A stretch of 64,000 nt of DNA from Candidatus Pacearchaeota archaeon (GTDB lineage: Archaea > Nanobdellota > Nanobdellia > Pacearchaeales > GW2011-AR1), in the NCBI GenBank assembly GCA_017609405.1, contig JAFCDZ010000002.1:22593-86592 (forward strand), in the 5' to 3' direction. Position 1 is the stretch's first letter; each line of letters starts with the position of its first letter. Shown in pieces: positions 1-64,000 of the stretch. The position numbers and the translations under genes are program-made. The notes below the pieces were generated by a model. The model was not told where the DNA came from. It saw only the letters and a list, made by a program, of their open reading frames with translations, and ran no database searches.

Positions 1-2520
1 AGATTCTCCAAATGATTGAGCCGCAATTATTCCAACATCTTCGCCGGGAGTTATTTTTTTATTTTTATGCATCTCAGATACATCAATTCCATCACCACCG
101 TATTTGAATTGAATTATTATGTTATTGCTATCTCTTATAGTTTCATCATATTCTACTCTTAAGTCTTGTAGAGCACTAGCCAATCTTCTATACAAGTATC
201 CTGATTTTGGAGTTCTTAGTGCAGTATCCATTAATGAATCCCTACCAGTCATTGCACCAAAGAAGAATTCTATAGGATTTAATCCATCAATGAATGAATT
301 CCTTATGAAACCTCTTGCTTTTGGAGATAAATCTCCTTTTTTGAAGAAAGATAAACTTCTTCCAGTGTATCCAAAATCAATTCTTTTTCCATTTAATACC
401 TGTTGTCCTACACAAGCAGACATTTGTGTAATATGAAGGAGATTACCCTTTCCTCCAGATTTAATCATTTCTCCAACAGGATTATTTTCCGGGAATATAT
501 CTTTTAATACAGCTCCAGTTTTTGTTCTAACTTCATTTAATACTTGTATTATCTTTGTTTCACGAGATTCTTCAAGTGTTTTTCCAGGAAGTAGACTAAG
601 AGTTCCTTTATTATATTCTTCAATAATCTTTTCAACTTCCTCTTCTGCTGCTTTGATTATTTCTTCACTCTTTTCATCAGCTTTTTCACCAATATCAAAG
701 TCTTCTATTGATGCAGTTAATCCTCTTTGTGATAGATAATTTACTCCTAATGAAAATGCTTTTTTTATTGTTTCAATTGCTTTTTCTCTTCCTAAAATTA
801 TATCTATTTCCCTTACTAATTCTCCGTCTTCAACACCGAAAAGATTTTTGTCAAATTCACCAGAGATTAATTTTCCGTTTTTGATAACAACTTTATTGCC
901 TTTTTTCTCAAATTCGTAACTTAGTTCTTTTGGAAGTATCTCTGATATTATCTCTTTACCATCTACCTCTTTTTTTTGGAATTGTTTTGTAATTCCTATA
1001 TTATATAAAAGTTGTTCAGCTTCACTTTTACTTAACACACTTCTATTTAATAGATAGTTTCCAGTTGTTGCGTCTTGTATTGTTCCAATGAAATTTGTAT
1101 TGTTTTTAGGGGATAACATATTTGCTTTAATATCTAATAAAATCATAGCATCTGCTCTCGCTTCTTCAGTTTGTGGAACATGTATATTTGTTTCATCACC
1201 ATCATAGTCTGCTCCATAAGGGAATGCTGTTCCAGGGTGTATTCTAAATGTTCTTCCTGGAAGAACTTTTACTTTATGAGCCATTAAACTTCCCTTGTGA
1301 AGGCTTGGGTGTCTATTAAATAATACAACATCTCCATCAAGAAGGTGTCTTTCTACTTTATATCCTGGTTTAATTTCGTCTAAAATTTCTTGCTTTAATT
1401 CTTCAGTTATCTTTTTCTTTTTTCCATCAGGCCTAATGATATAATTTGCCCCAGGGTATTTGTTTGGACCATTTTCAATCATCTTTTTTAATCTTTCGAT
1501 ATTAAGGTCGTTTATTGTTTCAGCAAAAGTAACAATTTTTGCAATATCTTCTGGAACACCAACTTCATCAATGTTTATATTTGGATCAGGAGATAATACT
1601 GTTCTTGCAGAGTAATTAACTCTCTTTCCAGCAAGGTTTTTTCTTATTCTTCCCTCTTTACCCTTTATTCTTTCAGTTATTGTCTTTAATGGCTGTCCAC
1701 TTCTGTGCCTTGCAGGAGGAATTCCACTAATGTTGTTATCAAAGAATGTTGTAACATGAAATTGAAGCAATTCCCATAAATCATCAATTATTACTTCTGG
1801 AGCACCTGCATTTAGGTTCTCCCATAATCTTTGATTTGCTCTTATAATATCAGATAATTTATGTGTTAGATCATCTTCACTCATTTCACCACTCTCAAGA
1901 ATAATGCTCGGCCTTACTGTAACTGGTGGGACTAATAATGTTGTTAGAACAGCCCATTCTGGACGGGATGTCTCAGGGTTAATACCAATCTTTTTTAATT
2001 CTTCATCAGAGATTTTTTCTAATCTTTCCCTGATTTCAATAGGAGACATCTTTGTTTTTCCTTTATAAAAGGTAGTCGGCTTTTCAAACTTTATTTTTTC
2101 AACTTTTTCTCCACAATGAGGGCATACTTTTGCATCTTTTGCTTTTTTGATTCTTTGAGCAATAGAATATTCTTTTAATTTATCTTCAGATATTTTTAAT
2201 TTCCCACAGTGTTCGCAGAAACACCTTAGTCCAAGTTCAATTAAAGGAACATATTTAACATGTAAAACAGGTCGTGCTAAATCAATACTTCCTGGATGTC
2301 CTAAACATTCCTTTATCCTTCCACCGCAAGTTCTACATCTCACTCCTGGAGAAATCGCCCCCAATCTTAAATCCATTAACCCCCCAACAACAGGGTAACC
2401 ATCAATATCATAAAGTTCAGGAGTTACTATCTTTGCTACACTTAATTTTTTTATCTTTTCAGGACTAAACAAACTAAATCCAATACTTTTTATCTGTTTT
2501 CTGATTATTTGTTCATCCAT
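1..2520 (-). CDS. rpoA1: DNA-directed RNA polymerase subunit A' (Rpo1N); the 3' end runs off the window
   Basis: Absent from the ORF track because it is truncated. Manual reverse translation from the ATG at 2520-2518 gives MDEQIIRKQIKSIGFSLFSPEKIKKL... It has a zinc motif CRTCGG..CLGHPG and the catalytic loop FPYGADYDGDETNIHVPQ. It lies directly downstream of rpoH-rpoB, as in the archaeal operon. Confidence 0.93.
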   Translation of the reverse strand, partial: MDEQIIRKQIKSIGFSLFSPEKIKKLSVAKIVTPELYDIDGYPVVGGLMDLRLGAISPGVRCRTCGGRIKECLGHPGSIDLARPVLHVKYVPLIELGLRCFCEHCGKLKISEDKLKEYSIAQRIKKAKDAKVCPHCGEKVEKIKFEKPTTFYKGKTKMSPIEIRERLEKISDEELKKIGINPETSRPEWAVLTTLLVPPVTVRPSIILESGEMSEDDLTHKLSDIIRANQRLWENLNAGAPEVIIDDLWELLQFHVTTFFDNNISGIPPARHRSGQPLKTITERIKGKEGRIRKNLAGKRVNYSARTVLSPDPNINIDEVGVPEDIAKIVTFAETINDLNIERLKKMIENGPNKYPGANYIIRPDGKKKKITEELKQEILDEIKPGYKVERHLLDGDVVLFNRHPSLHKGSLMAHKVKVLPGRTFRIHPGTAFPYGADYDGDETNIHVPQTEEARADAMILLDIKANMLSPKNNTNFIGTIQDATTGNYLLNRSVLSKSEAEQLLYNIGITKQFQKKEVDGKEIISEILPKELSYEFEKKGNKVVIKNGKLISGEFDKNLFGVEDGELVREIDIILGREKAIETIKKAFSLGVNYLSQRGLTASIEDFDIGEKADEKSEEIIKAAEEEVEKIIEEYNKGTLSLLPGKTLEESRETKIIQVLNEVRTKTGAVLKDIFPENNPVGEMIKSGGKGNLLHITQMSACVGQQVLNGKRIDFGYTGRSLSFFKKGDLSPKARGFIRNSFIDGLNPIEFFFGAMTGRDSLMDTALRTPKSGYLYRRLASALQDLRVEYDETIRDSNNIIIQFKYGGDGIDVSEMHKNKKITPGEDVGIIAAQSFGES

Positions 2521-2521
2521 T

Positions 2522-5500
2522 TTAGTCCTCATCATATTTATTTTTTAATTCAAAAGTTGTATGTATATGAAGCCCTTGAAGTTCTTCTATCAATAGCTTG
2601 AATGCATAAGATACTTCTACAGGAGATACTTCTTCACTCTTACATATTGGACAATATTTTTTATGTTTTAGATGGTCTTCTATTGCTATTGCACCACATT
2701 TATCACAAACATGTATGACAACATTGTCTGAGCTATATCTTTCTTTTAGTAATAATGATGCTCCATGCGCGATTAATGCTTGCTGTTCCATTTCACCTAA
2801 TCTCAATGCACCTCCTCTTGCTCTTCCTTCAACCGGCTGTCTTGTTAATAGAGCAATCTTACCTGATGCCCTTCCATGTATTTTGTTCTTAACCATATAT
2901 TTAAGTTTTAAGTAATATATATTTCCAACAAATATTTTTATATCCATCTTCTTTCCTGTTATTCCATGATACATTGTTTCTTTTCCATCATATCTAAAGC
3001 CTATTTCTTCTAACATCTCTTCTAAATCTTCTTTTTTGACATGTGAGAAAGCAGTTCCATCAATAATTTGTCCAGTTAATGCAGCTACTTTTCCTGCAAT
3101 AGCATCTAATAAATAACCAGCAGTCATACGACTAGGGATACCATGAGGATTAAATAAAATATCTGGTTTAATTCCTTTTACTGTAAACGGTATATCTTGC
3201 TCAGGCATTAAGAAACCTATAACACCTTTCTGTCCATGAGGTGTAGCAAATTTGTCACCAATCTCAGGAACTCTTTGGTCTCTTGTTTTTACTTGAACAA
3301 TTTTATTACCTTCATCATCTACAGTTATAAATACACTATCAACAACACCCTCTTCTTCTTGTCTCATTGTCACACTTGATTCTTTCTTTGTTCTTATAGA
3401 GATTTCTCTTGATTCTGATAAGAACTTTGGAGGAGATTCTTTTCCAATTAATACCTCTCCTGGTTTTGCTTCTGATTCAGGAGATGCAATTCCATCTTCT
3501 TCTAATAATCTATAACTTTCTTCTGTTCTGTAACCTGTTACATCCTTATCAGGGATTTTTATTTCATCTTTTAATCCACCAGCATAATTCATTTCTACAG
3601 TATTGTATGGTCTAAAGAAGAAGCTTCTTCCAAGACCTCTATCTACGCTACCTTTATTCATAACAATAGCATCATCAATACTATAACCTTCTCCAGAAAC
3701 TATTGCGACAATTATATTCTGTCCAGCAGGATATATATTGAGGGAATCGTATACAAAACTTCTTACAATTGGTTTTTGAGGATACTCTAATATACCAACA
3801 TCAGTATCTAATCTACTATGATAATTTGCAGCATATAATCCAATTGATTGTTTCTGCGCTTTACTAACTCTTAATAATCTTGAGCTTTGGTCATGATTAC
3901 AAAAAGGAACAAGACTTGTTATCACACCCAATAAATCAATAGGGTCAATTTCAAGATGTGTGTGCTCAGGTGTTAATTCTTCAGGATATAATGCCACTAA
4001 TGCATTTTCTTCTTCAGAAGCATCAAGATATTCAATAACCCCTTCTTTTAGCAACCCATTCCAATCTAAAGAGCCTTCTTCAAGTTTTATCAAATGTTCT
4101 TCAGTTAGTTTTGGAACACCATTCTCTACAATTATTAAAGGTCTTAAAACTCTTCCTTCCCCTATTGAAATTCTTATAGTATCTAAATCAGAATTTTCAC
4201 TAATACTAATTTCATGAGGAATCTCTCCATTTCTTCTTTTTTCTCTGAACTCTTTCACAAATCCGCTCATATCATCTGTTGTTCCAACAAATACCCCATC
4301 AATAAACACATCACTTCCTTCAGAATAATCTTCTTCTTTTAATCCAATCTCTTTTAATATACTCAATAATTCCTCTTTTTCCATTTTGACTCTTGTAGAT
4401 ATTTTTCCGAGCAATGCAAGGTTTTTTCTTAGACCAATCTCAGTACCTTCAGGAGTCTCAATTGGACAGAATCTTCCATAGTGAGTGGGATGTAATGTTC
4501 TTGCCATAAAGTTTTCTTGCTCACTCGGAAGCATACTTGAAACCTTTTGAAGTTGCGAAATAACAGATAGCCTGTTTGTCTTGTCCATATTTTGAGTTAT
4601 ACCTTTTCTGTCTCCTATCCAGCTACCTGTTGCTATTGCAGATTCTATTTTACGAGAGAATAATGTTGATTTTGCAATTGTCTTTATAGAATATTGCTTA
4701 TTTCTCCTTGAAGCTTTTTGTAGAGAATATTTCATGTCTCTAACAAATGAACGAAGATTTACCCTGAATAAGTTTGTGAGAAGGTCTCCAGATAATCTTA
4801 TTCTCTTATTTGAGTAATGGTCTTTGTCAGTTCTTATCTCAGGATTTTCTTTTGCTTTCAAGAACTTCTTTATTAATTTACAGATTGTAACCGCTTTTTT
4901 CATTCTTACTTCTTTATCAACCCCTATATGTGGAAGTAAGTAAGAATCAATTCTTTCTTCAATTCTTCTCAATACTTCTTCTTCAGTCCCTTGAAGTTTT
5001 ACTTTGTCTGCAATTAATTTTAATGCTTCTTCTCTTGTTCCAATATGAGCAAATTCATAAAAATTAACAATTAAGCTATCTGATTCTTTTCCAATTAATT
5101 TTGATATCTCTGCTTCTTGTGTCATTCCAAGAGCTTTTAATATTACTATTGCAGGAATGTCCTTGAATCTTGTGAATGTTATATTTAGATTTCCTTTTTT
5201 ATCTTCAGATATTGTTACAGGAATTCTATAAGTTCCTCTTAATGAAAAAATTCTTAGTCTTAATTCATCATTGCTTCCTTCTATAAATGGTTGATTTTCT
5301 GCTAAATCTTCTGCAAGAACCATAACCCTCTCATTACCATTTATTATGAAATAACCTCCAGGGTCATTTGGGTCATCAAAGTATTCATTCATTATTTCTT
5401 CATTACTTAACCCATACAAATTACATGCCTTGCTTTTTACCATTACAGGTATCTTTCCAATTTCTACAACATCTGTTTCTATTTTATCATCTTTTTTTAT

Positions 5501-5794
5501 TGTTATTTCCAGCTTTATTGGTGCAGAATAAGTAAGATTTCTCAACCTTGCTTGGGTTGGGGTTAGGAGTGATTTTGAACCTTCTGCTTCAATGACAACA
5601 GGCTTTTCTACACTGATTTTTCCAAGAGTTATCTCAAAATCATCTTCTTCGTTTTGAATCTCTTTAGAAACCTCATCCACTATTTCTTGCATCCTTCTCT
5701 CTATAAAATCATTAAAAGATTTTATATTTGACTCTACAGGAGAGTGATTTTTTATATAATTCTTCACTAAGAGGTGTTTGTTGTCCTTTATCAT
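2522..5794 (-). CDS. rpoB: DNA-directed RNA polymerase subunit B (unsplit, 1090 aa)
   Basis: The ORF translation contains typical Rpo2 blocks (ATPHGQKGVIG, GEMEQQALIAHGA) and a C-terminal Cys4 ribbon (CDKCG..CPICK). Its stop lies 1 nt from the rpoA1 start. Confidence 0.97.
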   Translation of the reverse strand: MIKDNKHLLVKNYIKNHSPVESNIKSFNDFIERRMQEIVDEVSKEIQNEEDDFEITLGKISVEKPVVIEAEGSKSLLTPTQARLRNLTYSAPIKLEITIKKDDKIETDVVEIGKIPVMVKSKACNLYGLSNEEIMNEYFDDPNDPGGYFIINGNERVMVLAEDLAENQPFIEGSNDELRLRIFSLRGTYRIPVTISEDKKGNLNITFTRFKDIPAIVILKALGMTQEAEISKLIGKESDSLIVNFYEFAHIGTREEALKLIADKVKLQGTEEEVLRRIEERIDSYLLPHIGVDKEVRMKKAVTICKLIKKFLKAKENPEIRTDKDHYSNKRIRLSGDLLTNLFRVNLRSFVRDMKYSLQKASRRNKQYSIKTIAKSTLFSRKIESAIATGSWIGDRKGITQNMDKTNRLSVISQLQKVSSMLPSEQENFMARTLHPTHYGRFCPIETPEGTEIGLRKNLALLGKISTRVKMEKEELLSILKEIGLKEEDYSEGSDVFIDGVFVGTTDDMSGFVKEFREKRRNGEIPHEISISENSDLDTIRISIGEGRVLRPLIIVENGVPKLTEEHLIKLEEGSLDWNGLLKEGVIEYLDASEEENALVALYPEELTPEHTHLEIDPIDLLGVITSLVPFCNHDQSSRLLRVSKAQKQSIGLYAANYHSRLDTDVGILEYPQKPIVRSFVYDSLNIYPAGQNIIVAIVSGEGYSIDDAIVMNKGSVDRGLGRSFFFRPYNTVEMNYAGGLKDEIKIPDKDVTGYRTEESYRLLEEDGIASPESEAKPGEVLIGKESPPKFLSESREISIRTKKESSVTMRQEEEGVVDSVFITVDDEGNKIVQVKTRDQRVPEIGDKFATPHGQKGVIGFLMPEQDIPFTVKGIKPDILFNPHGIPSRMTAGYLLDAIAGKVAALTGQIIDGTAFSHVKKEDLEEMLEEIGFRYDGKETMYHGITGKKMDIKIFVGNIYYLKLKYMVKNKIHGRASGKIALLTRQPVEGRARGGALRLGEMEQQALIAHGASLLLKERYSSDNVVIHVCDKCGAIAIEDHLKHKKYCPICKSEEVSPVEVSYAFKLLIEELQGLHIHTTFELKNKYDED

Positions 5795-6003
5795 ACTACA
5801 ACTCTGTAATAAATTTCAATTTTATCTTTATTTTTTCTCTCAATTTTAATGATGTCTCCAACTTGACATCCTTCTGGGAGAGCAGGATCTGTTGATAATA
5901 TTTTTGGAAGCTGTGCTTTTGATATATTATATCTTTCAAGAAGTTCTTGGCTTTCTTTTTCGCTTAGTTTGGTGTGTTTGGGTTGTAGAACGTGCATTTT
6001 CAA
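5791..6003 (-). CDS. rpoH: RNA polymerase subunit H (Rpo5)
   Basis: 70 aa. It has the Rpb5 C-terminal-domain pattern (HVLQPKHTKLSE..LPKI..DP..GDIIKIER..YYRVV) and a 4-nt overlap with the rpoB start. Confidence 0.9.
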   Translation of the reverse strand: MKMHVLQPKHTKLSEKESQELLERYNISKAQLPKILSTDPALPEGCQVGDIIKIERKNKDKIEIYYRVVV

Positions 6004-6109
6004 TAGTTGCTAGGTAGTCTCAACACTTTGATTGGACTATAAAACAACTTATACAAGAATTACCAAAAATTGGTTTAAAAACCTTTTGGTTTTGGATTTA
6101 TCTGCTTAA

Positions 6110-7852
6110 TCATAAATCCCATGAATTATCTGAATTTTTCTTTATATTATATATCTCCTCGAGAATTTTTATCTCTTTTTGGCTTAATAAATCTTTATTT
6201 TCTATTGCTTTTTTATATTGGTCTTTTGTCATATCTGAATAAAGGTAGTTTTTATTTTTTAGCTGTCTCTCAAAGTTTACTCCCTTGACAGACATAGCTA
6301 CTTCCATACCCTCTACAGCCTCATCAATAGAAGAGTTTTCTGATTGTATGTTCTTTATTTTTCCTATTTTTTCACCCTCTCCATCAATTAAATATGAATT
6401 TGGCTTTAATTTTCCTGCTTCAACAGCCACGCCAAATATTGCTGGGTTGCTGTTTCTAAATACATATTTATGAAGTATCTTTATCTTGAAAATATCCGGC
6501 ATTCCTTCAAGCCTTCTTCTTTCAATCTCTCTTGCTTTTTCTTTCCTAAATTCAACTAAGTCTTCAATTAATTTATAAATAACATCATGGGTAATAACTT
6601 TTATTTTTTCATTTTTTGCAATTTCTTTTGCATCTTCTTCAAGTTTTACATTAAACCCTACAACAATTGCATTTAACTCATTTGTTTCCAAGCTTGCTTT
6701 TGCAGAAATTATGTCTTGTTTCTTTATATTTCCAATTCCAGCAGAAACAACGCTTATATTATTTTGTTTTAACAATAACAATAATGCTTCTAAACTTCCT
6801 AAAGAATCTGCTTTTGCAATTATTCCTTCTTTATCTAATTTAATATCTTTTTTCATCTCTCTCTTAAATTTCTCAGTTATCTCTTCTAAATTTCCATTAT
6901 AGATTTCAAAAGGCATTCCAGGAGGGATTTCTTCTTTTGTTATTAACTGCATTCTTATTCCTGTTGCTGCTCTGACCTTTTCTTTTGTTTTAAATTTAAA
7001 ACTTAATGGCTCAATTTCTTCAAGAATTCTTATTTTTGTGATTACAGGTTCTCCATCAAATTTTGAGATTGCAATTGTGTCTTTCAATGAAAGTTCTCCA
7101 TCATAAAGTATTGCTTCACAGTAATTGATTCCCTTTTCCTTTTTTATCTCAAGTACAACCCCTTTTGCCCCTTCACCAATTTTTAATTTTTCTTTTAAAT
7201 ATCTCTGGCTCAATCCACACAATACAAACAAGAGTTCTTCAATTCCAATTTTCATTTTTGCAGAAGTAGGGACCATTGCTATTTTCTTTGTAAAGTCATC
7301 TATTTTATAATATAAGTCAGCATTAAATCCATGGCTATTTAATGATCCAATTATTGTAAGGTATTTTTCATCAAACTCTTGTTTAACATTCATTGCTTGG
7401 GACTCAATTATTTTTTTCATGTTCGTTTCATTATCAGGGATTCTCCATCCAGAAATGTTATCTACTTTATTCAATGCAATTATAAAAGGAACTTTATTTG
7501 ATTTTAGTATTTGTATGACTTCCTCTGTTTGAGGTTTTATTCCTTCATTTATGTCAATAACCAATATTGCCAAGTCCGCAAGGCTTCCTCCCCTTTTTCT
7601 TAAATTAGTAAATGCAGCATGTCCTGGAGTATCAATAAACAAAAAACCAGGGATTTCTAAATTTATGTTATTCTTTTCAATAAGTGGGCAGGCTTTTTTT
7701 ATCTGCTCTAATGGATAAAGCGTGAATGATATCTTTTGAGTAATTCCTCCAGCCTCTTTTTCTTGAACAGAGCTTTCTCTAAAGCAATCTAATATTGATG
7801 TTTTTCCATGATCAACATGCCCTACGACTGTAACAATTGGCTGGCGAATCAT
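6110..7852 (-). CDS. infB: translation initiation factor aIF5B (IF2-type GTPase)
   Basis: Contains G1 GHVDHGKTS, G3 DTPGH and G4 NKVD, followed by the domain II-IV architecture. Length is 580 aa. Confidence 0.93.
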   Translation of the reverse strand: MIRQPIVTVVGHVDHGKTSILDCFRESSVQEKEAGGITQKISFTLYPLEQIKKACPLIEKNNINLEIPGFLFIDTPGHAAFTNLRKRGGSLADLAILVIDINEGIKPQTEEVIQILKSNKVPFIIALNKVDNISGWRIPDNETNMKKIIESQAMNVKQEFDEKYLTIIGSLNSHGFNADLYYKIDDFTKKIAMVPTSAKMKIGIEELLFVLCGLSQRYLKEKLKIGEGAKGVVLEIKKEKGINYCEAILYDGELSLKDTIAISKFDGEPVITKIRILEEIEPLSFKFKTKEKVRAATGIRMQLITKEEIPPGMPFEIYNGNLEEITEKFKREMKKDIKLDKEGIIAKADSLGSLEALLLLLKQNNISVVSAGIGNIKKQDIISAKASLETNELNAIVVGFNVKLEEDAKEIAKNEKIKVITHDVIYKLIEDLVEFRKEKAREIERRRLEGMPDIFKIKILHKYVFRNSNPAIFGVAVEAGKLKPNSYLIDGEGEKIGKIKNIQSENSSIDEAVEGMEVAMSVKGVNFERQLKNKNYLYSDMTKDQYKKAIENKDLLSQKEIKILEEIYNIKKNSDNSWDL

Positions 7853-8116
7853 AATAAATCCAATTACCCTTAATTTAAAAACCTGTTTATCAGATTCATT
7901 ATCTTTATTGAAAATATTTAGGTTTAATAAGATAAGGCCTTAGTAAGTGTTTAGCAAAATAAGATATCTTGCTTTACCTATTAATCAAAAACAGAAGCCT
8001 TGTTGAACCTAACGAAGAATATTACTAATTAATTTTTTTAATTCATATCATTTTAACTTTTTCAACAAATCCGACCTTATCAAAATCTTTAAAAATAATT
8101 TTAGAATATTAATTAA

Positions 8117-8773
8117 ATGAATGTTTGTTATTTTTTGGAGATTTATTCTTATATAGGTGTCTTTTTATTAACTCTTTTTGGAAATCTTGGGCTTCCTATT
8201 CCTGAGGAAGTAATTTTTATCACTGCGGGGTCTTTAGCAGCAGAAGGTTTTGTTTCATTTCTTGGAATTTTGTTTTTTTCCATGTTTTCTATTTTAATAA
8301 CTAATGATATGAGCTTTTTTATTGGGAAGTTCTTTGGAAGGCGACTATTCAAGCTCCTTTCAAGGGTAAAAACTTTTGAATTTTTTATATTTAAAACAGA
8401 AGAGCTTTTTGAGAAAAAAGGCAGGAAAGCTGTTTTTTTGTCAAGGTTCATATGGAATATAAGGAATTGGGTTCCTTTGATTGCAGGTGCTTCAAATATG
8501 AAATGGAGGGAATTCCAAAAATATGATTTTTTTGGGGTTTTAATCTATACACCAATCCTTGTGGGATTGGGATTTTTCTATTCTCACTCAATTAATGCAA
8601 TAGTTGGAAAGGTGCAAACAGTTAAGCAATTAATCTTTGTTATATTTATTTTATTTGTCTTGGTTTATATTTTTAGAAAAACATTAGTTTTCTTTTCTAA
8701 GACCCCCATAAGGCATTTAAATCCACAGATTATCTTAAAAAAATTAAAGGATTTGAAAAACAGGAGAAAATAA
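8117..8773 (+). CDS. DedA/VTT-domain membrane protein
   Basis: N-terminal FGNLGLPIPEEV motif, multiple hydrophobic helices, and the RFIWNIRNWVPLIAG block typical of the DedA family. Confidence 0.75.
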   Translation: MNVCYFLEIYSYIGVFLLTLFGNLGLPIPEEVIFITAGSLAAEGFVSFLGILFFSMFSILITNDMSFFIGKFFGRRLFKLLSRVKTFEFFIFKTEELFEKKGRKAVFLSRFIWNIRNWVPLIAGASNMKWREFQKYDFFGVLIYTPILVGLGFFYSHSINAIVGKVQTVKQLIFVIFILFVLVYIFRKTLVFFSKTPIRHLNPQIILKKLKDLKNRRK

Positions 8774-8775
8774 TT

Positions 8776-9813
8776 TTATGATAATTTCTTTTTATCTATG
8801 ATATCTCTAAGACCATCAATTCCTGAAGGATAAATAATTAGTTTTGGTCTCTTTTTTTCTATTTTTTTGATTATTTTCCATGTCAGAATTGAGTCCTCTA
8901 TTTTTGGGAAAACGCTTTTATTTCCTGAAAAGAAGTTTTCAAATACTGCGATATATGGATTTTTTTTAGTTTCAAGGTTTATTTTTTTATTATCAATTTT
9001 TATATAACTTATTTTTTTATTAAATGCTTTTCCTGTTTCAAAAATAATTTTTCTATTATCAGCTAAAAATTCTATGTAGACATAGGTTTCAGTTTTTGTT
9101 TTTTCCCCTAATTCTTTTTCATATTCTTTATATCGACCTTTCATAAATTTGAGGATCTTTACTTGCTTTATATTCTTTAATGAAGGCTCTAATTTAAACA
9201 GCATATTCAAAAAATGGCTCTGAACCATATCTTTCAAAGCACCAACAGAATCATAATAACTTATTCTTCCCTCTAGTTTAACTTTTTCTAATGATACTAT
9301 CTCTAATTTCTTGAAATCTTTTTTTCTTATTTTTAGAAATGGCTCTTTGAATAAATAGTGGTCTGAAAGAAATGTTTTATCATAGATTGAATATTTTTTT
9401 AGAATTTTTAATAATCTTTTAGCATGCCTTAGGTTTTTTCCAAAAGGTTTTTCAACAAGAATTCTAAGTTTGATTCCTTTTTTTGATAACTCTCCTAGTT
9501 CAATAAAAATTTTCTTTAGTAGGTTTGGAGGAAGTGCTATATAAAAATAATTTATTTCTCTTTTATCAAATAAATCAAAACAGGATTCACAGAAGTTATA
9601 GTTATTAAGAATTATCTTATGATAGTTTAACTTTTTTTTGAAACTTTTTTTACATTTGCCTGGCTGACAAACAAAATTTTGATAATCTTTTGAATTAAAA
9701 TCTCTTCTTCCTAAAGCAATTATTTCTACAGGTTCTTTTATTTGTTGAAGTGCAGAGATTATCTTTCGTCTTACTAAGTCTCCTGTTGAACCAAATATGA
9801 AAAGTTTTTTCAT
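8776..9813 (-). CDS. short glucose-6-phosphate dehydrogenase-like protein (345 aa)
   Basis: Carries the G6PD signatures FGSTGDLVRRKI (NADP-binding GxxGDLxxxK), VEKPFG and SDHYLFKE (compare the RIDHYLGKE active site). It is clearly shorter than canonical G6PD. Confidence 0.65.
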   Translation of the reverse strand: MKKLFIFGSTGDLVRRKIISALQQIKEPVEIIALGRRDFNSKDYQNFVCQPGKCKKSFKKKLNYHKIILNNYNFCESCFDLFDKREINYFYIALPPNLLKKIFIELGELSKKGIKLRILVEKPFGKNLRHAKRLLKILKKYSIYDKTFLSDHYLFKEPFLKIRKKDFKKLEIVSLEKVKLEGRISYYDSVGALKDMVQSHFLNMLFKLEPSLKNIKQVKILKFMKGRYKEYEKELGEKTKTETYVYIEFLADNRKIIFETGKAFNKKISYIKIDNKKINLETKKNPYIAVFENFFSGNKSVFPKIEDSILTWKIIKKIEKKRPKLIIYPSGIDGLRDIIDKKKLS

Positions 9814-9826
9814 TTTTTATATAGAA

Positions 9827-10726
9827 TCATTCACTCTTTTTTATCTCTTCATATGCTGATTGGGCAGCAATAGCTCCTTCACTGCATGCAGTTATTGCTT
9901 GTTTAAGAACATTATTTGTTGCATCTCCAGCAGCAAATACTCCCTTTATATTTGTTTTTTGCTCTTTGTTTGTGATTATATATCCATTTTCTGTTTCAAT
10001 TCCTAATTGTTTTGGTATTGCTTCATCAGGTTCAAAACCAATTTCAACGAAAACCCCATCTACTTTAATTTCCTTGCTATTATTTAATTTTATTTTTTCT
10101 ACTTTATCCTTTCCAATTATTTCCATTACTTCTGAATTAAATATAGGTGTTATTTTTTTACTTTCTTCAACTAATTTAATCCATGTTGGCTCTGCTCTGA
10201 AAAACTTTTCTCTTCTATAAATAATATAAACATTTGTAGCATATTCTTCTAAAAGTAGGGCAGCAGTTAGTGCAGCATTACTTCCTCCTACAACTGCCAC
10301 AATTTTATCCTTATAAAATGCTCCATCACAAGTAGCACAGTAGCTTACCCCTTTTCCCAAGAATTTGTCTTCACCAGGAACATTTAGTTTTCTTTTCTTT
10401 CTTCCAACTGCAAGGATTATTTTTTTTGCAGAATATTCTTCTGAATTTGTTTTTATAATAAAATTATCCTCTTTTTTTATTTCTTCTACTCTTTCTTGTT
10501 TAACTTCTACACCAAGGCTTTTTACTTGGTCTAACATTTTCATACTTAACTCAATACCAGTTATCTCTTTTTGAGAAGGAAAATTGCAAACTTTATGGGC
10601 CTCAGAAATTTCTCCACCAAGTAATTCACCAATAATTAATGTTTTAAGAAGATATCTTCCGCAGTAAATTCCTGCAGTTAAACCTGCTGGACCACTTCCA
10701 ATAATAATGACATCATATTCTTTCAT
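9827..10726 (-). CDS. trxB: thioredoxin-disulfide reductase
   Basis: FAD motif IIGSGPAG, redox-active CATCDG, NAD(P)H motif VVGGSNAA and C-terminal GVFAAGD. Confidence 0.92.
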   Translation of the reverse strand: MKEYDVIIIGSGPAGLTAGIYCGRYLLKTLIIGELLGGEISEAHKVCNFPSQKEITGIELSMKMLDQVKSLGVEVKQERVEEIKKEDNFIIKTNSEEYSAKKIILAVGRKKRKLNVPGEDKFLGKGVSYCATCDGAFYKDKIVAVVGGSNAALTAALLLEEYATNVYIIYRREKFFRAEPTWIKLVEESKKITPIFNSEVMEIIGKDKVEKIKLNNSKEIKVDGVFVEIGFEPDEAIPKQLGIETENGYIITNKEQKTNIKGVFAAGDATNNVLKQAITACSEGAIAAQSAYEEIKKSE

Positions 10727-10733
10727 TTTAGGA

Positions 10734-11063
10734 TTAGTTTATGTTTTCATTTATCCATTGACGAATAGCATCTTCTGGCATCAGTCCAACAAACTCGCTC
10801 ACAATTTTTCCATCTTTGAACATTTTTACATTTGGAATACTCATTATTCCATATTCTTGGCTTTTTAACGGATTTTCATCAACATTCATCTTTGCAAGAA
10901 CAACTTTTCCTTCATTTTCTTCAGCAACTTTTTCAATTAAAGGGCCGAGCATCACACAAGGAGCACACCATGGAGCCCAAAAATCAACAATTACTGGAAT
11001 TTCTTTTGATTTTTCAATTACTTCTTGCTCAAAATTTGAATCATTAACTTCTATTTTCGCCAT
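10734..11063 (-). CDS. trx: thioredoxin (CAPC active site)
   Basis: 109 aa with WAPWCAPC and a thioredoxin-fold pattern. It is adjacent to trxB. Confidence 0.9.
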   Translation of the reverse strand: MAKIEVNDSNFEQEVIEKSKEIPVIVDFWAPWCAPCVMLGPLIEKVAEENEGKVVLAKMNVDENPLKSQEYGIMSIPNVKMFKDGKIVSEFVGLMPEDAIRQWINENIN

Positions 11064-11133
11064 AGTATCATTTGACCTTAAAAGTATATAAATGCTTCGG
11101 AATACTTATGATAAACATATATTTTTAGAAGCA

Positions 11134-11487
11134 CTACCATTGCTTTAGATACTCTTTTATTTCTTTCAAAAGCTCATTGATTATTTCATTGATTATTTTG
11201 ATTAATTTTTCTTTTTCACTTATAGAATACTCATAGAAGTAACCTCCTTTTTCAAGGTTTTTTTGCCTCTGTGTAAGCAACCCAAGTTCTCTTAATTTTT
11301 TTGTAGTTTTCTGAACAGTTGATAATCCAAGACCAAGTTCTGAGGCTATTTTTCTCGTTGATACAAATTCTTTTTTCTTTAATAAACTTTTAAGTATCTT
11401 AAATTCAGTCTTAGTAAGATTTAGACTACACCTAACAACTTCATCAATATCAAATCTTTTGCAAGCAAATTTTATCATATTCTCCAA
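11134..11487 (-). CDS. winged-helix transcriptional regulator (TrmB/MarR-like)
   Basis: HTH segment VSTRKIASELGLGLSTVQKTTKKLRELGLL followed by a wing (EKGGYFYEY). Confidence 0.6.
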   Translation of the reverse strand: MENMIKFACKRFDIDEVVRCSLNLTKTEFKILKSLLKKKEFVSTRKIASELGLGLSTVQKTTKKLRELGLLTQRQKNLEKGGYFYEYSISEKEKLIKIINEIINELLKEIKEYLKQW

Positions 11488-11508
11488 AAAGAAATTTCTT
11501 TTAAATAT

Positions 11509-12201
11509 CTATTGCCCAAGAGATTCATACTTTGTTCTAAATTTTCCTAAGCTCCATCCTTCTGCTCTTGAAACAATTTCTTCAGCAATAGCAGATGTCT
11601 CTGTATACTCTCTTTCAGCATGATTAGTATATTGTCCATTAGATTTTTTTCTTAATATAATTCTTGCACTTGCAACTAATCTTTCTAAGGGAATCCCTCT
11701 TTCTTCAAAATCTTGTGTTGTAGGAAATCTTGCTTCTTCATCACTTTCAAAAAGCGATGCCCTCTCATTTAATCTTAAATCTGCATCTTTTTTATCTCTT
11801 ATTCTATCCTCAATTAAAACTCTTAAAGCATCATATACAGAAATTATTAATCCCCTATTTCTTCTATAAAAACTTTCTTCAAGAGCTTCTACACATGAAT
11901 TTGGAAATGGTCTTCTTGGGTTTCCATTTTCATCAACTCCATACCTATTTCTAAATTCTTTTTGCCCTTTTTGAATGGAGTTTTTTATCTCTTCCTGAAG
12001 CTCTCTTTTATCATCAAATATGTCTTTTAGCCATTTTTTAAAACAACTCTCAGAACGCGGGGCATGAGAGACACCTCTGCGAAGGAGATATTTTCCAATA
12101 TCTGATTTGGGATGATGATACTCTCCAGCTTCATCAATCACAACTCCACACATCATGCACGCATATAATACCTTTCTGTCACTACTTTTCATAGATAACA
12201 T
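11509..12201 (-). CDS. hypothetical protein
   Basis: Long ORF with a plausible composition. N-terminal CMMCG..HH motif. No family recognised. Confidence 0.5.
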   Translation of the reverse strand: MLSMKSSDRKVLYACMMCGVVIDEAGEYHHPKSDIGKYLLRRGVSHAPRSESCFKKWLKDIFDDKRELQEEIKNSIQKGQKEFRNRYGVDENGNPRRPFPNSCVEALEESFYRRNRGLIISVYDALRVLIEDRIRDKKDADLRLNERASLFESDEEARFPTTQDFEERGIPLERLVASARIILRKKSNGQYTNHAEREYTETSAIAEEIVSRAEGWSLGKFRTKYESLGQ

Positions 12202-12311
12202 ATTAAATAAGGGTTTATAAATGTTTTGATAACTCTTTTCTGATGAATTAAATGTTGATGAAATTCTTGTTAATTTAAAGAATTTAAAAGTATGGGAATA
12301 ATTAAAAGAAC

Positions 12312-12533
12312 ATGAATGAGATTAGTGAGTGGGAGAAAGTAAGACACTCTGGAAAAGAAAGAGAAGCAATAGACCAATTAAGTCAGAAAATAGTTTATTT
12401 GTCTAAGGTATTTGATAAGAATGCAGAAATATCAAACAAACTTCAAAGATGGCTTATATTCTGGACGATTGTAATGGCTATTGCTGTTTTCTCTCAAGCC
12501 GTTTTAATAGGAATACAACTATTTGGAAGTTAG
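12312..12533 (+). CDS. small hypothetical membrane-anchored protein
   Basis: 73-aa ORF in an otherwise empty spacer, with one C-terminal hydrophobic helix (LIFWTIVMAIAVFSQAVLIGIQLF). Confidence 0.35.
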   Translation: MNEISEWEKVRHSGKEREAIDQLSQKIVYLSKVFDKNAEISNKLQRWLIFWTIVMAIAVFSQAVLIGIQLFGS

Positions 12534-12809
12534 GTTCTTTTGCAGAATATATTTTATCTTTAAGTTTGCTTTTGAACAGACATTACTTATTAAACAAAGT
12601 AGATAAAAAAGCTTTGCTAAAAGTTTAATTTAGACTTAGATAGGGGTTAATATCGAATATTCTTGCGAGATTCAAATGACCTATTTATCTATGTCTAACA
12701 ATACTTTTATTTGCTTAATACTATCCTCAGAGATTATTTCATTAAACCTTTAATTTTTAATAAAGCCTCTTTTCTAATTATTTATAAATAATAAAACTTT
12801 CAAAACTAT

Positions 12810-13355
12810 ATGCTCTTAATAATTAAAACAAATAAGGAAAAACTTCATGACTTGGAATTTGTCAGGCCAATTGAAGAAATAGTTTCAAATTTTGGAGAGA
12901 GATTTGTTTCTAAACATTATAATGAGCTGTCAAAAAAAGAGATTGAAAAAGCTGATAAAGTAATTATTACAGGAACTTCTTTGCAAGATGACGAGTTTTT
13001 GAAAGCTCTTTCTCAATTTGAATGGTTAAAAACATTTAATAGGCCTGTTCTGGGAATTTGTGCAGGAATGCAGATTATTTCTCTTATTTTTGGAGCAAAA
13101 CTAAAGAAGAAGACAGAGATTGGATTTTATTTTGAATTTTTTAAAAAAGAGTTTCTTGGAGCAAAAGGAAAAAAAGAAGTTTATCACTTACATAATAATT
13201 ACGCAACTCTTCCAAAAGATTTTGAAAAATTCACTACCTCTAAAATTCCCCAAGCAATCAAGCACATTTCAAAACCAATTTATGGGGTTTTATTTCATCC
13301 TGAAGTCAGAAATCAAGAAATTATTTTGGAGTTTCTAATGGAAGATTCTCCGTAA
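12810..13355 (+). CDS. class I glutamine amidotransferase (GMP synthase subunit A-like)
   Basis: Nucleophile elbow PVLGICAGMQ and a C-terminal HPE triad motif (FHPEV). 181 aa. Confidence 0.75.
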   Translation: MLLIIKTNKEKLHDLEFVRPIEEIVSNFGERFVSKHYNELSKKEIEKADKVIITGTSLQDDEFLKALSQFEWLKTFNRPVLGICAGMQIISLIFGAKLKKKTEIGFYFEFFKKEFLGAKGKKEVYHLHNNYATLPKDFEKFTTSKIPQAIKHISKPIYGVLFHPEVRNQEIILEFLMEDSP

Positions 13356-13506
13356 AAATTTCTTGTATTGATAGATAATAAAATACTCAAAAGATTCTTT
13401 TATCTTATATTTGTTGAAGTTGATTTTATTGATTATTCCTTAATTCTTGTTGATGATAACTTTTTTCAGAATTTATATACAAAAACATAAAAATGCTTAA
13501 AAACAT

Positions 13507-14388
13507 TTGAATTTTTTTAAAAATATGATTGATTTGGAAAATAGATTTTTTCATGGTGTAGGTGAAGATTCTGAATTTGTTGTAGGGAATATTCAAAGGG
13601 CTGATGATAAGGGATTATATGTGGCAGAAAGAAGGGATATCCATTCTCCTTTCTTGGGAGGTCTTTCCTATGGTTATAAGTTAAAATTAAGAGTTAATGG
13701 GAATGAAGTTAGAGGTTATTCATTCTCCAATATGTTAGTGAATACTAGTGGAAAAATATCACGGGTTGATCCTCGTCAGTTTGCCTCTGCTTCATATCTT
13801 TTTCAAGGGTTTATTATGGGGGAGGGGGAGATTCTTAGGATTGAAGGTCTTGAACAATTAGCTAGTGAACTTACTGGTATAGATGGCCGTGTCTATCAAA
13901 AATTAGTTTATTTGAAATTAAAAGGGGACGATTCTTCTTATAGAGAACTAATTAATCAGCTGTCTTCTGGTGAAAATATTGAAATACCTGAAGAAGCAGC
14001 GAAATTAAATAGTGAATTAAAATCTATGGATAATCAAAGAAATGTTGAATCAGCTGAGATAGAAGTTTATGAAGAATTAGTTGATAGACTATTTGGTAGG
14101 GAATTCTTCAGTGTTGGAAATCCTTTAAGATGTATGATAGAGAAGAAATCCTCTATATGGGGTCTGCGTGAAGATGGGAGTAGTTATTCTCAGACTTGTC
14201 ATCCTAAGTTCGTTTCATTAGGAGAGATTCCTGAAGCTACTTCTTTTGACGATGTCCTTCATAAACCATCTGAAGAAGAGGTTATAAGAATTCGTTCTTT
14301 ATTACGACGAAAGAAGGGTCATGTAGTTAGTCTAAGGAATTATATAAACTATCCAGGAATAGATGACTTCAGGAGAAGTGTTCTTTAA
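13507..14388 (+). CDS. hypothetical protein
   Basis: 293-aa ORF. The start is uncertain (TTG at 13507 or ATG at 13525). No family recognised. Confidence 0.5.
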   Translation: MNFFKNMIDLENRFFHGVGEDSEFVVGNIQRADDKGLYVAERRDIHSPFLGGLSYGYKLKLRVNGNEVRGYSFSNMLVNTSGKISRVDPRQFASASYLFQGFIMGEGEILRIEGLEQLASELTGIDGRVYQKLVYLKLKGDDSSYRELINQLSSGENIEIPEEAAKLNSELKSMDNQRNVESAEIEVYEELVDRLFGREFFSVGNPLRCMIEKKSSIWGLREDGSSYSQTCHPKFVSLGEIPEATSFDDVLHKPSEEEVIRIRSLLRRKKGHVVSLRNYINYPGIDDFRRSVL

Positions 14389-14561
14389 TAGTTGAATTAG
14401 CTTTCTTCAGAGAATGCTCTAAACTTTTAAATTGGATGTCTAAGTTTGATTAATTCTTGCTTATTAGAATTATTCTCATAATTTAAATGTTCTTAATAGG
14501 AAGGTATTATTAGAAAAATCCTCTACGAACCATTTTTAAATCCTTTTCATTTTTTATTTTT

Positions 14562-15782
14562 ATGAATAGCAAAACAAAAAAGAAAAAATATGAGTTAATG
14601 GCTCCTGCAGGGGATTTCCCGACGCTTTATGCTGCAATTAATGCAGAAGCAGATGCAGTTTATTTTGGGCTAAAAGAATTTTCAATGAGAGCAAATGCAA
14701 AAAATTTTACTCTTAAGGAATTAGATAAAATAAATAAACTATGTAATGAAAAGGGAGTTAAAAAATACCTGACTCTTAACACAATTATTTATGATAATGA
14801 AATAAAAAAACTTGAGAAAATAATTAAGAAAATAAAAGGAAAAGTTGATGCAGTAATTTGCTGGGATTTAGCAGTAATAAACCTATGTAAAAAATATAAG
14901 ATTCCTTTTTTTATTTCAACCCAAGCATCTGTTTCAAATTCAGAAGCAGCTAAATTTTATAAAAAACTTGGAGCAAAAAGAATTGTCTTAGCAAGAGAGT
15001 TAAATTTAAAACAAATTAAAAAAATTTCAAAAATAAAAGGATTGGAAATTGAGTGCTTTGCTCATGGAGCAATGTGCGTTGCTGTTTCTGGAAGATGTTT
15101 CATGTCTCAATTTTTATTTAATCGCTCAGCAAATAGGGGGCAATGCATCCAGCCATGCAGAAGAGAATATATTATTAAAGATACTCAGCAAGGATATGAA
15201 CTAAAATTAGAGAATCACCATGTTTTGTCTGCAAAAGATTTATGCACTCTTCCTTTTATTGAAAAATTGAAAAAAGCAGGAATCACTTCTTTTAAAATTG
15301 AGGGAAGAAATAGAGACCCAAGATATGTAGATGTTGTAACAAGAGTTTATAGAAAAGCACTTGATAAAAAACTTTCAAAACAAGAAATCCAGGAATTAAT
15401 TGAAGAGCTTAAAAAAGTTTATAATAAGAAATTTTCTTCAGGATTTTATTTTGGAACCCCAACAGCAGATGATTTTTCTGATATACAGCACTCAGCAGCA
15501 ACAGAAAAAAAACATTTTGTTGGGAAAATAACTCATTATTATCCAAAAATAAGGGTGGCAAAAGTAAAAGTTTCTTCTGAAATAAAAGTAGGAGATAAAA
15601 TAGCTATAATAGGAAAAGATTTAGGTATAATAAACACTTCTGTAGAATCAATGCAAATAGAACATAAAAAAATAGAAAAAGCTGAAAAAGGGCAAGAGGT
15701 TGGGATAAAATTCAAGACAGACAAAAAACTAAAGAAAAATTACGAAATATATAAAATAATAAAAAATAAAAATATCTTTTAA
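14562..15782 (+). CDS. peptidase U32 family protein
   Basis: N-terminal ELMAPAGD..AAI.AEADAVYFG pattern, a central Cys cluster (CxxxxxGRC..C..PC) and a C-terminal beta-barrel-like domain, all typical of U32. Confidence 0.8.
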   Translation: MNSKTKKKKYELMAPAGDFPTLYAAINAEADAVYFGLKEFSMRANAKNFTLKELDKINKLCNEKGVKKYLTLNTIIYDNEIKKLEKIIKKIKGKVDAVICWDLAVINLCKKYKIPFFISTQASVSNSEAAKFYKKLGAKRIVLARELNLKQIKKISKIKGLEIECFAHGAMCVAVSGRCFMSQFLFNRSANRGQCIQPCRREYIIKDTQQGYELKLENHHVLSAKDLCTLPFIEKLKKAGITSFKIEGRNRDPRYVDVVTRVYRKALDKKLSKQEIQELIEELKKVYNKKFSSGFYFGTPTADDFSDIQHSAATEKKHFVGKITHYYPKIRVAKVKVSSEIKVGDKIAIIGKDLGIINTSVESMQIEHKKIEKAEKGQEVGIKFKTDKKLKKNYEIYKIIKNKNIF

Positions 15783-15820
15783 ACACAAAGATTTATAAGC
15801 TACTTTAGAGTGATAAAAAT

Positions 15821-16648
15821 ATGAAAAACCTCTTATCTAAGTTAAAAGTAGCAACTGGGGCATTTGCTTTAGGAGCGCTTCCAGTTATTGCCCAGCCACT
15901 TGATGAAAGTAATATTTCTAATGGAAGAATTTCTCCAAAGACCTCTTTAGAACTAAGAATCCCTTTTCAGAATTATGAAAGAGTTCCAAATTTTAAAGAG
16001 CAATTAGCCCAAACAGCAGTTAAAAATTTTTTAGATAATGAAGACCTCCTATCAGCAAAAGAATTTATGAGGTACTTGTCATCTATAGATGATCCTCAAA
16101 CCCTTGCTTTATGGGGGCAGTATTATTTTTTATCTGGAAGAAGCGGCCTTTCAAAAAAATATTTGTATGATTCTTTACAAAGAGATCCAAATAATCCAAA
16201 TACATTAAATCTTCTTGCAGTTTATCATCTTCATTTTGGCCCTGAAAATGGAGCAGAATTAGCATTAGATTATCTAAATCGCGCCATTAGGTTATCACCA
16301 GATGAGCCTGTTTATTATTTTAATAGGGCATTGACATTTGAGCTTTTTATGGAAGATTTCCAAAACGCCTTAAGTGATTTTAGGACTGCTTTCAATCTTT
16401 ATAGAGATAACAACAGAGAAAGAGCGAAAATGGCAGACCATATTGCAGGCCTTTATTTTGACTCAACTTATAATGAAAAAAGACTTAAAGACAGTGGGTT
16501 GACAAAACAAGAACTTTTAAGAGAATCTATTAAATGGTGGGAAACTGAGTTAAGATTATTGCCAAAAGACACTAAAGAAATGAAGATAAGAGCAATAAAA
16601 AATAGAATAAGAATTTCAAAGGAGCTTCTCAAGAAATTTAATCCCTAA
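15821..16648 (+). CDS. secreted TPR-repeat protein
   Basis: Signal-peptide-like N-terminus (LKVATGAFALGALPVIAQP) and several TPR-like helical repeats (ALDYLNRAIRLSPDEPVYYFNRAL...). Confidence 0.6.
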   Translation: MKNLLSKLKVATGAFALGALPVIAQPLDESNISNGRISPKTSLELRIPFQNYERVPNFKEQLAQTAVKNFLDNEDLLSAKEFMRYLSSIDDPQTLALWGQYYFLSGRSGLSKKYLYDSLQRDPNNPNTLNLLAVYHLHFGPENGAELALDYLNRAIRLSPDEPVYYFNRALTFELFMEDFQNALSDFRTAFNLYRDNNRERAKMADHIAGLYFDSTYNEKRLKDSGLTKQELLRESIKWWETELRLLPKDTKEMKIRAIKNRIRISKELLKKFNP

Positions 16649-17852
16649 ACCTATCCATTAACTCAAAAAAATCTTTTTTATCAATAACTTTGTCAACTTC
16701 TGAAAGTCCTCTTTGCTCTGCTATTTTCCAAAATACTTGTGGAGGATATTTTTTTGTTTTTCTCAAAGAAGCAATTGTTGGAAGTTTTTCATCATCCCAT
16801 CCAGAATATTTTCCATCAAGAACATCTTTTGTAATTTGAGATGAAGAAAGCTTTAAACCTTTAATGTGCCATCTTCCTAAAAATCCAGACCAAGGATATT
16901 TTTTTCCTAAACTCTCAAAAATCATTTTTTGCCTTTCAGCATTGTCTCTGTGGTCTTTTGCCCTGATAATATGAGTCATTTTCATTTCAATATCATCAAC
17001 AGAAACTGATAAATTCATCAATGGCCATACAGAATATTTTTCTCCAACTCTTGGGTGTTTTGCTTCATTTATTCTTGCCAATGGAAAATCTCTCATAGCA
17101 GGATTTTTATGATTCATCCCACCATATTTTTCTGGTGTCTTAAACCTGACAACTGCTTCTCCTTGCTTGAATTCTTTATTAAGCATTTTTTTCCATCTTT
17201 CTAAATTTTCTTTAACAGAAAGAGCTCTGCAAGGACAAGGCTTTTTTTCTTTGACATATTCTCTAAACTCCTCAGAACTGCAAGTGCAGACATAAGCAGA
17301 ATTTTTTTTAATTAACTCTTCTATATACTTATAATAAATTTCCATTCTATCAGATTGAATAACAATCTCGCAGTTTCCTTCACAAAGCCATTTTGAATCT
17401 TCTTCAATTAATTTATATGCTTTTGGATAAATATTCTCAGGGTTTGTGTCTTCAATTCTTATATACAATTTTCCCCCATATTTTTTTACATAATCATAAT
17501 TTAAAGCAAGTGTTAAAGCATGTCCAAAATGAAGCCCTCCAGAAGGAGAAGGAGCAAATCTCATTATTACTCCAGTTTTAGGAACATCAGGAAGTTCAGG
17601 CAACCCTTCTCTAACCTCTCTTTCTGAAATCAGCTCTTTTAATTCTTCAAATTCTTTTTTCTGCTCTTCAATATTTAATTTATTAACCTCTCCAACAATT
17701 TCAGAAATTTTCTTTCCATATTTTTTCATATCTTCTTTTTTTAATCCCTCAGCAAATAATGAAGAAACAACTGCTCCAACAATTGCTTTTCCTTTGTGAG
17801 CAATAGCATTTTTCAACGCATAAGCTTTCGCTTTTTTTTCAAACTCTTTCAT
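16638..17852 (-). CDS. glutamyl-tRNA synthetase-like class I catalytic core lacking the C-terminal anticodon-binding region (404 aa)
   Basis: HIGH motif in RFAPSPSGGLHFGHA, an archaeal/eukaryal Glx-RS core (IRIEDTNP, WPLMNLSVSVDD) and a KMSKS-like LKLSSS. The protein ends about 60 aa after that motif. Confidence 0.75.
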   Translation of the reverse strand: MKEFEKKAKAYALKNAIAHKGKAIVGAVVSSLFAEGLKKEDMKKYGKKISEIVGEVNKLNIEEQKKEFEELKELISEREVREGLPELPDVPKTGVIMRFAPSPSGGLHFGHALTLALNYDYVKKYGGKLYIRIEDTNPENIYPKAYKLIEEDSKWLCEGNCEIVIQSDRMEIYYKYIEELIKKNSAYVCTCSSEEFREYVKEKKPCPCRALSVKENLERWKKMLNKEFKQGEAVVRFKTPEKYGGMNHKNPAMRDFPLARINEAKHPRVGEKYSVWPLMNLSVSVDDIEMKMTHIIRAKDHRDNAERQKMIFESLGKKYPWSGFLGRWHIKGLKLSSSQITKDVLDGKYSGWDDEKLPTIASLRKTKKYPPQVFWKIAEQRGLSEVDKVIDKKDFFELMDRFRD

Positions 17853-17926
17853 ATAAAAATAATCTAAATTTAATTAATAAACTTAACTATATAAATCTTT
17901 AAAATATTAATAAACATAGTAAAAAC

Positions 17927-18277
17927 ATGACAAGATTATATGTTGCAAGTTTTCAAGAGGACCCTCATAGGAGGTCAATACAAACTTGGGATGGTGATTT
18001 AACAAGAAGGTTAAATAAGTTTCCACAAATACCTCTTTGCTTTATAGAACAAAATGAGATGTATATTCTCCCTTTAGTTGAGGGGCTTTTAATGAAAAGA
18101 GGACCACAACCAATATTTGTACCTCTTGATTCTTGGAATTATGAAAAAAATTTGATAAAATTCTACAAAGATGTAAGAGGTCAGGAGATTCTTCAGGTTC
18201 TTTTAACAGTATCTTATGATGATTTCAGCTCAAAATTGAGGGATAAAGGTTATCAAATTGAATTATTAGAATTTTAA
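17927..18277 (+). CDS. hypothetical protein
   Basis: 116-aa ORF with no recognised family. Confidence 0.45.
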   Translation: MTRLYVASFQEDPHRRSIQTWDGDLTRRLNKFPQIPLCFIEQNEMYILPLVEGLLMKRGPQPIFVPLDSWNYEKNLIKFYKDVRGQEILQVLLTVSYDDFSSKLRDKGYQIELLEF

Positions 18278-19011
18278 TTATAATCTCTTCTTTCTAAAAT
18301 CTTAATTATTTGTTTTCCTAAGTTTTTTCCAGACCTATGATCGCTTGGAGAACCAGATATGCCTAATGAATAGCCATCAGGAAAGATAAGTTTCACATGC
18401 CCTCTTTTTCCACCCTTACCTTTTGTTTCTCTTTGGACCCTTATAGAATATTTTCTTAATACCCTATTCTGATTTTTACTCAATACACCATGTCTTGGAT
18501 ATTCTCTAAATGCTTCTGTTATCTCTCTTTTTTCTTCTTGCGTTAATCTTTCTTTTCTTTCTTCTTGAGGAATTTCTTTACCAAAAATTCTTAAAAATTC
18601 TCTAACAGCTTCTTCAGAATTAGGATTCTTTTGAAGTATTCTCTCAAGTTCTGGCACATAGATATCTTTCATTAATTCATATATCCCAGGGTCTTCTATT
18701 TTTAATCTTTCTAAGTAATCCTTTAATTGTTTTGAATCAATTTCATTTTTTCTATTAAAATCAGGAACTCCTGTCCTTAAGAAATATCTTTTATTATCGC
18801 CTTCACCAGATGACCAAACCTTTAATTCCAAGGAATCAGACATCATTAAGCCAAGACCTATTGAAAAAAAGACCAAACCAATTAAACTAATCAAAAATCT
18901 TACAAGGGATAATTCTTCTTTTAGAGCAAGAAAATTTCCTGTTATTGTTAATTTATTCCCAATAAATATCGTTCCTATTAAAATAAGAATGATTCCAATT
19001 TCTCTTTTCAT
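18274..19011 (-). CDS. hypothetical membrane-anchored protein
   Basis: Two N-terminal hydrophobic helices followed by a charged soluble domain. No family recognised. Confidence 0.5.
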   Translation of the reverse strand: MKREIGIILILIGTIFIGNKLTITGNFLALKEELSLVRFLISLIGLVFFSIGLGLMMSDSLELKVWSSGEGDNKRYFLRTGVPDFNRKNEIDSKQLKDYLERLKIEDPGIYELMKDIYVPELERILQKNPNSEEAVREFLRIFGKEIPQEERKERLTQEEKREITEAFREYPRHGVLSKNQNRVLRKYSIRVQRETKGKGGKRGHVKLIFPDGYSLGISGSPSDHRSGKNLGKQIIKILERRDYN

Positions 19012-19168
19012 ATCTAAAGAACTATTTTTTTATTTTAAAATCTTATTCTTAAATTATCTTTTACATACTTAGCCAACATAGAAATATCTGATATTTGCTA
19101 AGCAATAAAATACAAACCACTAACTAAGCCATTTAAAATAAAATAAACAAAAAACAAAAAATCTTCTC

Positions 19169-19630
19169 TTATGAAACAGATTCTATATTTTCATAGAATC
19201 TCTCTTTTTCACAATATCTTTTTACTCCTGTGTTATCTTCGAAAAAAGCTATTGCACTAACTTTTTCAATAGTTGCATCACCTTTAACATTTATATTCAC
19301 CTTAATTTCATCAAGGGGTTTTATCTCTCCTTCATAGATAGTACTATTAATCTGCCCCTCTTGAGAATAGGCAATTACTTTAACCCCTGCAGGATTGTCT
19401 GCACTACTGTCTGTTCTCTTAATTCTTACTTCTACAATCCCGCTAGTGGTATTGTATTCTCCAGAAATTGGTTTTACCTCAACAAGGAGGCATTTATTGG
19501 TGATATCTATTTGAGAGGTTCCTTTTTCAATCATAGGGCCAACAACAACCCATATAGTTGCAATAGCCACTAACACAAGAAGCACAATTATCAATGTTGA
19601 TACAACAGCGGATAAACCTCTTCTTTTCAT
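19169..19630 (-). CDS. archaeal type IV pilin-like protein (class III signal peptide)
   Basis: N-terminus MKRRG/LSAVVSTLIIVLLVLVAIATIWVV: a basic residue then G, a cleavage-type junction, then a hydrophobic helix. Confidence 0.75.
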   Translation of the reverse strand: MKRRGLSAVVSTLIIVLLVLVAIATIWVVVGPMIEKGTSQIDITNKCLLVEVKPISGEYNTTSGIVEVRIKRTDSSADNPAGVKVIAYSQEGQINSTIYEGEIKPLDEIKVNINVKGDATIEKVSAIAFFEDNTGVKRYCEKERFYENIESVS

Positions 19631-19756
19631 CTCACACCTCCTTTCATATATTTACTTAAATTTTAAAAGAATCGTCTATTTAAAAACTTTTTTATGGCCT
19701 TTTTCTATTTTTAAAGTTTGCGCAGAGTTTAAAAAGCATGTAGGATTGGTATTTCT

Positions 19757-20947
19757 ATGAAAATATGTATGGTATGTCCATCATACCCTCCGCGTGAAGT
19801 TTCAGGTGCAACAAGATACTATACAGATGTGGCGAGAAAGTTCTCTGAGAGAGGGATTTCTGTTGATGTAATAACTTTTCTTGGAAATGATATGAAAAAA
19901 AGTGTAAAAAAAGATGGAAAAGTTACAGTACATAGATTGCCTTATATGGAGTGGGTTGATAAAAAGGACTTAGAGAATAAATCAAAGAAACTTTTTAGAT
20001 ATCTTGATAGGTTGATAAAGCGAAAAAATATTGATTTGATTTCATCACAGCATCTTTATTCTTGGGGTGCTCTCGGTCCAGGTTATTCTCTTGCTACAAA
20101 TCTTGCTTCAATACATCATAAGATTCCAAATATTTTAACAATACATACAGATTTATCTGATGATCCAGAAAATATAAATAACATACCCATAAAGCACTTG
20201 TTCTGGAACAAAATAATTGCAGTCAGTAAAAATAGTGCAGAAAAAGTTCATTCTCTTGGAGTTCCAATTAAAAAAATTGTAGATATCTATCCTGGAGTTG
20301 ATTTAGAGAAATTTAGGCCAGATCTTGGAAAGAAATGGTTAAGAAGTAGGATAGATGTTAAGGAAACAGATATCTTGGTTTTATTTGCTGGAAGAATTAC
20401 TGATGCTAAAGGTGTTCCAGAGTTATTAAAGGCATTTTCAGTGGTTGTTAGGGAAAATAAAAATGTTAAACTATTGCTTGCTGCTGGAAGAGCTCCATAT
20501 CTTGGAACAGAGGAAGAATTTCAACAATTAATTCAGAATACTTATGAAAAAGCAAAAATTTTAGGGATAAGGGATAATATAATTATTCAACCGTTTAGGT
20601 TGGAGGAAATGCCTTTTGTATATAATGGAGCAGATATTTTTGTTCTTCCTTCAAGAAGGGAGGGATTTGGTCTAGTTTATGTAGAAGCTATGGCTTGCGG
20701 ACTTCCTGTTATTGGAACAAGCACAGGAGGTGTTCCAGAAATTATTACTAATGAAAAAGATGGTTTTTTAGTCCCTCCTGAAGATGCAACAGAACTTGCA
20801 AAGAAAATTGAATTTCTCGTAAAAAATGAAAAGCGAAGAAAGCAAATGGGTTCAGCAGGGATTGAGAAAGTTAAACAGAACTTTGATTTGGACAAAAAAA
20901 TTGAAAAATTGATTGGTGTTTATAGTTCAACATTAAAAAAGAAATAA
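19757..20947 (+). CDS. GT4-family (GT-B fold) glycosyltransferase
   Basis: C-terminal block PSRREGFGLVYVEAMACGLPVIGTSTGGVPEII..DGFLV, the EX7E-type motif. Confidence 0.85.
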   Translation: MKICMVCPSYPPREVSGATRYYTDVARKFSERGISVDVITFLGNDMKKSVKKDGKVTVHRLPYMEWVDKKDLENKSKKLFRYLDRLIKRKNIDLISSQHLYSWGALGPGYSLATNLASIHHKIPNILTIHTDLSDDPENINNIPIKHLFWNKIIAVSKNSAEKVHSLGVPIKKIVDIYPGVDLEKFRPDLGKKWLRSRIDVKETDILVLFAGRITDAKGVPELLKAFSVVVRENKNVKLLLAAGRAPYLGTEEEFQQLIQNTYEKAKILGIRDNIIIQPFRLEEMPFVYNGADIFVLPSRREGFGLVYVEAMACGLPVIGTSTGGVPEIITNEKDGFLVPPEDATELAKKIEFLVKNEKRRKQMGSAGIEKVKQNFDLDKKIEKLIGVYSSTLKKK

Positions 20948-21003
20948 TTCTCTAATGAATAGAAAGATTTAAAAGAGAGGAATTGTTTCTCCGAATAGTT
21001 AAA

Positions 21004-21183
21004 ATGGACGAAGAAGAAACTCAACAAGAGGCTTCTGAAGAAGCAAACGAAGAAGCAACTGAGGCTGAAGAATCTCAGGAAGAAGCTTCTGAAGAAGCAA
21101 ACGAAGAAGCAACTGAGGCTGAAGAAGCTGAAGATGCTACAGAAGATGAATCTGATGCTGGAGAAGCAGAAGATTCAGAATAA
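21004..21183 (+). CDS. small, extremely acidic repeat protein
   Basis: The ATG at 21004 gives MDEEETQQEASEEANEEATEAEE... An internal 42-nt direct repeat is spaced 54 nt apart. The protein consists almost entirely of E/D/A/S/T. Confidence 0.4.
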   Translation: MDEEETQQEASEEANEEATEAEESQEEASEEANEEATEAEEAEDATEDESDAGEAEDSE

Positions 21184-21257
21184 ATAAGAAGATTTTTCTT
21201 CTTTTTCTTTTTTTATTTTTAAAAAAAGTTTATATAATATCTTTGTTAATTTTAATT

Positions 21258-22178
21258 ATGAACTATAAATCAATTTTAAAATCCCTTCTTGTATTAATTA
21301 TTATATCTTTTCTAATAGTTTATTGGATACTTCCATACCAAACCATTAAAAATAGAGTTCTTATAAAAGAAAACGAGAGAAATTATTATAATAATTCAAA
21401 TTTTAATCCTCAAAACAATTCCATGCAATTTTATCCAAATATGAGGTTTCCTAAGAGGATAATTTCCTATAAGATATCTTCTGCATGCTCAATACAAAAA
21501 AGAGAAGATATGATGAGGGCATTTGAGATTCTTTCAAGAAAAACTGTTCTTAGTTTTTTTCCTGTTAGCGAAAACGAAGAAATATCTATTTTTTGTGGGG
21601 AAAAAGATAAAAAAATTGGAGAAGGGCGATTTATTGCTGGTGAAGGTGGGCCTACAAATATAACTGTCTCTGGGAAATATAATGTAATAACTCATGGAAA
21701 TATACTTCTAATTCGTGAATCTAAATGCCCTCTTCCAACAGTTGCAATTCATGAACTTCTTCATGTTCTTGGATTCAAACATTCAAACAATTCAAAAAAT
21801 ATAATGTATCCAATAACAAACTGCGACCAAGAAATTGGCGAAGATGTTATTAATGAGATTAATAGGCTTTATAATGAGACAGGTTATCCAGATTTGTCTA
21901 TCTCAAAAGCAGAAGCAAGGATTAAAGATGGTTTCTTGTATCTTAATATTTTGGTACAAAACATAGGTCTTGAAGATGCTCCAACTTCAAAATTGATTGT
22001 CTATGTGAATGGAAGAAAATTAAATGAATTTAATTTATCTGATATTAAAATTGGCGTTAGCAAGGAGATTCGTCTAAGGAGCAGCAGGTTATATACAGAT
22101 ATTGATGAGATTGAAATAAAGATAGAAACACCTATAAAAGAGCTCAATAAAAGCAATAATGAAATGCTCTTGAAATAA
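21258..22178 (+). CDS. membrane-anchored metzincin-type zinc metalloprotease
   Basis: HELLHVLGFKH matches HExxHxxGxxH. There is an N-terminal TM helix and a C-terminal beta-rich, CARDB-like segment. Confidence 0.7.
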   Translation: MNYKSILKSLLVLIIISFLIVYWILPYQTIKNRVLIKENERNYYNNSNFNPQNNSMQFYPNMRFPKRIISYKISSACSIQKREDMMRAFEILSRKTVLSFFPVSENEEISIFCGEKDKKIGEGRFIAGEGGPTNITVSGKYNVITHGNILLIRESKCPLPTVAIHELLHVLGFKHSNNSKNIMYPITNCDQEIGEDVINEINRLYNETGYPDLSISKAEARIKDGFLYLNILVQNIGLEDAPTSKLIVYVNGRKLNEFNLSDIKIGVSKEIRLRSSRLYTDIDEIEIKIETPIKELNKSNNEMLLK

Positions 22179-22379
22179 TTAAAATTCTTCTAAAAGGTCT
22201 AATGCTTCATCAAGGGAATCCTCTTCTTCTCTTTCTTCGTCTTCTTCCATTTGATAGGCCCTCTTTTTAAATATCTTTATGATTCTCTTTTTAAACTTTT
22301 TGCTTCTTTTTTTATTTTATTTCATTTTAATAATCTTTTTAAATATGCTCAATTTTATTCTCTAACTGCGTCTATTAAA

Positions 22380-22736
22380 ATGGCAAAAGAAAATACTAAA
22401 GTCTCTCTTGATTATTGGTGGAAGAACAGAAACAATCCTGAAATGCACCCCTTTAGGGTGTTGGAGGAGTTTTTGGTTGATGTAAATAGCATTAAGGTTT
22501 TTGTGAATGGTGATGAAATTGGTGAAAGATTCTCAGTAAACAGGACAAATAAATTACGAAAAGCAGTAAGAAGGAGTTTTAGGAAAGCCCTTCCAGGTAT
22601 TAAGATATTTCCTGTTCTTGAAGAGGATGGTGTTCTCTATTACAGGTTAAAAATAAATAGTAGGAGAATTAGAAGGGAATACACTCGCCCAGAACAAGAA
22701 CTAATCTTTGGAATATATGAGAGATTTGGAATCTAA
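22380..22736 (+). CDS. hypothetical basic protein
   Basis: The ATG at 22380 (MAKENTK...) is preferred over the track start, because the upstream part translates AT-rich promoter-like sequence. Confidence 0.45.
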   Translation: MAKENTKVSLDYWWKNRNNPEMHPFRVLEEFLVDVNSIKVFVNGDEIGERFSVNRTNKLRKAVRRSFRKALPGIKIFPVLEEDGVLYYRLKINSRRIRREYTRPEQELIFGIYERFGI

Positions 22737-22816
22737 TTACTTTTTATTTACTAACCCTTATAGAGCAGGATGCAAAAAACAAAGTTTTTTAAAGGGATAT
22801 TTATATCTTTTTTAAA

Positions 22817-23125
22817 ATGTCAAAAGTAAGGATAAAATTAAATAGCATTGATATTGATGCTTTGAATGAAGTTTGTAATTATATAAAGGAAATTGCAAAA
22901 AAGGCAGGAGTAAATATAAGTGGGCCAGTTCCACTTCCAACAAAAAAACTAAAAGTAACAACGAGAAAAAGCCCTTGTGGGGATGGAACTGCTACTTTTG
23001 ATAGATTTGAAATGAGAATTCATAAGAGGTTAATTGATATTCCAGCAAATGAAAGAGTTCTTCATGCAATAATGAAATTGCAGATTCCCAAAAGCGTTAA
23101 TATAAAAATAGAGATGAAGGATTAA
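22817..23125 (+). CDS. rps10: 30S ribosomal protein S10 (uS10)
   Basis: 102 aa with [36 protein letters not shown]. Confidence 0.95.
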
Positions 23126-23188
23126 TTTAGTTTTTTAAGGACTTTTTGTCAAAGATAGTTTTTTATAATCTCTTTTGATAGAATTATA

Positions 23189-24058
23189 ATGGAAAAAGAG
23201 GTTGAAAAAGAATCAAAGCAAGAGCAGCTTCATAAGATACTTTTTGGAAGAGAGATAAGTTGGCAAGAAATAATTTATGATTTAATCAATTCAGAACAGC
23301 TTGACCCTTGGGATATTGATATTATTAAACTTAGCGATGCTTTTTTGGAGAGAATTAGAAAAATGGAAGAAGCAGATTTCTTTATCTCAAGCAAAGTCCT
23401 TCTTGCTGCTGCACTGTTGTTGAGGATAAAATCTGAGATAATATTGAATAATTATCTAAAGAGCATTGACGAAATCTTATTTGGAAAAAAAGAGGAGCAA
23501 AAAAAGCAATTAGAAAGGATTGAACTTGATGAGGATATACCCCTACTAATTCCAAAAACCCCCCTTCCAAGATTAAAGAAAGTAACTCTTGAAGAATTGA
23601 TGGAATCTTTAAATAAAGCAATAAAAACAGAAACAAGGAGGATTAAGAGGGTTATTCTCGATAAAAACGCATTAAGGGAAACTTCAATAACTCTTCCAAA
23701 AAAAACAAAAAGTATAAAGAATCTTGTTGTAGAGCTTTATCATAAGATAAGAAATCTTTTGGCAGATAGAAAAAAAATAACATATTCTAAATTAGTCGGA
23801 GAAGATAGGGAAGAGAGAATTATGTCTCTTTTACCCCTGATAAATTTAGAAGTACAGGAGAAAATCTGGCTTGAACAGGAATCAAGTTTTGAAGAAATCT
23901 ATGTATGGTTGAGGGAAATTTATTTTAAGCATAATCCAGATCCTTTTGCAGAACTTAGGGAAGAAATCGAAGAAGAGATAGACAAACTATCAAAAGAGGA
24001 TAAAACATTTAGAAAAAGAAAAGAAAAAATAGAAAAAGAGTTTAAAGAAATCATTTAA
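23189..24058 (+). CDS. scpA: segregation and condensation protein A (kleisin)
   Basis: N-terminal DPWDIDIIKLSDAFLERI...FISSKVLLAAALLLRIKSE pattern typical of ScpA. Confidence 0.75.
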   Translation: MEKEVEKESKQEQLHKILFGREISWQEIIYDLINSEQLDPWDIDIIKLSDAFLERIRKMEEADFFISSKVLLAAALLLRIKSEIILNNYLKSIDEILFGKKEEQKKQLERIELDEDIPLLIPKTPLPRLKKVTLEELMESLNKAIKTETRRIKRVILDKNALRETSITLPKKTKSIKNLVVELYHKIRNLLADRKKITYSKLVGEDREERIMSLLPLINLEVQEKIWLEQESSFEEIYVWLREIYFKHNPDPFAELREEIEEEIDKLSKEDKTFRKRKEKIEKEFKEII

Positions 24059-24119
24059 TCTTTTTAGAAGTGTTCGAACATAAGCTTTAAAAAGCAATTT
24101 TTTCTATATTCAATATAAA

Positions 24120-24698
24120 ATGTTCTATGTAACAGAGATTGAGGAGCATGTAAGAGTTAAGCCAGAGTTGTTTGGATTACCTACACTCGAGGCAGTTGAA
24201 AAACAATTAGAGGAAAGTTTCAAAGATTATTATAGTCAAGAGGTTGGAAAGGTCTTATCTATTTTGGAAGTCCTTGATGTTGGAGAAGGAACTATTATTC
24301 CTGGAGATGGTGCAGCATATTATAAAACAAAATTCAAAGTTCTTGCATGGAAACCTGAATTACAGGAATTAGTTTATGGAATTGTTGAAGAAATAACCTC
24401 TTTTGGAGCTTTCATTAATCTTGGAGCATTAGTAGGTATGATTCACATATCACAAACAATGGAAGATTATGTTAGTTTTAGTAAATCAAATGCCCTAATT
24501 GGAAAAGATACCAAGAGAACTCTAAAAAAAGGTGATTTATGCTTAGCAAGAATTGTCGCTATAAGTCACAAGGGTAAAGAGGTAAAAATAGGATTAACTA
24601 TGAGACAACCAGGGCTTGGAAAATTAGAGTGGATAAAAGAGGATAAAATTAAAAAAGAAAAAGCAAAATCAAAAAAAGCAGGAGAGGCTAAAAAATGA
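24120..24698 (+). CDS. rpoE1: RNA polymerase subunit E' (Rpo7)
   Basis: Rpb7-like N-terminal domain plus an S1 domain (GIVEEITSFGAFINLG). It sits in the conserved cluster with spt4, rps24e and rps27ae. Confidence 0.9.
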   Translation: MFYVTEIEEHVRVKPELFGLPTLEAVEKQLEESFKDYYSQEVGKVLSILEVLDVGEGTIIPGDGAAYYKTKFKVLAWKPELQELVYGIVEEITSFGAFINLGALVGMIHISQTMEDYVSFSKSNALIGKDTKRTLKKGDLCLARIVAISHKGKEVKIGLTMRQPGLGKLEWIKEDKIKKEKAKSKKAGEAKK

Positions 24699-24880
24699 AA
24701 AAACTAAAAGCATGCAAAAACTGTGGAATAATTCATGATAAGGAAAAATGTCCTAAATGCGGTTCTAAAGAATCTACAGATTCTTTTAGAGGAAGAATAA
24801 TAGTTTTTGATCCAGAAAAGTCAGAAATAGCTAAAAATCTTGGAATAAAAGATAAAGGAAACTTTGCAATAAAAACTTAA
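24695..24880 (+). CDS. spt4: transcription elongation factor Spt4 (RpoE'')
   Basis: 61 aa with the zinc ribbon CKNCG..CPKCGS and a 4-nt overlap with rpoE1. Confidence 0.88.
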   Translation: MKKLKACKNCGIIHDKEKCPKCGSKESTDSFRGRIIVFDPEKSEIAKNLGIKDKGNFAIKT

Positions 24881-24881
24881 A

Positions 24882-25262
24882 ATGGAATTTGAAATTATTC
24901 AAGAATTTAAGAATCCTTTGTTGAAAAGAACAGAATATTTAATTAGATTTGAGTCTGATGGAATTCCAAAAAAAGAAGATGTTTTAAAGAACTTTTGCGA
25001 TAAAACCTCAAGCAATCATGATAATTCTGTTGTTAAAAAAGTTCTTGGGAAGTTCGGAACAAAAGAAGTTACTGCAGAAATTTTTGTTTATGAGGACTTA
25101 GAAATTAAGAAAAAATTAGAAATAGATAATAAAACAGGTGAAAGTCCTGCTGAAGCTGAGCAACAAGGAGCTCAGGAAGGAGCAGAAGCACAAAGCGAGC
25201 AAGGTGAAGCAAAAGAAAATTCAGATGCTCAAGAAAAATCTGGAGAAGAGGTAAAAGAATAA
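24882..25262 (+). CDS. rps24e: 30S ribosomal protein S24e with an acidic C-terminal extension
   Basis: NPLLKRTEY...[17 protein letters not shown] pattern and cluster context. Confidence 0.88.
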
Positions 25263-25263
25263 A

Positions 25264-25476
25264 ATGGGTGTAAAAAAATCTGTTAAAAAAGGAAAAAAGC
25301 CACATAAAAATAACAAACCTAGTCAGAGATATAAAAAATACACCCTTGAAGATGGGAAACTAAAAAGAGCTCCTACATGCCCAAGATGTGGACCTGGAAT
25401 CTTTCTTATGGTAGCAAAAGACAGGGTTTATTGTGGAAAATGCCATTATACAGAATTCACACAAAATAATAATTAA
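25264..25476 (+). CDS. rps27ae: 30S ribosomal protein S27ae
   Basis: Basic N-terminus and the zinc ribbon CPRCG..CGKC. Confidence 0.88.
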
Positions 25477-25495
25477 TTCTATTAAATTTCCAAAA

Positions 25496-25555
25496 CCCTG
25501 GAAGCGGTTTCAAGTCCAAATCAAAAAAGAGATGGCTTGAAACCGTCTTCTGGGG
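25496..25555 (+). other. long imperfect hairpin immediately downstream of rps27ae (candidate structured RNA or terminator element)
   Basis: ccctggaagcggtttcaag pairs with cttgaaaccg-t-cttctgggg. That is about 19 bp with one bulge and two G-U pairs that exist only in the + strand transcript, around a 21-nt A-rich loop. Confidence 0.4.
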
Positions 25556-25747
25556 AAAAAGAGGTGATAATAATACTATGTGTTAAGGGTATTTAAATCT
25601 TTCGCTTTTGTTACTCTTATCTAATGACACCATAATTTTAGTTTTAAGTAGTAACTTTTTTGAATCACTTAAAAGTAAGCCTATTGAAATCTGATAATTT
25701 CTAAGTAGTAAACAAATTCTTAAAAGTATTTCTGTACTTAATCATTC

Positions 25748-27472
25748 ATGAAAGAAGAGCTAATTCAATTTATACAAGAGAATAATCTATCTCCTTTTAA
25801 TGAAAAGAGAGTCTTTTTAGAAGGAAATATAACCTTTTATAGAACAAGAAATGCTAAACAAGTACATAGAAGAGTAATATCTAAGTTATCTGAAGGGTTT
25901 GTTTTTCCAGACACAAGCAATCTATTTGATTTTTTTAAGTTTTCAACTTCTTCAGAAGAAATAAAGAAAAGACAAGATTTTTTTAAGAGAATAAAAGATT
26001 TTGGGGTAATTAATAATAGTTTTTTAAAAGAACTTAAAAAACCTCTTAAAACTTGGACTCCTGAATATAGTATAATTGTTGTAACTGAAAATTATGAGGT
26101 TTTTGAGAAACTAAGACAAAATAATTGTCCTGTCCAGATGATTGTTTCGGAGTCAGATATTTATCCTCTAAAAGATTATGATATTGTTCAGATTTTTGAT
26201 TGCCCAGAGCATCAATTTGCACTTGAGAATCTTCCAAATTCTGTATTAATAAACTCAATTGATGATGCTTATTTAGAAAGATATCTTGAAGAGCTTTCAG
26301 CTTGGAAGCAAAATCTTTTTGAATTAGCAGACAAAAATATTGGAAAAGAAGGAAAAGCTCTTGTTAAAGAATTAAATTCTTTGCTAAGCTTGCTTGAATA
26401 TAATGATTCTATATTAACTAAGGACTTTATTGAAAAAAAGGTGGAGGAAATAAATGAAAAAGTTTCTATGAAACTAAGAGAACTTACAATAAAAGGGGAA
26501 TCTCTTGTTCACATGATTGAGAAAGGGGAGCTTCCTGAGGAGCTCAAGAAAATTACAATGAATGCTATTAATGAAAGCTCTCTTCCAATTAATGTTCTTA
26601 ATATTGGTATTCCTGTAACAATTGATGAAATTGAACTTGATAAACTTATACAACAAGAAAGCTCAAGCAGCTTTATAAGAAAACAGGAGGAAATAAAGAA
26701 TCAAGCAGAAATCATCAAAAAAATACCTGAAAAACTATCAAGATTGTCATCACTTCTTCTCGTCTTTGATTTTATTTCTGGAATATCAAGATATTTAGTA
26801 GACAAGGAAAATTTTCCAGAAATTAAAGATTTCTTTGAAATAAACAATTCAAAAAACATCCTCTTAGAAGACCCTCAGCCAATTTCTTTCAGATTAATTG
26901 ACCACAGATGCTCTGTTTTAACTGGTGCAAATTCAGGGGGTAAAACAACATTATTAGAACATATTATCCAATTGTATTCTTTATTGCAGTTAGGGCTACC
27001 AGTATATGGAGAGTTTAATTCTCCTTTATTTGAGGATATTTATTATTTTGCTAAGAATAAAGGGAGTGCTACAAGAGGGGCTTTTGAAAATCTGTTGTCT
27101 CAACTATCAAGCATAAAACCAGGAAATAAGACTCTCATTCTTGCAGATGAAATCGAGGCTGTTACAGAACCTGGTGCAGCTGGAAAAATTATTTCTGCAA
27201 CTATTGAGTATTATGTGAAAAAGAATTGTTTTTTGATTATAGCAACACATCTTGGGCAAGAAATAAATGAAATGCTTCCTGAAAAAACACGGATTGACGG
27301 CATTGAAGCAAAAGGTCTCGATGACAACTTTGAATTAATTGTGGATCATAATCCAATTGAAAATCATCTTGCAAGCTCAACACCTGAATTAATTATTGAA
27401 AAGATGGCACGAAAAAAATATAATGATTATCTTAATTTTGTCAATTCTTTCATAAAATCAAGAAATATATAG
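25748..27472 (+). CDS. MutS domain V ATPase (archaeal MutS2-like protein)
   Basis: Walker A LTGANSGGKTTLL, Walker B LILADEIEAVTEP and ATHL, preceded by a long helical N-terminal region. Confidence 0.75.
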   Translation: MKEELIQFIQENNLSPFNEKRVFLEGNITFYRTRNAKQVHRRVISKLSEGFVFPDTSNLFDFFKFSTSSEEIKKRQDFFKRIKDFGVINNSFLKELKKPLKTWTPEYSIIVVTENYEVFEKLRQNNCPVQMIVSESDIYPLKDYDIVQIFDCPEHQFALENLPNSVLINSIDDAYLERYLEELSAWKQNLFELADKNIGKEGKALVKELNSLLSLLEYNDSILTKDFIEKKVEEINEKVSMKLRELTIKGESLVHMIEKGELPEELKKITMNAINESSLPINVLNIGIPVTIDEIELDKLIQQESSSSFIRKQEEIKNQAEIIKKIPEKLSRLSSLLLVFDFISGISRYLVDKENFPEIKDFFEINNSKNILLEDPQPISFRLIDHRCSVLTGANSGGKTTLLEHIIQLYSLLQLGLPVYGEFNSPLFEDIYYFAKNKGSATRGAFENLLSQLSSIKPGNKTLILADEIEAVTEPGAAGKIISATIEYYVKKNCFLIIATHLGQEINEMLPEKTRIDGIEAKGLDDNFELIVDHNPIENHLASSTPELIIEKMARKKYNDYLNFVNSFIKSRNI

Positions 27473-27494
27473 ATAAGTGGCTTCTACTAACCCT

Positions 27495-27518
27495 ATAACA
27501 TGGCCTCGACGGGATTTG
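27495..27518 (-). repeat. 24-nt direct duplicate of the tRNA-Lys 3' end (T-loop 3' part, acceptor 3' strand and 6 nt of trailer)
   Basis: ataacatggcctcgacgggatttg is identical to 27708-27731. Confidence 0.9.
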
Positions 27519-27707
27519 GGCCTCACAGAGTTCGACCTGATACGCTTACTCACTTCGTTCGTAATCAAATTAGGCCTCATTCCTGAAAGGCATTCGACCT
27601 GCTTCGCCCAAGCGTGGTGAGCAGGCCTCACCAAAGCACTGAAGCTCGACCTAATTCGTCTACTCCTTTCAGTCGTAGCCAAATTAAACCCAAAGGGTTC
27701 AAATCTG
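27519..27707 (-). other. GC-rich 189-nt insert between tRNA-Lys and its duplicated 3' end
   Basis: Contains three units of the form ggcctca-N(6-20)-tcgacct. The end next to the tRNA holds an 11-nt inverted copy of the tRNA T-arm (gggttcaaatc). The distal ~55 nt is homologous to the insert at the tRNA-Ile locus. Confidence 0.7.
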
Positions 27708-27713
27708 ATAACA

Positions 27714-27787
27714 TGGCCTCGACGGGATTTGAACCCGCGACACCTAGCTTAAAAGGCTAGTGCTCTACCAGGCTGAGCTACGAGGCC
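27714..27787 (-). tRNA. tRNA-Lys (anticodon UUU)
   Basis: Hand-folded cloverleaf: GGCCTCG/TA/GCTC-AGCCTGGTA-GAGC/A/CTAGC-CTTTTAA-GCTAG/GTGTC/GCGGG-TTCAAAT-CCCGT/CGAGGCC/A. 74 nt with no encoded CCA. Confidence 0.92.
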
Positions 27788-27844
27788 TTATACCAGAATT
27801 CTCTAATTCTGGATGATAATAATCGTAAAAATCAATATTTAAAA

Positions 27845-28552
27845 TTATTGTTTTTTAAGAAATCCTTCTTTTTTTGCTAAATCAAAAATAATAATCATTA
27901 TTGACCACATTATTCCCACCATGAGGCCTCCAACTACATCGCTAAACCAATGAACTTGTAAATATAATCTACTAAAACTAACAAGTAAGATGAGTGCTGC
28001 TGATGAAGCAATTAAAATTCTCTTTTTATATTCATTTTTCACATAGGATAATGTATAATACAATAATAAAGTAAAGAATATTGATGTTATAATAGCATGA
28101 CCACTTGGAAAACTAAAACCTTCTTCAACTATGGTATTACTAAGAGGCCTTATTCTATGAAAATAATGCTTTAAGATTATCTCAATAATCGCCCCCCCAA
28201 GAATTCCTACTGAAAAACCTATTTTGCTCCATTGTTTTTTTACTATAAATAGAATTGAAATAAGAATAGATAATAATATAAGATTTATTGGTTCTGCAAT
28301 ATTTGTTATAATAATGAACACTTTGGTAAGAACAGGATTTACTATATCTGACAGATAATTATAAATTATTTTATCTACAACAAGAATTTTTTTAGAACTA
28401 ACTAATTGGCTTATTTCTGAAAAGAGCCAAAAGAGAAATATTTCAAGAGAGATTAATAGAGAAATCCTTCTATTTATTTTAAATTTTCTTGATAAGTATA
28501 AAATAGAAACTATTGCAGTTAATACAATAAATAATGAAATTGCTATTTCCAT
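27845..28552 (-). CDS. PAP2-family lipid phosphatase
   Basis: PAP2 motifs KHYFHRIRP, SFPSGHA and SRLYLQVHWFSDV, in a polytopic membrane protein. Confidence 0.85.
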   Translation of the reverse strand: MEIAISLFIVLTAIVSILYLSRKFKINRRISLLISLEIFLFWLFSEISQLVSSKKILVVDKIIYNYLSDIVNPVLTKVFIIITNIAEPINLILLSILISILFIVKKQWSKIGFSVGILGGAIIEIILKHYFHRIRPLSNTIVEEGFSFPSGHAIITSIFFTLLLYYTLSYVKNEYKKRILIASSAALILLVSFSRLYLQVHWFSDVVGGLMVGIMWSIMIIIFDLAKKEGFLKKQ

Positions 28553-28799
28553 AATATAATAATCTTTTTTTATATTAAAAAACTATTGATAGAATCTGTT
28601 AATTTTAAAGTAAAAAGTGTTGGTGGAAAGTTCCTATAGGAAAAATTCAACATTCTCTGTTTGGATTAAAAGTTTTTGATTGTGTTGAACAATGCTCAAA
28701 TAATTCTCTCATTAACCTTTATGTGATTTAAACTTAAGAAAATCTTCGTTAACATTTAAACATAAGAAGATTTTTAAATAATCATAGCCTAATTAAAAC

Positions 28800-29234
28800 A
28801 TGAAACAAAAAGAGGTTATTAAATATTTTTTCAAGGTCACTTCAAATCCTTTTGAATGGTTACTTCTTATTATTCTTCTATTGTTTTTATGTATTGGTTT
28901 TTGGACACATAATATTGCTACAATAATAATCTCTCTTTTTTTGATTTTCATTGAGAAATCAATAATACCAAGATTGAGAAGGTCTCCAAAATGGGCAAAA
29001 GATTTCAAAAAAGAAGAGGAAAAGATTGTCAATAAAGTATTTGATTTTTCACAAGAAACACCCTATCTTTTTATCGGAGGATTTATTTCATTCTTGTTTG
29101 TTTTAGCAAGTTGCTGGAGGAATAGTTTTCATGGAATAATCTTTTTTGGTTTTTTTCTTATTTTTTTCTTCATAATATCTCTTAAGAAAGCATTCCAAAA
29201 ACTAGCAGAGGATTTAGATCTCTCTCTGAGCTAA
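28800..29234 (+). CDS. hypothetical membrane protein
   Basis: 144 aa with four hydrophobic segments. The overlapping minus-strand ORF 28793-29032 is judged spurious. Confidence 0.5.
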   Translation: MKQKEVIKYFFKVTSNPFEWLLLIILLLFLCIGFWTHNIATIIISLFLIFIEKSIIPRLRRSPKWAKDFKKEEEKIVNKVFDFSQETPYLFIGGFISFLFVLASCWRNSFHGIIFFGFFLIFFFIISLKKAFQKLAEDLDLSLS

Positions 29235-29239
29235 AAAAA

Positions 29240-29311
29240 ACGCCCACGCCGGGAGTCGAACCCGGATTACGACCGCGACAGGGTCGTGTCATAGCCGCTA
29301 GACCACGTAGG
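29240..29311 (-). tRNA. tRNA-Asp (anticodon GUC)
   Basis: Hand-folded: GCCTACG..anticodon arm CGACC-CTGTCGC-GGTCG..T-arm CCGGG-TTCGACT-CCCGG..CGTGGGC-G. 72 nt. Confidence 0.9.
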
Positions 29312-29560
29312 CATTTTACAATCAGTAATAATTCTTACTCAAAAATATTTTTAAAGGTTTTGCTTTGGTCGGTTTTGTTGAAAAGTTTGTTTAATATAAA
29401 CTAATATGAGGTTAATAGACAATCATCATAAGAAGGGTTCAACAAGTGCTTTTAGTTTTTAGTAATGTCAAGCAAAACTTTCATTCTGAATCTTTCGTTT
29501 CTATACTATTATAATTCTTTTCAAACTTCTAATGATTAATTGTTTTTTAACTAAACAGAT

Positions 29561-30847
29561 TTATTTCTTAATCTCAATTTTCTTTAATCCGCCTAAATAA
29601 GCTTGTAAAGCTTTTGGAATTTTAATTGAGCCGTCTTTTTGCTGGTGGTTTTCCATTAATGCAATTAATGCTCTTGGAGAAGCTAAAGCAGTATTATTTA
29701 AAGTATGAGCAAAATATCTTTTTCCTTTTCCTTCAATTCTAATTCCTAATCTTCTTGCTTGAGCATCTGTTAAATTTGAGCAACTTCCAACTTCAAAATA
29801 AGCTTTTCTTCTTGGACTCCATGCTTCAACATCAGCAGATTTTGCCTTTAAATCAGCTAAATCTCCTGAGCAACACTCCAAAACTCTTACTGGAATTTCT
29901 AATTGTCTGAATATGTCAATTGTGTATTTTAACATTTTTTCATACCACTCATAAGATTCTTCTGGCTCACAAATAACAATCATCTCTTGTTTCTCAAACT
30001 GGTGAAGCCTGTAAAGTCCTTTTTCTTCAATTCCGTGAGCACCAACTTCTTTTCTAAAACAAGGAGAATAACTTGTTAATTTTAAAGGAAGCTCTTTTGA
30101 ATTCAAGGTCTTTCCAATAAATCTTCCAATCATAGAGTGCTCTGAAGTTCCAATTAAATACAAATCCTCTCCTTCAATTTTATACATCATATTTTCCATT
30201 TCTTCAAAACTCATAACACCCTCAACAACTTTCTTGCGAATCATAAAAGGAGGAATAACATAAGTAAATCCTTGTTTAATCATATAATCTCTTGCAAAAG
30301 CAAGCAGAGCTGAATGCAATCTTGCTAAATCTCCCAATAAATAATAAAATCCTTTTCCTGAAGTTTCTTTTGCAGAATCAAAATCAGCTCCTCCAAGTTT
30401 TTCAGCTAATTCAGCGTGATTAAAAATTTCATAATCAGGTACTCTTGGCTCTCCAATCTTCTCGATTTCAACATTTTCAGAATCATCTTTTCCAATTGGA
30501 ACTGACTCATGAATAATATTTGGAATCTTCATCATAATCTCTTTTATTTTTTCTTCAAGCTCTTTTCTTTTATCTTCGAGTTTCTCAAGCTCTTTAGGAA
30601 TCTTTTTTGCTTCCTCCATTAATCTGCTAACTTCATTATCCTGCCCCTTTTTCTTTGCTTCTGAAATCTCTTTAGAAATCTTATTTCTTTTTGCTCTTAA
30701 ATTATCCTCTTCAAATTTTACCTTCCTCCATTTTTCATCAAGTTCTAAAACTTTATCAACAAGTGGAAGTTTCTCATCTTGAAATTTCTTTTTAATATTC
30801 TCCTTGACTAATTCTGGATTCTCTCTAATTAAGTTTATGTCAATCAT
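29561..30847 (-). CDS. serS: seryl-tRNA synthetase
   Basis: N-terminal coiled-coil arm followed by a class II core (FRKE..G..RLHQF.K.E, GSCSN, TLNNTALA). 428 aa. Confidence 0.95.
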   Translation of the reverse strand: MIDINLIRENPELVKENIKKKFQDEKLPLVDKVLELDEKWRKVKFEEDNLRAKRNKISKEISEAKKKGQDNEVSRLMEEAKKIPKELEKLEDKRKELEEKIKEIMMKIPNIIHESVPIGKDDSENVEIEKIGEPRVPDYEIFNHAELAEKLGGADFDSAKETSGKGFYYLLGDLARLHSALLAFARDYMIKQGFTYVIPPFMIRKKVVEGVMSFEEMENMMYKIEGEDLYLIGTSEHSMIGRFIGKTLNSKELPLKLTSYSPCFRKEVGAHGIEEKGLYRLHQFEKQEMIVICEPEESYEWYEKMLKYTIDIFRQLEIPVRVLECCSGDLADLKAKSADVEAWSPRRKAYFEVGSCSNLTDAQARRLGIRIEGKGKRYFAHTLNNTALASPRALIALMENHQQKDGSIKIPKALQAYLGGLKKIEIKK

Positions 30848-30894
30848 GCTCCAATAAATAAAAAAGCATATTTAAATGTTTTTGGAAACCCTCT

Positions 30895-31524
30895 ATGTCT
30901 TTTTATACTACAAAATATTTAAATAATTCGAGGATATCTAAACTTATGGAGCCCTTATTTTATTTTTTTGGAATTAGAAGAAAGGAAAAGATGTTTATAC
31001 TAAATGATCCAATAATAATTGATAACTCTCATTTATATGATTTAGATGTATATGCTTTAGGAGAATTATTTGAAGAAAAATCATTAAAATTGAAGGATTT
31101 GGTTGAAGAACTTGGTAAAGAGAGAGGAATTTTATTTGGGGTTGCAAAGAATTCTGAAAGAATAACAGAGTTTTTAAAATTTGGAAAATTTCTTTCTCCA
31201 GAGATTATAGAAGAGAATTTTAGTATCTATTTCCTAAAGGATGAAAAAAGTATATTGTTTAAGATTAATAAAATCTATCATAGTTGGAAAGAACTAAAAA
31301 AAGATATTTGGAAAATTTTAGAGCCATTAAATATTTTTTCAAAGGAAGAATTTAGAATATCTACAAAAGATTGGGAAGATTCTGAACATAATCCTGAAGC
31401 TTTCTCATTTGAAACTAAAAAGTTCAAACTGTGCATTGGAAAGTTTTATTACTCCTTCATATACATCAAACCTAAAAATTATAATCAATTAAAAAATAAA
31501 ATAAAAGGATTGTATAAAAAATAG
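30895..31524 (+). CDS. hypothetical protein
   Basis: 209-aa ORF with an uncertain start (alternative ATG at 30946). No family recognised. Confidence 0.45.
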   Translation: MSFYTTKYLNNSRISKLMEPLFYFFGIRRKEKMFILNDPIIIDNSHLYDLDVYALGELFEEKSLKLKDLVEELGKERGILFGVAKNSERITEFLKFGKFLSPEIIEENFSIYFLKDEKSILFKINKIYHSWKELKKDIWKILEPLNIFSKEEFRISTKDWEDSEHNPEAFSFETKKFKLCIGKFYYSFIYIKPKNYNQLKNKIKGLYKK

Positions 31525-31638
31525 TTTTAAAATTTATCTAAGCCTTCTCTTTGTCTATTTTATGAAACTCGACGCAACTAAATATATAAAACCCCCCCTA
31601 TTATACTAACTGTTGATTTCTGAGAGTAAAAAGAAATA

Positions 31639-31647
31639 TTTATAAAA
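31639..31647 (+). promoter_or_regulatory. TATA-box-like element upstream of the small ORF at 31668
   Basis: tttataaaa preceded by a purine-rich stretch (BRE-like). It is centred about 25 nt upstream of ATG 31668, which fits a leaderless or short-leader archaeal transcript. Confidence 0.35.
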
Positions 31648-31667
31648 AAGATAGACCATATACTTAA

Positions 31668-31766
31668 ATGGAAACAAATGAAAAATATGAAGAACCAGAA
31701 ATCGCAAAGTTCCCTGTATCAGGAGAAGAAGGGAAAATTGCAGAATTTTGGATTGAATCAGATTAA
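31668..31766 (+). CDS. candidate 32-aa precursor peptide METNEKYEEPEIAKFPVSGEEGKIAEFWIESD
   Basis: Not in the ORF track because it is under 60 aa. It lies directly upstream of the PqqD-like and rSAM/SPASM genes. The codon-position signal favours this frame: 26/32 codons end in A/T and 15/32 start with G, whereas in the overlapping track frame only 14/30 codons end in A/T. Confidence 0.45.
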   Translation: METNEKYEEPEIAKFPVSGEEGKIAEFWIESD

Positions 31767-31992
31767 AAGGCCAAAGAGGTTCTTTTTTAGAAAAGAAGAA
31801 CAGGGTTACATAGTTTTTGATAGCTTGAGTTCTCAGATTTTTTTTACAAATAAGACCGCAAAAGAAATAATATCTTTCTTTGATTCTGGATTAACAAAAA
31901 AAGAGATCATTGACAGTATTTCTAAAAAATATAAAATTTCTTCACAGAAAGCTTCAAAAGGGATAAATAAAATTTTAAGGGAAATAGAATGA
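31753..31992 (+). CDS. PqqD-family peptide-binding protein (RiPP recognition element-like)
   Basis: KRFFFRKEEQGYIVFDSLSSQIFFTNKTAKEIISFFDSGLTKKEIIDSISKKY matches the PqqD beta-strand plus winged-helix pattern. The start is uncertain: TTG 31753 is preferred here, the track start is ATG 31678. The gene overlaps the rSAM gene start by 4 nt. Confidence 0.65.
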   Translation: MNQIKRPKRFFFRKEEQGYIVFDSLSSQIFFTNKTAKEIISFFDSGLTKKEIIDSISKKYKISSQKASKGINKILREIE

Positions 31993-32999
31993 ATACTTTT
32001 TCTGCACCAATTTATATGGGGATTGATCTAACTGAACGATGCAATCTTAGATGCATTCATTGTCGCGTTTCAACATCTACAAAAAAGACTAACGAAATTT
32101 CACTTAAGAAATTAAGAGAATTAATAGATACTTTATCAAAAATGAAGGTTATCCAGATAATCTATTCTGGGGGAGAACCTTTTTTAAGGAAAGATATTTT
32201 TGAAATTTTATCTTACTCTGTAAAAAAAGGAATACCCGATCTAATTGTAGTTACAAATGGTCTATTACTGAATGACGAAAAGATATCTAAATTAAAGAAA
32301 ACGGGTATGAAGAAGATAACAATTAGTTTGGATGGTTTAGAAGAATCGCATGATATAATTAGGGGCAAGGGTACATTTAAAAGAACTTTGGATATAATTA
32401 AGAGGTTGGTAAAAGAAGGATTTGAAGTTAAAGTTACAATGACATTAAATAAACTAAACAAAAATGATGTTCTCCAATTATCTGTTTTATTAAATATGAT
32501 TGGTGTAAAAAGAATTAATGTTGGGAATTTAATGCCTTGTGGAAGAGGGAAAGACTTATGGGATCAATCGTTAGACTTTAAGGAGAAATATGAATTGTTC
32601 AATAAAATAAAAAAAGTTAATAATAAATATGGAGAGAATTTCATAAATTTTGAGTCTTCTTTTTTATCAGAACCGAGACTTTCTAAATCAGAACAAAAAA
32701 TTGCTTCCTTTTTAGGTTGTAGGGGAGGAAGAACTTATTGTGCGATTCTTGCTAATGGAGATGTTGTTGCCTGTAAAATGCTCCCCCATGTTGTTGCTGG
32801 GAATATTTACAAAACGAATTTTTCTAAGATTTGGAAAGATGATAAAAATTGGAAAATTTGGAGAGAGGGTAAATTACCCAAAAAATGCCGTCTTTGCAAA
32901 TATGGGGAGGCTTGTAGAGGGGGCTGTAAAGCTATTAGCTTTTACAAATATGGGAGATTTGATGTTCCAGATCCAAGATGTATCGGGCCCTTCACTTAA
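31989..32999 (+). CDS. radical SAM enzyme with a C-terminal SPASM domain
   Basis: CNLRCIHC (CxxxCxxC), GGEPFL, and a C-terminal auxiliary-cluster pattern GCRGG..C(x12)C ... CRLCKYGEACRGGC ... C. Confidence 0.85.
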   Translation: MNTFSAPIYMGIDLTERCNLRCIHCRVSTSTKKTNEISLKKLRELIDTLSKMKVIQIIYSGGEPFLRKDIFEILSYSVKKGIPDLIVVTNGLLLNDEKISKLKKTGMKKITISLDGLEESHDIIRGKGTFKRTLDIIKRLVKEGFEVKVTMTLNKLNKNDVLQLSVLLNMIGVKRINVGNLMPCGRGKDLWDQSLDFKEKYELFNKIKKVNNKYGENFINFESSFLSEPRLSKSEQKIASFLGCRGGRTYCAILANGDVVACKMLPHVVAGNIYKTNFSKIWKDDKNWKIWREGKLPKKCRLCKYGEACRGGCKAISFYKYGRFDVPDPRCIGPFT

Positions 33000-33855
33000 A
33001 CGGCTTCACAAAATTTTCATTAAAATATAAAGAGTAATACCTATGAAGACCTTGGCATTTTTCTCTCTTTTTACACTCCGAACATTTTTTTGGAAAATAT
33101 CGCCCTTCCAATCCGGTTAATATCTTTCCTTGTTTGATCAACCAAACATCCCAATTTACATTTTCAGCTCTTTTATCATTAATGATGCATAAGGGTATAT
33201 TTTCAAACAAGATTTTTTTATTATTACCAATTTTATTTATTGCTTTTTTTATTTTTCTTAACGAAACCAAATGCTTCTTGGAATAGTTTTTGTGTCCTTT
33301 AATGGGATAAAATCTCGGATAGGAAATTCTAATTTCCTCGATAAAAGGATATTTTTCTTCGAAGAAATTAATTGTTTTATACAGAGATCTATAATTATAT
33401 CTAGTAATCACCGTGTTTGTTGATATTTTAACCTTACTTCTATATTTTCTTAATAATTCCATATTTTTTAACAATTTCTCAAAATTTTTTGATTGTGTTA
33501 TTTTCTCATAAGAATTTTTATCATGCGAGTGAAATGATATTTTTAATTCATTTAACCCTACTTTAATAATCTTTCTAAGTAGTTTTTCATTTAAAAAAAT
33601 TAGGTTAGTCTCAATTAAAGTATACTTTTGATTTGCTTTTGCAAACTTTATAATCTCAGATATATCTTTCCTAAGTAAAACTTCCCCTCCTGAAAGAATC
33701 AATTTTCTGAAAGGTTTAGATAATTTTATGTCTTTTTTGATTTCATTTATGGTTGGATTTGGATGAGGGTGTTTTTTAACAGAACAAAAAACACAATTAT
33801 GGGGGCATTCAGTTGTAACGTGAATTTCTGCTTCTTTATTTATCATTTTCTTCAA
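32992..33855 (-). CDS. radical SAM enzyme (second, non-SPASM type)
   Basis: CPHNCVFC near the N-terminus, SGGEVLL, and a short C-terminal CSECKKREKC motif. 287 aa. Confidence 0.75.
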   Translation of the reverse strand: MKKMINKEAEIHVTTECPHNCVFCSVKKHPHPNPTINEIKKDIKLSKPFRKLILSGGEVLLRKDISEIIKFAKANQKYTLIETNLIFLNEKLLRKIIKVGLNELKISFHSHDKNSYEKITQSKNFEKLLKNMELLRKYRSKVKISTNTVITRYNYRSLYKTINFFEEKYPFIEEIRISYPRFYPIKGHKNYSKKHLVSLRKIKKAINKIGNNKKILFENIPLCIINDKRAENVNWDVWLIKQGKILTGLEGRYFPKKCSECKKREKCQGLHRYYSLYFNENFVKPFK

Positions 33856-34858
33856 ATATTCTTATATAACTCTCTACAGTGATTTTTTCAATTTCTTCTT
33901 TTGTGTGCATTTTTATAAATTTAATGATTTTATCTAAAGGTACTTTAAAATTTTCATGGTCTATTTTTAAAAACAATTCTTTTGGAATTTCTAACGGAAG
34001 ATTAAGTTCTTTTTTTAAAGAATCAAAGGAATGAAATAATCCCCGACTATATACCTTAAACCAATCTTTTCTGGAAAAATTCTTTGTTTTTAAGATAGTT
34101 TCATTTACTTTTTTTTCAATGATCTTATAGACTTTTTTCAATTCAATGTCTTTGATTAAACGACCATCAATTTCAACGTAAGAGGCTACTTTCTTAGGAG
34201 ATTGAAATAAATGATTAAAAAAATCTAAATCAATCTCTCCCCTAATCTCTTCAACGATTTTTATTTTTTTGAAAGGAAATTCTTCTGTTAAGTTAAGTGA
34301 AATAGGATTAAGATTAAAAAACTCTTTAATGAATATCCTCTTACTCCCTTTTTCATAAACCCCATGAAACTCATGCCCTAATCTCATCATTGTAGGGTAG
34401 AGTATCTCCAAATAAAACAATAACAATGCAGATAATTTGTTGCTTATTATTAGATTGTTCTCATTTGAGTTTAGTTTGTCAATTTCAAAAGAATATTTTT
34501 TTAGCCGATTATTTTCATCACAAAAAACATCTTCTCTATAATATCCTATACAGCTTATTAAATCCTTTGCAAGCTCTATTCTTTGATTAAACTTCAAAAC
34601 TTTTGCACTATGAAAGAGAGTAAAGTATTGTGCAATTTTCGAGGGATTTTCGAATAATCTTGCTATCTCTTCAATCGAGTAACCTTTGTCTTTTAATCTT
34701 TTAATTGAAGAATATAACTCTCTAATAAAAAAGCTTCCAACATAATATTCTGCTTCATTAGGGATGAATGGCCATAATGCACTCGCAGTGTCTCCCTTAT
34801 GCAACTTTGACAAATCTCTTCCAATTACTTTACACAACTTTTTAATAGATTTATTCAT
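33836..34858 (-). CDS. hypothetical protein, operon partner of the rSAM and PEP-swivel genes
   Basis: 340-aa ORF whose ends overlap both neighbours (translational coupling). No family recognised by eye. Confidence 0.5.
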   Translation of the reverse strand: MNKSIKKLCKVIGRDLSKLHKGDTASALWPFIPNEAEYYVGSFFIRELYSSIKRLKDKGYSIEEIARLFENPSKIAQYFTLFHSAKVLKFNQRIELAKDLISCIGYYREDVFCDENNRLKKYSFEIDKLNSNENNLIISNKLSALLLFYLEILYPTMMRLGHEFHGVYEKGSKRIFIKEFFNLNPISLNLTEEFPFKKIKIVEEIRGEIDLDFFNHLFQSPKKVASYVEIDGRLIKDIELKKVYKIIEKKVNETILKTKNFSRKDWFKVYSRGLFHSFDSLKKELNLPLEIPKELFLKIDHENFKVPLDKIIKFIKMHTKEEIEKITVESYIRIFEENDK

Positions 34859-35186
34859 TTTCTAAAATAGTTACTTTGTTGTTAGTAGCATCCACCTCAA
34901 CGAGCATCCCTTCTTTTAACTTTGATGAAATGCCTTCAACACCCAATATACAAGGTTTATTCATTTCTCTGCTGACAATAGCTAGATGACATAATGAACC
35001 CCCCCTCTCACTTATAATGGCAGATGCTTTTATAAATGCTAAGGAAAACAATGGAGAGTTATTTGTTGTTACAACTATATCCCCCTCTTTTACCCTTTCA
35101 ATATCTTCTACTGAATCCACTATTTTTATTTTTCCGATATATCTTCCTGGATTAGCTACAACCCCCCTAAATGATTTTAATTCCAT
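34851..35186 (-). CDS. stand-alone PEP-utilising-enzyme mobile (swivelling phosphohistidine) domain protein
   Basis: 111 aa. GVVANPGRYIGKIKIV..GDIVVTTNNSP......AIISERGGSLCHLAIVSREMNKPCILGV matches the PEP-utiliser mobile domain, including the phospho-acceptor His. Confidence 0.75.
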   Translation of the reverse strand: MELKSFRGVVANPGRYIGKIKIVDSVEDIERVKEGDIVVTTNNSPLFSLAFIKASAIISERGGSLCHLAIVSREMNKPCILGVEGISSKLKEGMLVEVDATNNKVTILENE

Positions 35187-36823
35187 TTTTCTTTAGCAAC
35201 CATTACTTCTATTAAAACAGGATGCTTTTCTTTAAGACTTTTTAATCCTTTATTAATTTGCTTTTTTATTTCACTTTTATTTGAAATCTTGTAATACCTT
35301 ATATTAAAACTTTCAGCTAATTTATCAAATGAGGGATTAGTAAACTCTGTCATAAATGATTTTCCGTACTTTTTTATCTGAGAATGGTATATTGGTCCAA
35401 GAATGCCGTTGTTAAGGACTATTGCCATTATTGGAATTTTATAATTAGATGCTGTCATTAATTCCATTGCAGTCATTTGAAATCCCCCATCCCCTTGGAT
35501 TGAAACTACGACTCTATCTTTATTTCCCATTTTACTTCCGATAGCCTCTCCTAGAGAACATCCTATTGGTGCAAAACCAGTACATACAATCTGCGTTCTC
35601 GGTTTGTAAATTTTGAAATATCTCTGAACCCATGCAATAGACTCTGTGCATACTATTGAATCTTTTGGTAATATTTTTCTTAATTCAGCAATAAAAGTTT
35701 GAGGTTTTAAAGGTGTAGAATTCGCTTTCATTTCAGGATAATTAAAATAACCTTTAGATCTATATTTCTTTATTAAACCAGAATAATCCTTCTTTTGTTT
35801 TTTAATTGTCAACTCTAATTTTGAAATAATCTCTGAAATATCTCCTTGAAGAAGATAATCTATCTTATAATTCTTAGTTATGTCCCTTGATTTTATATCT
35901 ATTCTAACAATTTTAGTGTTATGAAAATTAAAACTCCAATTATTGGTAGAAAATTGACTTAAACTAGAGCCAATGACAATTAAAAAATCCACACCAGATT
36001 TAATATACTCGTTTGCTGATTTTTGTCCTGTCAAACCAATTGTCCCAAGTGAAAGTTTATGGTCATCTGAAATTATACCCCTCCCTTTTAGAGTTGTTAA
36101 TACTGGAATTTTTGATTTATTAATAAATTTCAAGATAGCTTCTCGATGTTTAATAGCCCCTCCCCCAAGCAATATTGCCGGCTTTTTAGATTTTTGCAAT
36201 TCTAAAGAAATTTTTTTAATTTTTTCAATCGGAATCTCTCTTTTTAATCTAATCTTATTTTCTTTTTCAAATAATTCAAAAAGATTATCCTCAAAATCAA
36301 TTTCCTTTTGCATTACATCGGCGGGAATTTCTAAATATGCTGGACTAGGACGATGATCGTTTAAGGTAAAATAAACCTTCTTTAATATTTGGATAATCTT
36401 CTTTTCGTCTTCAATAACTTCAGCGTAACCGGTAATTTCCTTAAATATTTTTAATTGACTTATAGTTCTTCCAATCCCTGTTGACTCCTGAAAACTTGCC
36501 CTTCCTTTCAATGAACTCGAAACTTGGCCGGATAGAACTAATATTGGCTGAGAATCGTAATATGCTGCAGCTATACTTGTTACTAAATTTGTTGCGCCTG
36601 GACCGACACTCCCGAAACAGGAACACGGCAGTCCAGTAGACTTAGAATATCCACTAGCCATAAAGCCAGCACCCTCTTCATGTTTTGCTAAAATTAATTT
36701 TATCTTCTTACTTTTATTAATTTCATCTAAAAGACTCATGTTTGAACCCGGAACCCCAAAGCAATATTTTATTCCTAAAAATTTCATAAATTTGACAATA
36801 ATCTGATTAATTGTTTTTCTCAT
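35177..36823 (-). CDS. thiamine-diphosphate-dependent enzyme, acetolactate synthase large-subunit-like
   Basis: N-terminal Pyr domain (GVPGS..HEEGAGFMA..GPGATN), a central domain, and the C-terminal ThDP motif GDGGFQM...NNG. 548 aa. Confidence 0.8.
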   Translation of the reverse strand: MRKTINQIIVKFMKFLGIKYCFGVPGSNMSLLDEINKSKKIKLILAKHEEGAGFMASGYSKSTGLPCSCFGSVGPGATNLVTSIAAAYYDSQPILVLSGQVSSSLKGRASFQESTGIGRTISQLKIFKEITGYAEVIEDEKKIIQILKKVYFTLNDHRPSPAYLEIPADVMQKEIDFEDNLFELFEKENKIRLKREIPIEKIKKISLELQKSKKPAILLGGGAIKHREAILKFINKSKIPVLTTLKGRGIISDDHKLSLGTIGLTGQKSANEYIKSGVDFLIVIGSSLSQFSTNNWSFNFHNTKIVRIDIKSRDITKNYKIDYLLQGDISEIISKLELTIKKQKKDYSGLIKKYRSKGYFNYPEMKANSTPLKPQTFIAELRKILPKDSIVCTESIAWVQRYFKIYKPRTQIVCTGFAPIGCSLGEAIGSKMGNKDRVVVSIQGDGGFQMTAMELMTASNYKIPIMAIVLNNGILGPIYHSQIKKYGKSFMTEFTNPSFDKLAESFNIRYYKISNKSEIKKQINKGLKSLKEKHPVLIEVMVAKEKWN

Positions 36824-36948
36824 ATTAAATAAATATGATTCTACTTTTTAAATCTTCTCTCGCATTTTTAGCTTTTTAGAATTTATCTCATAATTTATAA
36901 CAATATGATAAACCCTAATTTTAAAAACCCCTACATCTTGTTTAAAAT

Positions 36949-37593
36949 ATGTTCATAAATGAGGTGCTTTTGAACATTGAAAAATATTATAATGCTTTGA
37001 CACTTCTTTTTCCACAAGAGCTCAAAGCTTTTTTAGAAATTTTCTTATGGTCTTTTCTAGTCTTTTTATATGTCCTCTTGATTTGGAAATTCTATCACTC
37101 TATCTCTTGTAGAGATATAATAACTCTTAATCTTCAGCAATACAATCGTTCCGAGCATCCAGTTATTGCAAAACTTTTTGGAGCATTGCTTTATTTTATT
37201 GAGTATATTTTAATTCTACCTTTTTTAGTTTTTATTTGGTTCTCGCTTTTTACTTTATTTTTGATTTTGCTTGGAGAAAATATGGAACTTTCATCAATCA
37301 TTTTTCTATCAATTATAATAATTGCATCAATAAGGATGTCTGCATACCATAATCAAGCTATGGCAAAAGAAATGGCAAAAATTCTTCCTTTTTCTTTGCT
37401 TGCAGTAATGGCAACAAACCCAAAAATATTTCTAAATTTCAACTCAGTAATAACTCAAATTTCAAAAATTCCTCTGTTTCTAAAAAATGTGTGGGTATAT
37501 TGGGTATTTATAATTTTATTAGAGTTACTATTAAGGGTTGTTTATACAATAAAAATAATTTCATTTAAGAGAGATTCTAATTCTCAACAATAG
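36949..37593 (+). CDS. hypothetical polytopic membrane protein
   Basis: 214 aa with about 5 hydrophobic helices. Confidence 0.5.
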   Translation: MFINEVLLNIEKYYNALTLLFPQELKAFLEIFLWSFLVFLYVLLIWKFYHSISCRDIITLNLQQYNRSEHPVIAKLFGALLYFIEYILILPFLVFIWFSLFTLFLILLGENMELSSIIFLSIIIIASIRMSAYHNQAMAKEMAKILPFSLLAVMATNPKIFLNFNSVITQISKIPLFLKNVWVYWVFIILLELLLRVVYTIKIISFKRDSNSQQ

Positions 37594-38041
37594 ATTCAAG
37601 GTTTTTCTTTTTTGTTACTCCCATAATTCTTGATATTGGTCCTGAAGCAAGCCATCTAACAGGATAAATTATCATGTCAGAATAAACTGAAGCATATTCA
37701 GGAGATATTCCTTTTTCTATCATTTTATTAGCAATATAACCTCTTAAAAATAAAAGTCCAGGAGTAACTAAGGAATATCCAACACTCATTTTTACTTGAT
37801 TTAATATAAATTTTTTAGAGTCAAAATTCTCACCCCCTCCATATAAATCTTTATTGTTTTTTGCATGTAATCTTAAGAATATTCCAACATCAGATAGATA
37901 ACTTGCTACTGTTGATACTGCTGAATTTAATCCACCAGCAACACCGTAATTGCTTAATAAATTTGCAGACGATGCTCCTGCTAAAAGACCACCCATCCCA
38001 GAGATAACTGAATCTCTAATAATTCCAAGTTCTTTTTTCAT
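37577..38041 (-). CDS. hypothetical protein (Gly/Ala-rich N-terminus)
   Basis: 154-aa ORF with no recognised family. Confidence 0.45.
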   Translation of the reverse strand: MKKELGIIRDSVISGMGGLLAGASSANLLSNYGVAGGLNSAVSTVASYLSDVGIFLRLHAKNNKDLYGGGENFDSKKFILNQVKMSVGYSLVTPGLLFLRGYIANKMIEKGISPEYASVYSDMIIYPVRWLASGPISRIMGVTKKKNLESIVEN

Positions 38042-38538
38042 GATTAATCAATAAAATCATTGTTTATAAATCTTTGTATTCTTTACCACCTTTTAGTGGT
38101 TATTTTTAAATTTGTTTATAACAAGAACAATTTAACTCGTTTTAACCTTGTTTGGGGAGGTTATATTAATGAAAAATTCAGATAATAATTATTGTTACAT
38201 TCGATTGTAAGATAGCACTAAAAGTTCTCTATTACATACAGAATGTTTAGAATTAATATCATCAATAACTTATGAATCCGCATAAAAGTTCTGAATAAGG
38301 CATTCCTAAATATTATCTGCTTCGCAGATTGTTAAGTAAAAACTATTCCCCCTCACCCCAAAAAGAAAAGAAATCATATAATTCTTCTTTTGGAATATGA
38401 CCTTCTTTTAATGCTTCAATTAAATCTTCTTGTGTAATTCTTAAATTTCTTCTTGTTTTTTTCAATCTTTTAAGATTTATATGTTGAGCTGGTTTATTAA
38501 AAAATTAGATTATTAATTATTATCTATTATTGTATCTC

Positions 38539-38871
38539 TCACAAATCCTCATCTATATCTGGAATATCATCATCTATAAACCTATATCTTTCTCTTTTCA
38601 TTCTAATTTTATTAAGTTCTTCAGGAGATTTAATTTCAACATATCCATTTTCCCCATTTGCTTGTTTCTTCTTCCACTCTGATATTGCTCTATTTCTAAG
38701 AATAGGACATTCTTCTTCTCCTTTCGAGCAGACAAAGATAACTGATATATTTCTCACTCTATCACCTCTATCTAGCCCTTCACTCTCAATTGTATATCTT
38801 CTAATATGACCATCACAAATAGGTGAACAACTATAGCTTCTTTCAAGATGAAAATTGCTTCTTCTTTCCAT
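38539..38871 (-). CDS. hypothetical protein
   Basis: 110-aa ORF with several Cys residues and an acidic C-terminus. Confidence 0.4.
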   Translation of the reverse strand: MERRSNFHLERSYSCSPICDGHIRRYTIESEGLDRGDRVRNISVIFVCSKGEEECPILRNRAISEWKKKQANGENGYVEIKSPEELNKIRMKRERYRFIDDDIPDIDEDL

Positions 38872-39071
38872 ATCTTTTTGATAGATATTCTGATATATAA
38901 ATTTTTTGCCAGTTTTTTTGGCGTTTTTGAGTTTTATTAAAAAGATAATTAAATTTATTTATAAAGGACATTAATTTTTTTGGCATTCTTGATTTGGATG
39001 AAGGGGATAATTCCTTCCAATTTATCAATATTATGTCCATCAACTTACCCTTAGAAAACCCAACACTTCAA

Positions 39072-40778
39072 CTAAGATTCATCATCTCCTAACTCTTTTC
39101 TTATAATCTCTTTAATAATCTTGATACTTCGATTCTTGTCGTTTTTATATTTTTCAGGATTTGTTTTATTCTTTTTTATCATTGTAGAGATATACTCTCC
39201 TCCAAGTATTTGAGGAATCATTACATAATTTGCTCCTTTTTTATAAAGAGATATTGCATCATTTACTGAACTTGCTCTTAATATAATAATTGCTTTTGGA
39301 TTATATAATTTTGAAACCATAAAAATTAATTCATTTGCTTCTGTATCAGGTATTGTAGAAATAATTATTTTAGCATCTTTTATAGGCAAATCTTCTAAGA
39401 AATCTGAATCTCCAGCATCACCATAAACACAAGGAATTTTTGCCTTAGAAAGAGCCCTTATTGTGTCAGGGTCAAAATCAACAACAAGATAGCTTTTACC
39501 CATATTTTTAAGTGTCCTTAAAATACTAAATCCTGTTCTATTGTATCCAAAAAGTATTACATCATATTTTCTTTTTATTCTCCTTCTTTCTCTCACACTC
39601 TTTCTTTCGAAAATAATTAAGATTCTTTTCAATCTGCTGAATAGTGTTTCAGAATATTTGAATAGATATGTTGATATAACAATTGTTAATATACTAACAA
39701 GGGTCATTATCCTACCGAGTTCCGAATCTAACTTTCCAGCAGCAATTCCAGTATTCATCAAAATTATTGAAAACTCAGATATTTGAGATAAAGAGATACT
39801 TGTCATAAAATTAGTCCTTTTTGTATATCCCACAATTGACATTAATATCATTATTATTAATGGTTTTAATACAAGAACTGATGTTGCAAGCACCCCTGCA
39901 AAGATTAAAGAATTCCTGCTTATTGGTGTCAGACCGAGGTTTAATCCAAGGATTATAAAAAAGATTATAATAAAGAAATCTCTGAGGGGTTTTATTTTAG
40001 AACTTATCTCTAAACTATAAGGAAATATGGATAACGTAACTCCTGCAACTAATGCCCCAATCTCTACAGAGAAGCCTAAGGCATTAAATAAAGCAGCAAT
40101 TGAGAAAGCCCATGTTAGAGAAAACAAAAAGAGCATTTCAGAAGATTTTGCTAAATTACTTATCCACCTTCCAAGGACAATGTAGCTAAATGTAAACAAG
40201 AGAACAATTAATCCCAAACCTCCAAAAACATTTCTTATTGCAAAAGAAAATAAATCTCTCCCAAGAGAAGGGGATGTTAGAAACATTAAAGCTCCAACAG
40301 CAACAAAATCCTGAACAATAAGAATACCGATTGAAATTTTACCATAAAGAGAATCTAATTGATCTTTATCTGATAACAGTTTAGTTACAATAATTGTACT
40401 GCTAAAAGATAAAGCAATTCCAATAAAAATAGAAGTAGTTAAATTAAAATTAAAAAAATAATAAGATAATAAAAATCCTCCAGAAGAAACAATAAGAATT
40501 TCTCCAATTGCAACAAATAATGATTTTGCCCCAATATCCTTGATTACTTTTGGATTAAGGTGCAGACCTACCATAAACAAAAGAAATGCAATACCAATTT
40601 CTGAAAATATTTTAATAGTATTCTCATCAAATTCACCAAAATAAACTAAGAGGGGGCTTATAACTATGCCTGCAACAATGTATCCGACAGTAATTGGTTG
40701 CTTCAAAATTTTTGCTATATATGAAACTACAAATGCAGTTATCAAAAGTACTGCTAATTGGATGAAGATTATTTCCAT
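39072..40778 (-). CDS. Kef-type monovalent cation:proton antiporter (CPA2) with a C-terminal TrkA-N/RCK domain
   Basis: About 12 TM helices followed by a Rossmann-like VILFGYNRTG domain. Confidence 0.85.
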   Translation of the reverse strand: MEIIFIQLAVLLITAFVVSYIAKILKQPITVGYIVAGIVISPLLVYFGEFDENTIKIFSEIGIAFLLFMVGLHLNPKVIKDIGAKSLFVAIGEILIVSSGGFLLSYYFFNFNLTTSIFIGIALSFSSTIIVTKLLSDKDQLDSLYGKISIGILIVQDFVAVGALMFLTSPSLGRDLFSFAIRNVFGGLGLIVLLFTFSYIVLGRWISNLAKSSEMLFLFSLTWAFSIAALFNALGFSVEIGALVAGVTLSIFPYSLEISSKIKPLRDFFIIIFFIILGLNLGLTPISRNSLIFAGVLATSVLVLKPLIIMILMSIVGYTKRTNFMTSISLSQISEFSIILMNTGIAAGKLDSELGRIMTLVSILTIVISTYLFKYSETLFSRLKRILIIFERKSVRERRRIKRKYDVILFGYNRTGFSILRTLKNMGKSYLVVDFDPDTIRALSKAKIPCVYGDAGDSDFLEDLPIKDAKIIISTIPDTEANELIFMVSKLYNPKAIIILRASSVNDAISLYKKGANYVMIPQILGGEYISTMIKKNKTNPEKYKNDKNRSIKIIKEIIRKELGDDES

Positions 40779-41212
40779 TTCAACCTCTTTTACTCTAATA
40801 ATAAAATACTATATAAAAAGTTTTGTTTTTATTGGGCTGGCTCTATTGAAAAATTTTGATTTATATAATTAAGTTAGAATTAATAGGCAATACCTTTTGG
40901 GGTTAAACATTTCTTCAAACAATATCTACCAGTGTTTCTGTTGCGTTAGGTTGAACAAAACAAGAAATCTTTGCTGAACACTGCCTCTTGAGAATTATTG
41001 TATTAATCATTTTTATTTACTGAATAAGTTCACATTAATATTTTAGCAATGTTCAACAAGTGCTTTTAGTTTTTAGTTAGTTAAGAAAGCCCTGATAATT
41101 CCTAATTTTTAAGATTTGCGAAGCCTTTATAAATAATTATCTTCTTTTTTAAATAAAAATCATTTTTATTAAGCGAAAAATTTAAAAACCTTTGAACTAT
41201 TATAGAAGTAAA

Positions 41213-43109
<1,897 letters not shown>

Positions 43110-43131
43110 ACCCTTTTATATTTTAATTTTT

Positions 43132-43635
43132 ATGAATATAGAATTTTATAAAGAAAAGTTAGAGAGTTCTAAAGAATATAAAAAATTCAAAGAAGAATAT
43201 CCTGATTCATTCATTACTTCTATTTTTATTGCAGTTGATTTTGTAAGTAATGATAATAAGCAACATATTGATTTTTATGTTCCATCAAAAAAACAAATTA
43301 TAAGTTTTCAGTTGGAAGATAACAATAAGCAAGTTGTTTTGCATGAAGTTGTAGAAGGTGAGGAAGAACCCTTAAGATTGGGAGATGTATTTAATTTAAG
43401 TCTAAATGAGAGTGAAGAAATTTTAATGAAAAAAATTGAAGAGGAAGGAATAAAAGACAAAGTACAGAAAATTCTATATTCTATACAAAGTCTTAATGGA
43501 GAAAATTATTGGCTTGCAACAGTTTTTTTATCCGGCTTTTCAATAATAAATGCTAAAATAGATGATTCAAAAAAACAAATAATTGATTTTAGAAAAAGTT
43601 CTTTTATGGATATGATAACTTTTGGAAAAAAGTAA
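43132..43635 (+). CDS. hypothetical protein
   Basis: 167-aa ORF with no recognised family. Confidence 0.45.
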   Translation: MNIEFYKEKLESSKEYKKFKEEYPDSFITSIFIAVDFVSNDNKQHIDFYVPSKKQIISFQLEDNNKQVVLHEVVEGEEEPLRLGDVFNLSLNESEEILMKKIEEEGIKDKVQKILYSIQSLNGENYWLATVFLSGFSIINAKIDDSKKQIIDFRKSSFMDMITFGKK

Positions 43636-43655
43636 TTTTTTACTTCTGTTACTAA

Positions 43656-44255
43656 TTATTTCTCAACAATAAAGTTAATCATCATTTCAGAATTTAGTGT
43701 TTGAGTTATTTTAAACCCTGCTTTCTGGAATTCTTCATGAATTTCTTCTTCATTATAAAGATAGTAGTATCTTTTTCCTTTATCTCTCCACGCAATATAT
43801 TTTTCTTTTGGCGCGTTCTTGAATCTTTTTGAGCAATGATTCCAAACTCCAATAAGAGCCTTTGCTTTTGGTTTCAAAACTCTATATAATTCTTTTATTG
43901 CTTTTTCTCTGTTTTCTTTTCCTTTAATACAGTGGATAGATGAAATTGAAATTGCATAATCAAAAAAATTGTCGTCAAATGGAAGAAATGTTAGCTCAGA
44001 ATTTATAAATTCTGCAGGAATATTTTTTTCTTTTGCTTTTTTCTTTGCTAATTCAAGCATTTTTTTAGAAAAATCTACTAAATACATTTTTCCATTTTTT
44101 ATTTTTGTTAAATGTCTTCCAGAACCAGAGCCATGGTCTAAAACTTTTCCATGCGTATTTTTCAAAAATTCCATTACATGCTTTGCAGGAGTTGTTTTAA
44201 ACTCATGCCATTCCGGAGCAATTTTATCCCATAATTTTTTTTGAGCTTCTTGCAT
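43656..44255 (-). CDS. class I SAM-dependent methyltransferase
   Basis: Motif I VLDHGSGSGRH and a post-I acidic residue. About 200 aa. Confidence 0.8.
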   Translation of the reverse strand: MQEAQKKLWDKIAPEWHEFKTTPAKHVMEFLKNTHGKVLDHGSGSGRHLTKIKNGKMYLVDFSKKMLELAKKKAKEKNIPAEFINSELTFLPFDDNFFDYAISISSIHCIKGKENREKAIKELYRVLKPKAKALIGVWNHCSKRFKNAPKEKYIAWRDKGKRYYYLYNEEEIHEEFQKAGFKITQTLNSEMMINFIVEK

Positions 44256-44305
44256 TTTCTTTTTAAGTGAATAAGATTTATAATACTATTTATTCTTTTC
44301 TTTTC

Positions 44306-44983
44306 ATGGAGAGTTTAAAGGAAAAAAGACGCAGAGCTGAAAAAATTATGAGACTTTTGCTTAAAGAATTTTTGGGATATAGAAAACCAACTGTTAGAAG
44401 AACATCTGAGTCTTCTGGAAGCTCGACTCCTTTCAAAGTTTTGATAAGCTGTCTGCTTTCTTTGAGAGCAAAAGATGAAAATACAGAAAAAGTTTCAAAA
44501 GCTCTTTTTAAAGTTGCAGATACTCCTGAGAAAATAGCAAAACTTCCTCTAAAAAAACTTGAAAAATTAATTTATAGCTCAGGATATTATAGGAATAAAG
44601 CAAGAACAATAAAAGAAGTTTCTAAAACTTTAATTAAGAAGTATAATGGGAAGGTTCCAGATACAAAAGAAGAGCTTTTGTCAATAAAAGGAATTGGACC
44701 AAAAACAGCAAACATTGTTCTTGGGTTTGCTTATGGCAAGGATGTAATTCCTGTTGATACACATGTTCATAGAATACCAAATAGACTTGGATTAGTAAAA
44801 ACTAAAACTCCAGAAGAAACTGAAATTGAATTAATGAAAATTTTTCCAAAAAAATATTGGAAAGAGATTAATACAATTTTTATTTTGTTTGGGAAAAATA
44901 TCTGTCTTCCAGTTTCTCCTTTTTGTAGCAAATGCCCGCTAAATAAATTATGCAAGAGAGTTGGAGTTAGAAAGGCGAGATAA
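44306..44983 (+). CDS. nth: endonuclease III (HhH-GPD DNA glycosylase with a 4Fe-4S cluster)
   Basis: The HhH motif LLSIKGIGPKTANIVL, VDTHVHRI, and the C-terminal CxxxxxxCxxCxxxxxC cluster. Confidence 0.9.
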   Translation: MESLKEKRRRAEKIMRLLLKEFLGYRKPTVRRTSESSGSSTPFKVLISCLLSLRAKDENTEKVSKALFKVADTPEKIAKLPLKKLEKLIYSSGYYRNKARTIKEVSKTLIKKYNGKVPDTKEELLSIKGIGPKTANIVLGFAYGKDVIPVDTHVHRIPNRLGLVKTKTPEETEIELMKIFPKKYWKEINTIFILFGKNICLPVSPFCSKCPLNKLCKRVGVRKAR

Positions 44984-45460
44984 AAATTCCAAAGCTTTTT
45001 TTAATTGGACTTCTCCGATTTTCCCCCATTTGCAATATTTAAGAAACTCTTCTGGAGCAATGAATTTTCTTTCATTAATTATTCCTTCAGCAATGTCTAT
45101 TGTTTGTTCTTTTATATTTTTTATTTTTCCAACTGCTCTTAATAAATAATGTTCTTTTTTGGTGCAGTTTTTAGATAGCGGGGTAACTTTTATTTGTCCT
45201 ATTAGTTTAATTGAATCTTCATATAATTCAATGTCTGCTTCTTCATCTGCTTCGCGAATCAATGCTTGTTTCCAGTCTTCTCCTTTTTCAATTCCTCCCC
45301 CCGGCAATCTCCAGCTTCTTTTTGGATTTACTATGCACAATTTGTTATCTGAAGTAAATAAAAATCCATATATTTGAGTGATGTTTTTTGAGGCAGTTTC
45401 TATTGAATTAATCCATTCTAATTCATATTCTTGGCCCCCCCAATTTGTTTTTTCTTTCAT
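44948..45460 (-). CDS. NUDIX hydrolase
   Basis: Nudix box GGGIEKGEDWKQALIREADEEADI. Confidence 0.85.
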   Translation of the reverse strand: MKEKTNWGGQEYELEWINSIETASKNITQIYGFLFTSDNKLCIVNPKRSWRLPGGGIEKGEDWKQALIREADEEADIELYEDSIKLIGQIKVTPLSKNCTKKEHYLLRAVGKIKNIKEQTIDIAEGIINERKFIAPEEFLKYCKWGKIGEVQLKKALEFLSRLSNSNSLA

Positions 45461-45600
45461 TTGAATTCAACCTCTTTGTAGGAATTCGAATGCTTTTTTC
45501 ATTTGAATTCAACCTCTTTGTAGGAATTCGAATGCTTTTTTCATTTGAATTCAACCTCTTTGTAGGAATTCGAATGCTTTTTTCATTTGAATTTTTTAAT
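45457..45600. repeat. 42-bp tandem repeat, 3 full copies plus a partial fourth; each unit is an imperfect palindrome
   Basis: The unit tcatttgaattcaacctctttgtaggaattcgaatgcttttt starts at 45457, 45499 and 45541, with a partial copy at 45583. The arms catttgaattc and gaattcgaatg are inverted. The first unit overlaps the NUDIX start codon. Confidence 0.95.
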
Positions 45601-45686
45601 TCGAATGATTGTGAATGTATAATTCTTATTTTATCTCTTCTAAAACCTACCAATATATTTAAATCCTCGCTTTTTCTTTTTTTATT

Positions 45687-47078
45687 ATGAAACTTCCAAA
45701 AAAAGGAGAGATTAGAAAACCAACAAAAACTATTTCAGGTGTTACTCCTGTTGCAGTCATGCTCCCTCCAAGACCTTGCTCACATGGAGCTTGTGTTTAT
45801 TGTCCAAATCTTAATGTTCCTCAAAGCTATACCCCAAAAAGCCCTGTTGTTATGAGAGCATCTGCATTAGGTTATGATTCCTTTAAACAAGTTAAAGCAA
45901 GATTAAAGGCATTTGAATTAATGAACCATCCTACTGATAAAATTGAAATTATTATAATGGGTGGAACTTTTTTAGAATATCCAAAAAAATTTCAATATGA
46001 TTTTGTAAAAGGAATTTATGATGGGTTAAATGGAAAAAAAGCAAAAACTCTCCAGGAAGCGAAAAGAATAAATGAAACTTCTAAGCACAGGTGTGTTGCA
46101 TTATGTATTGAAACGCGCCCAGATGTTTGTGTTGAATATATACAGAGATTAAGAGAGTTCGGATGCACAAGAGTTGAATTAGGAGTTCAGATAATTGATA
46201 ATCGAATTTATAAGTTAGTTAATAGAGGTCATAGTGTTCAAGATGTTGTTGAAGCTACAAGAGCATTAAGAAATGCAGGGTTTAAGATAGGATATCATAT
46301 AATGCCTGGTTTGCCTGGAAGCAATCCTAAAAAAGATTTGGAATTATTTAAAAAATTGTTTTCTGATGAAAGATTCAAGCCAGACCAGCTTAAAATTTAT
46401 CCTTGCCAAGTTATGCCTGGCTCAGTTTTGGAAGAATGGTATTGGGAAGGAAAATATAAGCCTTATGATGAAAAGCAAACTCTTGAACTGCTTATAAAAA
46501 TGTTCAAAATTATTCCTCGTTATTGCAGAGTTATGAGAGTTATGAGAGAGATTCCACCAGAATATATTATTGCGGGATTAAAAAGAATTGACTTAAGGCA
46601 GGAGTTAGATAAAGAGCTTAGGAATTCAAAAATTAAGGTCAAAGAAATAAGGTTTAGAGAAGTGGGCTTTGCTCTTCGCGATAAAAGAAAAATAAAGAAA
46701 AAAACAAAATTAAAAATTACAAAATACAAAGCTTTTGGAGGGGATGAATATTTCTTGGAAATAGTTAATGATGATGACATTTTATTTGGTTTATTGAGAT
46801 TAAGAATTTTCAGGGACAAAAATAAAAAAACAGCGATGATAAGGGAACTTCATGTTTATGGTCCTGAGCTTAAGATTGGAGAGCACTCTGGAGTTTCGCA
46901 GCACCATGGATATGGAAAAAAACTTGTTAAAAAAGCAGAGGAAATTGCTCTTAAAAACAAATGCGAAAAAATAAAAATAATCTCTGGAATTGGAGTTAGA
47001 AAATATTATGAAAAATTAGGATATTATTTAGATGAGATTGGTGGGGAATATATGGTAAAAGATTTCAACAAAATTTAA
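45687..47078 (+). CDS. elp3: Elp3-family radical SAM/GNAT tRNA modification enzyme
   Basis: The rSAM cluster region CSHGACVYC, an Elp3 core and a C-terminal GNAT domain (HHGYGKKLVKKAEEIA). Confidence 0.88.
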   Translation: MKLPKKGEIRKPTKTISGVTPVAVMLPPRPCSHGACVYCPNLNVPQSYTPKSPVVMRASALGYDSFKQVKARLKAFELMNHPTDKIEIIIMGGTFLEYPKKFQYDFVKGIYDGLNGKKAKTLQEAKRINETSKHRCVALCIETRPDVCVEYIQRLREFGCTRVELGVQIIDNRIYKLVNRGHSVQDVVEATRALRNAGFKIGYHIMPGLPGSNPKKDLELFKKLFSDERFKPDQLKIYPCQVMPGSVLEEWYWEGKYKPYDEKQTLELLIKMFKIIPRYCRVMRVMREIPPEYIIAGLKRIDLRQELDKELRNSKIKVKEIRFREVGFALRDKRKIKKKTKLKITKYKAFGGDEYFLEIVNDDDILFGLLRLRIFRDKNKKTAMIRELHVYGPELKIGEHSGVSQHHGYGKKLVKKAEEIALKNKCEKIKIISGIGVRKYYEKLGYYLDEIGGEYMVKDFNKI

Positions 47079-47190
47079 AAACCCTTTTTGTTTAATTTTG
47101 AGTATGCATATTGAGTTTCAGTTAAACTCTTGGTATTTTTTCTATTATTTTTTTAGCTGAGGCTCCAACTTCTTTTGTTTGGAGTATAAA

Positions 47191-47451
47191 ATGGCTTCTG
47201 ATGTTTCTAAGCTTGAGAGAGAATGTTGCGATGTTTTTGATAATTCTAAGAATAATAAAACTCAACGAGAACAAGAAGATATCAAAGAACCTTGTGGAGC
47301 TTATTTTGAATTAAAGGGTGTTGGTTATTGTAGAAGGAGAACTAAGGCAGGATATCCTATTTGTCCTTACAATGGAAAGGCAGATGAATGTTGTATTGTT
47401 CAAATGAATGAAAGATTTTTAAGAGAATATGTTCAAAGAGCAGGATTATAA
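47191..47451 (+). CDS. small Cys-rich hypothetical protein
   Basis: 86 aa from the ATG at 47191, with 7 Cys residues. Confidence 0.4.
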   Translation: MASDVSKLERECCDVFDNSKNNKTQREQEDIKEPCGAYFELKGVGYCRRRTKAGYPICPYNGKADECCIVQMNERFLREYVQRAGL

Positions 47452-48261
47452 TTTTATTTTTCCTTTTTGAATATCTTGAATTATTTTTCTTGCAGTTTTA
47501 TCTGTATCAACTTCTCCTTTTTTTCTTAAAAATTTCAATTTTAATCCTATCTCTTCAAGAGTCTCTTCAGGATCTTCTTTTTTTTCAACTCCATAAAATT
47601 TTTCAAGAACCCCGTCATGTTCTTGTATAAATCTTTCTACAAACATCTCTGGGTTTTTCACCTTGTCAACAGTTTTTACAGAGATTTTTATCTGTTTGAG
47701 TAGATTATCAAATCTTTTTTTCATTTCATCTTCTGGAATTATTCCAGGAGAATCCAACAAGACTATTTTTCTCGTCAATCTTATTTTTTGCATACCTTTT
47801 GTTATTCCGGCTTGCTGTCCTGTTTTTGCAGACGACCTTCCAATAAGTGCATTAATAATTGAACTCTTTCCTGTGTTTGGATATCCCACAACACCAACTA
47901 CAATTCTCTCATCTTTCTTTATTTTTTTTGCAATAATTTTAATTAATGTCCTCAATTTTGAAATATTCTTTCTCTCTCTAGCAGAAATCATGACAAAAGG
48001 AGACAATTTTTCAGCTCTTATTTTGCTTAAGGCCTCTTTTTCATTTACTAAATCGCTTTTATTAATAACATAGATTATCTTTTTTTCTTTTATTTTCTCT
48101 TCAATAATAGAATTCCTTGTTTCATTAATAAATCTTGAATCTAAAACATATAGAAGAATATCTGAAAAATTTATTACATCTTCAAGAACATTTAGAAATC
48201 TCTTTTTTTTTGTTTTTGGAGTTCTTTCTAATTTGCGACCCATTTTAAAATTTTCCGCCAA
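47446..48261 (-). CDS. circularly permuted GTPase (YlqF/RbgA-like ribosome biogenesis GTPase)
   Basis: G4 NKSDL comes before G1 GYPNTGKSS and G3 DSPG, which is the permuted order. Confidence 0.8.
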   Translation of the reverse strand: MAENFKMGRKLERTPKTKKKRFLNVLEDVINFSDILLYVLDSRFINETRNSIIEEKIKEKKIIYVINKSDLVNEKEALSKIRAEKLSPFVMISARERKNISKLRTLIKIIAKKIKKDERIVVGVVGYPNTGKSSIINALIGRSSAKTGQQAGITKGMQKIRLTRKIVLLDSPGIIPEDEMKKRFDNLLKQIKISVKTVDKVKNPEMFVERFIQEHDGVLEKFYGVEKKEDPEETLEEIGLKLKFLRKKGEVDTDKTARKIIQDIQKGKIKL

Positions 48262-48634
48262 GCCCCTCTATTTCTTCTTCAAGTTCTTTTATTTTCTCTT
48301 TTAACTCCTTAATTTTTTTTCTGTTTCTTAATTTATCTACAATATCATAAAAAGTGTTATTCTTTGATTCAATAACCTTTATTTTTTCAGGTTCCTTAAC
48401 CTCATTTATTTTCTTTTTTATATGTTTATTCTTCTCTTTCAGAATATCACTTAATTTTTTAACTTTGATTGGTTTTGTTTTTTCAATTTCTTCTTTTTTC
48501 TTTAGATATTTAATAAGAAGCAATATTGCAACTATGCAAATTATTCCAATTAATAATACCCAAAGCCTTATAGATACCTCATAATTCAACAAAGATGATA
48601 AAGTGTATCTTGCTTCTCCAGTTTTATTTATCAT
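48245..48634 (-). CDS. membrane-anchored coiled-coil protein
   Basis: One N-terminal TM helix followed by a K/E-rich helical region. Confidence 0.45.
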   Translation of the reverse strand: MINKTGEARYTLSSLLNYEVSIRLWVLLIGIICIVAILLLIKYLKKKEEIEKTKPIKVKKLSDILKEKNKHIKKKINEVKEPEKIKVIESKNNTFYDIVDKLRNRKKIKELKEKIKELEEEIEGLGGKF

Positions 48635-48668
48635 ATTTCAAAATATTTCTTAAGATATAAAAAACTTA

Positions 48669-49442
48669 CTATATGGATTCTTTAAGTTCGTTGAGATAAT
48701 ACTTTCCAGCGATTGTATCTATTTCTATTGTCTGTTTTTTGTTATTTTTTGAAGATATTTGTTTAAATAAAATTACAATTAAAATAATTAATCCACAAAA
48801 AATAAATGACAATAATAACCATTTTAAAAAACTAACAGAATTTTTAAAAAGTAGGGGGATATTTTTTAGAATTCTTGAAGAGTCTTTTTTTGGATATTCT
48901 TTTTTCTCAGTTAAATCTTGATAAACCTGAAGATTATATTTTTCAGAAGGACTAAAAGATAACACCGAACTATTTGTTCCTTCTAATTTTATAACATAAT
49001 CAGTTTCTTTTGTTGATACTTCTTGACCATTAAAAATAGAAGATATCTTTAAACTATAATTTCCCGGGAGGAATGCATTCTCATTAAAGAAAATTCTATA
49101 ATATTGCTTTTTCCAAAGACCTCCATAACCTGCTTTAAATATTGTTTGATTTCTTTTTTCTAATGCAATTCCGATACAACTCTCAGTTCTTATACCTTCT
49201 TTATCAAAAAAGCAAAGATATTTTTTTTTGTCATAAACAGGACCATTAAAATTAATAATTATTTTTTCAATATTCTCCAATCCCCCCTCCCCTGTTGAAA
49301 ATTTGATAAAAAAATCAACATAAACGAGGTTTTCTTCTTTCCCATAACTTACCTCTGGTGATGGAGAATAATCAATTTTTATAGCAAAAATACTGCTTAT
49401 TAAAAATAATGACATAATAAATAAAGCACACTCTTTTCTCAT
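48669..49442 (-). CDS. secreted/anchored hypothetical protein
   Basis: The ATG at 49442 gives a signal-peptide-like MRKECALFIMSLFLISSIFA. There is a C-terminal TM helix. Confidence 0.5.
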   Translation of the reverse strand: MRKECALFIMSLFLISSIFAIKIDYSPSPEVSYGKEENLVYVDFFIKFSTGEGGLENIEKIIINFNGPVYDKKKYLCFFDKEGIRTESCIGIALEKRNQTIFKAGYGGLWKKQYYRIFFNENAFLPGNYSLKISSIFNGQEVSTKETDYVIKLEGTNSSVLSFSPSEKYNLQVYQDLTEKKEYPKKDSSRILKNIPLLFKNSVSFLKWLLLSFIFCGLIILIVILFKQISSKNNKKQTIEIDTIAGKYYLNELKESI

Positions 49443-49591
49443 ATCAAATATTAGCACACAAGTTTTATAAAGTTTGTTGGTTGATTTATTCAGAATTATA
49501 AATTTGATAATAATGTTAAATACAAAATTTAAGGAAGCACTATTCAGCAAATAAAGGGCTTTTTTTACTCAAGACTTTTCAACAACACGAG

Positions 49592-51829
49592 CTATTCAAC
49601 AATTTTAAACGAGATTCCTGGATTTTCATTTACACCAAAGATATATATCTCTGTGTTATTGTATAAAAGAGTAAAATAATTTTCATTGAAAAATACATCT
49701 CTTAAATCTTCTTTTCTTATTACTATTACTGCCGAATCTATTCTACTTTCTCTTTCAATCCACTCTTTTGAGAATCTTTTTTCACAGATTCCTTTAATCC
49801 CTAAAACACAGGGTCCATAAAATTTTGTATACATTTCATTATTTAGTATATCTTTTATTTTTGAATAAGTTCTGAGAGAGTCCTCTTGTGAGAAAATAGA
49901 TGAAACAAGCCTGTTCATAAACTTCTTTTCTTCACTTTGCCCAACAGGTTTAATATATGGCATTATTTTTAATCCCGATATTGACGCTAATTGATAATAT
50001 GTTAAAATATCAATAGAAGATTTTGCAGGAGATATTATGATTGTATCTTTTGTTAAATGCTTACTCATCCAATTTCCAGCATTATAACAAGAAGGTTCAA
50101 CCGTACTATAATAACCATTTTCATTCTCCCACCACTTCATATAGGAAAAACTTGGAATAATACTAAACATAATGATTGTGGAAAACACCATAATTAAGGT
50201 TATCTTCTTAAAATAATCAAGATAACTTTTCTTTTTTGTAGGAAATAGGTAAAGAACTTCTATTGATTTTCCAATAAATAATGACATAAACACTATTAAA
50301 ATTCCAAAAGACCTATACACCCCAATATCTAATAAAAATAAACTTATTCCAGTTAAAACAATAAGAACCCCCAATAAAGGTCTAATCTCTCTTTTTGAAT
50401 CAATTAGATAATATAACAGACCAAAGAAAAAAAACAACCAGAAAAAAAGATTAATATAAACATTTCCAAAAGAATTATCCAAAACTCTTTTTTTTGTAAA
50501 AATACCAACAAGGTCTTTTATTCTTTCATTAAATGTTTGATAAAGAACAGAGTTAGTATTTGTATGAACTAAAAAATTAGTTATCTTTGCGATATTTAAG
50601 ATACCAAAAAATTGTAAAAATGCTAATAAGAATAATGTCATAAATAAAATAACAAGAAGAATGTCTCCTATTTTTGGAAATCTGTCTTCAAGAAATATAA
50701 AGAATAAATAAACTAAAAGGATAACACTAACTAAAAGACCCATTAAAATATGATTAAAGAATAAAATACTAATAATTAAAATTATAATAAAATAATACTC
50801 TTTCTTGTTTCCTTTTATAAAAAAAGTTGATATAAGAATTAAAAAAACAATAATTGAAACTATCAAATAATGAATCGGGCCAATTGAAAAAAGATTAAAA
50901 ATTTTGTTAGACATTATTCCAAAAAGTAAAAGAATAATTGTGCCAAAAACAGAGAAGGATTTAATAATATCTTCCCTATTTTCTTTTTCACATACTTCTT
51001 TTTTAAAATATCTATTTATCATACCAAATATAAATGGGGTTGAAATAAAGATTATTGATTTTGGAGCAACTAAGAATGGTGAACCAATCTCTCTTGTTGA
51101 AAGGATTATTAAGAAGCAAAAAGAGATAAGAAAAGATATCTCTCTTTTTATTCTAAAGCCATTTAAGAAATAAAAGATGCCTGTTAAAAAAAGAAATGGG
51201 AATAAAAAGTGAGCATAGAACCAGCCAAGGGAGAAAACATCAAGATTATATAAATAAGAATTAAGAGCAATAAAAATTGAAATACTATCAATATAAGCAA
51301 AACTTCTGAAAATCTGTGAATAATTTAAAACATAATTTGCTAAATGGGCGTGGGTGTATAAAAAATCCCAAGTTACCCACAACGGGAATTTATTAAATCT
51401 CAAAACAAATAACGAAACACCAAAGGATAGAATTAACAAAATAAAAAAAGTAATCAAAGAATTTCGCGATACCTCAATGAAATTTTCCTCTTTTTTCAAA
51501 AATTTATAAAAGTAATAAACAAAATAAAATCCAAAAATAATAACTGAAAGATTAAATAAATTAAACAGGTTAATAGAATACAAAGATATAGCAAGACCTA
51601 TTATTAATAAAAATCCGAGAGACCATGAAATAAAAAAATAACCAATAAAATCAATTTTCTTTTTGATTTTTCCGAGGTTCTCCAAAAAAATATTTCCCAT
51701 CAAATAGGGCAAGATAATAAAAAAGGGAATAGCAAAAATTGCTTTTAAAATAATTGAAGATAAGAAAAAACTAATCATAATACTTATCAGAGTATATAAA
51801 AAAAATATTTTCTCTAATTTTATTCTCAT
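49592..51829 (-). CDS. large polytopic membrane protein, GT-C-like (possible divergent oligosaccharyl/glycosyl transferase)
   Basis: At least 13 hydrophobic helices followed by a soluble C-terminal domain that begins KWWENENGYY. The gene lies inside a glycosyltransferase cluster. The family assignment is tentative. Confidence 0.4.
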   Translation of the reverse strand: MRIKLEKIFFLYTLISIMISFFLSSIILKAIFAIPFFIILPYLMGNIFLENLGKIKKKIDFIGYFFISWSLGFLLIIGLAISLYSINLFNLFNLSVIIFGFYFVYYFYKFLKKEENFIEVSRNSLITFFILLILSFGVSLFVLRFNKFPLWVTWDFLYTHAHLANYVLNYSQIFRSFAYIDSISIFIALNSYLYNLDVFSLGWFYAHFLFPFLFLTGIFYFLNGFRIKREISFLISFCFLIILSTREIGSPFLVAPKSIIFISTPFIFGMINRYFKKEVCEKENREDIIKSFSVFGTIILLLFGIMSNKIFNLFSIGPIHYLIVSIIVFLILISTFFIKGNKKEYYFIIILIISILFFNHILMGLLVSVILLVYLFFIFLEDRFPKIGDILLVILFMTLFLLAFLQFFGILNIAKITNFLVHTNTNSVLYQTFNERIKDLVGIFTKKRVLDNSFGNVYINLFFWLFFFFGLLYYLIDSKREIRPLLGVLIVLTGISLFLLDIGVYRSFGILIVFMSLFIGKSIEVLYLFPTKKKSYLDYFKKITLIMVFSTIIMFSIIPSFSYMKWWENENGYYSTVEPSCYNAGNWMSKHLTKDTIIISPAKSSIDILTYYQLASISGLKIMPYIKPVGQSEEKKFMNRLVSSIFSQEDSLRTYSKIKDILNNEMYTKFYGPCVLGIKGICEKRFSKEWIERESRIDSAVIVIRKEDLRDVFFNENYFTLLYNNTEIYIFGVNENPGISFKIVE

Positions 51830-51830
51830 T

Positions 51831-53066
51831 TTATTTCCCCTCTTTTTTGTTATGTAATGATAATTTTTTATAAATCTTTTCAATTTTTTCAATTATCTTT
51901 TTTTCATTAAACTTTTTTACAAAATCCCTATAAGCATTTTTTCCCATTTTTTTTAGAATTTTTTTATTTTTCATGAGCTTATTTAATATCTCCTTTAATT
52001 GTCTTTTATCTCCAACATTAAATAAATATCCATTATAACCCTCTTTTATTAATTCTGGATTCCCTCCAATATTTGTTGCAACTACAGGGATTTCGCTTCT
52101 AAAATTCTCTAAAATTGACATCGAGCAGTTTTCAAAATAAATTGAAGGGACAATTCCAACATCCATTTCTTTTCTAAATTCTTCTAATTTTTCATTTTTT
52201 ATATTTCCGTAAAAAATTATTCTTTTGTCATTTTCAGCAATTTTTTTAAAATAATCTTTTATCTTCTTTCGCCCTTCTCCAAAAAAATGTATTCTTATGT
52301 TATTATCTTTTATTTCTTTGACTGCTCTTATTATGGTTTGTCCACCTTTGTGTAATTGATATCCTCCTGTAAAAATAATATCAAAAGTTTTTTTCTTCTC
52401 ATCACTTTTTTTATTTTTTTTATCCTCTAAAAAATTATATATGACTTCTTTTTTTGAATTTTTGAAAAACCCTTCTTTTTCATAAATATCCTTTATTGCT
52501 TTTGTAGGAAAAATAACCACTTCTGGTTTTGCTATCATCTTGTTTATTTTTGAATATGCTTTTGATATCATCTTGTAAACAAAACTATTCATTAAGGGAT
52601 ATCTTATTCCAGCAATTTCATCTAATTCAGGTAAATTATTCATTGGGAAAATCAGGTTTATGCTATGTATTGTTACAATAATTGGTATATGTGCTCTTTT
52701 CACTGCAGAATAAACAGAGAGAGATAAATAAGGAATTTCATGTATATGGACCACATCTGGTTTTTCTTTTTCTAATATCTTTTTTATTTTAAAATAGGAG
52801 TCCGGATTCCAAAAATTTAAAACAAAGGTTCTTAATCTTCCCATTAAAGAAATCTTATTTCTTCTTAAAAAAGGAATCCATACGCCAAAAGGATAAATGC
52901 GATATATTTTTATTCCTTGGCTATCTTTAAAAAAGCTTTTTCCAGTTGTTATTATTATAACCTCATGCCCCCTTCTTTTTAGAGACTCTGCAAGTATCTT
53001 AGTATATATAGTTGAGCCACCAATTTCATAAGGAGGATATGCAAAATTAATCAGGCAGATTTTCAT
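51831..53066 (-). CDS. GT4-family glycosyltransferase
   Basis: The N-terminal MKICLINFAYPPYEIGGS pattern and a C-terminal GT-B block (PSIYFENCSMSILENFRSEIPVVATNIGGNPELI). Confidence 0.8.
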   Translation of the reverse strand: MKICLINFAYPPYEIGGSTIYTKILAESLKRRGHEVIIITTGKSFFKDSQGIKIYRIYPFGVWIPFLRRNKISLMGRLRTFVLNFWNPDSYFKIKKILEKEKPDVVHIHEIPYLSLSVYSAVKRAHIPIIVTIHSINLIFPMNNLPELDEIAGIRYPLMNSFVYKMISKAYSKINKMIAKPEVVIFPTKAIKDIYEKEGFFKNSKKEVIYNFLEDKKNKKSDEKKKTFDIIFTGGYQLHKGGQTIIRAVKEIKDNNIRIHFFGEGRKKIKDYFKKIAENDKRIIFYGNIKNEKLEEFRKEMDVGIVPSIYFENCSMSILENFRSEIPVVATNIGGNPELIKEGYNGYLFNVGDKRQLKEILNKLMKNKKILKKMGKNAYRDFVKKFNEKKIIEKIEKIYKKLSLHNKKEGK

Positions 53067-53067
53067 T

Positions 53068-53526
53068 TTAAAATATCTCTCCAAAATAAATCCTTCTTTT
53101 TTTATCTAATTTCTCTAATTCATAAAAAAGAGAGAGTATTAAAACAAATAATATAACAAAAAAAAGGATTATCTCAATTGAAAAAGAAATTTTATAAATT
53201 AAGCAAGAAGTTATAATCACTGCTAAAGTAATTATGCTTATAATTAAAACTTTTAATTTTTCTTCTCTTGTTAGGATAATTCTTTTTATATCAAAATAAT
53301 CAAAATCTTCATCAAAATAATCTAATTCTCTTTTTTTAATTTTTCTTTTTTCTAAAAAAAGCGAGAAAATAAATAAACTTAAACTTGTGATAAACAACAA
53401 GACAGGATTAAAATAATTCCTCATTGAAGGGAAAAATAAAGATATAAAAAAAAGAAATATAAAAAAACTAATCAAATATGCTGAGAGGTCTTTTATTAGA
53501 TATTCAATAAATTTTATCTTTTTCAT
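53068..53526 (-). CDS. hypothetical membrane protein
   Basis: Four hydrophobic helices. The ATG at 53526 abuts the upstream stop. Confidence 0.45.
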   Translation of the reverse strand: MKKIKFIEYLIKDLSAYLISFFIFLFFISLFFPSMRNYFNPVLLFITSLSLFIFSLFLEKRKIKKRELDYFDEDFDYFDIKRIILTREEKLKVLIISIITLAVIITSCLIYKISFSIEIILFFVILFVLILSLFYELEKLDKKRRIYFGEIF

Positions 53527-53527
53527 T

Positions 53528-54931
53528 TTAAAAAGATATCTTCGATGGCCCCTTATTATCATATATTCTTAGAATATCATACTTAAAGAATTCTTCAATC
53601 TTACCTATATTTCCAATAAGTTTTAAATTCTTTTCAGAACTATTTATCTGTTTGACAAATTTGATCTCTTTTATTATCTTGCATTTATTATTTTCACACT
53701 CTTCTATCTTTTTATATTGATCTTTTTTTACACTATCTACTTTTGTTTTATTATCTTCATAGATAAAAATAATGTATTTATAATTTTCAAAAAATTTAAT
53801 TCCACAAGCAATAGGTTTTATTGTTTTTGATTCATCCTGTTTATGATAAAAAGGGAATATCTCTATGAATCTTTTATTTTTATAGACTTTTACAGAAACC
53901 CCTGCTTTAATAGATAAATCATCTTTATTTGTCCAAGAAACAATCATTTCATAACCTTTATTTTTGTTATCTTCTGTTAGTTCTGAGATTATTATGTCTT
54001 TTCTTGCATTCTTATAATCTAACCAACTTTCGTTATGTTCCTTTTTAGTATCTTCAGACAATACTCTTTTCCATTTACCATCAATATTAAAAATCAATTC
54101 CCACGGAGAAATATAAAAAATTTCTCTGTTTTCATTGAATATATGTATTCCATCAGTATTTTTTCTTGATGTTGCTATCTCAAAAAAATAATCTTCATCA
54201 TCTTTTTTTTCATCTATCTTTATGAAGATTTTTTTTGTTTTGTTGTATAATCCATAAACTCTTGTTAGATAAATTAATGAATTTGAATCTGTATATATTT
54301 TATTAAAGGAGCCAAAGATATCTGCAGAGTAGTTATCTGATTCTAATGAGATATAATCTCTTGTGTTTTGAGGTATTTTTATCCTATCTAAATTTATAAA
54401 TCCTTTTCTATCATTCAAGTTTATTATTCTTCCATTTTGAAGAACTAATTTATCAAATTTCTCTGGCCAGTTCTTTTTGTTTACCAAACCTAAGCTATGC
54501 TCTTCTATTTTTTCTGGTCTTGAAAAATTTCCATCAATTTCATAGGTTATTAAACTTCCTTCTAATGAATAAACTTCTCTTACAAATGAGGGGTCTTTTG
54601 TTTTATTTGAGTATTCAATTATTAATTTATTCATTTCAACATTTATTTTTTTGTTATCTTCACCACTAAACCAAGATTTTTTTCCAGAAGGGCTATAAAT
54701 TAATTTTTCCACCCCATTGTATTTTAACAAGGATTGCCATGGGCTTATTACAAACAATTTTTGATTATTAACATAGACATTAATGTATGGCTCCTTAGTA
54801 ATTTTATCAACTTCAATAACCATATCTCTATTTTTTATAACATAAGGAGTATTCCTTGGACTGAGAGCAAATAAAATAACTAAAATCAGAAACAATACAA
54901 AACTCACCTCTCTTATTTTATTTTTATTCAT
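53528..54931 (-). CDS. hypothetical secreted/anchored protein
   Basis: 467 aa with an N-terminal hydrophobic anchor. No family recognised. Confidence 0.5.
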   Translation of the reverse strand: MNKNKIREVSFVLFLILVILFALSPRNTPYVIKNRDMVIEVDKITKEPYINVYVNNQKLFVISPWQSLLKYNGVEKLIYSPSGKKSWFSGEDNKKINVEMNKLIIEYSNKTKDPSFVREVYSLEGSLITYEIDGNFSRPEKIEEHSLGLVNKKNWPEKFDKLVLQNGRIINLNDRKGFINLDRIKIPQNTRDYISLESDNYSADIFGSFNKIYTDSNSLIYLTRVYGLYNKTKKIFIKIDEKKDDEDYFFEIATSRKNTDGIHIFNENREIFYISPWELIFNIDGKWKRVLSEDTKKEHNESWLDYKNARKDIIISELTEDNKNKGYEMIVSWTNKDDLSIKAGVSVKVYKNKRFIEIFPFYHKQDESKTIKPIACGIKFFENYKYIIFIYEDNKTKVDSVKKDQYKKIEECENNKCKIIKEIKFVKQINSSEKNLKLIGNIGKIEEFFKYDILRIYDNKGPSKISF

Positions 54932-55228
54932 ATCTTAATAAGTTTCTTCTTGTTTTTAAGTTTAACTTTTAGCTAAGTTCTATTGAAAATTTTCGTGTTA
55001 ATTGTATAAATATTCTAAGGTAGGCTCAGTACTTAGAGTTATCCCAATAATCTTTATGACTACAGTGTTCAGTGGGCATAGTTTGGATAACAATTTTAAG
55101 AGAATTTTTTATAGTGTTTCTTATTCTGTTCAACCTAACACTAAAACATCTATAAACCAAACCAGAAATGTTGAATTTATCTTTTTAGGCCTAATTAAAT
55201 ATTTAAATAACTTAATTTTTTTTAAGTA

Positions 55229-56047
55229 ATGGAAGAATGTAAAACAATTGTTATACTTGGATATGGAAGATCTGGAACATCTCTTGTTGCAGGAATCTTG
55301 AATAGTCTTGGAATAAATATGGGTGAAAGATTATATGAAAAAGATTCTTTTAATCCTTTGGGTTATTTTGAAGATGTTGATTTTATGTGGTTGAATAACG
55401 AGATTCTTGAAAGAGTATTACAAAAGAATTCAATTTACGATGGATTTAATAATCTTCCACCAAAAAGGGAAGAAATCTTGAAACAGAATAAAAAATTCTC
55501 TAAAAAAATAAGGAAACTAATAAAAAAGAAGAACAAATCAAAAGTCTGGGGATGGAAGCATCCTCTAACAGCTTTAACAATAGACCTTTTTTTACCTTAT
55601 TTAAGGAATCCCTATTTTATTGTTTGTAAAAGGAGAAAGACAGATATCATAAAATCTGTTCTTAAAATTAAAAAAAACAATATAAACCACATATCAAAAG
55701 TAATAGATGCTTATAATGAAAGGATAAATAATTTTTTTACAAGGCATAAACACCTTAAAAAATTAGAGGTAAAATATGAGAATCTTATCAAAACACCTCA
55801 AAAAGAAATTAGAAAAATAATTGATTTTCTTGAAATTTCTCCAACAAAAGAAGAGTTTGAAAAAGCAGTTAGGATGGTCTTACCTAAGAAAAGAATTAAA
55901 AGATTCTCAAATAAACTAAAAAATGATAAAAAAATAAAATTAAAGAGGTTAATTTATTATTTCAGATGGTGTGTTAATTATCCTAATAAATTTTTAAGAA
56001 TTCCAAGAGTGCTTTATAGAAGAATATTTAATATTTCCAATACTTAA
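55229..56047 (+). CDS. sulfotransferase-family protein
   Basis: The N-terminal VILGYGRSGTSLVAGIL resembles the PAPS 5'-phosphosulfate-binding loop of bacterial sulfotransferases. Size and basic composition are consistent with that family. Confidence 0.5.
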   Translation: MEECKTIVILGYGRSGTSLVAGILNSLGINMGERLYEKDSFNPLGYFEDVDFMWLNNEILERVLQKNSIYDGFNNLPPKREEILKQNKKFSKKIRKLIKKKNKSKVWGWKHPLTALTIDLFLPYLRNPYFIVCKRRKTDIIKSVLKIKKNNINHISKVIDAYNERINNFFTRHKHLKKLEVKYENLIKTPQKEIRKIIDFLEISPTKEEFEKAVRMVLPKKRIKRFSNKLKNDKKIKLKRLIYYFRWCVNYPNKFLRIPRVLYRRIFNISNT

Positions 56048-57011
56048 CTTCTTTTTTAATTCCTTCTATAAGCGAGATGAATAATTTTTTTTGAAAAAGG
56101 TCTTTGTCTTTTATTTTTCTTCTTTTTTGTATCCATTTCCTTTTTTTGATTATTTTTTTTAAGTTCTTTAATACAAATATATTTGCATGAATAATTTTTT
56201 TAACTGATTTAAAATCAAGATGAATTGTGTATCTTAACATTTCTAAGGCATTATAAAGAGTAGTTATTATGAGAGAGATAACAAGATTATGGCCTTCAAA
56301 ATTTTTTATAGCAGTTTGTAATTGATTTTTTATTATATGAAATAAGAATTTTCTCCTCTTTTCTTCATCGTCATCCTTGTTTCTAAAAACAACTGCTTCT
56401 TCTGCCAAAACAACTTTGTGACCCATTAACCAAGCCCTCCAACAAAAGTCTACTTCTTCATTATACATGAAATATTCTTCATCAAAACCACCCAATTCTT
56501 CAAATAGCTTTTTTTCAATCAAGATAGAAGAACCACAAGCATATCCTAATTCCACCCCCTTAAGGTTCTTTTCCACTGTCCCTCCGCCTGTGAGGGTAAA
56601 GTATCCGCCTATAGTGTTTATATCATTTGTTTTTTTATCAACATTTTTTGAGCCAACAACTTTTATCTCTTTTTTAGATAATGCCTTTTTCATTAGTTCT
56701 TTTAACCAGTTTTTATCTACAATGATATCTTGATTTAAGAATACAATATAATCTCCTTTACAATATTTTACAACAAGGTTATTTCCTTTTGCATAACCAT
56801 AATTCTTATACAATTCTATTATCTTTATCTTTGGAAATTTTTTTCTTATCTCTTTGATAGAGTTATCTTCTGAATTATTATCTGCAACAATTATTTCATA
56901 TTTATTTTTTGGATATTCTATCTTTTTTAAAGATTCAATACACTTTGGTGTGAGATCCTTTCCATTATAATTTAAAACGACAATACTAACAAAAGGCATT
57001 ATCTGTTTCAT
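56028..57011 (-). CDS. GT2-family glycosyltransferase
   Basis: VSIVVLNYNGKDLT..IIVADNNSEDNS and a DxD-like region. The ATG at 57011 overlaps the upstream stop by 4 nt. Confidence 0.85.
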   Translation of the reverse strand: MKQIMPFVSIVVLNYNGKDLTPKCIESLKKIEYPKNKYEIIVADNNSEDNSIKEIRKKFPKIKIIELYKNYGYAKGNNLVVKYCKGDYIVFLNQDIIVDKNWLKELMKKALSKKEIKVVGSKNVDKKTNDINTIGGYFTLTGGGTVEKNLKGVELGYACGSSILIEKKLFEELGGFDEEYFMYNEEVDFCWRAWLMGHKVVLAEEAVVFRNKDDDEEKRRKFLFHIIKNQLQTAIKNFEGHNLVISLIITTLYNALEMLRYTIHLDFKSVKKIIHANIFVLKNLKKIIKKRKWIQKRRKIKDKDLFQKKLFISLIEGIKKEVKYWKY

Positions 57012-58192
57012 TTTATTGCTCGAGCACTTTCTGCGGTTTTCCATTTGATATATTCTTTTCCTTTGAAATATTCCTTCCATGAAATTAGGATTATTACTTC
57101 AATTAAAGTTAAAAATTCAATGATTGAGATAATTTTATTTTTCTTCTTTTTTGTTTCTAAATATAAAATGAATATAAGAGATAACAACAAGAATTCAAAT
57201 AAGATTATTAATAAGAATATTTTATTTAATAAAATAATAATCCCGATTCCTGAGAAGATTATTCCAAGAACTAAAAAAGGAGATAGTAAGGGAATAATCT
57301 TAATTGAAAAGATTGAAAGAAAGACTAATGGATATTTTAGAATATTCATAAGTCTAATATTTTTTCTAATGATCTTTATTGTTTCAACAAGAGTTCTTTT
57401 CTTTTGTAAAATAAAATCCTCCTTGTTTTTAACAGAGTATTTCTCAGCTTTTATTGAAGTTTCATAGAAATTTTTATAGCCTTTTTTTATTATTAGTAAA
57501 CCAAACTCCCAGTCAGATAATGAGAAATATCCTTCTTTTCTTGCAATTAATTTCTTCCTAAACGCTTGAAACCACCCATAAGAATTTGTAAAACAACCAA
57601 TTTTACTTTCATTTTTATAGATAAATTGAAGATAATCTTGATGAATTTTTGAGCCAAAACTTTCTGGTGTTTTTTCGTTTGTTATATATGAATATCTTGA
57701 ACCTACACCCCCAATTTTTTTATCTTTAAAGTGTCTAAGAGAAGCTTTTAATATGTTCTTTTCTAAAAAAGCATTTGCATCAGTAATAACAATTATATCA
57801 TATCTTGAATTTTTTATTCCACTTTTTATTGCCTTACTCTTTCCTTCTCTTTCTTGTCTTATTATTTTTAAGTTCTTCAACTTATTTTTTTCTTTGATTT
57901 TTCTTACTGTTTCATAAGTTTTATCCTCTGAGCCATCATCAACAATGATTATCTCATATTTTGTTTTTGGATAATCTAACTGTAATGTATTTTCTATTTT
58001 TTTCTTAATGACTTTCTCCTCATTATAGCAAGGAATTATAATTGAAACCTCGGGTTGATAATTATCATCATATTCATATTTTTCCTTTATTATTTTTGAT
58101 AAAACCCATATAAAGAGGGGGTAACCTATAATTGACCATAACAACAAAGAAATACACATAACAAATATAATTAATAAAATTTGGAGTATCAT
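57008..58192 (-). CDS. membrane-embedded GT2 glycosyltransferase (processive-synthase-like topology)
   Basis: N-terminal TM helices, VSIIIPCYNEEKVI..IIIVDDGSEDKT, and C-terminal TM helices. Confidence 0.8.
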   Translation of the reverse strand: MILQILLIIFVMCISLLLWSIIGYPLFIWVLSKIIKEKYEYDDNYQPEVSIIIPCYNEEKVIKKKIENTLQLDYPKTKYEIIIVDDGSEDKTYETVRKIKEKNKLKNLKIIRQEREGKSKAIKSGIKNSRYDIIVITDANAFLEKNILKASLRHFKDKKIGGVGSRYSYITNEKTPESFGSKIHQDYLQFIYKNESKIGCFTNSYGWFQAFRKKLIARKEGYFSLSDWEFGLLIIKKGYKNFYETSIKAEKYSVKNKEDFILQKKRTLVETIKIIRKNIRLMNILKYPLVFLSIFSIKIIPLLSPFLVLGIIFSGIGIIILLNKIFLLIILFEFLLLSLIFILYLETKKKKNKIISIIEFLTLIEVIILISWKEYFKGKEYIKWKTAESARAIK

Positions 58193-59313
58193 TCTAATCC
58201 CATTATTCCTATCATCCACGATGAAAATATTATCTGTAATCCAGAGGTAATTAAGGTCATACTGACTATCATAAGTCTTACATGGTGCAGTTCCCCCTTT
58301 ATCCAAAAATTATATAAAATTGAAAGAAGCATGAAACCATTTAAAAAAATCAGGAATCCAATTAAACTCCCAATTTCTACAACACCTTTTTTCTTTAAAA
58401 TTCTTATTGTGAAATTTTCTTCTATTATTTGTTTTGAATATAAATATGCCTTTGAAAAGATCCAAAAAAAGAGGATTTGTAATCCAAGGATAAAGAGAAA
58501 TGAGCCAATGATAAGAGGATGAATATCAAGTGGCATTGAAAATAAAAAGACTTCTTTTCTAACTAATAAAAGCATTAAGAATAATCCAAATAACAGGAAA
58601 AAAGTTCCTGGTAAAAGAAATAACCAATCTGGAGCAAGTAAAAGCATAAATCTTAGATGTCTCCATCCATCGCGAAAAGTTCTTAATTTTGATTCAGAAT
58701 CCTTATGTCTCGGATTATATCTTACTGGGATTTCTTTTATTTTGATTTTTTCTTTTGATACTTTTGCCATAATTTCAGAAGCAAATTCCATTCCACCAGA
58801 ATTCAAATTTATTTTTTTTAAAGCATTTCTTGATATTGCTTTAAATCCACAATGAACATCAGAGAATTTTGTTTTGAAAAAAAGGTTAAATAAAAAGGTG
58901 AGTATTGGATTTCCAATGTATCTATGTAAAAAGGACATCTTTTTAGAAGAGGTTTTATCCTTGAATCTGCTTCCATTCACAAACTCATAACCTTTGTTAA
59001 TCATTTGTTCTAGGAACTTTGGAATATCTCGTGGATCATGCTGTCCGTCAGCATCCATCATTATGATATACTTACCTTTTGCATCTCTTAAGCCCCTTAA
59101 AAGAGCATTACCATATCCTCTTTTCTCTTCAAAAATGACCTTTGCTCCTGCTTTTTTTGCCTCTTTCTCAGAATTATCAGTTGAATTATTATTAACAACA
59201 ATTATCTCATAACTTAAACCTTCTTTTTCAAGAATTTTTTTTGTGTCTTTTATAAGATTTCTTATAGTTTTTTCTTCATTTAGACAAGGTATTACAATAG
59301 ACACTTCAACCAT
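58189..59313 (-). CDS. GT2 polyprenyl/dolichyl-phosphate glycosyltransferase-like protein with a C-terminal membrane domain
   Basis: VSIVIPCLNEEKTI..IIVVNNNSTDNS..MMDADGQHDP, followed by 4 TM helices. Confidence 0.8.
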   Translation of the reverse strand: MVEVSIVIPCLNEEKTIRNLIKDTKKILEKEGLSYEIIVVNNNSTDNSEKEAKKAGAKVIFEEKRGYGNALLRGLRDAKGKYIIMMDADGQHDPRDIPKFLEQMINKGYEFVNGSRFKDKTSSKKMSFLHRYIGNPILTFLFNLFFKTKFSDVHCGFKAISRNALKKINLNSGGMEFASEIMAKVSKEKIKIKEIPVRYNPRHKDSESKLRTFRDGWRHLRFMLLLAPDWLFLLPGTFFLLFGLFLMLLLVRKEVFLFSMPLDIHPLIIGSFLFILGLQILFFWIFSKAYLYSKQIIEENFTIRILKKKGVVEIGSLIGFLIFLNGFMLLSILYNFWIKGELHHVRLMIVSMTLITSGLQIIFSSWMIGIMGLE

Positions 59314-59789
59314 AATTTATGGTATTTATTTCTCTATTAAACATTTTCTATGTTGCTCTATATGTTTCTTAATCCCTTTTTAATGAACGCCGCGGTCTTT
59401 AGTAGTCTTAATTCTTGCTTCAACATTACAATTATGCACTTCAATTTTATTATTTACCCTTTGAACCTTCTACCCAGTTTGTTATTAAAAAATAAATCAA
59501 GGGCTTAAAGTCATTTAACCTTATTGCAGAATAGATGATGACATAAAGATTTCCAACAACAAATAAAACAAATAGAACTCTAAAGATTTGATGTAAGGAT
59601 ATAAACGCATAAAATAAAATTCCAACTATTAAATCAATAGCAATTCTCTTAAGTGTTTCTCATCCTTATAGAAATTAAAAAAATTTCATTTTCTCGCAAG
59701 CCCGCACATTCGAACTCTCCTCCTTCGAATCTCAATGGATATGACTAAATAAACTAATATTCATTTGTCCGTGGCTAAGAATTCCATGA

Positions 59790-59801
59790 AACGCCCCGGC
59801 C
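59790..59801 (-). repeat. 12-nt duplicate of the tRNA-Glu 3' end
   Basis: aacgccccggcc is identical to 59949-59960 (acceptor 3' strand, discriminator and 2 nt of trailer). The GC-rich match is short, so this is weaker evidence than at the Lys and Ile loci. Confidence 0.5.
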
Positions 59802-59950
59802 TACTCAAGCCTGCACTCGTATTGATATTCTTTTATTTTTAAATTGTCTCGTGCAAACTTTCGGATTCGAATTATATAATCCTTGAGTATAATCCAAAAC
59901 TCTGCAGGGAAATAATATCCATCTTCTTCTCTTCTTCCTGGATATTATAA

Positions 59951-60023
59951 CGCCCCGGCCGAGATTCGAACTCGGGTCACAGCCTCGAAAGGGCTGTATA
60001 CTTGGCCTCTGTACTACCGGGGC
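59951..60023 (-). tRNA. tRNA-Glu (anticodon UUC)
   Basis: Hand-folded: GCCCCGG..anticodon arm CAGCC-CTTTCGA-GGCTG..T-arm CCGAG-TTCGAAT-CTCGG..CCGGGGC-G. 73 nt. Confidence 0.9.
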
Positions 60024-60178
60024 TTAATAAAACTTTAATTAGAAGATAGTTTTTAAAAGTAACTGTTCTCACTTTTCAAATAATTTTCTCCATAGCCCTT
60101 TTGGTGATTGTTTAAGAAGGCCTTTATAATATAATTTTTTTGCTTCATGAAGAGTAATCTCTAAGGGTTTAGACTCCT

Positions 60179-60370
60179 TTATTTTCCTTCATTTAATGAA
60201 ACTATTTTAGTGATTTCATGACATACTTCATGACAGTATATCTCTCCACTCATCCAATCATACAAAACAGGACCCTCCCTAATTGGCATTCTACATTTTG
60301 GATTATCGCAATAAAGGACGATTTCTCTATAATCTCTCACCAATAATTCAAATATTTTCTTCAAGAACAT
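60179..60370 (-). CDS. small hypothetical Cys/His-containing protein
   Basis: 63-aa ORF containing CDNPKC...CHEVCH. Confidence 0.35.
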   Translation of the reverse strand: MFLKKIFELLVRDYREIVLYCDNPKCRMPIREGPVLYDWMSGEIYCHEVCHEITKIVSLNEGK

Positions 60371-60426
60371 AGATTTTTCTTAAATTAATAAACTTAAAAA
60401 ATCTCAAAAAAATAAAAGAGGGGGAA

Positions 60427-60846
60427 TTATTTTTCCCCCCATGCAACAATACCTAATACAATTAGATAAAAAATTACCCCAATTAATCCAACATAAGGGA
60501 ACCAACTTATTAACTGAGCTAATGCCCACCATCCAGGATAGTTTAAAGATTCAAAAACTTTCCAATTAGCAATAATTAAGAGGACCTGTAAAGGAATCCA
60601 ACCTAATAAAGGTATTAAAATTAAAAATACCCATGCCCAATGAAATCCCCCTAATTGTAATAATAAGCTAATATTTGCTACAGGTATCCAAGCTAACCAG
60701 GGATATGGATGGTTCTTTTTCTTTGCAATTTTCATCCATGCAAGTGAGGAATAAACATATAAACCTATTGCAATTGTTGCAGCAATTATCCCAAATAAAA
60801 TAATCATTGGTCCTGCTATATTTTCATTAATCATTTGTTGAAACAT
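60427..60846 (-). CDS. hypothetical membrane protein
   Basis: 139 aa with four hydrophobic helices and many Trp residues. Confidence 0.5.
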   Translation of the reverse strand: MFQQMINENIAGPMIILFGIIAATIAIGLYVYSSLAWMKIAKKKNHPYPWLAWIPVANISLLLQLGGFHWAWVFLILIPLLGWIPLQVLLIIANWKVFESLNYPGWWALAQLISWFPYVGLIGVIFYLIVLGIVAWGEK

Positions 60847-60931
60847 TTTATTTCACCTCCTTTCACTTTTTTACAAGGCAGTTTTTTCAAATCCCTGCTG
60901 GATTAATAATCCTATGGGACCTGCCTTAGGT

Positions 60932-60953
60932 TAAATGAGCCTGCGCGGATTTG
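60932..60953 (-). repeat. 22-nt direct duplicate of the tRNA-Ile 3' end
   Basis: taaatgagcctgcgcggatttg is identical to 61036-61057. Confidence 0.9.
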
Positions 60954-61035
60954 GGCCTCACAGTTACTCTGTTGCTCGACCTGATACGCTTGCTCGTTAC
61001 ACTCGCAATCATATCAAACCGCGAGCGGTTCAAAG
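60954..61035 (-). other. 82-nt GC-rich insert between tRNA-Ile and its duplicated 3' end
   Basis: Starts with ggcctcacag...tcgacctgatacgctt, which it shares with the Lys-locus insert. Ends with ccgcgagcggttcaaag, an inverted copy of the tRNA-Ile T-arm. Confidence 0.7.
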
Positions 61036-61039
61036 TAAA

Positions 61040-61114
61040 TGAGCCTGCGCGGATTTGAACCGCGGACCCCTACCTTATCAGAGTAGTGCTCTAACCTGGC
61101 TGAGCTACAGGCTC
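61040..61114 (-). tRNA. tRNA-Ile (anticodon GAU)
   Basis: Hand-folded: GAGCCTG/TA/GCTC-AGCCAGGTTA-GAGC/A/CTACT-CTGATAA-GGTAG/GGGTC/CGCGG-TTCAAAT-CCGCG/CAGGCTC/A. 75 nt. Confidence 0.9.
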
Positions 61115-61161
61115 ATGGTTTTAGTAGCCAGACGGGTTTTAGCGGAATCTTTGATTCCAGC

Positions 61162-61187
61162 CTAACCTGGCTGAGCTACAGGCTCAT
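61162..61187 (-). repeat. 26-nt direct duplicate of the tRNA-Ile 5' end (2 nt of leader plus positions 1 to about 22)
   Basis: ctaacctggctgagctacaggctcat is identical to 61091-61116. The two copies are separated by a 45-nt spacer (61117-61161). Confidence 0.9.
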
Positions 61188-61300
61188 TTTTATATAATTA
61201 TGATATCTAAAAACATTTAAAAAATTATGGTTTTTGAGTTTTAGAATATTTAAGGATAATAATTGATTTTTAATTCTTACTATCCAAATAAACAAGAGGC

Positions 61301-61964
61301 TCATACAGGAAGGTGATAACTTATATTCCTCTCTGGAACTAAAATTCTTAGAGAATGAGTTGTTCTAATTTTTGAAAAGCCATGATCCGATTGGCGATAG
61401 AGGTAAGGTTTTTTTGCAGGAGTATAACCATGAAGGAAAATTTCATGGTCTTTTGTCATTTCAACTATCAAATCTCCTAACTTTTTTTCAAATCTTTCTA
61501 AATTACCTCTATTTAATGTAGTCTGTTCTCGAATTCTCCTGGCAGTTTTCCATTCTTCGTGTTCTGTCTGTGGATATTCTACTAATAATGCATGTGTGTG
61601 ATATTCTAAACCAATTTTTTGGTTTCTAGACAATAACTGTCTTTCGAGATCTCTAAGCCAGGAGGAATTTAGGATATCTAAAAAATGAACATGTTCTAAT
61701 TCTTTAAATTTATCTAGAGCAATATATAAACCCGTAGCAATTGCTTTACTACCCCTTCTTTTAACTGTTATAAAACCCCCATCCTCTAATGAATTCCTTA
61801 ATCCCCCACGTTAATCTATTAATTAATTGTCCATATATCTGTTCAGGAAGAATAAGTTCTTCAACTCCTGTCATATCTTCATAAGGCTCTCCTTGAAATC
61901 TTTTTAATAGGGGTATCATGCTTTCAAAGAATACTCTAATGCTTATAAGATTTCCTATCAGCAT
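61301..61964 (-). pseudogene. hypothetical gene split by a frameshift (ORFs 61761-61964 and 61301-61633 plus a startless in-frame extension)
   Basis: The frame of the downstream ORF stays open upstream to about 61795 with no start codon, and it overlaps the end of the upstream ORF in another frame. The junction lies at two C5/G5 homopolymer runs (about 61775-61790). Confidence 0.5.
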
Positions 61965-62490
61965 CCAAAAACTCTTTTAACTTATTCAATGCAATTCTTC
62001 TCATACTAATTGAATTTTTTTCTTCTTGTGTCATTTCTGCAAAAGTTTTTGTAGAGCCTTCTGGTTTAAAAATAGGGTCCCATCCAAAACCATTCCCAGA
62101 GCTTGGGGCAACAATCTTCCCTTTTATTGAGCCTTCAAAAAAATAAATATTGTCTTTAAAATAACCAATTATTGTTTTTGCTTCTGCATTATAATTTCCA
62201 AAAGTTTCTGCAATTTTATACAGCCCCTCATTGCCGATTGTTTTCATAAACCATTTAATTAAAGGACCTGGAAGACCATTTAGGCAATCAAAGTATAATG
62301 AAGTATCTTCAACAATAAATTCTGCTTTTTTATGTTTCAAGGCTTCAAGAAGTTTTGAGCGAATAATTTCTTTTGCATCAATGCTTTGGATTTCTGGCAA
62401 ATCAATATCTAATTGCTCAAGCTCAGGAATTATGGATTTAGCTTCTCTGAACTTATTTTTGTTTCCTGTTATGAAAAATATTCTTTTCAT
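61936..62490 (-). CDS. non-canonical purine NTP pyrophosphatase (HAM1/RdgB family)
   Basis: FITGNKNKFREA, EDTSL and GFGWDPIF motifs. 184 aa. Confidence 0.9.
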   Translation of the reverse strand: MKRIFFITGNKNKFREAKSIIPELEQLDIDLPEIQSIDAKEIIRSKLLEALKHKKAEFIVEDTSLYFDCLNGLPGPLIKWFMKTIGNEGLYKIAETFGNYNAEAKTIIGYFKDNIYFFEGSIKGKIVAPSSGNGFGWDPIFKPEGSTKTFAEMTQEEKNSISMRRIALNKLKEFLDADRKSYKH

Positions 62491-62491
62491 C

Positions 62492-63688
62492 TTAATGAGT
62501 TACAATTTCTAAAGCATCTCTGTGCTTCAAAACATAATCTTTTCCAAGTGCTTTTTTTGTTCTGGCGTCAATTGCTTTAATGAAATTTTTTCCAAAATCA
62601 GTATGAAGAAAGTAAGCAAAGTCAAGTGCAGTAGAGCCTGGAGGCAATAAAAAACAATCTGGAAGAATATTTCCTTTTGAATCTGAGAGTTTGGTTGCAG
62701 AAGCAGGAAAAACAGCAACATAACCAAGAAGCTCAAATACAGCAGAGTTTAAAACATCCTGAACACCTGTGCTTCCATAGATTTTTAGGACATTTTCTCG
62801 AATCTTCTCTAATGCTTGTTTTTGTTTATCATTTAACTCTCCGATTATCTTGAAATCACTCTCTCCAGGAATATACTCAATTAATCCTGCTTTTGCTGCT
62901 TCTCTTAATGCTAATTCAGAATCTGCAGAGCAAGGGATAATTTTGATGTCTGGAAATTCCTTTTTCATTTTTTCAATATTTTCTTTTGCTTGGGGGTGGT
63001 CACACTTATTTGCAGCAATAATCATTGGCTTTGATTCTTTTCTTAATTCAGAAGCGAACTCAAAAATTTGCTCTTCACTCCAATTACTCGGAGATTCTGG
63101 AAGTGATAATTTTAATAAAACTTTCTTAACTTGCTCTTCATTAACTTTTAATCCAGAAAACTGAGTTGCAACTGCTTGAGAAAAACTTGGACCTCCTTGC
63201 TGTTTGCTTTCTAATTCTGCTTTTCTTGCAAAAGTTTTCCAAACTTTCATAAAAATATTATAATACCATTTATCTAATTCTTCGTTCAAAAACCTAATAT
63301 CTTCGCAAGGGTTATGGCCTTCTGTTTGTTTTCCTTCAATGTCTGTTGTTCCAGATGCATCAACTATGTGAATAAAAACATCTGCTTGTCTTAAATCATC
63401 TAAAAATTGATTTCCTAACCCTTTTCCTTCAGAAGCTCCAGGAACTAAACCAGCAACATCCATTAATTCAATTGGAACAAACCTTTTATGATTAATGCAA
63501 AATCCATGAGATGGGTTGCATTGAACACCGAATTCTTTGTCTATGCAATCAACTTTAACATAACCAACTCCATGATTTGGCTTGATTGTAGTAAAAGGAT
63601 AAGACGCGATTTCAACTTCTGCAAGAGTCGCTGCTTTAAAAAAAGTGGATTTTCCAACACTTGGCTTTCCAACTAATCCTAAAAGCAT
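62492..63688 (-). CDS. ychF: Obg-like ATPase/GTPase of the YchF/OLA1 family with a C-terminal TGS domain
   Basis: G1 [20 protein letters not shown] and NKCD, plus a C-terminal TGS-like beta-grasp domain. Confidence 0.85.
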
Positions 63689-64000
63689 ATTTTGAATAAT
63701 TTAAAAGGATTTATAAGGTTTTGTTTGAGGGTTTGGGCATTTAAAAAAAGTGGTTTGACCTTACTATAAAAAACCAACGATAGATTTAAATAATCATCAA
63801 TTTATCTTTATATATGTTAAATAATAAACCAAAAAGTGTTTTAATAGCTTTAACTTTGCTTTGGATAGGTCTATTATAGATGTTTTGAATAGCATAATAA
63901 TTAATTTTTTAGACCCTATTAATTTCATTAATTTTATACAAACTACTAACTCCTTTAAATATGCTTTTTATATCTTTATATCTATTTTTTATTTAATCCT

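Follow-up and report, generated by a model that had tools for sequence, protein, structure and literature searches.

A putative tailoring operon with a proposed split phosphotransfer module beside a radical SAM peptide cassette in a DPANN archaeon

Analysis of a 64,000-nucleotide stretch of DNA from a Candidatus Pacearchaeota archaeon (the window) identified a four-gene operon that is probably the tailoring half of a mobile gene cluster of DPANN archaea, built around a radical-SAM-modified ribosomal peptide and including a split phosphotransfer module. The operon encodes an AHAS-like ThDP-dependent enzyme, a stand-alone phosphohistidine swivel domain, a 340-aa protein of an uncharacterised family (X) and a second radical SAM (rSAM) enzyme.

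Gene organization of the operon

The operon lies on the minus strand of this small DPANN-type archaeon as four intact ORFs, each junction of which is overlapping (Table 1). Direct reading of the junctions gave a 10-nt overlap between the ThDP and swivel genes (ATGGAATTAA) and an 8-nt overlap between the swivel and X genes (ATGAATAA); X and the second rSAM gene overlap by 20 nt if the latter begins at its TTG codon and by 11 nt if it begins at the ATG at 33846, which is the start of the database protein P0171 (284 aa). The stop codon of the rSAM gene (TGA, 32994-32992) falls 8 nt within the convergent SPASM gene. The ORF and junction readings confirm the arrangement described in an earlier note on this DNA, in which four overlapping genes terminate 8 nt inside the SPASM gene. 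The window DNA is 30% G+C and chance would not yield ORFs of such size; moreover, full-length homologues of all four proteins are found elsewhere with their order preserved. The tight packing and the synteny in ten distinct related loci bear out the proposal in the note of a real four-gene unit, and its reservation that the genes might not be syntenic in related genomes therefore falls away. The minimal unit is smaller than these four genes, as the swivel domain and X form a conserved core that is also found alone.

Table 1. Features of the operon and the adjacent peptide cassette in the window.
Feature	Position	Strand	Length	Family or model
Precursor peptide	31668-31766	+	32 aa	
PqqD-like peptide-recognition protein	31678-31992	+	104 aa (listed ORF)	PqqD, E 5e-4 (below Pfam cutoff)
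Radical SAM/SPASM peptide maturase	31989-32999	+	336 aa	Radical_SAM + SPASM; convergent with operon
Second rSAM, compact, cluster-specific	32992-33855	-	287 aa from TTG 33855; 284 aa from ATG 33846	PF04055 (Radical_SAM), E 3e-22; C-terminal 4-Cys motif
X, uncharacterised family	33836-34858	-	340 aa	AF2 pLDDT 92.4
Stand-alone phosphohistidine swivel domain	34851-35186	-	111 aa	PF00391, E 4e-20
AHAS-like ThDP-dependent enzyme	35177-36823	-	548 aa	Pfam TPP_enzyme_N/M/C, ~E 1e-33 apiece

The peptide cassette and its linkage to the operon

The precursor peptide (METNEKYEEPEIAKFPVSGEEGKIAEFWIESD) is conserved in its own frame in L004, L005, L008, L033 and L138, with more distant forms in L139 and L140; a core of I-x-E-x-W-x-E is common to all, followed in most by a serine and an acidic tail. 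The PqqD-like protein matches the WgkC-like PqqD chaperone with an E-value of 3e-8. Its gene probably begins near 31753 (~79 aa), either following the peptide gene or overlapping its end, and its orthologues in L004, L138 and L140 are 75-83 aa long and separate from the peptide ORF. The SPASM maturase scores highest in NCBIfam against the mycofactocin maturase MftC, at 191 bits (cutoff 265), with WgkB-like and other families next. Like MftABC and PqqADE, the cassette combines a PqqD-like protein and a SPASM rSAM enzyme with a short precursor whose C-terminal core is conserved; however, the maturase falls below the MftC cutoff and far below that of PqqE (109 against 381), the core reads I-x-E-x-W-x-E-S-D and not GVY or E-x3-Y, and the accessory genes are those for the ThDP enzyme, swivel domain, X and second rSAM. 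The invariant Trp of the core, which a Lys or Arg precedes by a few residues, recalls the Trp-crosslinking radical SAM peptide families, which include StrB, WgkB and WprB (PMC11851443). WgkB and WgkC rank among the better NCBIfam matches of the maturase (157 bits) and the PqqD-like protein (34 bits), yet these scores are far under the respective cutoffs of 650 and 110, and those families lack ThDP and phosphotransfer genes.

The full set of genes (peptide, PqqD-like, SPASM rSAM, ThDP, swivel, X and second rSAM) is present in ten loci (the window, L004, L005, L007, L008, L012, L033, L138, L139 and L140), arranged in three different orders and flanked by unrelated genes. The SPASM maturase gene stands beside the operon in all full clusters, the ThDP gene is always directly upstream of the swivel gene, and the ThDP-swivel-X order is unchanged across the ten loci. 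Essentially only this type of cluster carries X, the second rSAM and the ThDP clade. A natural fusion of the SPASM rSAM to the ThDP enzyme (P0211) shows 34% identity over its SPASM part (E 1e-47) and 39% over its ThDP part, and sister clusters encode an extra protein with an invariant HExxH motif, a putative peptidase, upstream of the ThDP gene. The retention of gene content through three gene orders, together with this fusion, supports the suggestion in the earlier note that enzymes of the operon decorate what the neighbouring peptide cassette produces. In the literature searched, neither ThDP enzymes nor PEP-synthase-type modules had a precedent in peptide maturation.

The swivel domain and its partner protein

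The swivel protein is a PEP-utilizers mobile domain with the motif GGSLCHLAIVSRE, of which His67 is the putative phospho-acceptor. Among PDB entries it is closest to the central domain of PEP synthase (8a8e, E 8e-20); the C-terminal domain of rifampicin phosphotransferase (RPH; 5fbs, E 2e-11) also matches, and the catalytic His is in register in both alignments; this His is retained in all partner swivels with a readable motif (~35 loci). The swivel gene is directly upstream of X, abutting or overlapping it, in 100% of the ~35 loci examined, the two domain matches lying -14 to +13 nt apart. X is thus the obligate partner of the swivel domain, as the earlier note had anticipated in naming the 340-aa protein a candidate partner, and the two are fused in L013. 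There, a single ORF (P0153) carries PPDK_N (residues 49-289), swivel (323-392) and X (466-781) in a Rosetta-stone fusion, with X in the place of the pyruvate-binding domain of PEP synthase; P0169 is a second, truncated example. PPDK_N, swivel and X are three separate genes in L133 and L112, PPDK_N fragments lie beside the swivel-X pair in L014 and L047, and in the distant relative L139 a single strand carries the peptide, PqqD-like, SPASM, ThDP, swivel and X genes, with PPDK_N closing the operon. Searches with tblastn and an HMM detected neither PPDK_N nor any other ATP-binding partner across the 64-kb window and ~13 close-clade loci; an ATP-grasp enzyme would therefore have to act in trans for these clusters.

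X had no matches among Pfam, NCBIfam or PADLOC models, and its AF2 model found no match in the PDB or BFVD (best PDB E 0.22, TM <0.2). A profile search recovered 304 representatives, with W29, P30, R108, C113, E151, E163, H165, G166, Y168 and D212 conserved family-wide. The possibility that X adopts an ATP-grasp/PPDK-N-like fold, raised in the earlier note, was not borne out: a model of such confidence (pLDDT 92) without a PDB match speaks against X as an ATP-grasp, and relatives carry a true PPDK_N fused or alongside. We infer instead that X is a new fold, serving as the acceptor-substrate-binding domain of a split module of the PEP-synthase or RPH type. The window swivel resembles domains of both enzymes, and relatives (P0153, L133, L112 and L139) keep the order of ATP-grasp, swivel and third domain of PEP synthase, PPDK and RPH. 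In contrast to those enzymes, the window parts are separate polypeptides, X is neither a PEP-utilizers_C TIM barrel nor the rifampicin-binding domain of RPH, and the ATP-grasp gene is missing from the window.

Phosphatases recur near X, with HAD and His_Phos_1 genes in L136, a HAD-like gene in L112 and an X-HAD fusion (P0085). In L001, L002 and L010 swivel-X stands alone, with none of the peptide, ThDP and rSAM genes, and in a large sister clade, with X proteins of ~375 aa, metallo-beta-lactamase, MBL-TIR fusion, CHAT and PLD-like genes come after X; the acceptor of swivel-X therefore need not be a peptide.

The ThDP-dependent enzyme and the second radical SAM enzyme

The ThDP enzyme contains the GDG-x24-NN motif (residues 444-472) and a catalytic Glu within HEEGAG. 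Against TIGR00118, its top NCBIfam family, it scores 357 bits where the equivalog cutoff is 538, and it is under the cutoff for 55 of the 55 families matched. The nearest solved structure is BbmA (8x3x, 281 bits), with E. coli AHAS I at 220 bits, and homologue scores of at least 503 bits in cluster members drop to 389 bits outside. While the window enzyme has its three ThDP domains, catalytic Glu and GDG-x24-NN motif in common with AHAS and BbmA, it is below every equivalog cutoff and falls in its own cluster-limited clade, of which one member is fused to a SPASM maturase. By its sequence, the enzyme belongs to a cluster-specific AHAS-like clade and is not a biosynthetic acetolactate synthase; the reservation in the earlier note that it might be a bona fide one is answered by these scores and by this separate clade.

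The second rSAM has the CxxxCxxC motif (C17/C21/C24) and four conserved C-terminal cysteines (C223/C258/C261/C267) in a twitch-like pattern, and lacks a recognisable peptide-recognition domain. It has 22 close homologues, beyond which scores fall from 202 to 80 bits; these are found on contigs of the same sizes as the X-bearing ones (100566, 14226, 7323 and 6318 bp, among others). The best folds for its AF2 model (pLDDT 91) are viperin (6q2q, TM 0.65, E 7e-12) and MoaA (1tv7, TM 0.63), the substrates of which are nucleotides. Extra C-terminal cysteines are also a feature of MoaA; however, the sequence scores are only 59-76 bits against cutoffs of 180-325, and the four-Cys enzyme is confined to the peptide cluster.

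Discussion

These results point to an operon in which PPDK_N, supplied in trans for the window and its close relatives, would phosphorylate His67 of the swivel domain, and the charged swivel would pass the phosphate to a substrate bound by X, which would replace the pyruvate-binding domain of PEP synthase or the rifampicin-binding domain of RPH. Phosphorylation may be the final modification of the product, or may make an oxygen a leaving group as in PigC-type condensations. The ThDP enzyme would act as an AHAS-like carboligase or decarboxylase, forming or cleaving a C-C bond adjacent to a 2-oxo group, and may work on, or for, a peptide-derived intermediate. In the prodigiosin pathway, PigC is a condensing enzyme of PPDK_N and swivel domains, whose phosphotransfer turns an oxygen into a leaving group, and PigD is a ThDP enzyme. 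The two systems are alike in placing an AHAS-superfamily ThDP enzyme and a PEP-synthase-type phosphotransfer enzyme in one cluster; they differ in that the window swivel is no member of the PigC or RedH families (43 bits against cutoffs of 1300-1350), there is no pyrrole pathway, and the window system is split and tied to a ribosomal peptide.

It is conceivable, though rather unlikely, that the operon synthesises or alters a free small molecule, such as a phosphorylated acyloin or diol from 2-oxo acids, with a product that is peptide-independent or attached later and a peptide cassette that is a co-transferred neighbour. Free 2-oxo acids are normal substrates of AHAS-like enzymes, L005 and L012 carry an inserted SDR ketoreductase, and swivel-X lacks a peptide gene at many loci, where it lies beside small-molecule enzymes (in L013, aconitase-type subunits, a methyltransferase and an rSAM) or near HAD and His_Phos_1 phosphatases and a CN_hydrolase fusion. 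Against this, the cassette and operon genes stay together across three orders down to 30-45% protein identity, a fusion of SPASM maturase and ThDP enzyme is known, and the HExxH protein is encoded within the same operon in sister clusters. It is hardly credible that the ThDP gene is an ordinary biosynthetic acetolactate synthase among unrelated neighbours: acetolactate synthase large subunits head its NCBIfam matches and some sources label its relatives as acetolactate synthase, yet it scores below the cutoff of all 55 families, no ilv or leu gene is present in the cluster or among ten other window ORFs scanned, its clade is confined to the cluster, and it overlaps the swivel gene in an order fixed in ten loci.

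We consider it improbable that the genes form a conflict or defence module acting on nucleotides, with a viperin/MoaA-like rSAM, a kinase-like swivel-X pair and the peptide as toxin or signal. The structural matches of the second rSAM, its weak pVip profile matches, the neighbours of the ~375-aa X clade, and the MazG-like, Schlafen-type helicase and DNA methylase genes adjoining L140 are in line with such a role. However, a TM of 0.65 is usual for any rSAM core, with the peptide maturases SkfB and SuiB ranking close behind; the pVip matches are generic, the SPASM maturase outscoring the second rSAM; the ThDP enzyme, swivel and X draw nothing from PADLOC models; the viral contigs searched held nothing related; and the close clade has a canonical peptide-maturase architecture. 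More doubtful still is a complete minimal kinase of swivel and X, in which X itself is the nucleotide-binding, ATP-grasp-like half. The close clade encodes no further ATP-binding protein nearby, and X has a Gly-rich loop, modelled with low confidence, ahead of its invariant WPF (KGDT in the close clade, KGGG or KSGG in L139 and L140); set against this, the confident model lacks ATP-grasp topology, real PPDK_N domains accompany X in P0153, L133, L112 and L139, and X follows the swivel, the usual position of acceptor-binding domains.

Taken together, the constant pairing of a free swivel domain with a protein of unmatched fold, within a conserved cluster, suggests that this DPANN-archaeal cluster looks like unexplored enzyme chemistry rather than ordinary amino-acid metabolism.

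Organization of the operon and its setting

The earlier note's claim that four overlapping minus-strand genes end inside the convergent SPASM gene was confirmed by the open reading frames, all four of which are intact, by direct reading of the junctions, and by Pfam and NCBIfam domain assignments. The domains comprise a three-domain ThDP enzyme, a PEP-utiliser mobile domain (the swivel) and a radical SAM (rSAM) enzyme; the 340-residue protein, termed X here, has no family. The ThDP stop and swivel start share 10 nt (ATGGAATTAA), and the swivel stop and X start share 8 nt (ATGAATAA), both overlaps being read directly at the junctions. X and the second rSAM gene overlap by 20 nt from the TTG start of the latter, or by 11 nt from an ATG at 33846, which is the start of the 284-residue database protein; the stop codon of the rSAM gene lies 8 nt within the SPASM gene. 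Neither a phosphonate-type PEP mutase nor a phosphonopyruvate decarboxylase-type ThDP domain was found by Pfam and NCBIfam in any of the seven genes of the operon and the adjoining peptide cassette.

The window carries archaeal markers (an Rpb2-type RNA polymerase subunit, aIF5B and Elp3) and has a G+C content of about 30%. Relatives of X come from metagenome-assembled and single-amplified genomes labelled Woese-, Pace-, Nano- and Micrarchaeota, labels that place the window in the DPANN group. The GroES/GroEL pair, which from its sequence we take to be a bacterial-type group I chaperonin, may have been acquired horizontally by this otherwise archaeal stretch. Two large reading frames fall in the part of the window with the lowest G+C content (24-26%, 48-58 kb).

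Features of the cluster, its window and related loci. Positions are window coordinates unless a locus (L number) is named.
Feature	Position	Strand	Remarks
Precursor peptide METNEKYEEPEIAKFPVSGEEGKIAEFWIESD	31668-31766	+	32 aa, upstream of convergent SPASM gene
PqqD-like ORF, as listed	31678-31992	+	104 aa; N-terminal ~30 codons overlap peptide ORF in another frame
SPASM rSAM maturase	31989-32999	+	
Second rSAM enzyme	32992-33855	-	287 aa from TTG
X	33836-34858	-	340 aa
Swivel	34851-35186	-	111 aa
ThDP enzyme	35177-36823	-	548 aa
GroES/GroEL pair	41192-43109	+	
Large ORF	49592-51892	-	766 aa, no Pfam family
Large ORF	53528-54931	-	467 aa, no Pfam family
~393-aa protein	L004 4893-6074		upstream of ThDP gene; invariant HExxH
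~393-aa protein	L005 4840-6024		upstream of ThDP gene; invariant HExxH
~393-aa protein	L033 5657-6847		upstream of ThDP gene; invariant HExxH
Shorter paralogue of ~393-aa protein	L033 7569-8330		
Swivel fusion	L045 1611-2510	-	
Swivel fusion	L031 2210-3220	+	
Second-rSAM remnant	L136 2345-2488		truncated or frameshifted
Second-rSAM remnant	L006 ~9037-9184		truncated or frameshifted

A seven-gene cluster with a conserved precursor core

The precursor peptide of the window ends in ...EFWIESD and is kept in its own frame in five related loci (L004, L005, L008, L033 and L138), with more distant forms in L139 (...KKGIFEAWAESSDL) and L140 (...SRIYEAWIESDD...). All share the core I-x-E-x-W-x-E, followed in most by Ser and an acidic tail. 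The PqqD-like gene probably starts downstream of the listed position, near 31753, because its orthologues are 75-83 residues long and separate from the peptide reading frame. The cassette brings together, in one place, what characterises a RaS-RiPP cluster: a short precursor whose leader varies while its core is kept, a PqqD-type recognition protein, and a maturase of the rSAM/SPASM kind. By gene content it is classed with these clusters, and modification of the peptide is predicted.

The full set of peptide, PqqD-like protein, SPASM maturase, ThDP enzyme, swivel, X and second rSAM enzyme is present in the window and nine other loci (L004, L005, L007, L008, L012, L033, L138, L139 and L140), in three gene orders and with unrelated flanks; the sub-order ThDP enzyme, swivel, X is invariant. 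Protein identities to the window drop in step across these loci, reaching 35-40% for the ThDP enzyme, 42-45% for the second rSAM enzyme, 37% for the SPASM maturase and 30-31% for X in L139 and L140. In the database protein P0211 (876 residues) a SPASM-maturase homologue (34% identity along its full length, E = 1e-47) is joined to a ThDP enzyme (39% identity), a second Rosetta stone that links the cassette half to the operon half; we know of no described fusion of a SPASM rSAM maturase to an acetohydroxyacid synthase (AHAS)-like ThDP enzyme. These genomic comparisons indicate that the four operon genes are one unit, tied to the peptide cassette. The sister clusters L005 and L012 carry an additional SDR, and L004, L005 and L033 encode a protein of about 393 residues, a putative leader peptidase by its HExxH motif, that is not present in the window.

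The ThDP enzyme belongs to a dedicated clade

The ThDP enzyme has all three ThDP domains, the catalytic Glu and the GDG-x24-NN motif, and scores 357 bits against the biosynthetic AHAS model TIGR00118, for which the cutoff is 538; it is below the cutoff of every listed NCBIfam family. Its closest solved relative is BbmA (8x3x, 281 bits), with E. coli AHAS I at 220 bits. In a large sequence collection its homologues separate into the cluster members, at 503 bits or more, and all others, at 389 bits or less. No ilv or leu gene occurs among the profile-scanned reading frames, which cover part of the window, and the neighbours of the ThDP gene are the swivel, X and rSAM genes; neither an AHAS small regulatory subunit nor an ilv/leu context was found around it. 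Scores and gene context alike assign the enzyme to a dedicated AHAS-like clade, not to housekeeping acetolactate synthase. A literature search on BbmA and CsmA returned nothing relevant.

X adopts a predicted fold without a match in the PDB

Searches with X against Pfam, NCBIfam and PADLOC gave no match, nor did 46 diverse family members against Pfam at E values up to 1, and none of the 25 relatives in a collection of 5.8 billion sequences carries a Pfam domain. An AlphaFold model built from a 23-sequence alignment (pLDDT 92.4, pTM 0.91) begins with a helical bundle, continues into a central sheet of six strands and ends in helices. Foldseek found no match to this model in the PDB (best E 0.22, TM below 0.2) or in BFVD; the PDB set included structures of rifampicin phosphotransferase (RPH) and PEP synthase, yet X matched neither. 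The X profile likewise gave nothing credible against PDB sequences, the best hit (E = 0.084) being a stray match. The earlier note had proposed a check for an ATP-grasp or PPDK-N-like fold in X; since the model is confident yet these searches were empty, the answer is negative, and the coexistence of X with a true PPDK_N (ATP-grasp) domain in its relatives also rules out X as the ATP-grasp. A known acceptor domain, either the PEP-utilizers_C TIM barrel or the rifampicin-binding domain of RPH, was not found in X by Pfam or Foldseek.

A profile search of 1.84 billion representatives extended the X family to 304 clusters at 50% identity, mostly stand-alone proteins of 340-390 residues. Two members are fusions: P0085 joins X to a HAD phosphatase, and P0153 (796 residues, encoded as a single reading frame in L013) consists of PPDK_N (49-289), swivel (323-392) and X (466-781). 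In P0153, X occupies the exact place of the pyruvate-binding domain of PEP synthase, and this position leads us to infer that X holds the acceptor substrate in a phosphotransferase of the His-swivel type. The whole family keeps W29, P30, R108, C113, E151, E163, H165, G166, Y168 and D212. Residues 19-28 form an invariant loop, LHKGDTASALWPF, modelled with low confidence (pLDDT ~60) and Gly-rich at the equivalent position in L139 and L140 (KGGG and KSGG); it may bind phosphate or dock the swivel.

X is paired with a phosphohistidine swivel

The window swivel is a PF00391 mobile domain (E = 4e-20) with the catalytic-His motif GG-x-x-x-H-x-A-I (GGSLCHLAIVSRE). Its nearest matches are PEP synthase 8a8e (central domain, E = 8e-20) and RPH 5fbs (C-terminal domain, E = 2e-11), with the catalytic His in register with His67 of the swivel. 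We compared the neighbourhoods of about 35 distinct X loci, from a family of 304 representatives; these loci were L001-L015, 21 true matches from a metagenome scan with a degenerate DNA pattern for GHEFHGPY, and L136-L140. At every script-scored locus the swivel match ends between -14 and +13 nt from the start of the X match, or the two are fused, and the gene tables of the five loci added later display the same adjacency. The catalytic His is kept in every partner swivel with a readable motif. The pairing of swivel and X is obligate in the loci compared, and among those with the pair only, no common third gene was found. Two loci also hold swivel domains fused to other N-terminal parts, one a CN_hydrolase fragment and the other a 260-residue unknown region; the latter belongs to a second gene with a swivel, located after X.

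A phosphotransfer model is weakest at the source of the His67 phosphate: neither tblastn nor an HMM search found PPDK_N (PF01326) anywhere in the 64-kb window, and the close-clade loci gave none either. Elsewhere a stand-alone PPDK_N gene adjoins the pair, in L133 (in the order PPDK_N, swivel, X) and L112, and PPDK_N fragments flank it in L014 and L047. The archaeal operon of L139 runs peptide, PqqD-like protein, SPASM rSAM, ThDP enzyme, swivel, X and, as the last gene, PPDK_N. The ~393-residue protein of L004, L005 and L033 was considered as the missing ATP-grasp and rejected, given its invariant HExxH and weakly DUF3990-like N-terminus.

The second radical SAM enzyme

The second rSAM enzyme (PF04055) has its CxxxCxxC motif at C17, C21 and C24, and its model matches rSAM folds at a probability of 1.0. 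Pfam did not find a SPASM domain (PF13186) in it; a conserved C-terminal pattern of four Cys (C223, C258, C261 and C267) is compatible with a twitch-like auxiliary cluster. There are only 22 close homologues, after which the score falls from 202 to 80 bits, and several of them lie on contigs equal in length to contigs that carry X (100566, 14226, 7323 and 6318 bp, among others). In the model (pLDDT 91) the nearest structures are viperin (TM 0.65) and MoaA (TM 0.63), followed by BlsE, SkfB and SuiB; as modelled, the fold is a generic compact rSAM core that does not fix the substrate. In L136 and L006, remnants of the second rSAM gene follow an intact swivel-X pair, so that at least some pair-only loci look like decayed clusters that have kept swivel and X.

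The wider X family

In a clade of X proteins of about 375 residues, a gene of the metallo-beta-lactamase fold (MBL) usually comes next after the pair (L082, L041/L130 and L026), and is fused to TIR in L133 and L126; L026 also has PLD-like and CHAT genes. These surroundings look like those of a conflict or defence system. PADLOC gave no model match for the ThDP enzyme, swivel, X or the context of this clade, and only generic pVip matches for both rSAM enzymes. Phosphatases recur near X: besides the HAD fusion P0085, L136 has HAD and His_Phos_1 genes, and L112 a HAD-like one. The neighbours in L013 are an rSAM enzyme, a methyltransferase and aconitase-type subunits. In sum, gene context supports phosphate chemistry and shows that the swivel-X module is employed in several settings, some of them like conflict systems. 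A viral origin was rejected, there being no relatives in viral contigs, and a literature search on swivel/TIR/MBL systems returned nothing relevant.

Discussion

Taken together, these results describe a real and conserved feature: a predicted phosphotransferase of separate parts, in which a new fold partners the His swivel, lies inside an rSAM peptide cluster with a ThDP enzyme. We infer four steps for its action. An ATP-grasp would charge His67 of the swivel; the swivel would then dock on X and phosphorylate an X-bound substrate, either as the final modification or to activate an oxygen as a leaving group. The ThDP enzyme, working closely with the SPASM maturase, would make or cut a C-C bond beside a 2-oxo group, and the two rSAM enzymes would carry out radical chemistry at the conserved Glu/Trp core. 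With its catalytic His on a swivel, the swivel-X module would work like PEP synthase and RPH; it differs from these and from PPDK in that the window module has neither an ATP-grasp nor a known acceptor domain.

In its peptide half the cluster is similar to the mycofactocin, PQQ and Trp-crosslink systems, although the window proteins fall below all of the family cutoffs: the SPASM maturase scores 191 bits against an MftC cutoff of 265, and the precursor ends in EFWIESD where the MftA type ends in GVY. It is improbable, in our judgement, that DPANN archaea use the cluster to turn the I-x-E-x-W-x-E core of the peptide into a new small molecule or cofactor, in the manner of PQQ or mycofactocin. 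We are similarly doubtful that this route would unite a C-C step by a SPASM-coupled ThDP enzyme with His-phosphotransfer by an undescribed fold, a combination unprecedented in peptide maturation. As a sub-variant, clades that lack the ATP-grasp would charge the swivel His with an acyl-phosphate produced by the ThDP enzyme. In prodigiosin biosynthesis PigD is a ThDP enzyme and PigC a PEP-synthase-type enzyme; the window recalls this co-occurrence, with no homology beyond the domains. A literature search on ThDP or PEP-utilising enzymes in peptide maturation returned nothing relevant.

The split phosphotransferase within the peptide cluster bears on both enzymology and the host. The X family is uncharacterised, and its confidently predicted fold has no counterpart in the PDB. 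Since X serves a free phosphohistidine swivel as dedicated partner, the mechanism of PEP synthase and RPH would reach into a new architecture of separate parts. A ribosomal-peptide pathway would also gain a ThDP enzyme and a phosphohistidine relay, neither found in such a role in our search. As the cluster genes are few and small, reconstitution is feasible. The genomes of DPANN archaea are very small, and these archaea are supposed to have little secondary metabolism; because the seven genes are kept all the same and travel from one genomic context to another, their product likely matters for the symbiotic or competitive lifestyle of the host.

Follow-up and report, generated by a model that had tools for sequence, protein, structure and literature searches.

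The window, i.e. the whole 64-kb stretch of DNA analysed here, has a G+C content of approximately 30% and carries core archaeal genes, among them those for RpoB, aIF5B, GluRS, SerRS, the thermosome, a YGR210-type GTPase and Ham1. On its minus strand, at 61114-61040, lies an intact and intron-less tRNA-Ile(GAU) gene that is bracketed on both sides by copies of its own ends. Rfam RF00005 recognises this gene over the full model with 68.3 bits as an uninterrupted sequence of 75 nt, ARAGORN also detects it and calls the anticodon GAT, and it represents the functional gene of the locus. Compared to the genes of the related genomes L006, L029, L033, L037 and L044, it differs only in the T-stem. Read along the minus strand, a 26-nt copy of the 5' end comes first and is succeeded by a 45-nt spacer, the intact gene, an 82-nt spacer and a 22-nt copy of the 3' end. 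The 5' repeat, ATGAGCCTGTAGCTCAGCCAGGTTAG, occurs exactly twice in the 64 kb, at 61187-61162 and 61116-61091, and 100 shuffles gave no match to it even when three mismatches were allowed. The 3' repeat, CAAATCCGCGCAGGCTCATTTA, is likewise present in exactly two copies (61057-61036 and 60953-60932), with none expected from shuffles even at three mismatches. Both repeats overrun the mature tRNA, by 2 nt of the leader (AT) and by 4 nt of the trailer (TTTA), respectively: the outer 5' copy (61187-61162) consists of AT and the first 24 nt of the tRNA gene, and the outer 3' copy (60953-60932) extends from C56 in the T-loop to the discriminator A73 followed by TTTA. The lengths and positions of the outer copies, the spacers and the intact gene had already been reported in the first-pass annotation of the locus and all of them hold, with both repeats being exact and unexpected by chance.

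The two spacers are structured inserts. In the 5' insert (61161-61117, minus strand, 45 nt), the outer 5' copy is directly followed by the hairpin GGAATCAAAGATTCC (61158-61144), and further inside lies GTCTGGCTAC (61133-61124), an imperfect inverted copy of the D-arm region. The 3' insert (61035-60954, minus strand, 82 nt, fold stability z = -2.7) is composed of three parts. It opens with CTTTGAACCGC (61035-61025), an inverted copy of the local T-arm that is perfect over 10 of 10 positions (GCGGTTCAAA/TTTGAACCGC, 61025-61034 versus 61054-61063), continues with GCGGTT(TGA), a direct partial copy of the T-arm (61022-61014), and closes with a hairpin module (60991-60954), whose right end AAGCGTATCAGGTCGA...CTGTGAGGCC is common to the insert at tRNA-Lys. 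The inverted partial arm copies beside the gene, including the imperfect nature of the one in the D-arm, correspond to what was noticed before. The outer 3' copy, together with the preceding CUGUGAGGCC, folds into a T-arm-like hairpin with the loop CCCAAAU. The outer copies themselves would have no function of their own and would represent non-functional decoy ends.

Some features of the surroundings should be mentioned as well. When window positions 60427-63688 are set beside L055, L036, L023 and other loci, the YGR210-type GTPase gene and tRNA-Ile(UAU) turn out to be divergent neighbours in at least 13 relatives, and in L055 a homologue of the window's 139-aa membrane protein comes after tRNA-Ile(UAU). 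In the window, tRNA-Ile(GAU) is found in that position, and the genes for the GTPase and Ham1 are co-directional with it, which suggests that a rearrangement or a replacement by a paralogue may have occurred at tRNA-Ile. The neighbouring membrane protein matches a single entry of the protein collection at 100% identity, and its next homologues are approximately 60% identical. Between Ham1 and the tRNA unit, two small ORFs of 110 and 67 aa without Pfam match (61301-61964, minus strand) could be gene remnants of such a rearrangement. Since tRNA-Ile(UAU) is the gene type at the matching genomic position in relatives, the outer copies might be taken for the ends of an older tRNA-Ile(UAU) gene; this idea was rejected as too weak, because it is based on a match of only 5 nt (GCTGG) and a loose GAGGCC similarity. 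The region 48000-58000 has a lower G+C content (0.24-0.26 versus approximately 0.30 elsewhere) with many glycosyltransferase genes and ORFs without Pfam match, and three ORFs of the glycosyltransferase region (56028-57080, 57008-58306 and 58189-59313) overlap by 70-120 nt.

Splicing and transcription at the tRNA-Ile locus

The D-loop and the T-loop are known places of non-canonical archaeal tRNA introns, and the borders of the duplications fall into these loops. The first-pass annotation had pointed to this and considered unusual 5' processing or splicing. In the corresponding model, the outer copies are exons, and the spacers together with the inner duplicated ends are non-canonical introns cut by the splicing endonuclease. 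Besides the position of the breakpoints, this model gains from the fact that non-canonical tRNA-Ile introns do occur in the relatives L007 and L030, where they sit in the anticodon stem. However, the bulge-helix-bulge (BHB) motif was found neither among the 27 5'-side nor among the 23 3'-side splice pairs that join an outer copy to the tRNA body. The scan was done computationally with a 4-bp central helix, 3-nt bulges and outer as well as inner helices, and included every splice pair restoring the tRNA. Split relic copies at other loci have no BHB either; they reach at most three of the four central pairs and have no flanking helices. Moreover, mature tRNA-Ile can be obtained from the uninterrupted gene without removal or joining of any pieces, and splicing would merely restore an identical sequence. 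Given the intact gene and the empty BHB scan, we see next to no chance for the exon model. The inserts and end copies at tRNA-Ile are not introns, and the breakpoints in the D-loop and the T-loop mark borders of DNA duplications, not RNA splice sites. The locus has these breakpoints in common with non-canonical introns and with split or permuted tRNA genes, as it has the DPANN host and the relatives with unusual tRNA introns. It differs from them not only by the uninterrupted gene and the missing BHB, but also in that no second locus is needed and that the order is unpermuted: a 3' half upstream of a 5' half was found neither here nor in the 22 other cases, the 5' copy being always placed upstream and the 3' copy downstream.

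Introns of other kinds were seen in the relatives. In the Pacearchaeota loci L007 (2153-2263) and L030 (186-296), tRNA-Ile(GAU) contains a 36-nt non-canonical intron within the anticodon stem at approximately position 30/31, and ARAGORN miscalls this gene of L007 as tRNA-Ile(TAT). Nearly all tRNA-Ile(UAU) genes of the clade (loci L008-L055) have an intron of 33-107 nt, mostly 42-70 nt, at approximately position 37/38. Both its inner hairpin (..TTCGTTAGAA..) and its ends (TATGAC... and ...CTAAGARAG) are conserved, and it may represent a protein-binding or guide element.

Regarding transcription, the AT-rich, TATA-like sequence that had been noticed upstream of the outer 5' copy is TTTTTTAAATG at 61224-61214 on the minus strand. 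It begins 36 nt in front of G1 of that copy, and no such box is present in the 45-nt spacer that precedes the intact gene. At seven of the nine loci with a 5' copy, among them the window, a TATA-like box precedes the G1 of the outer copy by 29-36 nt, a spacing that we equate with the box position at the relatives' tRNA-Ile genes seen without 5' copy (approximately 24-26 nt upstream); only one of the nine has such a box at 50 nt or less from the inner gene. Because the TATA box has the canonical distance to the outer 5' copy, transcription probably starts there. TTTTTTAAATG is then the probable promoter of the whole tRNA-Ile unit, and the primary transcript would obtain a structured leader of approximately 75 nt with a decoy 5' end. 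This leader, i.e. the outer copy plus the 5' insert, is predicted to form one hairpin (-24.4 kcal/mol, z = -3.6), in which the decoy positions 7-22 are buried. We assume that the promoter stayed with the outer 5' copy, and that RNase P would take off the leader, whose hairpin would sequester most of the decoy. RNase P and RNase Z, i.e. ordinary end processing, suffice for the maturation of tRNA-Ile. The earlier proposal of a start at the outer copy combined with unusual processing is hence supported in its first part by the boxes at seven of nine loci, whereas its second part, unusual processing or splicing, is not, since the gene is intact and no BHB was found.

Further units in the window and their recurrence in related genomes

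The unit at tRNA-Ile is not alone, since three of the four tRNAs in the window (Ile, Lys and Glu) have one. The tRNA-Lys(UUU) unit occupies 27787-27495 on the minus strand, with the gene at 27787-27714 and a 24-nt exact repeat, CAAATCCCGTCGAGGCCATGTTAT, at 27731-27708 and 27518-27495; its 3' copy begins at C56, as does that of tRNA-Ile. The 189-nt insert opens with GATTTGAACCC (27705-27695), again the inverted local T-arm, and ends with the module known from the tRNA-Ile 3' insert (27547-27519). Its final approximately 33 nt are homologous to the latter, and both inserts contain common exact 16- and 17-mers that occur nowhere else in the 64 kb. The element CTGTGAGGCC, with which both inserts end, resembles the 3' end of tRNA-Lys, CCGTCGAGGCCA, and three degenerate TGAGGCC motifs inside the Lys insert resemble the Lys 3' end, too. 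Because of these three motifs, the Lys insert looks like a decayed tandem array, and the module at tRNA-Ile looks as if it was derived from it. The tRNA-Glu(UUC) unit (60023-59708, minus strand; gene at 60023-59951) has a 12-nt repeat, GGCCGGGGCGTT, at 59960-59949 and 59801-59790 around an insert of approximately 147 nt, whose right end, TGCAGGCTTGAG (59815-59804), is similar to the 3' end of tRNA-Ile. A further hairpin of this unit, GAGATTCGAAGGAGGAGAGTTCGAAT (59733-59708), is nearly identical to a hairpin that L024, an unrelated genome, has in its tRNA-Asp insert. The window's own tRNA-Asp (29240-29313, minus strand) is the sole one of the four without an end copy and has a run of eight T directly at its 3' side.

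Outside the window, the 24-nt 5' end of tRNA-Ile(GAU) matches 52 loci in GTDB representative genomes, all of them labelled Pacearchaeota, Woesearchaeota, Nanoarchaeota or similar DPANN archaea, in which the 24-mer is the common 5' end of tRNA-Ile(GAU) and tRNA-Ile(UAU). The window and these 52 related loci, in blocks of up to 8 kb, comprise 85 tRNAs. An exact copy of the tRNA's own end of at least 12 nt was found for 22 of the 85, and one more case was detected with 11-mers. In all of them, the 5' copy is located upstream and the 3' copy downstream, on the same strand and 30-220 nt away; no end copy was found elsewhere in the blocks or on the opposite strand. End copies were seen for tRNAs of the types Ile(GAU), Ile(UAU), Lys, Glu, Asp and Gly. 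Their repeats have lengths of 12-34 nt (12-44 nt over all units), with approximately 14 nt in many units of the relatives, and usually include a few flanking bases; the inserts measure 29-206 nt. Local alignments were made for the 75 tRNAs whose flank extends over 330 nt or more, and were compared with a control orientation: the 3' end is copied downstream in 20 of 75 (control 1 of 75), the 5' end is copied upstream in 11 of 75 (control 1 of 75), and an inverted copy of the 3' region lies downstream in 18 of 75 (control 0 of 75; 24 of 80 in a second count). The tRNA-Ile locus of the window is, hence, an example of a lineage-wide habit.

The comparison of orthologous loci revealed presence/absence polymorphism. 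At tRNA-Ile(GAU)-L15e, the site is empty in L033 and L030, two units exist in L044, and one or more in L007, L029 and L006. Arrays and decay were observed in L026, L029, L016, L006, L037 and L044, in addition to the degenerate motifs of the window's Lys insert. Decayed copies are seen in L044, and a degenerate 5' copy lies behind the TATA box of L007; the perfect tandem units in L026, L006 and L037 point to secondary slippage. In L016 (5205-5790), four related units form an array behind tRNA-Ile(UAU), and those further along the array end in a different tRNA-like 3' end, CCTGGATGGCCCA; the L016 unit recurs on the metagenome contig L078.

Slippage between repeats, as in the perfect tandem units, could also belong to a scenario that does without any mobile element. 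tRNA genes, being highly expressed and prone to form structures, may suffer DNA breaks from replication or transcription conflicts. Fold-back or template-switch repair could then leave behind an inverted copy of the local sequence and a partial duplication, with filler taken from other tRNA loci via T-loop microhomology. The enrichment of the inverted local T-arm downstream of tRNAs is in line with such repair, as are the inverted-then-direct order in the tRNA-Ile 3' insert, which resembles fold-back synthesis, and the position of the breakpoints in loops or at stem-loop borders. Furthermore, the right end of the Ile insert looks like a copy taken from the Lys locus, the template switch lying in the CAAATCC that both have in common. 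However, the snap-back microhomology is missing at several junctions, e.g. in L029 as judged by inspection, and repair filler should not give rise to cross-genome families with compensatory substitutions in their hairpins, which are described below. We regard repair scars as a rather unlikely explanation. The inverted arm copy can, moreover, be understood in two ways. It is also present at nine tRNAs without a direct copy, and in some units (L067, L068) it lies inside the duplicated segment; for these reasons, it may be a pre-existing trailer hairpin that formed part of the target, or otherwise a signature of repair.

Insert families and the search for an agent

Several GTDB loci contain inserts of one family, which begin with TTCAAATAC, end with CCAAAAWTC-loop-GAWTTTTTAG plus 2 nt and continue into positions 61-73 of the local tRNA. 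The same pattern was found at 15 metagenome loci; in the readable cases it stands between an intact Ser, Met, Ile, Lys, Thr or Arg tRNA and a copy of the 3' end of that very tRNA, and tandem arrangements also occur. The family was never found as the sole interruption of a gene. We therefore discarded the possibility that the insertions in the relic copies are bona fide T-loop introns, because all 21 family members lie behind an intact 3' end. Among 18 distinct copies, the same two hairpins recur, and the closing dinucleotides of the second hairpin are complementary in 16 of 18, with five pair types. As an RNA, the family would appear as a two-hairpin element of 56-85 nt (TTCAAATAC, hairpin, GU, CCAAAAWUC-loop-GAWUUUUUAG) that is present downstream of many tRNAs (L066-L080, L013, L014, L016, L024), and one subfamily has a K-turn-like internal loop (CCUGAG...CGAAUGG) in the first hairpin. 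Rfam and IMG/VR returned no match for this family, and for the inserts in general only the tRNAs passed in Rfam, with all else scoring far below the gathering score.

These structures raise the question of a selected RNA function. Leader and trailer modules could be co-transcribed with the tRNA and serve the control of folding or processing, termination, or the production of small RNAs released by RNase P and RNase Z, and the outer copies could pair into a processing stem. The probable transcription of the leader from the promoter upstream of the outer 5' copy supports this view, and so do the leader and trailer hairpins, which are more stable than shuffles, and the insert family with its compensatory changes and K-turn-like loop. 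The 271-nt whole region also folds with z = -6.0, and the outer copies pair in an 11-bp helix; however, this helix follows trivially from the duplication of the acceptor-stem strands. In several units, the gene is immediately followed by a T-run, at which transcription should end without reaching the 3' copy. Neither the missing Rfam match nor the absence of units at orthologous loci of relatives and the decay of copies (L044, L007) is in favour of a selected function. Furthermore, the modules beside the 5' copy in L041 and beside the 3' copy in L011 are reverse complements of each other (score 33 versus 21 for the best shuffle), and both directly abut the copy. Such a relationship is not expected for inserts with an RNA role and therefore points to the level of DNA, not of RNA. 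This mirror symmetry was clear for one pair, since the other comparisons of 5' with 3' inserts scored near the shuffle maximum. Altogether, we consider a selected RNA function quite improbable as the origin of the units.

The mirror case has a simple counterpart in the tRNA gene itself. Because the acceptor-stem strands are complementary, the same double-stranded motif, ATGAGCCTG/CAGGCTCAT, is present at both gene ends, and therefore an agent working at the DNA level would act as mirror images at the two ends. The search for such an agent in the window gave negative results. Scans of 47 window ORFs against Pfam revealed no integrase, recombinase, transposase, Cas1 or reverse transcriptase, and PolB was not found in the window either. 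The modules of the window occur there only at tRNA-Lys and tRNA-Ile; no copy was found away from tRNAs or on viral contigs, and a metagenome scan with the window's own module gave no match. Terminal inverted repeats (TIRs) at the insert ends were not seen by eye. In scans of IMG/VR with the two tRNA ends and with three insert modules, we obtained either no match or only chance matches in unrelated high-GC phages, and thus no sign of a virus or plasmid attP as the source. Mobile elements of DPANN archaea are poorly sampled.

Direct repeats of tRNA termini caused by integrating archaeal elements are well known, for example the tRNA-Thr fragment of Caldiarchaeum subterraneum (PMC3293823). Accordingly, the units could be what is left after a virus or plasmid with an attP mimicking the 5' or 3' part of tRNA-Ile had integrated and its body had been deleted, i.e. 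the att repeats and attP arms. Integration at the 5' or 3' terminus of an archaeal tRNA does leave a reconstituted gene and a direct-repeat fragment (PMC3293823), and a terminus repeat on both sides of the insert with one reconstituted gene is what we found at tRNA-Ile. As in SSV-type or pNOB8-type integration, the terminus copy lies on the same strand beyond the insert and the repeats overrun the tRNA ends, as att identity blocks often do; the arrays of related but differing units resemble successive integrations. Moreover, modules beside the outer copy are kept between genomes: a 32-nt module adjoining it is identical in L007 and L029, though the flanking genes are only approximately 72% identical. 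In contrast to the SSV-type and pNOB8-type systems, however, the inserts are non-coding and 29-206 nt long (45 and 82 nt at tRNA-Ile) instead of kilobases, both gene ends are hit, inverted copies of the local arm are included, and neither an integrase nor a fragment of one was found near the repeats or elsewhere in the 64-kb window. All end copies lie 30-220 nt from the tRNA and none at kilobase distance, although blocks of up to 8 kb could miss larger elements. Unlike a fixed attP, the junction between module and tRNA varies (51, 53 and 58 in L029, L006 and L007, respectively). Furthermore, the tRNA ends and insert modules gave no meaningful match in IMG/VR, and we know of no process that repeatedly deletes the bodies of elements while sparing both arms. 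Integrase remnants are, hence, an unlikely source of the units.

Other known systems have a partial resemblance. Casposons are transposons that depend on Cas1; they integrate at 3' ends of tRNA genes and duplicate 14-15 bp of the target. The tRNA-end target, the gene kept intact through a duplicated terminus and the repeats of approximately 14 nt in many relatives correspond to this behaviour; at variance with it are the repeats of 22 and 26 nt at tRNA-Ile (22-26 nt in the window), the insertions at 5' ends and the lack of Cas1, PolB or an evident TIR in the window. REP/REPIN and PATE derivatives of IS200/IS605 are small, hairpin-based bacterial and archaeal repeats without long target duplication that are not tied to tRNA termini. 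They are similar to the units as short non-coding hairpin families with compensatory changes just outside genes, whereas the units are bound to tRNA termini with a long duplication and no Y1/HUH transposase was seen. The features of MITEs or classical transposons, namely TIRs, a duplication of fixed length and dispersed copies, were not found either, the repeats varying between 12 and 44 nt.

Origin and meaning of the tRNA-end units

Considering all evidence, the explanation that we favour, with a probability of roughly 60%, is insertion-duplication at the DNA level by small, non-autonomous, hairpin-defined units at the ends of tRNA genes. According to this explanation, an ordinary tRNA-Ile(GAU) gene would have taken two independent insertion-duplications, one per end. 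In each event, a short hairpin-rich DNA (45 nt at the 5' end, 82 nt at the 3' end) would have been placed inside the terminal part of the gene, with simultaneous duplication of the gene end and 2-4 nt of its flank. The outcome would be one complete gene, with a truncated copy of its end beyond the insert. The units would then spread between tRNA loci, form tandem arrays and decay. As the agent, we propose an element that is itself non-autonomous and depends for its movement on an enzyme encoded elsewhere; this enzyme may recognise the near-palindromic DNA of the acceptor stem, or else hairpins that tRNA genes extrude. The exact repeats, which include non-tRNA flank, speak for this scenario, since they are similar to target or attachment-site duplications. 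Further support comes from the recurrence of the units at other tRNAs, the insert families that cross tRNA types and genomes, the one mirror-image pair, the arrays and their decay, the empty orthologous loci and the spacing of the TATA boxes. Nevertheless, several points speak against it. The repeat lengths vary and no TIRs were seen, unlike in classical transposons; the 47 ORFs contain no gene of the recombinase type, and no copy of the module was detected off tRNAs. A pre-formed element does not explain the inverted copy of the local arm, which is the least explained feature, and the compensatory changes in the hairpins would fit a selected RNA function equally well. Also, the empty sites are known from loci of the relatives and not from a close relative at this very tRNA-Ile locus.

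A more specific version of insertion-duplication can be imagined, in which the units form a class of miniature mobile elements of DPANN archaea that target only the termini of tRNA genes, are recognised through single-stranded DNA or RNA hairpins and carry along the tRNA-end copy of their previous site. Movement together with such a copy would explain the Lys-like end of the Ile insert and the Ile-like end of the Glu insert. We put this version forward tentatively, as a possibility with clearly less than even odds. An RNA-mediated variant of such elements is also conceivable; two observations touch on it, namely that the inner repeat starts at the predicted transcription start and that the duplicated trailer ends in a T-run at some loci (L007, TTTATTTTTAT).

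Generally, the units appear to represent a lineage-wide class in DPANN archaea of the Pacearchaeota/Woesearchaeota type that is mobile or duplicative. Direct repeats of tRNA termini from integrating elements were known before (PMC3293823). In the literature, we found no description of miniature, two-sided, lineage-wide tRNA-end duplications with one mirror case and conserved structured inserts. Approximately a quarter of the sampled tRNA genes of the clade have miniature end duplications, with families that are common to different loci. From a practical point of view, the units create long structured leaders and decoy ends, and they can mislead tRNA annotation, the prediction of proviruses from att sites and the polishing of assemblies.

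Mobile DNA classically lands at tRNA genes, and the broken, split and multi-intron tRNA genes for which DPANN archaea are known have an unsettled origin. The present findings point to an active process that remodels the termini of tRNA genes and always spares one intact copy. If the units are mobile, they would represent a new kind of tRNA-targeting element. In that case, introns could also be gained and genes be split via an insertion whose rescuing duplicate decays later on, and the units could thereby provide raw material for the non-canonical introns and split tRNA genes of these archaea.
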